The position numbers and the translations under genes were made by a program. This document shows positions 1-42,774 of a stretch of DNA of 42,774 nucleotides, in pieces; the stretch's first letter is position 1; each line of letters begins with the position of its first letter. The stretch is from positions 1 to 42,774 of the forward strand of contig LWCA01000187.1 in NCBI GenBank assembly GCA_001642005.1. Reading direction: 5' to 3'. The stretch is from Intoshia linei (taxonomy: Eukaryota > Animalia > Orthonectida). The notes beneath the pieces were generated by a model. That model had not been told where the DNA came from. It did no database searches and was given only the letters and a program-made list of their open reading frames with translations.

Positions 1-133
1 ATAGTTTAGATCCGTAAGTTGTGCAAAATGCTGTTTTATTACGATCATTGACATGAAGAAAAATTTGGTAAAATCCACTTGTAAGATCTAATGTTGTAAA
101 TACCTTTTTATTAGCAAGGAAATCTATTAGTAT
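1..133 (-). mobile_element. Ty3/Gypsy LTR-retrotransposon reverse transcriptase fragment
   Basis: The minus strand reads ILIDFLANKKVFTTLDLTSGFYQIFLHVNDRNKTAFCTTYG, matching the Gypsy RT motif F(S/T)xLDLxSG(F/Y)xQI...KTAFxT.G. It is cut by the window edge and by the MITE at 136. Confidence 0.85.
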
Positions 134-135
134 TC

Positions 136-541
136 TATATTAGTTATGAGTTTTCACCGATTAGCCTCCTGTGTCACTGACAGTGGGCCAAAATGATTTT
201 TCAAAGCAAAAAAAAATTCACTAAAAAAATTTTTTATATTTTTTTTGTTAAAGTTGTGATAACTGTAATTTAATGAATACCATATGATGAATTCATGATA
301 TGATAATATGATAATGAAATAATTAGGTATATTGATGATGCGGTTTTATATATACACGCTTTTATTTGCCTTATTCTCCCAATGTGAACATATGGAATGT
401 GAAATAACTCCATAACTACAATTGGTAATTACCTAAAATTATATATGGTGAAAAATAGGTAAGTATGTATTAACTTCCCAAATTTTTGGAAAAATCTAAG
501 CCAAAAAATTGGAAAAATTTGTCTGGGAGTATATGGGTTAA
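136..541 (+). mobile_element. piggyBac-type MITE, left-truncated copy
   Basis: Near-identical to ~6311-6716. It ends CTGGGAGTATATGGG followed by TTAA (538-541). Confidence 0.85.
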
Positions 542-760
542 TGTGATGATTTATGCTTTTTAATATTTAACATTGAAATCTAATTCCATAAATGGTGATG
601 ATAGTAGTAAAACATCATTTAAGTGTGCATCAGTGAGATGGGTTCTTAAATTATTTTTGGTATATTTCATTTTCAAGAATATTTGTTCGCAACAATATGT
701 ACTCCCAAAAAAGGCTGACATTTTTTTGGCATATCTTGTTAAATTTACAAATTTTCCAGT
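538..760 (-). mobile_element. hAT (Buster/Charlie/SPIN-type) transposase C-terminal relic
   Basis: The minus strand reads NLTRYAKKMSAFFGSTYCCEQIFLKMKYTKNNLRTHLTDAHLNDVLLLSS...HKSSH*. This is the FGSTYxCEQxFSxMK hATC dimerisation motif of Buster-family (GTF2IRD2-like) transposases. Confidence 0.85.
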
Positions 761-1448
761 TGAAAGAAGATTCTGTTCAATATGAACATCCTAGAATATG
801 AACTCAGATCAATATGAACACGACAATTTTGTTTTGTTAAAAACGTTGGAGATTCATAAGAAAAAAGGAAAAAGATATGAACATAGTCATTTTTGAACAA
901 TGAACATATTTTTATGTACTTACAGCTTACTCACTGTAAAACTATTCATTAAATCTAAATATTATCAAGTTTAAACTTAAAATTATCAACACTTAATGTT
1001 TTACATCAATTAAAATTGTAAAATTGAATACAACGTTTATAATTTAAAAATAGCCTGCTGCACGCAGGAAAAAAATGAATCTGAAAAAATGTTAACTGTT
1101 TGCCGGCATGCAAAAAATCAACTGATAAATTTAAATTGTTTGCAGACAAACAAAAATAAGGCGGTACATGTGTCAATTGTGAACAAATTATTACCCATGA
1201 AATATGAGTACAACATTAATTTTATTACCAATGTTTACATAGTGTCAACAATATAATATTACTTTATGAAGAGATATTTCAGTTTTTGCGCTTTAGATAA
1301 AATGTTCTTACCATTTACCTTTATTGAATTAAAATACCTTAAATTTGTAATAAAATTAAACTGTACATAATGATATAAAAATTCTAGAAAAAATAAAATT
1401 ATAAAAACCTATTTTGTCATTTTCAATGTTATGATATATAGTCAATAC

Positions 1449-2220
1449 TAGTGTTGGAAATCGATAAAAGCGTTTCGATAAATTTTTGAATATTTTGAAT
1501 ATCTATTAATTTTTTATTAACTTTATTTAATCTTCAAAAGGACAAATAAAAGATCTGAAGTATGGAATTATTTTACATTAATTATTAGTAAATAGTAATG
1601 AAGCAAAATGCTATAAAATTGTAAAATGTTCAGGAACCACCAGTGGATTATGTTATCACGTTAAAAATGTTCAAAATATTAATTTGAACGAAGATACAAA
1701 CCAAACAAAATTGCGAAGGATAGATTTTCTTGTTATTAAAAAATCAATGGAAGAAGAGGTATCCAAAATGGCAGCCATGGATAATTTCTCATAAATAATA
1801 TAGGATAATAGAATAGCAAAAAGTTTTTATTCAAATGAGTTTTAAAAAACGGAACAGTGAATATGACAATACTCCTCCCACTTGCCATAACTCTGTAAAA
1901 AGAATGATTCTATCGTTTGATCAAGGAAATCAAATCAAGGATGGAAAAATCAAAAAAGTCAAGGAAGGAGAACAAGCAACATAGATAAATTTTACCATTC
2001 AATTATGTCTATTAAACCTACCAGTTGTGAAGCTGAAAGGGCGTTCTAAATAACTGGTCATTATATAACTAAGAAAAGATCCAGAATATCACCCGATGTT
2101 GTTAATGCTTTGGTGTTTTTGAAATTCTACTTTAAACAAAAATAAATAATATAACAGTTGTAATTAATTTTTCAATTAAATTAGTTTATTATTTTTCATC
2201 TATAATTTATCGATAAATTT
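1449..2220 (+). mobile_element. Internally deleted hAT (Ac/hobo-type) element
   Basis: It starts TAGTGTTGG. It carries a degenerate BED finger (RSEVWNYF...AKC...GTTSGL..H), then KKSMEEEVSKMAAMDNFS, and a hATC motif IMSIKPTSCEAERAF*ITGHYITKKRSRISPDVVNALVFLK ending ~2145. It contains stops and frameshifts. Confidence 0.85.
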
Positions 2221-2221
2221 G

Positions 2222-2845
2222 ATTTTTTGAAATTGTAGGATCAATATTTACATTTTCAATTTTAATCGAAATATTTGAAAAATATTCGTTGATAATATAT
2301 ATTAAAAATTATTTTTCATCGGGAATGCGTAGATTTCTCGGATTGAACTTTTGTATTTATATCAACTGGAATAAGCTTTATCAGATTAATCTTTTTTTTT
2401 AATTTTCGGACTGTTCATTATTTCATATTTTTTGTTTTAATAAAATATTTCGGAAAAAAAATATATAAATACTAAAATGCTTTTTTGACCGTGAAGGCAT
2501 AACGTATTCAGATTGAAATTTTTTGTTTGTGCTAACAGGATACAACTATACCACCTGTAATTTTAAATTCTAGGGCTGTTTTCATTAAAAAAAAGGTCAT
2601 TTGGGGTTTTGACCTTGAAGATACATTTCTTTAAATTTTCGAATTAGTTTAATATTCATATAAAAGGACAATTGGGCTTTTTGACCCGTAAGATGTGAGT
2701 TTGTAAGGTTGAAATTTATTTTGCTAACACTCCCGAAAAAAACTAATTGAAATGTGGATATTATAAAATTTTAAGACTGGTAGTTATTGAAATAAACAAT
2801 AAAACACACAAACAAATATTGCATAGCATATTATACAAGTAAGGA
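2222..2845 (-). mobile_element. Non-autonomous Helitron-like repeat, family A
   Basis: Clear homology to 20430-21155 and 34297-34927. The minus strand begins A|TCCTTACTTGTATAATATGCTATGC followed by a TTTG/TG microsatellite. Confidence 0.7.
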
Positions 2846-4574
2846 TTTAAGAATAATTAAATTATATATCACCATATTTTCTAGTTTCTATATAAATACA
2901 GTCAAGTCAAAAATGTAAATATAATTTTGGATCGTTCTTTGACAGTACATTCAATCACCTTAATGACATTTCTATAAATTTATTTGTATATTTAAGATTT
3001 TGAATTTATTTCAAATTATTTTCTACACATCTGATTATGAAATCTAGACATTAACTTATATTATTCTTTCAATTTGGACTATTGAAGTAAAAAATTTTTG
3101 CGGATTGGATGAGAATTAATTAATATTGTATTTAAACGTTACCATAATATTTTTTGTGATGGAATGGCAAAATAATATTTCTTACTATAATATTTTATCA
3201 GTACAATGTAAAATTTTATTTTTTACACCAATTTAAATTTGTCTGTCTATCAAATAAATATTAAAAGGTCAAGTAAAAAAATTCACCATATACTAAATTC
3301 TCACAAAATTGCTCTATTTTACACATGCTTAAGTATTTTTTAGTGTAAATATGTATCAATCATGATTTACTGATTTTGGTATATTATGTATTTTGTAATG
3401 AATCCAGATACTCACCTGTACTTTATTATATTGAATTTTCTATTTATCAATACGGTACTTTTATGTTTATATTATTGTGTCTATTTACTGATTCTTAGAA
3501 CCAGTGTCTAGCTCTAACCAGGGCCGACGTTTCCATATACATTTTTTTAATAACCAGAATATGAGTTAAAATTTAACTTAACAGTGCACGTCACATTAGA
3601 TCTTTAATATTTTCATTTTGATGCCGAATTAATTACATCTAACTGTAGTCGCCACTATTAACGTCAAAGTAACATCTGTTTGAGTATACATTACATTTGT
3701 CGCGATATAAAAATACGATAAATATTCTAATTATTAACTTTAAATTAATATTATCGTATTTTTTTTTATTTTCAGTAAAATGGATGGCGAACTATCGAAC
3801 AAAGCGTTAAAATGTATATGATAAAGAAAAAACATGAGTTGTAACGACTACTCAGTAATGATTATTGTACTAGATTAAAAAATGGCAATTATCGATTTTT
3901 TATTTTATTAAAACTGCAGTGCATTAAAAATTTTAAGTGCAGATAAAGTCAGTAAATTCAATTTTTAGGTCAGTTTTTTTTATTATATAGGTCAATTAAA
4001 AATGGGCATAGTGATAATATATATTCAGGATCTGCTTTCGATGACTAAAAAGTATAAATTTTGTATCAACAATTAACGGAATAAGCACTTTAGAAACATT
4101 TCAGATGAATTTTACCAATATTGGATAAAAAATAATAATTCTTGGTATTTTTTGTTTTATCAAGTAAATTTGTTGTAAAGATAATAATTTATATGTATTT
4201 CATATTAGAGAAAAACTAATTGGTCATCAAATTTGATGATTATGTAAAACTTATTATAAATTATATTTTGAAAATTAATTGATGACTGAAATATAATAAA
4301 TTTGACTAATTTGAAATGCATTCATTAGATTCTAATGAATTAGAACATCATAAACTATGACTCATAATACTCTATCTTTTATCATAATAGCGTAATAATA
4401 TAAAATATGTCTAGCCTTATTATTTTTTATCAATTGAAAAGAATTGTAATAAATATAAAAATAATAATAACAAAGTTGTACTTTTATTAATTCGTTGTTT
4501 CAGTTTTAATTTAAATTTTAAACAAAATGTTTTGAAAATGAGAATTTCACAATGAAAAAAAAATTTGAATGAAT

Positions 4575-4978
4575 CAATTATATAGATTTCCACCCATATT
4601 TCTTTATTGGAAATTTATAGATATTCAATACACATTTTTTTTTGAAATTGTATGATGTTTATTTACTTTTTAATTTTAATCCAACATTTTAAAAATATTG
4701 GTTGATAACATAAAAAATTATTTTTCACCGGGAATGCGTAAATTTCTCGGTTAAAATTTTATTTAATTTTATTTTAATAGAATAGTTTCGAAGTAAAAAA
4801 AATGAATATTAAAGTGCTTTTTTGACAATGAAGGCGTCACTTAATCAGATTGAAATTTCCGATAAAACAACACTCTGGAAAAACGGTTATAAGTATATGG
4901 AATTTGTAAAACTCGACTCTGCTTACTTTCTTAAATAAAAAGACATAAATTTTTAACCTTACTTTATATAAGTAAGGA
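4575..4978 (-). mobile_element. Helitron-like family A, diverged and deleted copy
   Basis: Shares TTTTTCACCGGGAATGCGTA, GAAGGCGTCACTT and the terminal TTATATAAGTAAGGA|T with the other copies. Confidence 0.65.
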
Positions 4979-5143
4979 TTATAAAAATATACAACTTGTA
5001 CTTGTACGAGAAATTATTAGTGGCGATTGAATTAAACTGAAGTTTATCGTAAATTTGTAAATAAATGAGTCTTGAAAATGGGGAATATTCTAGAATCTAG
5101 ATAGTAAAAAATAATAAATAAATAGATTTCCAGATTAAAAAAA

Positions 5144-8100
5144 ATGAAAAAACAGAATACAATAAACTTTGAAAAATTAAAATTACTAGAGTCTTTTAAT
5201 CCCGATGAACTAATATTGGACCTAAATCACATGAATATGAACCTCGTTTTTCCCAAAGACATTTATGAAAATTTTACATATACGGAAACTGAAAACCTAA
5301 TCGATATTAATATGAAAATTTATAAAGATTTACTCAGAAACACACCATGGTATTGGGGAAATATTTCCACGTAAATATTAATGTATTAATAATAATGTAT
5401 AATTAATCATTTATTATAGAGAACAATGTCAACATTTATTGAGTACGATGCCGATTGGGTCATTTTTAGTAAGGTTGGCTAAATCGTATGATGGATTCAC
5501 TGTTGCTATAAGGTTTATTTATTCTTTTCTTACATTTTAAATGTATGTAATACAGAAGTGAAGATGAAACTATACTACTAAAAATTGTGCCTTACCACCA
5601 TACATGTCGTTTGGAAGGCGACTCACATGTTTTTGATAATCCAATCAAGTTGATTCAGTATTATAAAAATAATAGTCTCAAAGAGTATCATGTTGATACA
5701 CAATTCAGTTTAAGTGATCATGTTAATCGAATGGAACGAGTAATTTATACTTGATTTTTTGTAAAAAAATATCAATTTTTACATCTTATTCTATTGTTAT
5801 AAAAAATTCATATTTTGTGATGACATTTATGATCAATTACCTTGTACAATGTACATCAGCCATTTTCAACGGGGTCCACAGCAATTTTTTAGGGTCCATG
5901 AAAATTATATATATTTATTACATATTATAGACATTTTCAGTAACATAAAGTATTTTTTAAAACATAAATGCTCAGAAATACTAATATAAAACGTAAATAT
6001 ATTAGCTAAATTAACCTAGTTTTCACTCCATATTAAAAAAAGGGTTTATTTAGTAATACATGCATTTCATCTTTACGTGTTTTTTTATCTGGATTTTTTG
6101 TTTGTGATTTATTTAGCTGCGATAATATTAAAACTTTATTTATACCTTGGTTGGCTTGATTTGACACTATACAAATATCTTTAACCCTAATACTTCCAGT
6201 GTGACCATATGGTCACACAACATTACAATTATAAAAACACGTATCAAATTCCAACAAAGTTAATTAAATATGAAAAATTAAATTAATTAGTATATTATAT
6301 AACATTCGAGTATATTAGTTATGGGTTTTCACTGATTAGCATCCTGTGTCACTGACAGTGGGCCAAAATGATTTTTCAAAGCAAAAAAAAATTCACTATA
6401 AAAATTTTTTATATTTTTTTTTGTTAAAGTTGTGATAACTGAATTTAATGAAATAGATATGATGAATTCATGTATTGGCTGCAATTTAATGAAATAATTA
6501 GGTATATTGACGATGCGGTTTTATATATACACGTTTTTATTTGCCTTATTCTCCCAATGTGAACATATGGAATGTGAAATAACTCCATAACTACAATTGG
6601 TAATTACCTAAAATTATATATGGTGAAAAATATGCAAGTATGTATTAACTTCCCAAATTTTTGGAAAAATCGAAGCTAAAAAATTGGAAAAATTTGTCTG
6701 GGAGTATTAGGGTTAAATAATACATGTAAAGCACTGCATATTAAAGAAATTTACACCATGGTGTAAAAAATTAAAATTCTATTGCGTAGAAATGTATGAG
6801 ATGAAAAGTTAAGTGGAAATATCACTTATAATACCGTGAATAATCTATTGTGTGAAATATTTTTAAATTTAAAATTGAAAAATTTAATATGGATAAAAGG
6901 CAAGATATTCCCTTCCATACAAAGAAATATCTATTGAACCTTCTACAATATATGTAGAATCTACATAATTCAGATTGGAACCTAATAAAAATTGCTGATT
7001 TATTTTGTGTGTCTCAATCGATTGTTTCATTTATAAAAAGAAAATTTACAAATGTTCCGAAAATTTTTGATTCAAATCGAAAAAGGTCTGGTAGGGAAAA
7101 GTCAACAACCGAAAAAACTGTCAGAATAATTGTCACAGCAGCAATTGAAAACTGAAATTCGTGTTGTTCTCAAGTCGTTACAAAACTTAAACAAAGAAAA
7201 TATTTATTTATCAAGAATTACGGTTAACCGTAAACTGTTAGCATCGGGGAATAGATCATATAAAAAAAATTATAAACCTCATTCTATCTATAACGATGAA
7301 ACAATCCAGGTTCGAATGGGCAAAAGATATGAAAGTTAGACTGAACGTGATTGGAGCAAGGTAATTCATTTATATTAAAAAAATATATAAATGTTGACTA
7401 ATTTTTAATTATATTTTAATTCATAAAATTCAAGTTAATTTATTGATTTATAGGTCATTTCTTGATGAATCTATGATAACTGTGATGGCTGACAGAGAAG
7501 TAATGTACGGAGAATGCCAAATGAAGCATTTAGACCAGATTGTATTAAAAAAACGGTAAATTTCCATGTAAGGTTATGATTTGGGCTATATCTGTTTGAG
7601 TATTACCAAAATACAGATTGGGGAAGGTAAAATGGACTTAAAAGTTGACAAGAATGTTTTACAAGTATTTTTAAATGAAATATCTGAATGAAATACAAAT
7701 GGAGGATTTGTATTCCAGCAAGATTTAGCTCCTTGCCACAATGCTAAATTCATCATATGCTATTTTAAGGATAAGGGTATTTCTGTCCTGGATTGATCTG
7801 GAAATTTGCCAGACATGAATCCTATAGAATTTTTGTAGTTGAAATTGAAATATGGTCTACCAGATTGAAATTAAAACAAAATTTGAATTGATTCATCGCA
7901 TCAATTTTATTTGGAGCAATTCATCTACAATTCAAGAAATATCGAAAAGTCTTATAAATTTAATGCCTCGCAGAATTAAATCCCTAATCACCACTAAAAG
8001 AGGAACCATAAAGTATTAAATGTATACAAATAAAGATAAATATGTATTTAACCCTTAATTAAATATTTATTCTTTTGGTCTACTCATTAATATAATATTA

Positions 8101-10016
8101 ACCAACCAATACGTAAAAATAAATAATTATAATTAATTAATTTGACACTTAGGGAATTTTAGTTGATGAATTCACTCCAATTAGGCAATTATTTTTTGAA
8201 ATGACTATAATCAATTTAAAAAAAGTAGAGGTGGATAAAATCATAACTCGTATAGAAAATTCGTCTAGACTTTACGAAGAGGTATTTTTAAACGTAAATA
8301 ATATATATTTATTGTAGGAATTTAATAAACTAAGACATTATAGAGGTGCTTTATTGGATATAATTAATATATACAAAAAGTACAATCGAGATTTTTGTAA
8401 CAAGATGGATTCTGAGTATAATAATAAAGAGTTATTTTTAAATATATTGAATAACGTTCCTTTTAGGATAAACCAAATATATTTGAATTATCACGAAAGG
8501 ATAGGAAGAGTTGTAGACTACAGACAAACGTTTGAATTGGATTATTTTCGAAAAAGGAGAGAACAAGCTTTGGATATAATTAGAATTAAAAAATTAAAAA
8601 CTCACAGTTTAATTCTGAGTGATAGAGTAGTGATGTATAAAATGTAATTAAAATATTTAAATTTTACACATGTTGAATGTTTAGGACGCTACTGAAAAAA
8701 AAGATACAATTTGAAGATGTGACCAATTTATTAACATTAGAACGAGAACATGACAAACCATTATTATCAATTGTGAATAATGCAGTTGACTGTTTAACAA
8801 AATATTATCGAGGCTTAAATTATGGTAATGCTTATTTCCCGACTAGATTAGAGGCTATTAGGATGGATGAAGGGATTAGGACCGAAAAAGCATTGTCAAT
8901 TGAAAATAATAAAAAGATTATGGAAGAATATAGAAAGAAAAGAGTGCAAAAATTTAAAAAGTATACAAAATTTCAAAAATTTGGTTTGAATAAGAGTAGA
9001 CAAACTGAAATATCGAAAAATGCATTTCAAGGTGGAATGCACGATTTTTATTTTTTAGAAGTGTCAAAAATGGATAGTTTGAAAATTGAAATTGACGATA
9101 AAAAACAAGATTTGTCGATACATAAGTCGTTAATGGGCGATTCAAAACTAAAAAAAATGGAAGTCACTAGATTAAAAGAGGAACTAAAGAAGAAGAAAAG
9201 TAATTTAGAAGAATTAAACGAAAGGTATAAAATTTGCAAGAAAAACGTCACACGGTGGAATAAAAAATCAAAAGATGCGAATAAGGTAAATAGTGATAAA
9301 GATGAAAAAGTTGCAAAAGACACATCCGATGTTATAGAAAATTCATTTATGGATCGATCTATTCAAAAAACCAACGTATTATTTAAACCAATTAAATCTC
9401 TGTTCCGAAAGAGTTGTTATTCGCAAAATAGGGATAAAACGGATACAGAATTAGTCAGTAGTAAGGATATTTTTCAACCAAATTTATTAGAAACTTGTCA
9501 AACTCAACTGAACGAAATTCGAAAAAATTCCAAAGAGTCTGAAAATAAATCAACGTTTATAGTATTTGATACTGCTGGCATAAGTGTTTTACGAAAAAGA
9601 GAAATGAAAGAAGGTGATTGGTTGTATTGTGGAAGTTTAGAGGTTTTTTTAATTTAAATGGTTTTATTTGCAATAATTTTAGATGGCACTTCGATACCTT
9701 AACCATAGAACTGAAGGAACTTTTCTGGTTAGAAAATCTAATGAGCAACCACAATATACATTGATTTTTGTGTATTCATTTTTTTTATTTTTTTTTATTT
9801 CTGTTTAGAAAAAATCAAATTCCAATTTCCATTCCAATTCATTACATGAACATGAAATATTATATTGCAGACGAAATAAATGCCTCTTTTCGTGAATTAA
9901 AAGATTTAATTTTATTCTACAAAAATAAAACTACTGAAGAAAATATGAATACTTTGCGCATAGCATTAACTTTCCCATATACTTCCAAATCTTACAGTGC
10001 TTTCACTTCTGAATAA
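5144..10016 (+). CDS. PI3K class IA regulatory subunit-like protein (nSH2 - coiled coil - cSH2), 8 exons
   Basis: Phase-consistent exons: 5144-5370, 5420-5512, 5556-5739, 8153-8281, 8318-8643, 8685-9642, 9683-9771, 9809-10016. nSH2 reads PWYWGNISTEQCQHLLSTMPIGSFLVR...LIQYYKNNSLKEY. cSH2 reads DWLYCGSLEMALRYLNHRTEGTFLVRKS...FRELKDLILFY. A K/E-rich helical region lies between. This resembles the p85/p55/p60 layout. Confidence 0.75.
6181..6716 (+). mobile_element. Complete piggyBac-type MITE (6185-6712) with TTAA target-site duplication
   Basis: TTAA|CCCTAATACTTCCAG ... CTGGGAGTATTAGGG|TTAA, a 15-bp TIR with 1 mismatch. There is a perfect 20-bp subterminal palindrome GTGTGACCATATGGTCACAC at 6199-6218. 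Confidence 0.9.
6889..8019 (+). mobile_element. Tc1-family DD34E transposase pseudogene
   Basis: Motifs NRKRSGR, DWSK/VI..DESMI, KVMIW, FQQDLAPCHNAK-(34-aa spacing)-PDMNPIE and C-terminal MPRRIKSLITTKRGTIKY*. It has several stops and frameshifts. I did not recognise TIRs. Confidence 0.9.
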
Positions 10017-10084
10017 ATTACTTTATAAATATGTACATTATTGTTTAATAAATTTATTTTTGTTTCTCATTGTTATACATTAAT

Positions 10085-10387
10085 TTGTTTCAGTTATATA
10101 CACTAAGTCCTGGCCAGATGGAAATTGTAGGCCCATATAAAAAATTTTCAAAAATGAGACCTTTATACAATGTATAGTATACATTGCGTTAGGCAATTTG
10201 CGTAATAGTAGCTTGTTCATTATATAAAAATTAAAAATAACCGTGGGAAATCGCATTGGTTATCGAAATTTTGCTGAACTTAAGAAATTTTTATACATTA
10301 CTATGTGTATTAATAAATTAACAAAATAGGCCCCTCATGATTGTAGTTGCGGACCATATGGCCCTTGTCCGCCTCTCCACGGTCCTG
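10085..10387 (+). mobile_element. hAT-type MITE family B (partial)
   Basis: Ends CTCTCCACGGTCCTG. It is homologous to 19840-20093 and, in reverse, to 14830-14974. Confidence 0.7.
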
Positions 10388-10510
10388 CATTAGGAACTAA
10401 ACTATGGGCCGCGGAAATTGAAATTATTACTCCAAGTTTTGACTAGAAACTCAATTTAAATAAAATAAAATTCTTACGGTTTATTCCATTTGCTAGAAAA
10501 CTAAATGTAA

Positions 10511-10844
10511 TCCTTACTTATATGATATGCTACGCGATTTTTGATGTGATGAGATGTGATGTGATTTGAATGGTGTGTGAGTTACCATTTATTTAAAAAA
10601 ATTAAGATCTATAATACAAAAAAACAATTTCTAATATTGTTTTTCGAAATTCATATTTTAATGAAGGTTCATTTTAAAAAATTGAGCCCTTCAAAGCAAA
10701 CCCAAATTATCCTTTTTTGTTAAAAATGAAAAAAGTCGAAAATTTTATAAAACTTAAATTCTGTTTTTAAAATCATGACATTTTCATAAAGTCCCTTGGC
10801 TGATCTAGCTGCTGTTTGTACAAAGTAGATAACAGTCAAGCTAA
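10511..10844 (+). mobile_element. Short, apparently complete non-autonomous Helitron
   Basis: A|TCCTTACTTATATGATATGCTACGC 5' end, subterminal hairpin CTGTTTGTAC-AAA-GTAGATAACAG, and a CTAA|T 3' end. There is no TSD. Confidence 0.7.
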
Positions 10845-11097
10845 TTAACTGTATTTTTGATTGGAAAGTCTCTTTCACAATCATATCATTGCAATAATGA
10901 TAAATTGTGGCTTATCAATTAATAATAAATAATCTAATTAGATAGTAACCATATAAATTACAAGTAATATTCAATTGTATTGTAATACGATATGACTTAT
11001 TCGGCTAAAGGACTAAAGAATTCGTTCTTGTAGTTAATTCGAATAAATCAATTGTATCAATTACAAAAAATGAAATTTTGTCTAATTTAATATAAAA

Positions 11098-14000
11098 ATG
11101 ACAAACATGTGCCCAAAATACATTTGTAATTTTGAAAACTTAAAAGAAGGGAATCCCGAAAAGTGGTTGCATAGCCTTTGGTAACTTTAATAAAATATAT
11201 ATTTTTTGAATCATTTTAGGCAAGTGCAAAATGCAATTATGTGCAATGAGTACAATGTTAGAAACTTGGTAAACTCGGATATGATTGTTAGGTATTATAT
11301 CAGTGATTCCTTTTGAGTCGGAGAAGGGGTTTTAGAAAAACATTAATTTTGTTTCAAATCTAAACTACAATAGAATAAAAATTAATTCTCTAAATTGATG
11401 TATCTTATTATTCAGTTGTTACCATAGATCGGTGGTTCCCAAACCGTGCGCCGTATAATAAGTATTGTAAATATATTTATTTGTACTTGAATTAATGTTA
11501 GTGTTGTATTTATGTTTTGTTTATTCCTTAATTTATAAATTTCAACTTATGTTTGTTTAAGATAAACAAATCACCAAACGTTTTATAGTCATTTTGATAA
11601 TGTTTAAACATTTTGGTGCATATTTTTTTAGTGGGCTACCCAGCAAAACCGAGTTAAATTTTTCGTGCAAATATTTCAAGTGTTAAGAAATTTTTTACTT
11701 ATATAACAATAATAATACTATATTATTATTATACATTATATTTGTTATTACTATCAGTTCTAAATTTAAAAATATTTGGTATATTTGGTATATTTTCTTT
11801 ATTCTTAATGCTACTGTTTATGGAACTGTCATGTTATGGTTTTATCAACTTTCTATGTTTTTTTTGTGAGGCAATATCTATTCCTAGACCAAGAAAAATT
11901 TTTTGGAATACAATCATTATAATGATTTGTATAGATATTTTTTTTAATTATCCAACTCGTTTGATTTTAAAAAAAAAAAACAATTGAAGTTTTTGACCCG
12001 TAGGATGTGAGTTTAGGAGGTTGAAATTTATTTTGCTAACACCCCGGAAAAAACTGTAATTGAAATATGGACTTTATAAAATTTTAAGACTGGTAGTTTT
12101 TGAAATAAACGTGAATACACAGTCTGTGTGATACAGGCACACAAACAAATATTACGTAGCATATTATATAAGTAAAGATTATTGAATTATTATAAATAGT
12201 TAACTAATATAATAGTATTTTTAGGATAATTGAAATTTTTAATTTTCCGGAAGCATCTATCAAAATAAAAACATGCATTTGCTATATATTTACTGTCGTT
12301 TATAAAACCAATTACAATTCTCTATCTGACAATGTAAAAAATTTATTAAGTGAAAATTTCATATCTACAGTTTCCTCATATTGGTTAATACAGGATGATA
12401 AACTGACACTTTCTATATTATATCTTATAAATGCAATTACTGGTATTACTCAATTGGATTGGAAAAAATATTTTCAAGAAAACAAAGAAATTCTTTCACG
12501 TTTAAAAAAATTTTTGTATATAAGAAACTTTAAAAATGAATGTTTCGTTATACCAAAGGTTTTTGATACACTTTCTACAATTTTACACGACGTAGAAATG
12601 GTTGAAGTAATTTTTTTAATTATAATTTGGTTTAATTTCACATTTTTTGTTATTAATGGCATATAATCCACGATTATATATTGATAAGTAGAGAATCCTA
12701 CGAGAGATATTCCAGTGTCGTGTTAACCCCGGATAAGACAGAAATACGTTTGACTGCGGAAAAACCATTTTTTCAGAATTGAAACGGTCTGAATTAAACA
12801 TTAAAAAGCATTTTATTCCTTAAAACTGATTTTGGTGTATTAATACGAAGTGTACAGGGGTTGATGAGGTTGATGTCCATGTGTAATGTAAGTACAGTCT
12901 AAGTCAGGTGTCGCAACCTTTTGCGTCTCATGGGCCACTATTTTTTATCAAAAATTTACAAAAATTGAAAATTTACACATGATACATTTCTATGTTAACG
13001 GAAGATAAACGGTTTTAGTATATTCAACAAAATAATATCCAAGCAATATGAAAATTCAGAATTAAAATGATTATCATGAATCAATTATAACTTTCTACTT
13101 AGAAAATGTTAAAAGTCCACAAATTTAGAAATAAATAATTTACATATTTACTCAAAGGGCCACCAAAATTATTGTGTGGGGCACTGGTTGCCGAGTCCTG
13201 GTCTAAGTCCTTATTAACAGAATTTATGTTTACTTAAAGAATTTGTATTAACCAAAAATTCCGTTAATAAAAATGTTATCAATAAAGCTCTATAATTTAT
13301 TTTTAATTACTATCATAAATAAAAACTTACTTGCTCATTTTATTTTTTTACTAATTTGAAGTCGATTTATTAATATTTTTATCAAATGTTTCATGAAACC
13401 CGTTGAGAATGGTTGGTATATAGTACTTCGTCATATATTATTCAAGTACTCATAATAACAAGAAATATGGCCATTTAATGGTTTTTATTTATAAAAAATT
13501 AATTTTCGTTAACAAGTGTGTTACTGTGGGAAAAATTCTCGTTAATAAGGACTTAGAGTCTAAGAAAGTGGTCTCCAGGAAATTATAAGTGGTACACAAG
13601 AAAAATTTAAATAAAATAAAAATAATTTTTTTTTTTTAAATAATATTAAATTTAATATTATTCATTATCGATCATTTATGATTATTATTAGTGAACGTAA
13701 ACATCATTTTATAAAAATGAAGTAACAATTTACTGAATAACGTGAATAATTTTCACGTGCGTTACATTTAATCTATGTAACGATTTAACTTAGTTCGATA
13801 GTCGTTCCCAGAATCGAACCTAGAAAGCTCGTGGCTATTCCTAAAATGAAAAATAGCTTTTAAAAAAATTTGTAAACGAATTATAATGTCATATAACCCT
13901 ATCCACCTTTCAACACTCTTGAGTTGACATTTTAAATTTAACACACAAATTAGTTGATATTTAATGCATAATTTAGTAAATTATAGCCTCATTTTAAAAA

Positions 14001-17000
14001 ATTTTAATTGAGATCCTTTGGTAGAAAAGGTCTCGGATACAGTATATTCGACACTGGTAGTTCACCATAATTGTGTTTGAAAGTAATAATTTTTTTAATT
14101 ACGTCATTGAAGCTATCATGTCAAAATTAATGTAAAATTTTCGAATTTAGGACAAATATATAATAAAAAAATGTAAATATTACCTTAGTGACGTGTTCAG
14201 GATTAAGGGGATTTTTTTTTTAAAAATAATGTGGTCCACACACATTTATTTTTGTGACAAGTGGTCCATGGTGGATAAAGTTTGGGGACCACTGGTCTAA
14301 GACTTAGAATGTATATCGAAAATACAATACAATACCAGTCATAATGTACGCAGGCCGTGGAGTTGGAGTTGAAATTTTGTGATTATATTAACTGGAATAA
14401 GCTCTATCAGAATAATTTTTTTTTTTTTAATTTACGGATTTTTAATTATTTTACATTTTTTGTTTCAATAAAATATTTCGGAAAAAAATATATGAATACT
14501 ACAATGCTTTTTTAACCTTGAAGGCGTCACTTATTCAGATTGAAATTTTTTATGTGTATTAACAGGATACAACTGTACCACCTGTAAATTTTTCTAAATT
14601 CTAGGGCTGTTTTCATTAAAAAAAGAAGGGTAATTTTGGGTTTTGGCTCTGAACATATGAGTTTGAGAGGTTAAAATTTATTTTTCTAACACTACCGGAA
14701 AATACTGTAATTGAAATGTGGACTTTATAAAATTATAAGACTGGTAGTTATTAAAATAAACGATAACACACACACTAACAATTAATACTAACAAACAAAT
14801 ATTGTATAGCATATTATATAAGTAAGGATTTCGATAACCAATGCGATTTCCAACGGTTATTTTTAATTTATAGATAATAACGATTATATTCATAGAAGTC
14901 CTATTTTTTAAACTTTTTGATAGGGCCTACAAATTCAATCTGGTCCGAGCCTACTGTGGCTCTCCACGGTCCTGAATGTACGTATCGTTATGAAATAAGA
15001 CATTTATGAGATATGGACTTGTAAGAATTGGAGAATGCCGGTCATAAAAAGTCCATTGTGTAATTCAAAATCTTTTTAGACGGTTTAAATTTGTATGTAT
15101 CCCGGTTTTCCTAAATGTGAATAAAATGTGAAGAAAATTTAATATTTTTATATCGGACCAGTATGATACTGAAACGGCAATTGCTTTAAAAATATCTGAA
15201 TCAAATATTGTTATTTATATTACATTAATAACATTTGATTAACTAAAAAATCAATTTAGTACTTTATATCCACTGATATATGGGAAGATTATATATTGTT
15301 AAAGATTTTTGAATATACTTTCTCAGAAAAAATAAATGTATTTTTATAATTTTAAGACGTCAATTATTATAGTATCAAATTGCTGCTTTGAATTTATTAA
15401 GCATCTTGGTTCAAGAACATAGTCATGTAGTGTATATGATGATGAAAAGTAGTTTTTGTGTATATTTTTAACTCAATTTTAGTAACTGTGGCTAAAAGGT
15501 TTTGTACTGAAATTTTGATATATAATACTCGAGAACACGTGAATAAGGATGTGCAAGTTCGGTCGTGTATAATGTAATATATTTTTAACTGTATCGACAC
15601 CACATTTATTTATATTATAAACTATTAGACTGGCTCATTTTTACATGGCTATTTCTAATAGACAACTTTATAATTTGACCATATGCTATGTAATTATACT
15701 TTTTATTAAATATAATTGAAATCAGACCATTCCTGCTTTATGTCGGATGTGTAATATTAAATATGATGCGGTTGTCAGAATTCTAGCTGGAAGCATTTTA
15801 CATTTACTTTTGAAAAATAATCAAGAATTGTGTATTCACACTTATCAAATCGAAAATATAGCCCAAACGTTGATTCAAATAATTTCCACGTCGACACCTA
15901 TCGATGAATCTGATAATCTAACGAATGTATATGGTAATAACCATTTTACACGATACTAACTTAACTGATATGTACTTGGTACAAACAGTAGCTAGCTCTG
16001 TGAGGGTCGCCTTTTTAATTCACCAAAAAATTAAATTTAATCAAAAATATTACATGGACATGTCACAATACCAAATAGCAATTAATTAGGTTTTGTATAT
16101 TTTAACTATTCCATATTTTAAATATCTACGTCACAATATATTTGTTTGGTGATTGTTTACCTCATGTGAGTATTTACGTGTTAAAACAGTGATTCTCAAT
16201 CTTTTGCATCTTGGGACCCATTATGAACATCTAAAAATTTCGCGACCATTTCTATCACGAAAAACCAAAAATTTCACAAGACTTCACTGAGACTTGTATT
16301 TAACAAGGGTGGTCGATTTGCTGGTTTTTATTACCAGCAAAAACAATGCTGGTATCTTTGCTGATACCAACAAATATTTTTAAATATATTAAGATATTTA
16401 TAAATGACTAATTTGTAAAATGTAAATTGAATATAATAACTAGGGTTTAACTTTTTAGTGTGATTCTATTGTGTGAGTCTATTTAATCATTAAAATTTTA
16501 AGATCAACCTGACACATTCAAAAAAACGTGGAATCGTTTTCTTGTAAAAAATAATCAGAAAACGAGTCTCACAAATTTTAAATATTTAGAATTAAGTATT
16601 CGGAAAAACGGATTTTTCCTTCATGGTTGCTAAAATTTTGGATTTTTAGTTTGTGGTTATATTAAGAGTGTTTTCTCGTAAGGTGTGGTAAAATCGAAGT
16701 TTAGAAAAAAAATGTAGAAAAAGAGATTTTGCCTCAACTTAAGGTTTAAAGGTTTGTAAAATTCGATTTTTTTTGGGGTTGGATGAAAAGTTTTTTTGTA
16801 AAATCGTAATAAGGTCTTGTTTTATTTTAAATAAAGGGCTTGAAATGGTATTTATTAAATATTATTAAATTTTATTAATTATGGAATAAAAGTGGGATTT
16901 ATAAAATAATAATTTAGCGGTTATCTAGGTTGTGGGAAAAAATCTCAACATCTGACAACTCTGCAATAATTTATTTCACAAAAATAGACTAATTTTTTAA

Positions 17001-20000
17001 TTTTGCTGGTAATAAAACCAGAATGCTGGTAACCCCTTTGGTAATTAAGGATTTCCTGGGAAATTTCAATTCTTTTAATTTCATTAATATGCATATTTAT
17101 ATATAAAATTAGATATTATGATGTTAATTGAAAATATTTGTATAGTAAATGAATTTTTTGTTAAAAATTATAAGAAATGGTAAATTCAACTAATAAGAAA
17201 ATCGCTTCAAATTTATTTTCACAGCGTTAATTGAAAATTAACACAAATAAAATACAGCATTAATCGAATTTCGCGTTAATCGAGGGAAACCTGTAATTAT
17301 ACATGTATTTCGAACAAAATCATACTTTCAACTACAATATATTCAAAGTTTAAAAAAATTTATATCGAATTTAGTGAATGTCATAGTTTTTTCCAGTAGT
17401 ATAGTACATTGTTTTAGGATCCAATAGTTAATAAGGTTGGCGACCCTAAAATTTACGATTTAAGATTTATTAAAGTCACCTTCAACGTGATAATAGCCAC
17501 ATGGGTAATAAATTTGGGGTAATTAATGAATTTTGATCTATTAAATTACACTTAAATGTGTACTACACTGGAATGTTTGTAAGCACTCCATACTAAGGTG
17601 AAATTGTTTGAAAAAAGAACTGTGAAATTGCGTCGATTGTGGCTATTTTCTGAAACTGCTACAAAAGATGACTTTAGATTTGGCTAATATTACGTTTAAA
17701 GTGATTTTTTTAGTGCGCAATATGCAACTGTTAAGAAATACTTATATATTTAGGATATTCTGATTTAATTGTCCAGAATGCATTTAACATTTTGTCATCT
17801 TTGACGGACACTGAAGAATCTATTAGAACCTCGGTATTTTACATGTATTTTTGCTTAATACGGTTTGTGATAGTACCATTTACATTACTATTCACTGTCA
17901 TCATAATTTTTTTTTTAATTTTTGGATTATTAATTATTTCACATTTTTTGATTTACATTGTTAATAAAATATTTCGGAAAAAATATATGAATACTAAAAT
18001 GCTTTTTTGACCGTGAAGTCGTCACTTATTCAGATTTAAATTTTTTGTTTTTAACACGATACAACTGTACCACCTGTAATTTTGTTCTTGTTCTGTAAGT
18101 TCTAGGATGTTTTCATTAAAAAAAAAGGGTCATTTGGGGTTTTGGCCCTGAAGATATAATTTTTTTAAATTTAAATTTATGATAATGTTTATGATTTTAA
18201 AATCCGTATCAGCGTATTTATTTTTTTAAATTCTCCATCTCGTTTGATTTTTAAAAAAAAGGACAATTGGCGTTTTTGACCCATAAGATGTGATTTTGGG
18301 AGGTTGAACTTTAGTTTGCGAACACCCCCGGAAAAACTGTAATTGAAATGTGGACTTTATAAAATTCTAAGACGGGTATTTATTTAAATAAAATTGAACA
18401 CACACATACGCACACACAAACAAAAATTGCGTAGCATATTATATAAGTAAAGATAACAAAACTTCACTGTTAGCCACTTGTCATATTTATTAATCGCCAG
18501 ACTTGATAACAAAATACCTGAGTGTACACTACATTGTAGTGTACTGTAGTACAGTATACATCAAACCAATGAACCGTAATAAGCAATTATACCGATAGTG
18601 CCGTTTCATTTTGACAACGTGTCAATATTAAATTTGAAAAATTGTTCATTTTTACTAATCATTTCTCACTATTTATAAAAATTTAGAATAAGGAATTTGG
18701 GACCAAAAAAAGTGAGATTAATATTTTATGTAAATATTATCAAAAAATGGGCCATAAAAAGAGTATAGAATCATTAATTTTACCATAACACCTGACACGC
18801 CCGTCAATTTATATGACACTATACATATATAAATATATATATATTATTGATACAATTAGATAATTGCTTTTAAAAACGATTTACCTATATTAAACAAACA
18901 CATAATAAAACATTTAAAATCAAATAATTGGGGCATTAGAATAGCCTGCACATATTTTTTAATTTCTTTATCTCGTTCTCCGATACTTTTAAGGAAATTT
19001 TTTATAGATAATGAATATGCAACAATATTCATGGAGGTAAAACTTGATAATTTTAATTTAACATACAATGTATACAGAACATTAAAGAAAAGTATCCATA
19101 TAATCTAAGAAAATTGAGCCTTTGTTGTCTCTGTAATCTAGTCCTGCATTTATCGTACCTTCGACATGTACAATAGAAATGAGTGGAAAAATAACATTTT
19201 TAAAATTAGAAATTTTTGGACCCGAATTTACAATTTATTCAATCAATTACAGCAATATTAGTGCGTGAGGATGACAATTTGAAATTTCATGCATTATGGA
19301 TTTTGATGGTAAATTTGTGTTATTTTCAAGATTACAATTTAATTTCAGAACTTAATGCACACTGCAACTGAACAAGTAAAAATTTATTTTGTAAATACCG
19401 TTGGATTGAAATATTTTATGGATATTATAATGGGGGATTACAATACAATGATACAAGAAAAAACAATAGCCCTCTTGATAAATGTATACAACTGTTGTGT
19501 TGAAGTGGGTGTTTAAATATAAACTACTATTAATTTTTTTTACATGTCATATTATTCGTTTATTTTTAGGGATGGAAATTACAAGAATTTCAAAATTATT
19601 TCAATCAATTTATTAACATAGCTGTTAGTCATTTCAAATTTCAAGAAGACGACGATTCGTTGCATGTGCCAGTTTTTATCATTTATATAGATATTAATCA
19701 TGAATTTAGATGATGTTATTTTTGTCAACTTTTTGCAATATTTCCCCTTGCCGAAAAACTATTTTTCAAAGTTGTGATATTTTAGAAGCAATTGAAACTA
19801 ACTTGGTAAACTTACTTTTTATTCATACTTATCACTAGTGTTGCCCGGTCAGAAGAAAATTGTAGCCCCCTGTAAAAATTTTTAAAAAATTGGACATATA
19901 CATTGCTTAATCGATCGGTCATTATCTAAAAATTGAAAATAACCAATTGGTCTGTTAATAGAACATTTTATTATACGATAATGTTGGTATAGTTAATCAA

Positions 20001-21602
20001 TTTTTCAACATTACCTATTAATAAATTTAATTAGTAGACCCCTCAAGATTGTAGGTTAGGGCCATATGGCCTTAGCCCACCTCCACGGCCCTGCGTGTAA
20101 GCACTGTCAAGCGCCGTGAAACATGTAAAAAATAGAAATCAAGTTTGATTTTTAATTTTTCTTAAATTGTAGCAGATCGGTAAAATTCATTTTAGATTAA
20201 GTTTGACTTCAAACGGTTGGGAATCATCTTTGAATAAAACGATTAAGATTAATTTAGAGAAATGAAAAATGCATGAATATTAGCATAGCGTGTATACGTA
20301 ATTTGGCACGTGATTGCACAAGATGTATGTTTGAATTTTATAATTATTTTCTGTGAACGGTGTATTTAAATAAATATGTACATTGTACACCAACGATTCA
20401 TAGAAGTTCAGTATCCTATAAATGTTATAATAAAATGTAGACATTCAATGCACATTTTTTTTTGAAATTGTAGGATCAATATTTACATTTTCAATATTTA
20501 TTTTTTTCAATCGAAATATTTGAAAAATATTGGTTGATAATATATTAAAAGTTATTTTTCACCCGGGAATGCTTAGATTTCTGGAATTGAAATTTTGTAT
20601 TTATATCAACCGGAATAAGCTCTATCAGAATAATATTTTTATTGAATTTTCGAACCGTTAATTATTTCACATTTAATGTTTTAATAAAATATTTACGGAA
20701 AAAAATATATGAATACTAAAATGCTTTTTTGACCGTGAAGTCGTCACTTATTCAGATTTAAATTTTTTGTTATTAACATAATACAACTGTACACCTGCAA
20801 AATTTTTTAAATCTTAGGGTTGTTTCTATAAAAAAAGGGGTCATTTGTGGTTTTAGCCCTGAAGATATAATTAATTTAAATTTAAATTTATAATAATGTT
20901 TATGATTTTAAAATCCGTATCAACATATATATTTTTTAAATTCTCCAACTCGTTTGATTTTCAAAAAAAAGGGACAATTGAGGTTTTTGACCCGTAAGAT
21001 GTGAGTTTGGAAGGTTGAAATGTATCTTATTATTCCTCACGGAAAAAACTGTATTTGAAATGTGGAATTTATAAAATTCTAAGACTGGTAGTTATTGAAA
21101 TAAAGTAGAACACACACACAAACAAATATTGCGTAGCATATTATGTAAGTAAGGATATGTATTCCCACTTAATCTTGGAGTAACCATACCATATTGATAC
21201 CAGGGGTTCCCACTTTTTTCACGGTGGACCGGTAATAAATTATAAAACTATCGCGGACTATTAAATTGAAATTACTATGCAACATTAAAAAAAATTTGAT
21301 AAAAAACGTAATAAATTGACTATTAATTAATAAAAATGATTTTTTGGATCAGTACTGTCCAGCATTTGGAAAACGCGGATCTATACTATCAAGTATTTAC
21401 CTAATAAACTGTGAATCGTTGGTGTGTTGTTTATACTTTTTAGGTGACATACAGGCTTTGAAAAATAACAATATAATAAGTACAATGAAAGGCATCCTCA
21501 ACGAAGACGTGAATGGCAATAGCAAAAATATGTATACATTCTTTATAAATGTCAATATATTTTAGGATTATGGACGTTATATATTCATTAAATTTAAATT
21601 GA
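11098..21602 (+). CDS. ARMC8: Armadillo repeat-containing protein 8 (CTLH/GID E3 ligase subunit GID5), divergent, ~18 exons
   Basis: Spliced exons follow ARMC8 colinearly. Segments: NPEKWLHSLWQVQNAIMCN (11098-11291), DNVKNLLSENFI (12225-12606), QIAALNLLSIL (~15375), TIPALCRMC (~15726), AFNILSSLTDTEESIR (~17753), IRIACTYFLISLSRS (~18860), CCLCNLVL, HALWILM/NL, QEKTIALLIN (19080-19500), IACIRNL (~20257), DIQALKNNNII (~21444). Stop TGA at 21600-21602. Confidence 0.85.
11930..12178 (-). mobile_element. Helitron-like family A, 5' fragment (ARMC8 intron)
   Basis: GTTTTTGACCCGTAGGATGTGAG ... CACACAAACAAATATTACGTAGCATATTATATAAGTAAAGA|T. Confidence 0.7.
12905..13200. mobile_element. hAT MITE with perfect 8-bp TSD GTCTAAGT
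   Basis: GTCTAAGT|CAGGTGTCGCAACC ... GGTTGCCGAGTCCTG|GTCTAAGT. Confidence 0.85.
13566..14294. mobile_element. hAT MITE with perfect 8-bp TSD GTCTAAGA
   Basis: GTCTAAGA|AAGTGGTCTCCAG ... TTTGGGGACCACTG|GTCTAAGA. Confidence 0.8.
14351..14974. mobile_element. hAT MITE family B with 8-bp TSD AATGTACG, carrying a Helitron-like family A segment (~14368-14828)
   Basis: AATGTACG|CAGGCCGTGGAG ... CTCCACGGTCCTG|AATGTACG. The interior matches family A up to TAAGTAAGGA|T. Confidence 0.85.
15955..16030 (-). repeat. Helitron-like 3' terminal fragment
   Basis: Reverse complement of the hairpin end seen at 10803-10844 and 38871-38910. A similar piece lies at 22247-22320. Confidence 0.55.
16304..17040. mobile_element. 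Unclassified TIR element containing a family C repeat (~16540-16963)
   Basis: Inverted repeat CTGGTTTTTATTACCAGCAAAA (16321-16342) / TTTTGCTGGTAATAAAACCAG (17001-17021). The interior has GGTAAAATCG-type units ending ATCTGACAACTCTG. Confidence 0.6.
17900..18453 (-). mobile_element. Helitron-like family A copy (ARMC8 intron)
   Basis: Long colinear match to 20630-21155 with the same terminus. Confidence 0.7.
19840..20093 (+). mobile_element. hAT-type MITE family B (partial)
   Basis: Homologous to 10085-10387. Ends CCTCCACGGCCCTG. Confidence 0.7.
20430..21155 (-). mobile_element. Helitron-like family A copy (long, well preserved)
   Basis: Reverse complement of 34297-34927 with extra sequence. 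The terminus is GCGTAGCATATTATGTAAGTAAGGA|T. Confidence 0.72.
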
Positions 21603-22145
21603 TATATTCCTTAATTATTTGTTATTAAATCTTTAAATTATTTTTTATCTAAATTAAAATTAATATAGTTAATATTAAATTAAATCTTGATACACTTGAG
21701 GAGTTTATTTCTATTAAATTTTTTCGATATTAATAAATTACGCATCATTTACCAACAGTTTTTGGTTTTCAGTCACCAGGGATGAATGAGCAGTAGGGTG
21801 TTAACTTTTACAATTTTTCTCAATTAAAAAAAAGTATATTTCAGTATCTGGGTTTGTTTCTATGGTTTATTTCTAACAAAATGGTAAAATTTTTTTTAAT
21901 TCAGTTAAGAATAACTTTCGCGCATTTGCAATTTATCAACAATCTTCAAAAATTTTAAATTCAATTAAAATTAGTAAATTACCATCACTATTTGTTTGCC
22001 AGCAGCCCTGGAATCGCGGCACTTGGATTAGTTTCATGTGATTAGATATATACTTGGATTAATAATATATGATTTTATATACCACTCTTCGATTTAGGCT
22101 GTCAAAACATATACACTATAGTCAAAAATTATTATAAAACTTGAT

Positions 22146-22453
22146 CAGTGTTTCTTAACCTTTTTACTTTAGGACACATTTTAATTCTGATAATATAAAT
22201 AAAAATTTGAATGCACCTGGTATCTACTCATAGCTCAATTGTTAAGAATGACTGTTATTTACTTCGTACAAACAGTATCTAGCTCTGTCGAAAACGGACT
22301 TTTTTAATTTCAACAAAAAAATGAATTAAATTATAAAATCCTACATAAAATGCTACTATCGCCCCTAGATGGGAGTACCGCCTATATTAGCTTTATTATT
22401 TATACTTTTAATGTAATATAGGTTCCGCCTGACAAAAATGTTGAGAAACATTG
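22146..22453. mobile_element. Degenerate hAT-type MITE
   Basis: TIR-like ends CAGTGTTTCTTAAC / GTTGAGAAACATTG. There is no clean TSD. Confidence 0.5.
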
Positions 22454-22617
22454 ATCTATACGGTTGAAACTAACATGTTCTTTTTCCCAAATAGGTTCCT
22501 GAAGGGTTAAATTTTCTATACATAATTAAAAAAGTAACCAATTAATTAATATACAAGACATTTAATATACATATTGTACATATTACATTGAAATGTTAAT
22601 ACATGTATATTATTTTA

Positions 22618-25460
22618 CTAGGCATAATGCTGAACAATATTTAATTCTTCAATAAATATTTCTAAAAATAACATTAAATTGAAATATTAAAATTACTAAT
22701 GTATGTTACGACTGTTGGGACTCCAAACATCTTATAGCAAGACTTTAAAATTATACACATGTCACGGACCCTTACTGGAAGATGTGTTTAGTGGTAAATT
22801 TTGAAAATTGAATTAATTTGAAAAACATAAAATGGTATATATCAAGTTTTCTATTTTTCATCGGGACGCCATAATATTTGCTTATACACCGATTGATAAA
22901 CACATAAAATAAATATTACCAAATATATACATATCCTTAAAAACTTTCTGATTTTTATCGTAATATATATAATAATGTCGTATCTGTAAGCGTTTGAAGA
23001 CAGGTTTAGGTTTAATAGTTTTAAAAATGCTAATAATTCTTGAATTGTAATGTTTTCGATTATAGGCATTTATATTTAATGGTTCGACCTTCATCATATC
23101 AAAATCTGAAATTAGCCCAAAGATTATACTTCTACCAGACATATTCAATTTCATAATAAGATTATCTCTGAGTTGATGCGATAAAAATATATTAAATGGA
23201 TCATCAATATCGTGCTTCATATAAACATACTTGTTATTTTCTTTAATATGAACAGATTTTCCTAAAGTTTAATATAAAAAATACTTGTATACTTACCAAG
23301 ATAAAATGTATGGTCGGATAGTTTATTCTTGAGATAAACGGGCTTAAGTGGTGTGACATCATTATGTGCTTTATTGTTATATCACAGTGATAATTTTCAT
23401 CCATTTCCATTTCTCCTTGATCTTCAAAGTTTGAAAAATATTTTTCAGCACGCACATCATAGGATATTTCGTCGTTTACAAGTGACGATTTATTGGTTTC
23501 ATTGTTTATTATATTATCGGTATTTGATCCCAAATATTGAAATTTTTCGTTTTCAATAATATTATACATTTTGGTTTTTTTAAACGGCAGAGAGATTCTA
23601 TTGTATCATCTGAAATATAACTTGCATTCAATTGTGATATATCATAATTAAAAATAAACGGTGAAATGGAATTTTGTGTACTTTCGTTTTCCAATTGAAC
23701 ATTTTCAAACATTTTTAAATAGAAATCAACCAAATTTTCAAAAATAAAAGAAAAATTATTATGTTTAAATGCAAACAAACCTAAAATATATTAATTCAAA
23801 ATTAATATTAAAATTACGAGTCAAAGTTTCAATCAACAATATTGCGTATGATTGCAGAAACATTTTTTTACATTTATATTTTAAAAACCAAGAAACAATG
23901 AATATCAAATCTGTATGAAGATGAGTCATTTTCCAAACAGTAAATAATATTAGAAAATTGATCATATCGTAACTAATAATATCTAAACGGATAAAATTTT
24001 CAAAATCATAGTTAAATGAGTAGATCAGTTTGAAAATTATTTTTAGCGAATTTAGGGCCATTTATATTTGCAAATATTGAAAATGATATTAAAAAAATAA
24101 AAATAATTAACCCGAAAAGCAGCCTTCATAATTTTTATGACCCCAAAATAACTGAAAAAGGTAATCATCTCAATAAATCTTGATAAGTTACTTGGATTCG
24201 AATTAAACTTGGATATTATATAATTCAATATTATTTCAATATTATTGTTCATGTTAGTTTTAATAAAAATTTTAGCATCTAAAAAATTAATTGAATTTAT
24301 ATATCATTTTAAATTGGTTTACTTGAAATTTTTATTTTTTTTGCGGGAATTATTATGAAACTAGCAAGCTGATATTGTGGAATAACATATAAATCGTATA
24401 AAGACACAGTAGCATAATATCCAGTCATTGCATCTATTATAACAATGGAATTATAATCTTTTAAATTGTATATATCACATATATGCATTAGTTTGCAATA
24501 TCACTCCAACCATAAGATATTTTTTCACTTGTCTTGTGGTAACAGGCTCAAATGTTTCTTTGTTACAAATTAAAAAATTTCCTAAATCTATAATGCTATC
24601 TTTATTTCATTGTCGAATTGAACCCACACTTCAGAATCGTTTATAACATATGCAATATAACCGTTTACTTTTTTCTTATCAGTAGTAGAGCATTTATTGA
24701 AAATTGAAACGCAGTTGTAAAATTCATTCAAACTGGACCAATTTATCATTTGTATTTGAATTTCTGCAAACAAGGGTAAATTCAGTTCTATCATATCTTT
24801 TGTATTCCAAATCGAATATACATCAATAAATGTATAAACATCAAATTGCACAAATATTTTATTGATGAATGATTTGTAATATAGAAAGAAACTAGTATTC
24901 GGATTCATAATGACATCAGTCAATAGAGATTCAACAGTTTCATCAGTACTAGAATACAAATGGTGCATTTTTAATTTTTCAATGTCAAACATTTCAATCA
25001 TGTGTAAAATAATGTAGAACAATTCAAATTTTTTCAAATAATTACGTGTATAACACATCATTAATTTTCTAAAGGTTTTTAAATAAACTTTTCCTGTATA
25101 CTTTGTCATTGTACAATACAACTTAAAAAGCGGAACCGCCATAGCATTATATTTTAGATATTTTTCTGCACAACAAAATATTTCGTCGATTGTTAATTCA
25201 CTCAAATTTCTATAATCGCTTTGCTCCATATCTAATTTATTCAATATTAATAATAAACGGAGTGATACATCTAAATAAATAATATTATAAATGAACCTAT
25301 TCCGTTTTAACATAAAATGTGCGCTAGAATGTCCCTCGATAGGTATGATTCCTTAGTGCAGTTTAGAAACAAAACAATTCATTTGAAATACGAATTGGAT
25401 TTCAGAGGAATGCAATCGGTTTGTCATACATGTATAAAAATCCCGAATGACACCTGGCTT
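22618..25460 (-). pseudogene. Frameshifted multi-exon gene: helical region + Tudor-like + helical region + Schlafen/AlbA_2-like domain
   Basis: A chain of same-strand ORFs joined partly by GT-AG mini-introns (e.g. ~23781-23818) and partly by frameshifts. The Tudor-like segment is GYIAYVINDSEVWVQ...SIVIIDAMTGYYATVSLYDLYVIP. The AlbA_2-like segment is MKLNMSGRSIIFGLISDFDMMKVEPLNINAYNRKHYNSRIISIFKTIKPKP. The 5' end is not resolved and the domain calls are by eye. Confidence 0.55.
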
Positions 25461-28119
25461 AACTCATATTATAATAAACTAATAAAAAATTTTGATTGTC
25501 AGTTTTTGGTAATTTTTTTTATATTATATCATTATCTATGCTATGGGTTCTTAATCTTTTTCTATTTGCCACCCAAAAATGTAATAAACTTAAATTTGAA
25601 AAATTTTTAATTTTAATTTTAAAAAAAAATATATCGTTTCTGTTTTACAATTTGGTAAATACACTACTCCAATTGGAATACCTGAAACCTGACTATAGAG
25701 ATATACATTAGGGCTGTTCATTTTTTACAAAAATTGATTTTTGTTGAAAATACCCTTTACCACGCTGAAGAGGGTACTTAAAAAACCCTAAAAAATATAT
25801 TTTTAGAAAAATTTACCGTAAAAATATTAAGCGGTTTTTCTTTTTAAGGTTGTCGCGCGCTTTCCCCATTTTTTCTCAATTGGCGCCAATGATTTTATTT
25901 TAAACATGGATAAGATTAATGTACGACCCACTAAGACATATACCAAATTTGCAGTAAAAAAATGACATATTTAACCTCAAAGGGCGTTTTTTCCATAAAA
26001 AGGGGTTTTTGTAATATTGATCAAATATAAAAATTCAAAAATTTATAATTACCAAAAATTTATTTTAACTGTGAAAATTGGAGTGTGTCATTATGAAATT
26101 CAGTTATTTACATTTTAAATACATTTTAATGAAAATAAAGTAATATGAACTCTCTAGAAGCCGAGCTAAAAAATTGAACTGTGTTTATTCTAATCGATTA
26201 ATTTTTATAAAAATTTTATGACGATATGTAAAATGTGACGCAGATTCGTGACAGGTGAGTGTAGTTTTATTGTATTATTATTTTCTGCGTTTTAATTAAT
26301 TAAAATCATAAAAAAAACGAAAATACTTTATTATCTTCAAAAAATAATGATAAATCATAGAAACAATTATTATTGGTGTTGAAATTCAAAGTATTTTAAA
26401 ATTAAAACGAATAATTCTGTTATTATAAAAATGAAATTTTAGTTTAATTTTTACCAATAATTATCTAAATTTTAGCAACCTCTTAGACTAAGAATTTTAA
26501 ATCACGATGAATGAGTTTGATGATATTCACCATATTATTGAATATAAATACATTATTATATTCAACAGTACATTCAAAATTGTTTATCAGAGAATTTTCA
26601 ATTTCAAAGTTTGAAACTCATATATAAAATTTTTTACAATAAAAAAAAATGTTATAAAATAAACTTAAATATCTTTGTAGCGCACGGGTTAAGAATCACA
26701 GTGATTACTGGGCTAATCAGATAATTTTTTAAATATAATAAATTTATAATATTTTTGTTTATTAGAAAGAAATGTATCCATGTTTTTGATTGACTTAGTA
26801 TATAAAATAAATGAAATTATAGGGTTTATCAATAAAAAAATAAATTTTAAATGAATCGCATTAAATTTTATGTAATCGATCAAAATATGTATAATAATAT
26901 TGATACACTAATACAAATGTAATTCTAATTTTCAAATATTAAGACTATACCGTAGCAATGATACGGTATCAGTTACCAGATCAATTTGAAAACTAACAAC
27001 TTCCATTTGAAATATTTATTATTTATAAAGTTTCTTTCTTTCCAAATTATGATTATACGTCAATTTTGTAAATGGTCTCTTTCATAAAGTTTTATTTGTA
27101 AATTGTCCCTTTTGTAAAAGATTTTTTTAATATTATTGAATGAAATTTCTCCACAGCACACCGTTTGAGAAACACTGATCTAGATTCTAGAAGATGGTGA
27201 ATATGACTATATGTCCATTACTGTCGGTATAGCTTCATGGCAGTAGCGGATCTAGGTGGGCGCAGAGGGTTTACCTGTCCAGATTCCGGACTTGCAGTTT
27301 AAATTCTACACTAAAAAAAAGCTATATTGAAAAATGAGCCCCCTGTTAACAAAAAATACACTGAAGCTTTGTCTATCAGTGTCCGTTAGGCCACCAGTAT
27401 TAGCCCAACACAGACGGCAACTTTGCCTTTTATTAACTATTTTCTAATGTATTTTTAATATTTTAATTTAAATGAGCGCCGTTTCATTTGATACATAATG
27501 TATTAATATTTATTATTTTGGTCCAAAAAATCCCGAATCTTCTACTGTTCCTATATTTATAACATTTTTCTGGTGGTTATGGATTTTTATAATTTTTGGA
27601 TAAATCGTTTGCACTACTACACAGAGTTGTCAGAAAATAAATTTATCTTATCGCAGCATTATTAATTATTAATTATAATTATAAACAAATTATAATTTAT
27701 TTATTATTATTTGCAAAGATGTTTAAATTAAATTTAAAACGTGATACAATAATTGAAATTGAAAATTTTTTGTATTGTCAAATTTAACGTTTTATCTAAG
27801 AGTCTAAGGTTTTAATAAAACAATTTAATTAATTTAATTTTTTGATTTTGGTAAAACATTTAAATTAATTATTTAGTAATGTTTTTTCATTTTTTTGACA
27901 AAAGAGAGATTCATGAAACATAAAACTAAACTAAATGAAAATTTATGTTGTTTCTTGAGTTAGTCTTTTAAATTTAATACACACATTGTTCTAATATTTC
28001 AAAAATACAATGTAAAACTTTTTTAATATTCAATTTTAAAACAAGACACCCATTTTACAAGAATTTCGATATGCCCTCCTCCAAAGGAGACACGGTACGG
28101 TATGTTCGGCAATACTCAA

Positions 28120-28806
28120 AGGGTTTGGTAAATTAGATTTTTCTAATAAATATAAATAAAAGGGAATTGTTCAGTTAAGATATAAAGATTGGTAAAACTT
28201 TATTTTTTATCATAAGATTTGGTAAAATCGAGTTTTTCAAGGTAATATTGGTAAAAGGAGATTTTTCCCTTGAGAGTTGGTAAAATTGAATTTTTATTGC
28301 AGTGTTGAAATAAGAGGTTTTACTCATAAAATTTGGTAAAATCAAGTTTTTATATTGGGGTTGGATTAAATTGACTTTTCACATAATGTTTGGTAAAATT
28401 TTTGAAAAAAATTTGAAAAAGGAAATTTTTCTCTTAAGGTTTAGTAAAATTGGATTTTTATATTGGGGTTGGATTAAATTGACTTTTCACATAATGTTTG
28501 GTAAAATCGAATTTTTCAAAAAAATATTGAAAAAAATGGTTTTTTTCCTTTGGAGTTGGTAAAATTAGATTTTTTATTTTTAGGTTAGATTAAGTAAATT
28601 TTTCTCATTAGGTATGGTAAAATCAGATTTTTTAAAAAAATATTGAAAACGTGGATTTTTCCCTAAGGGTGAAATTGCATTTTTTTTTAAATATTATTAT
28701 ATTTTATTAAATTTTATTAATGCCAAGATACAAGTGTGATTTGTTGAAATAATTATGTAGCTGTCGTTTAGGCTTTGAGATAAAATCCCAATATCTGGCA
28801 ACACTG
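28120..28806 (+). repeat. Family C repeat with internal degenerate tandem array
   Basis: More than 10 TTGGTAAAAT(C/T)-type units and an exact ~52-bp duplication (~28347-28398 and ~28455-28507). It ends ATCTGGCAACACTG. It is related to 16540-16963 and, reversed, to 37945-38175. Confidence 0.7.
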
Positions 28807-29297
28807 CTACTACCGTTCATTTATTAAAATGTGATTCTATTTTTAAAATCGATTATGTATGTTACATAATCTTTATCAAAGTGTAAATGTAATTAATATT
28901 AGTAAATATGAAAGAAAATTGTGAAGGAAATGATAAAACATCCTAATTCCTCGTACACGGAATTTTTGGTCTTGAGAATAAAATCTATGCTGTTAACAAA
29001 AAATTTTTGTATATGAGAAAAATTAATGGTTAATTATTAATTAACCAAGACTGGCCGGTATTATTTTTAATAAAAACAAAAAAAAAAGTTTAATTAATAG
29101 ATTATTTTCCATTTCGTTTAGTCAATTACGTAATACAACGTGATAAATGTATTCGTATGTATAAATGCGGCTTGTTTATGAATGAAAAAAGAAATAAATG
29201 ATACTTATTATTATAAAAATAATCAAGAAGTGTAAATACTTTAATAAATAATTGTGTATACTAGTACTATATGTATAACATGACTAATTTAATATAA

Positions 29298-29659
29298 CTA
29301 AAAGTAATCATTTTTCATCAAACCCAAAGATTCTGAATTGAAATCTTCGTCATTCAGATTTTTTTTATCGTTCGCATATATTTGGAATATTTCGGAATAT
29401 TTGTGTAATAAACTTAAAACATCTAGTAAATTTTCGTATTTTTCATTGTCAAAGTTTCTTTTACCTACAGAAACGTGAAAAATATAAAAAATTAATAAAT
29501 TACCTAATCTCAGCATATGTGTCATCCCACTTTTCCTCTTCAACAGACTTGATGGCAACGTCAAATCTCTATGAATAACCATCAATAATACTAAAATATT
29601 GTATATAATGTAAATATATCTCAACCTGAAAATATCATCAAGTATTTCATTTCAAACAT
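29298..29659 (-). CDS. Myomodulin-like (MLRLamide) neuropeptide precursor
   Basis: Hydrophobic N-terminus LRYIYIIYNILVLLMV, then KR-KSGMTHMLRL-G-KR after removing the intron 29465-29503. The ATG is probably split by an intron ending at the TTTTCAG acceptor (29626); that donor is uncertain. Confidence 0.7.
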
Positions 29660-30214
29660 TTCTCACAATGAAAATTTTAGAATGAAAGTTATAAAATCAC
29701 ATAAAATTTATGGTATTTATTATAATCGATATCGATTATTATATTAACATTGAGAAATTAGAAAAATACGTATAATGAATTAATTATTTTATTTGCATAC
29801 TCATCTAAATACACAGATAATTACTGTTAAATTGACAATTTCATGAATATATAAATTAGTTTTGATATTATATAATATTTAATATGTATGTTAATACTTC
29901 ATTCTTAATTTAATAGTGTTATTAACAATGCATGCATAAACGCAGCAAAATTAATATACTAAGTTTTATTGTATCATAAATAATACCACACTATTTTGTA
30001 TATTTAAAAAATAATTGATTTAAAAATTAATTTTATTCTATTAATCAATCATGTTCATCTGGAATTTATAATTAGAAATCGATATCAATTACAGAAAAAT
30101 TTAACAATATATATAAATGTTAACATTTATATCAACTATAATTAACCAATTATGACGGAAACATTTTGTAACTCCAAGTTTATTTTAATTGCATGAGATA
30201 TTTACAATTCTTAT

Positions 30215-30720
30215 TTCTATAATGTGTAAAATATAGCAATGTATGTCCGTTTGTTTGTCCAATTATGTATGTAACCATTTATTCAGAAAGTAATATGTGT
30301 AGACTCTACAAAGTTGTAAAAGCACCAATTTATAATACAGTTTTTCACTGGTGAGGTTATATAGGAAATTTAATTTTTTGAAATTGAGTCACTTAAAATT
30401 AAAAACCCCAATAATCCATTTTTTTAAATTCAAATGAGTTCTAGAATTATAAAAATACAGAATATGATTAAAAATTTTAAAATCATTAACATTATGATAA
30501 ATTTAAATTTCAAAATCTTTTATCTTCACGACCAAAACCACAAATTACCTTTTTTTATTTTTAACTCAAGTTCTAGAATTGTATACAACATAGATTGTGG
30601 TATAGGTTTTGAAATCATAATTAATATAAAAAATGGAAACCTTAAAAAAGTGCATTTTGACGATCAAAACCCAGATTGCCATTTTTTTAAGTTGAATTCT
30701 GATACAGATTTTAAATCACT
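30215..30720 (+). repeat. Highly diverged Helitron-like family A relative
   Basis: GTTTGTTTG microsatellite, TACAGTTTTT, and repeated CAAAACC(A)CA(A/G)ATT(A/G)CC-T-run units as in family A. A separate minus-strand 5' end lies at ~30925-30971. Confidence 0.45.
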
Positions 30721-31202
30721 AATTTTGATTACAAGATTTTGATTTTGGAATTATTAATATTATATTTAAAATGGAAATACAATACAAGTTAAATTATTAA
30801 AATTTTCCCAAGTTTTAGACTTCGAATTCATCTCTTAATGTAAAAATAATTTTCGGTGTATAAACAAATATAAAATAATTGTTAGATAACTAGAAAGTAA
30901 TTTTATTGGTTTTTATAAGGTTAACGCACACACATAAACAAAAATCGCGTAGCCTTTTATATAAGTTAGGATAGTAAATTAAATTTAACTATTTAATTAA
31001 TAATCTATTTTACGGTACAAAGTTTTTTCAGAGGTATCTTCGGGAATACGTGAAAGTGTAAAATCAATGTTTGAAAAATTAAATTGTGGTTACTGTTTTG
31101 GCACACAATATTTAATTTTTAAAGATTTTAACCTTTAAGAGAATACACATAATTATGTGTATTAGAGTTGTGAATTTTTGTATTTTTTTTAAAAAATGCA
31201 AT

Positions 31203-32110
31203 TCTTTATTTATATAAAATTGAAAGTATGTGTGTTACCTTTTATTTAAACAATTGACAGTCGTAGAATTTACACAAACACAATTTCTAATACAGTTTTT
31301 TTGCAGGACGTGTTTATATCTATTTTTCAGTTGGAGAATTTGAGTCCTTTAGGGTCAAAAATACAATTTTCCCTTTTTTTTAAAAATAAAATCATCCCAA
31401 AAATGTAATACAACATACATTCTTGGATGCGTTTTGAAATTATTAATATTATCGTGAATCTCAGCCTCAAAAAACGCACACCTTCATAGTTAAAACAACA
31501 AATTACCCTTTGCTTAAAAAATGACACATTTACTAAAATTATATAAAACAAATTCTAGAATATTTTGTAAAATCATAAACATTATAATAAATGGAAAGTT
31601 CAAAAAAGTGTATTTCACGTCCAAACCCAAGATTACTTTTTTTTTTTAAAAATGAAAATAGTCCTACAATTTAAAAAAAATTGTAATTGAGCAGTTATAT
31701 CTTATTAAAACACATAAAAAATTTCAATCTGATAAAATGACGCCTTCACAACAAAAAAAAACACCTTAATATTAATTTTTTTATTTCGAAGAATTTTATT
31801 AACAAAATACAATTATTTTGTATGTACAAAATAAAATAACGAAACGTAAAACAAAAAATTTGAAATACTTCTGATACATCATTATTCCAGTTAATATAAA
31901 TACAAAATTTATACCCCAAAAATCTACGCATTTCCTGTGAAAAATAAGCTTTAATACGCTATCAACGATTATTTTTAAAAGGTTTGAATTAAAATTGAAA
32001 ATGTAAAAATCATCCTACAATTTCAAAAAAAATGTGCATTGAACGTCTACACATTTTAAATAAAGAAGTATGGGTGGAAATCCATATAATTGATTCCTTC
32101 GGATTTTTTT
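31203..32110 (+). mobile_element. Helitron-like family A, diverged copy
   Basis: Starts TCTTTATTTATATAAAATTGAAAGTATGTGTG. It is colinear with 34297-34927, and its distal end matches the reverse of 4575-4650. Confidence 0.65.
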
Positions 32111-32589
32111 TATTGCTACGCACTATTTCATGTACAAAACATGTACAAATAATATAAAATCAAATAAAATCATGTACAAAACTACTTTAAAAATTATACA
32201 AGTTTAAATTAAAACATAATTTCCAAATAGTGAAAGGGTTACATCTGTGTGGGTGAATAAAATTAGATATATAAATCAGTATTCAAATTACAAAGTAAGT
32301 TTAATCAATATCTCATAAACATGATTACTAGTCATGTTTATCACAGATTAGTGTTCGTTTGTAGCGCAAGCCGTTAACTTTTTATTGACTCATAAATTAT
32401 TTATCGCATCAAATTTAATTGTTTACTGAACAATGTTAAGTCAGTTACGCAACAGAATCGGTTCTAAAATTGTAAGATTGTTGATTCTTTGCAGGTTTGT
32501 TCTCGTTAATAGGGTTATTTGGTACACTCGTTATAAAATTGATACTTACAAATTTCAAAAAATAAAAGTAAATCTTTCATTATCGTTCG

Positions 32590-35500
32590 ATGCACATGAT
32601 TAATAGAACATACGAGAATTTACGCAATATCCAAACTCAATCTTTGACTAGTCAAGATTCTCAAATATCCCAATCTCCTTTATCTGAATGGGGTATTTTG
32701 TTGGGATACAAATCGAATATAAAAAATATGGGTAACATGAATAATATTTATATTTTTTATAATTTTGTCATTCAGTTTTGCATCAAAAACAAAAATATAC
32801 GTTTGGTCGTGGAATTAATTGTGATTATCTTTTTAATGAAAAATGCTTCAACAATTGTAAATCATTTGTACAATGCAGCATAGTTCATTTCAATATATCA
32901 AAGGTTACTTTTTTATTGAATGTACCTTGTAGTATCAAAATAATATTATCAATGATAACTTATCATTAGGGCTAACTTTCTATAATCTATAAAATAAGAA
33001 AAATGTAACCTACAAAAAAAATTATTAAAAATACAATAGATGTTTTTTCAGTTCATTTATATTGGTTATCACTAGGGCACACTTTTTCTAACCCATATAA
33101 AATACATTAAGAATTCAATATGGTCCCCCCTATTATAAATAATTTAAAAAATTAAACATTAAGATTTATTATGGTACAATATTAAATATTTTTTAACGTT
33201 ACTAGATAACAAAATTTCTTTGTTTTGTGAGTAATTTCTTCAGCATGCTAAAATTTCTTTCTACACCGTTAGAAGTTGAAGGACCATTTCTCAATTGGCT
33301 GTACAACGGAGGTTTGGACTGATCCATAGCTAACATAATTTTTTCTATATATAGTTGTATTTCACATGGGTCAGGACTAAATAGCATTTTTTTATTGTAT
33401 AATATGCTTGATTAATAGTAAACGACTCTTTTTCCAAGCTTTTATGGTGTCATCGACAGTGTACACTGTACAGTACAAGTTGGCCGTTCATGTTAGTATT
33501 GATCTTTTTACAATCAAAGAGCATTAGATTATGGGAAAATTTCAAGGCACCAACTATAATATGAATGTACTTCATTATTATTTAAGTCAGTTTCATCCAA
33601 CTTTAAAAAAATCAAATTATTGGAGCAACACTCTTAATTCTTTCAATTTATCTCAAATATAATTGATCGACTTTGCCACGACAGTTATTTTCAGATGGCA
33701 AAGTTTTTCCCATGCTAGCGAACAAATCCTTCAATTTTTTGTTGTTTAATTTATATAAGGATATGTCCACAGACAGAAAAGCTTGTAGAACTTCAATTGT
33801 AAAATCATTTAATTTTGAAAAATGTTCTGATTGAAGCAGATTTATTCAAAGTAACATGTTTAGCTGAACCTCTATCTACCTGTACATAATGTAACTTACA
33901 ACACTGCGACATTACAATTACATTTTATACAATATAAATTGTTCTCTAACTGTTTAAATTCCATTGGATAAAGTTTTAAAATATTATTGATTTTTTCTTT
34001 CCGTGATTTTGGAATTTTTGGCATACTAATTTTACATAATACAGAAATAAAATGAAATTACCTAATTAATAAAAATTAATTTGTAAAATTTTGAATAGAT
34101 GCACGTGTAAAAGTTATAATTTTCAAAATGTAATTTTTGAGATAACGATGTAACTTTATTAACTTTAAAAATGTTTAATTAGCTAATTTATATTGATAAT
34201 ATTGGTGCTTCATGCATGAAATTTAAAACTATTTTACATATCAAAAATTAACTTTATTAACTTTTGCTTGCCCTACTTATCATCAATCGTTATTCATCCT
34301 AACTTATATAAAAGGCTACGCGATTTTTGTTTGTGTGTGTGTTCAACTTTATTTAAATAACTACCCGTCTTAGAATTTTTTAAAGACCACATTTCAATTA
34401 CAGTTTTTTTCGGGACGTATATTAAGATCAATTTCAACCTCCCAATTTCACATCTTACGGGTCAAAAACCCCAGTTGTCCCTCTTTTTGAAAATCAAACG
34501 AGTTGGAGAATTTCAAAAAATTATATCTTCAGGGCCAAAACCACAAATTACCCTTCTTTTTTTAATGAAAACAGCCCTAGAATTTTAAAAAATTTACAGG
34601 TGGTACAGTTGTATCCTGTTAACACAAAAATTTTCAATGCGAATAAGTGACGACTTTACGGTCAAAAAAGCATTTTAGTATTCATATATTTTTTTCTGAA
34701 AAATTTTATTAAAATAAAAAATGTGAAATAATTAACAGTGCGAAAATTAAAAAAAAAAATTATTCTGATAGAGCTTATTCCAGTTGATATAAATACAAAA
34801 TTTCAACCCCAAAAATCAAAGCATTCCCGGTGAAAAATAATTTTTAATATATTATCAACCAATATTTTTCAAATATTTCGAATTAAAATAAAAATTGAAA
34901 TGTAAATATTAATCCTACAATTTCAAATTTTCATTTTCCAAACATTGTCACTTTAGTCCGCAATAAATTTTACAATTTATTACTGGTCCGCGTGAAAACT
35001 TAGTTAGAAGTTAGAACCGGATATATTCAAAAGTTACATTAAATTATATGATTAAATTCACATTTTAGAATAAACACGCCAATTTTGTATATATCACTGA
35101 TGTTAGTAAGAATGGAACATATTTAAATAGAAAAAAAATTGGAAATTCTGAAAACGTCACAATTAACCACAACGATGTTATTTCAATAAACAGCACTGAT
35201 AATGTTTGTAAGATTTTGGAGAATTTGTTTCTAAACATGGTGAACAATGCTCTCTGGGTATGTATGGATTTTCATTTTTTAGAGGGTTTAGAATTCTCCT
35301 TTTCAGTTATTTACAAATGTACATCACAATACTAATTGAAATTTATAATTTAAAATTTAAAATTCTAAATAATTTAGTTTTTACCTATATTGACATAAAA
35401 TCAAGCATGACAAAACTTCCCATACCTTTTAAATTCAAACATCAATATGTGTTTATTAAGGATATTGGACGGTAATCACAATGTATGAATAACCAAATTC

Positions 35501-36711
35501 AAACTTAGAGGAAGTTTTGGAAATATTAAATTGTTGTTTGATTTAAAAAATAATGCCAAAATTGTCACTAAAATTATACCAATACGATGTTACCTTATTA
35601 ATCAAGTAAATATTGATGCACAATTGAATTAATTAAAACTGGATTTATTAATGATAATTATAGACCCAGAAAACCGATAATTGTCAATCAATTCTGAATG
35701 AAATAAAAATAATCAAATCCATGAACCATGTAAGTTAACCCTTAACATGGCTTGCGTTAATATATCGTATTTAGCCGCTTATTGTTAAATACATCGATGC
35801 TATTAAAAAAATCAATTCCGAGTTTTGGATTTTAATGGAATAGTAATATTACTATTATGTATCATTGCACATTAAAATTAGTGTACCTGGTGGCGATTTG
35901 TTTGACAAAATAGAAAGCCATGGACCATTCAATGAATCATTTGCATATCCAATTTTTTACCAAATATTGGTGGCCGTTGAGGTAAAGTGCAAAAAAATTA
36001 AATTAAAAATGTTAACATTATTCAGTTTATTCATGAAAATGGAGTGACACACAGAGATTTAAAGGTTTGCTGAAGATTAAATGCAGTTACACTATTTTAG
36101 CCAGAAAATATTTTATTAAACTTTATCAATAACACATTCTATGTCAAGGTTTATTCTTTTTTTTATATACATTTTTCAGATTGGAGATTTTGGATTTTCC
36201 AAAGTTACCAAGAGTAAAAATTTAAAATCAATTGTGGGAACAGATATTTACATTGCTCCCGAGATTTTGAAAATTGAAAACGGAACGTATGATCAAACAT
36301 TTTATACCAATTCTATCGATATATGGAGTTGCGGAATCCTTTTTTATATTTGGTACTTTATTTTTCATATGAAAAATTTAATTTTTTTTATTTTTAGCAT
36401 GACTAAAAAATCACCTTTTTACCAAAACTACAAATCTTTATTAGTAAATGTTCCAGGAATTGATAAAATCATTAATTTTAAGCTTTTGCAGAAATTTCCG
36501 GGTTACATTATAATTTTTTCGTATAATCTGTTTTAGATATTAAAATGTTAGTTAAACAAATGTGTGACATTGATCCTTTGAAACGCATACCCATTTCCTT
36601 GGCTAAAGAATCAAAGATATTCAATGTATATATTTTTGTTACAAAAATTTATATACTTTTTAGAAAAAAATTAAGGAAATTACCCAAAATTATGTAAATA
36701 TTGTAAAATAA
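32590..36711 (+). CDS. CHEK2: Checkpoint kinase 2 (SQ/TQ cluster, FHA, Ser/Thr kinase)
   Basis: TQSLTSQDSQISQ cluster then WGIL. FHA motifs YTFGRGINCDY...CSIVHF (32776-32902) and ITDVSKNGTYLN (35069-35207). Kinase motifs IGRGSFG, GGDLFDKI, THRDLKPENILL, IGDFGFSK, GTDIYIAPEIL and IDIWSCG lie across mini-introns. Confidence 0.92.
32967..34275 (-). mobile_element. hAT element relic with perfect 8-bp TSD CTTATCAT in a CHEK2 intron
   Basis: CTTATCAT|TAGGGC ... GCCCTA|CTTATCAT. The minus strand encodes the hATC-like PSTSNGVERNFSMLKKLLTKQRNF. Confidence 0.8.
34297..34927 (+). mobile_element. Helitron-like family A copy (CHEK2 intron)
   Basis: A|TCCTAACTTATATAAAAGGCTACGCGATTTTTGTTTGTGTGTG start. 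It is the reverse complement of the other copies. Confidence 0.72.
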
Positions 36712-36912
36712 ATATATTACTTAAACATTAAGGGTTCCTAAACTCGACAGTGTCCACAGGTACGTGACAATAAAAGTTTATAAAATTCCAGTCTCAAATA
36801 TGGTAGTTAGTAACTACCATTCGAAGAGTAATCATTACTCAGTAATGACGATTTGTCACCAATAATTATTATTTCTCAATTTAACAAATTCAACTAACTT
36901 TATTATATAATC

Positions 36913-37375
36913 ATGATTAGCCTAAGATCAAAAAAGTTTTTTCTAATTTTGACACTATTGTTAATTCTATGTATAATTTATATTCGCCATTTACAAATAA
37001 AGTACCTCAAAGAAAGATTCACGTATAAATTTTCTGAAATTATAAACGAAGCCAAAGTAGTTGTAATATCGAAATCTTACTGTTTGTACAGTCAAAAAGC
37101 TAAGAATGCGTTTGAAAAGCTAATTCATGAAGGCATTTTAGACGAACAGGATTACAAAGTCCATGATATTGAATATGATCCCCATATGAATGAAATACAA
37201 AATATTTTAAAAGATTTAACAGGATCCAGGACGGTAAATTTCGATTAAAAAGATTACTTGTACTTTTACTTAGGTACCAGCTATATTTCTCAATAGCAAG
37301 TATATTGGAGGTGGTTCAGACATTGAAAGTTTATATAAAACCAAAAATTTACATAGCATCGTTCAAGGAAAATAA
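36913..37375 (+). CDS. Glutaredoxin, monothiol (CLYS), with N-terminal signal/anchor
   Basis: Exons 36913-37233 and 37274-37375. Motifs VVVISKSYCLYSQKAK, LKDLTGSRT/VPAIFLNSKYIGGGSDI. Hydrophobic N-terminus FFLILTLLLILCIIYI. Confidence 0.9.
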
Positions 37376-37389
37376 ATTTATTCAATATC

Positions 37390-40300
37390 TCAACAGTCTC
37401 TATTAATTCTTTCAAGAATTGCATCATAACTATCCAATTCATTTTGCTGCAATAATCCCACCTTTTCTTTCATTGATACTTTTTTTTGATAATTTTCATT
37501 CATAGAACTGGTTGTTGCATTTCCATTGACAAGACTTGTTTTTACTCGTTTTGCGGGTTTCTCTTGGTGTATGTTTATTTTCGTGTCAAGGGATTTAACG
37601 CCAAAATTATCCAAACATCTTGTCATTTGAAAATCAAACAATTCTTTGCGAAAAACTTTACCTCGGCGGTATCTATTTTTAATAAACATGATGAAATTTT
37701 CTTTATCATCAGTTTTAAAATAATATTTGAATATTCCACTAGTTGAACTGTATTTACCACCTTTAGTGTTAATCAAATCTTGAATACCATCACTTTCTTG
37801 TTGGGCAGTACGTTTTATGTTCTAAATTTTGTATATAATTATATTCAAACGTTCATATATCTAGGGCAGTGGCCAACAAACTTTTTGACATGGGGCCGGA
37901 ATAACTAATAGGAATTTACGCCAAAGTCTATACAACGGCTATATATTTATTTAAAAAACCCCACTTTTATTTCACCGTTAATAAAATTTACAATGCCATA
38001 AGTGTTAATAAAAAATACTATTTCAAACACCCTGGGAAAAATCAACTTTCACCGATATTTTTTTGAAAAATCAAATTTCACCAATGCTTAAGGAAAGATC
38101 CTTTTTTCCAATATTTTTTTAAAAACGATTTTACCAAATCTTATAAGAGAAAAAAAATTTAATTTTTTCATCAATATTTTGAAATGAACTCTATGCGTAC
38201 ACTATTTGAATCGGGAACCACTGACTTATATATAATTTAAATTTCTAAAACTTTAGCAAAATATCAAAAGTGGACCGTGTCACCTGGACACTATAACACA
38301 GGGATAAGTAACCTTATGACGGAAACGGTAAATTTCGAATAGTAGATTCTGATAATTTTGCTAACCTGACACATAAACAATGTACTACACACTGTTGGTA
38401 TTTAGTAAAATGACAGTGGATTGAAAAATAAAATTTTTTTCAGAAAAAATATGCATGCCGGATTCGACACGCGGGTTTCCCTTCATTGTTCTAATGTAAA
38501 ATAGATATCAACATTAAATAGGACTATAAAAATTAAATTATCGAGATCAGATATACCTCAACCTTTATTTATATAAAAATGTCTTACCGTTTAAATTAAA
38601 AATGAAATCTTAAAATTTAACAAACCCCCCACTCTAATACAGATTTTCGAGAGGGATGCTATATCGCAAATTTGATTTTCATAAATTAAATTTTTCAAAG
38701 TCAAAAACGCAAAATAATCCTTTTTTATATAAATGAATCCTAAAATTTTATAAAACATACATTATGGTAAGTTTTTAAATCAAATCAACCAATATTTTTC
38801 AAAATTTTAAATTATAATGTAAATATTGACCCTACAATTATAATTGATAATACAACATGGCCCGGTAGGGCTAGTTGATGTTTATACAAAGTACATAACA
38901 GTCAAGCTAGATTAATATAAAACGACCTTTCTAATTAAATATCTAATGCTCTGTTTAAATTTTTTGAATTTTTTTTCATCAGTCGAAATCATTCTCACTA
39001 TGTGTAACCTTCTCAATCTTTCAATTCGTCTCTAAATCATAATATACTATACTATAAATCACAATCTACAATGGAAAATATATCCATTATAATGGGGTCC
39101 CAAATATTTTTTACAACAGACGTTAATTATAAATTAATTTTCAAGAAATATTGAAATGTTATTAATAATTTAACTATATCACTTTATGATTAAAATTAAT
39201 GAGGGAACCGATATATTTTTCATTTATCCCTTTTTATATAAAAGTTAAAGTCTGTTACAGCTTATTTATAAAATTAAGACTCATAGAAGTTAAAAAACCC
39301 AAATTCTATTAGTTTTTCAAGGCCAATGCAGTATCAACTTAATTCTCAGAAATTGAGACCATCAGAGTTAAAAACTACTAGTCTCAGAAATTACTAAAAA
39401 TGAATTTGAAACAATTTTCTCTAGTTGATTTAGAAAAACAACCTTTTCTAAGAATTAATTTTAGAAGGGTATGAGTAGCTTACCCCACTATATTTACAGT
39501 CAAATATTTATCATAAAAAAGATTAAATAATTACTCTTAAAATGCAAAATTTTTTGGATATTTTATCGGCAACAGCACCCTGAAATGGTGAATAATATGG
39601 TAAAGTATCATTTTTGAATTCATCAGAACATTTAATGATATCATATTCGACAAAATCACGAATTCTTTGAAATTGATCAGATGCATCTTCAACTAAATAC
39701 AAAAAATTAACAATTAAAAATAAATTAAACCTGAAACGTCCTGAATTCGTGAATTTTGGTGAGCCCATTGATAAATAGATTTAAGAAGTCTTGATCCGTG
39801 GCCTCTTCTCTGATAAGGTGGGAGAATCATGGCTTGACTAAAAATGTGACTTTAATAACAAGAAAATACCTGACACGTAATCGACGTGTTCCCGGATATT
39901 TATAAAAGGAATATGTTGTAATAAACCCTATAAATTTGTGAACGTCTTGTGTTGTTTCAAATCTATTTTATTACAAGATAAATGAGCTTTACGTTTAAAT
40001 CAATCAAAATTACAGATAGAAAACATTCCATGATGTGTCATTTACATTAATATACGAAGCGGCGTCCACAAAGAATAAAATGAACCGCTGCGCTTGATAA
40101 TGATACTTGGATATATCGTTACTTTCCGTGGAACCGTAATACACAGAGAATGTAGCATCATTGAGTGAATATGTGTTGACTAGTTTTCCCGGAGGAATAA
40201 ACTTTTGATGAGATGCCATATTTGATCGGAAATCTTCAATAGAATAATTGTACGATTGATTAAGATACAATTCTTTATTCAAAATAGATATAACGTCATC

Positions 40301-40681
40301 TGGCTAGCGAAAGGTAAATGTACTGTAAAATTAAAAATTGAATTAAAACCTTGGTATCAGTTTCATCAACTTTATGAGAATAATTAAATTTTACGTAAAA
40401 ATCTAGGGTTTCGACACTATATAAGATATTTATAGCTGGAGATTCATATCCATAAATAGACTCACTAAAAATAATTTTTTTTAGTAAAATGTACTATACT
40501 TGCACCCAAAAATCTGATGTGTCATGTCTGGATGAAAGGTTTCGCGTAAATCTGATCCATCACTTGAAACTACCAATTATCATTTAACATAACTATCTAA
40601 ACCTGGAATGAATGTGACGCTCTCGTTAGCATCTGCTAAATATTTTTTTTTAACACTACTAATTTCAACATTGTCATCCAT
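37390..40681 (-). CDS. HAT1: Histone acetyltransferase type B catalytic subunit
   Basis: Motifs [69 protein letters not shown] and VEDASDQFQRIRDFV. The last exon is 37390-37821. Confidence 0.93.
37866..38223. mobile_element. hAT-type MITE containing a family C segment (HAT1 intron)
   Basis: Ends CAGTGGCCAACAAAC / GGGAACCACTG. The interior is the reverse of 28560-28750-type sequence. Confidence 0.5.
38560..38910 (+). mobile_element. Short diverged Helitron-like copy with 3' hairpin and CTAG end
   Basis: Family A-like body (AACCAATATTTTTCAAA, CCTACAATT) joined to TGTTTATAC-AAA-GTACATAACAG-TCAAG-CTAG. Confidence 0.6.
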
Positions 40682-40801
40682 AATACTAATTGCGCTAGTT
40701 GGTGAAGACCACTTTAGTAACTCAAAAAGTCTTTGGTTACACTTAACAAAACGGAATAAAAATTTATTGAAACATGACTATCGTTTAAAAGATGCAATGA
40801 A

Positions 40802-41328
40802 TTAATATGGTACGGAATCTAAAGTTGTATAAATTAAAATGTAAAATGTATCATACTTCTTTTGCACGTTTTCAAAGCATCACTAAACTGTTGACAAAAT
40901 GAAATATCGTTATTCATATTTGTGCATTTGATGAATTGTTGCAATTCGTATGAACATGCACCTCCATTCATTTCATTTGACACGGGTTGCCGATAATCCC
41001 GAGGATTAGCTTCAGCATAGTCGACATTCTCAGATTGTGACATTCCCCCTGTTAGAGCTCCACCGATAGCATGCCCCTAAACGTAAAAGTCCATTTTCGA
41101 AAATTAAATTAAAAATACCACAGTCGAACCAATAGCCACTCCAGCTGCAGTTGATGCCATGTTTGCCATTAAACCAGGTTGGCGAGGCGCCTGTGTGAGC
41201 GAACTTTCTTTTCTAGTTGTCAATCCATTTCTCGATGGACTACTCCTTCTAGCTGGTTTTGAACCAAAGCTAATTTCTATTATTCAAATGTTTTATTTTT
41301 AATATTACAATGATCTTCTTCTCGCCAT
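40802..41328 (-). CDS. CHCHD2: CHCHD2/CHCHD10 (Mix17) family mitochondrial twin CX9C protein
   Basis: R/S-rich N-terminus, [31 protein letters not shown], and twin CX9C (CSYELQQFIKC, CQQFSDALKTC). Three mini-introns. Confidence 0.93.
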
Positions 41329-41434
41329 TAATTTAATTTTAAAATTTGACCTGAAATTTACAAATAAAGTTGAATATAAATAAATATTTGCGTTGTTAAA
41401 GTAATTTTTAATTTAAAAAAATATAGTACAATGT

Positions 41435-42621
<1,187 letters not shown>

Positions 42622-42774
42622 GAGCGAAAATAAGTTTATTTTAATTTACATGATTACTCTTTTAATTAAAGTAGTGTGTCCATAAGTACTTATATTTGAC
42701 ATTTAAAAATAAGTACTAAATAAGTACTCATAAATACCATAGATAATTTTAGTCAATATTTTACTTGTAATTTT

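What the first reader, a model, noticed from the sequence alone, without database searches (positions are those of the whole stretch)
22618..25460. Candidate Tudor + Schlafen(AlbA_2)-like fusion: possible small-RNA/anti-transposon nuclease
Seen: after frame repair there is one long minus-strand protein. It has an extended-Tudor-like segment (GYIAYVINDSEVWVQ...IVIIDAMTGYYATVS, ~24330-24670), helical/ARM-like stretches, and a C-terminal segment resembling the AlbA_2 signature LN..G..I.FG...V..+...R (~22890-23220). Established: Tudor proteins scaffold PIWI/piRNA machinery, Schlafen domains are RNases, and the C. elegans PUCH Schlafen complex processes piRNA precursors. Inference: this could be an uncharacterised RNA-defence factor in a transposon-laden genome. 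Both domain calls are divergent and made by eye.
Basis: partly seen in the sequence, partly recalled or inferred. Interest (0 to 1): 0.75.

Follow-up and report, generated by a model that had tools for sequence, protein, structure and literature searches.

The report
Frame-broken Tudor–Schlafen fusion gene relic
A tiny-intron gene whose reading frame breaks five times, with two of the breaks also present in spliced contigs from a second study, is likely the decaying remnant of a little-studied animal protein that joined a Tudor-like module to a Schlafen-like RNA-cutting domain, and it would no longer make that protein.

Summary
The long minus-strand reading is real: with four GT-AG introns removed it needs 5 frame changes over 2,238 nt, against 40 ± 4 by chance. 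The breaks are not assembly errors. A DNA run matches letter for letter across four of them. Contigs of a second study, spliced at two introns and so probably RNA, run unchanged through two. Three neighbouring genes have no such breaks. As written, the mRNA stops after 213 codons, before the Tudor core.

The domain calls are weak. Pfam, PDB sequences, two protein collections and two fold searches gave nothing. Home-made profiles give modest support: Schlafen/AlbA_2 0 of 400 to 24 of 3,000 shuffles, after a first negative profile; Tudor 10 of 800, after several negative tests. One catalytic acid and the Tudor aromatic cage are missing.

Best reading (0.55): a transcribed pseudogene of a helical-repeat–Tudor–Schlafen protein, not an active anti-transposon nuclease. 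The scan noted that architecture before on other DNA (e1-8792701, e1-9971378; unchecked). I found no paper on it.

The parts
24588..25229 (-). First open frame, ATG to TAG, 213 aa: helical N-terminal region plus the first strands of the Tudor-like segment; the only product of normal translation
   Evidence: on record as a 213-aa protein in a one-member cluster; helical-solenoid look-alikes under the naming bar, model pTM 0.24
24323..24674 (-). Extended-Tudor-like segment, split over three frame pieces, aromatic cage absent
   Evidence: end-to-end profile alignment 10 of 800 shuffles; not significant; no Pfam or fold hit
24591..24606 (-). Frame break A (-1), no intron
   Evidence: stops per frame; bridged with 0 differences and 0 gaps by X1 24039-25590 and X2 24479-24731
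24478..24500 (-). Frame break B (+1)
   Evidence: bridged by X1 only; the X2 contig ends at 24479 with 7 unplaced letters beside a GT at 24478
24279..24322 (-). 44-nt GT-AG intron, predicted
   Evidence: restores frame; splice score 9.9 within the range of 17 neighbouring introns, GC 0.14; no spliced contig covers it
23983..24110 (-). Unresolved zone C: a further frame change, a long intron, or an intron with a dead acceptor
   Evidence: GC 0.19, stops in all three frames; X1 leaves 24030-24038 uncovered and X2 has no cover
23781..23817 (-). 37-nt GT-AG intron, predicted
   Evidence: restores frame; splice score 11.8, GC 0.08
23512..23605 (-). Frame break D (-1) at or near a run of seven A
   Evidence: bridged with 0 differences and 0 gaps by X1 and by X2 23448-23676
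23297..23381 (-). Frame break E (-1) at the upstream edge of this stretch; its end carries the first residues of the Schlafen-like domain
   Evidence: codon model prefers the new frame, 4.4 against -5.1; best frame-restoring intron scores 1.0; bridged by X1 only
23262..23296 (-). 35-nt GT-AG intron, spliced
   Evidence: skipped in an X2 contig
22920..23261 (-). Schlafen/AlbA_2-like domain, main exon; first catalytic Glu kept, second lost, Asp shifted by one
   Evidence: profiles from fetched AlbA_2 loci; below any library threshold
22662..22919 (-). 258-nt GT-AG intron, spliced; much longer than the 31-58 nt of neighbouring introns
   Evidence: skipped in an X2 contig; intron lengths
22618..22661 (-). 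Last exon with stop codon
   Evidence: joined to the Schlafen-like exon in X2; translation

Best explanation
This is a spliced gene whose reading frame breaks five times, likely a still-transcribed pseudogene of an animal protein that joined helical repeats, an extended Tudor module and a Schlafen/AlbA_2 domain. Shown: the long broken reading, two spliced introns, and the breaks in reads. Inferred: single-base losses and gains piled up after selection on the protein lapsed, while promoter and splice sites kept working. Ribosomes would now stop at codon 214 and make at most a 213-aa helical fragment. Inferred for the ancestor: a scaffold-type partner in RNA processing, working like the non-catalytic PUCH subunit TOFU-1 fused to a Tudor adaptor, since the Schlafen-like part lacks a catalytic acid and the Tudor lacks its methyl-arginine cage. 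Whether those residues were lost before or after the gene broke cannot be told.
For: 5 frame changes against 40 +/- 4 expected. The open frame is the best coding frame in 9 of 11 segments. X1 matches 22560-23818, 23861-24029 and 24039-25590, and X2 matches 894 nt, with 0 differences and 0 gaps; X2 skips two GT-AG introns and runs through breaks A and D. Kinase, HAT1 and glutaredoxin genes nearby (17 introns, 745 codons read) need no frame change. AlbA_2 profiles: local 24 of 3,000 shuffles, and its open frame ranks 1 of 158 window frames; 5 of 2,990, end-to-end 0 of 400 and 1 of 400. Tudor end-to-end 10 of 800, in canonical register. Tudor genes are reported as reduced in small-genome endoparasites (PMC12147562, passages).
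Against: No library recognises any piece. The first 13-sequence AlbA_2 profile was negative, 461 of 2,000, and the animal-like AlbA_2 template scored Z 0.9 or less pairwise. Tudor tests were negative pairwise and locally, by hhalign and in a narrower window, 137 of 800; the positive run widened the window afterwards. With free placement over the whole reading neither profile beats shuffles clearly: 13 of 120 and 27 of 120. No in-frame nonsense codon accompanies the five frame changes, which is somewhat odd for decay. X2 is not on record as RNA, and X1 may be the assembly's own source. No intact orthologue could be fetched.
Confidence: 0.55

Rival explanations
1. It is a broken gene, but of an unrelated orphan protein; the Tudor and Schlafen likenesses are chance patterns in an AT-rich, hydrophobic sequence.
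For: No hit in Pfam, PDB sequences, 1.84 billion representatives, the word-indexed collection or fold libraries. Whole-reading shuffles 13 of 120 and 27 of 120. Several negative profile runs.
Against: Both profiles land on the segments named beforehand. AlbA_2 end-to-end Z is 3.4-4.4. Pairwise Z of 3-5 against three giant-virus AlbA_2 domains beats all 35 control frames (BLOSUM62).
Confidence: 0.22
2. The gene is intact through splicing I could not see: longer introns remove the breaks, and the X2 contigs that cross them are intron-retaining molecules.
For: A 258-nt intron is used here. Frame-restoring candidates with good scores exist for A (24661-24582, 12.0), B (24543-24369, 10.7) and C (24208-23973, 11.7). 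One X2 contig ends with 7 unplaced letters beside a GT at 24478.
Against: X2 contigs run straight through A and D. The best candidate for E alone scores 1.0, and those spanning D and E (up to 7.3) would remove sequence that X2 covers. The A and B candidates would delete most of the Tudor-like segment. The would-be introns keep a coding signature.
Confidence: 0.12
3. The gene has split: the 213-aa helical protein still works alone, and downstream pieces are dead weight or are made by re-initiation.
For: The 213-aa frame is unbroken and is on record as a protein. PUCH works with separate small Schlafen-fold subunits (PMC10567574, passages).
Against: The stop cuts the Tudor-like segment after its first strands. 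The record is a one-member cluster from this contig, with no relative found among longer proteins. A start at the first Met of the Schlafen-like exon would omit the first catalytic Glu.
Confidence: 0.06
4. The mRNA is decoded into the full fusion protein by programmed ribosomal frameshifts at each break.
For: Spliced contigs carry the breaks unchanged. No in-frame nonsense codon is needed. Break D holds slippery-type heptamers (motif recalled).
Against: Five sites of mixed sign share no motif. Such A/T runs are common at 26% GC. Three neighbouring genes show no recoding. Yield would collapse over five sites (inference).
Confidence: 0.04
5. The breaks are assembly errors and the gene is intact.
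For: X1 may be the assembly's own source. 24030-24038 and 23819-23860 lack listed cover.
Against: X2, from another study and year, matches across A and D with 0 gaps. X1 contigs match across A, B, D and E.
Confidence: 0.01

Closest known systems
C. elegans PUCH (TOFU-1, TOFU-2, SLFL-3/4) with PETISCO subunit TOFU-6 (PMC10567574; passages read)
   Same: A single Schlafen-like fold per chain; TOFU-1 has no catalytic residues; an extended Tudor domain (TOFU-6) binds the complex outside its aromatic cage.
   Different: There Tudor and Schlafen folds sit on separate, intact proteins with shown piRNA-precursor cleavage. Here they would be fused, the gene is frame-broken, and no partner, activity or sequence link was shown.
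SLFNL1-type single-AlbA_2 proteins and Pfam SLFN_AlbA_2 PF04326 (10.1101/2024.01.12.575368 and PMC12680541; passages)
   Same: Order of elements and the LN..G..I.FG core align with fetched AlbA_2 domains.
   Different: Below the Pfam cut-off; second catalytic acid lost, whereas SLFNL1 is reported to keep its catalytic residues; preceded by Tudor-like and helical regions.
Extended-Tudor (TDRD/SND1-type) domains, Pfam TUDOR PF00567
   Same: N-terminal strand pair, helix, barrel and closing strand align in register with a 3-sequence profile.
   Different: No Pfam hit; WYRA and DYGN cage motifs of the templates are absent; split by two frame breaks.
Armadillo-Tudor-Schlafen proteins noted earlier by this scan in other animals (e1-8792701, e1-9971378; unreviewed AI notes)
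   Same: Same domain kinds and C-terminal Schlafen domain; one note also describes a tiny-intron gene lacking cutting residues.
   Different: Those notes describe protein-coding genes, with two Tudor modules or one with swapped halves. Here one Tudor-like segment lies in normal order and the frame is broken. I could not fetch their sequences, so kinship is untested.

Membership tests
Schlafen / AlbA_2 (PF04326) | Match to the family profile above its cut-off | tested here: not met
   No PF04326 row at E up to 10 for the unspliced 128-aa frame; the spliced form could not be sent to Pfam
Schlafen / AlbA_2 (PF04326) | Remote sequence likeness to AlbA_2 domains above chance | tested here: inconclusive
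   Positive: 24 of 3,000; 5 of 2,990, 0 of 400, 1 of 400; 0-5 of 250. Negative or weak: 461 of 2,000; hhalign probability 4%; 27 of 120 over the whole reading
Schlafen / AlbA_2 (PF04326) | AlbA_2 fold | tested here: inconclusive
   Single-sequence model pLDDT 37.5; best Z 5.7, rmsd 3.6, 78 aligned, to an unrelated SnoaL-like protein
Active Schlafen RNases (SLFN11-14, SAMD9, TOFU-2) | Three to four acidic catalytic residues (PMC12680541) | tested here: not met
   In 56 fetched domains: first Glu 53, second acid 51, Asp at G+3 51 (this last enriched by my search pattern). Here: Glu kept, second acid replaced by Tyr, Ser at G+3 with Asp at G+4. The fourth acid was not examined
Extended Tudor (PF00567) | Profile or fold match | tested here: inconclusive
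   No Pfam, PDB-sequence or fold hit on single pieces; bridged segment 10 of 800 but 137 of 800 and not significant; only 3 templates
Extended Tudor (PF00567) | Aromatic cage for methyl-arginine | tested here: not met
   Template WYRA and DYGN columns align to non-matching residues; depends on a weak alignment
Armadillo/HEAT-type helical repeats | Alpha-solenoid fold | tested here: inconclusive
   Atlas model pTM 0.24; TM 0.54-0.64 by query to helical proteins including Mo25-like, all under the naming bar
piRNA-pathway factor (PUCH/TDRD type) | Germline expression, PIWI or precursor binding, effect on piRNAs | not testable with these tools
   No run on record as RNA, contigs only; no whole genome held to look for PIWI
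Transcribed unprocessed pseudogene | Keeps introns, is spliced, carries frame-disabling changes | tested here: met
   Two GT-AG joints and unchanged breaks in X2; breaks in X1. That X2 is RNA is inferred from the joints
Transcribed unprocessed pseudogene | Loss of purifying selection against an intact orthologue; no full-length protein | not testable with these tools
   No orthologue found; no proteomics

The most novel reading that the evidence does not exclude
The locus is alive: a spliced mRNA with five frame breaks and no nonsense codon is recoded, or spliced in a rare isoform, into a 730-residue helical-repeat-Tudor-pseudo-Schlafen scaffold. That protein would be a one-chain counterpart of PUCH's TOFU-1 plus PETISCO's TOFU-6, and the first serially frameshifted small-RNA factor in an animal.
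Probability: 0.06. Interest if true: 0.85.

Novelty: new variant of a known kind. Interest (0 to 1): 0.28.

Why it matters
If the domain calls hold, this adds a lineage to an animal Tudor-Schlafen fusion that I found in no paper (main text of the Tudor survey PMC12147562, whose supplement could not be read). It would catch that gene in the act of being lost from a miniaturised genome, in line with reported Tudor-gene loss in such genomes. The family deserves study through intact members elsewhere; this copy is a poor entry point. It also shows that frame repair here hid real lesions: the database record covers only the first 213 codons.

Tried and rejected
No whole genome is held, so paralogues and PIWI genes could not be sought.

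Sequence searches that found nothing: Pfam on 8 pieces and 2 more short ones; PDB sequences on 3 pieces; 1.84 billion representatives with the Schlafen-like frame, 0 hits; word-indexed searches of longer proteins, 0 of 337 and 0 of 51 candidates; phage records; the Atlas by features.

A search for long animal AlbA_2 fusions from a fetched animal-like domain scored 0 of 73 candidates, so no family profile could be made.

Single-sequence models had pLDDT 37.5 and 58.3. Neither Schlafen nor Tudor folds were listed; a few small Sm/SH3-type barrels appeared at Z 2.8-3.4, which is noise level.

No RNA holder was listed. Parts of the gene without X2 cover say nothing.

Other blanks: pattern scans; related-loci scans; Rfam, 0 matches; only chance-like repeats inside the gene; earlier notes on this genome or sequence.

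Rejected: stop-codon reassignment, since the skipped frame between A and B holds TAA, TAG and TGA. Rejected: insertion/deletion editing at A and D, since X2 shows no gaps, although contigs drop rare variants.

Rows dropped before counts: repeated loci (L009, L011, L016; 97 candidates reduced to 56 distinct). An alternative ending by a sixth frame change near 22925 fits the eukaryote-like profile better than the spliced ending (Z 3.4 against 2.1) but equally under the broad profile (4.1 and 4.1); left as a hint.

Full report
Setting. The window is one whole contig of about 26% GC. It is eukaryotic with very short introns: a protein kinase, a HAT1 acetyltransferase and a glutaredoxin (Pfam) splice through 17 GT-AG introns of 31-58 nt and need no frame change over 745 codons. 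No whole genome is held. I did not determine the lineage; 'animal' is an inference from the likely gene family.

The observation. On the minus strand a coding-like region runs from ATG 25229 to TAG 22620-22618. With these removed, 2,238 nt can be read with 5 frame changes, against 40.2 +/- 4.3 (minimum 25) in 500 Markov resamples. An open frame is the best coding frame in 9 of 11 segments; the two exceptions lie in 24110-23820. So this was a protein-coding gene of about 730 codons.

The breaks are real. They lie at A 24606-24591 (-1), B 24500-24478 (+1), C 24110-23983 (unresolved), D 23605-23512 (-1) and E near 23381 (-1). Three X1 contigs cover all but 23819-23860 and 24030-24038 with no differences and no gaps; X1 may be the assembly's own source. 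X2 comes from another study and year. Four of its five laid contigs lie on predicted exons, match 894 nt exactly, skip two GT-AG introns, and run straight through A and D; the fifth is a 31-nt match upstream of the gene. X2 is not on record as RNA; I infer that from the joints. Normal translation therefore ends after 213 codons, and that fragment is what the databases hold, as a one-member cluster. Seven other start-to-stop pieces were not on record.

Could hidden introns rescue the frame? Well-scoring candidates exist for A, B and C, but they would delete most of the Tudor-like segment, and X2 shows A and D unspliced. Break E has no candidate above 1.0, while 15 of 17 true introns score 4.1 or more. 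One X2 contig ends with 7 unplaced letters beside a GT at 24478, so an unseen junction there stays possible.

Schlafen/AlbA_2 call. No library recognises it, and the single-sequence model is unusable, pLDDT 37.5. I fetched AlbA_2 domains with short recalled patterns (Pfam confirmed 3 of 3 tested). A first 13-sequence profile was negative, 461 of 2,000 shuffles. Pairwise BLOSUM62 scores reached Z 3-5 against 3 of 13 templates and beat all 35 control frames, but the animal-like template gave Z 0.9 or less. A 56-sequence profile gave 24 of 3,000, and the unspliced frame ranked 1 of 158 window frames. A eukaryote-like subset gave 5 of 2,990; end-to-end scores gave 0 of 400 and 1 of 400, though a 326-aa coiled frame scored about as well or better. 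hhalign gave probability 4%. The active site of these RNases has three to four acidic residues (PMC12680541, passages). Here the first Glu is kept, the second acid is Tyr, and the Asp after the glycine strand is shifted by one. I put the domain call at about 0.7 and an intact active site well below that.

Tudor call. Single pieces gave no Pfam, PDB or fold match. Only three templates could be fetched (all TUDOR by Pfam). The X-bridged segment was not significant pairwise or locally, by hhalign on pieces, or end-to-end in a 117-residue window, 137 of 800. A wider window, chosen afterwards, gave 10 of 800 and the canonical register from first strand to last. Over the whole reading both profiles place best on the segments named beforehand, but score only 13 of 120 and 27 of 120 against whole-reading shuffles. 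The cage motifs are absent. I put this call at about 0.55. The helical N-terminal part has only sub-threshold solenoid look-alikes.

How it most likely works. Today it is likely a transcribed pseudogene: promoter and splice sites persist, small insertions and deletions have broken the frame, and at most a 213-aa fragment is made. The ancestor was likely a scaffold. PUCH shows that a Schlafen fold without catalytic residues (TOFU-1) can be a needed subunit and can bind an extended Tudor domain outside its cage (PMC10567574, passages). That parallel is a lead, not a test. One point is unexplained: five frame changes come with no in-frame nonsense codon, which keeps recoding or rare splicing open at low odds.

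Prior knowledge. Searches for Schlafen with Tudor and piRNA, Armadillo, SLFNL1 or AlbA gave no paper on such a fusion (listings and abstract starts seen). PMC12526068 names Schlafen only in its reference list. The Tudor survey PMC12147562 has no Schlafen or AlbA in its main text and reports Tudor-gene reduction in small-genome endoparasites (passages); its supplement could not be read and may list such genes. SLFNL1 is described as a poorly characterised single-AlbA gene with conserved catalytic residues (10.1101/2024.01.12.575368, passages). Two unreviewed notes of this scan describe Armadillo-Tudor-Schlafen genes in other animals; they shaped my reading of the ancestor, and I could not test kinship.

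Verdict. Observation partly confirmed, interpretation partly supported. The architecture is plausible and apparently undescribed, but weakly evidenced here, and this copy is frame-broken and probably catalytically disarmed. Interest 0.28.

Noticed in passing
window 35407-36703 (+): Intact 298-aa protein kinase gene with 10 introns of 31-58 nt; used as a splicing control.
   Followed up: partly
window 39500-40681 (-): HAT1 histone acetyltransferase gene, read through 6 introns without frame change; its 3' end was not resolved.
   Followed up: partly
window 36913-37375 (+): 140-aa glutaredoxin with an N-terminal hydrophobic stretch and a single-cysteine CLYS motif.
   Followed up: partly
window 8160-9900 (+): Gene with a 326-aa lysine/glutamate-rich exon followed by an SH2-like piece (GTFLVRKS, judged by eye); may be a PI3-kinase regulatory subunit. 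No Pfam hit on the two long frames.
   Followed up: no
window 22168-22340 and 25675-26340: Multi-copy repeats flank the gene: summed contig depth up to 288 and 261 against about 10 inside; contigs join 26117 to 22251, so both flanks hold pieces of one element.
   Followed up: no
window 28185-28664: Degenerate tandem array with periods of 29, 57 and 116 nt.
   Followed up: no
window 22851-22930 (-): Inside the 258-nt intron another frame continues with a strand-like stretch and ILWRPD, which resembles the last AlbA_2 hairpin; the long intron may be a newer cryptic splice.
   Followed up: partly
window 24076-24110 (-): A 35-nt GT-led, T-rich stretch ends in CAA rather than CAG; it looks like a short intron with a dead acceptor.
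   Followed up: no
L099:69-1073, L100:219-995, L101:3-1067: Tudor-domain genes on contigs filed under bacterial genome bins, probably eukaryotic or viral contamination.
   Followed up: no
L017:35-1375 (-): Intronless 447-aa eukaryote-like protein with a C-terminal-half AlbA_2 domain that hits SLFN structures.
   Followed up: partly
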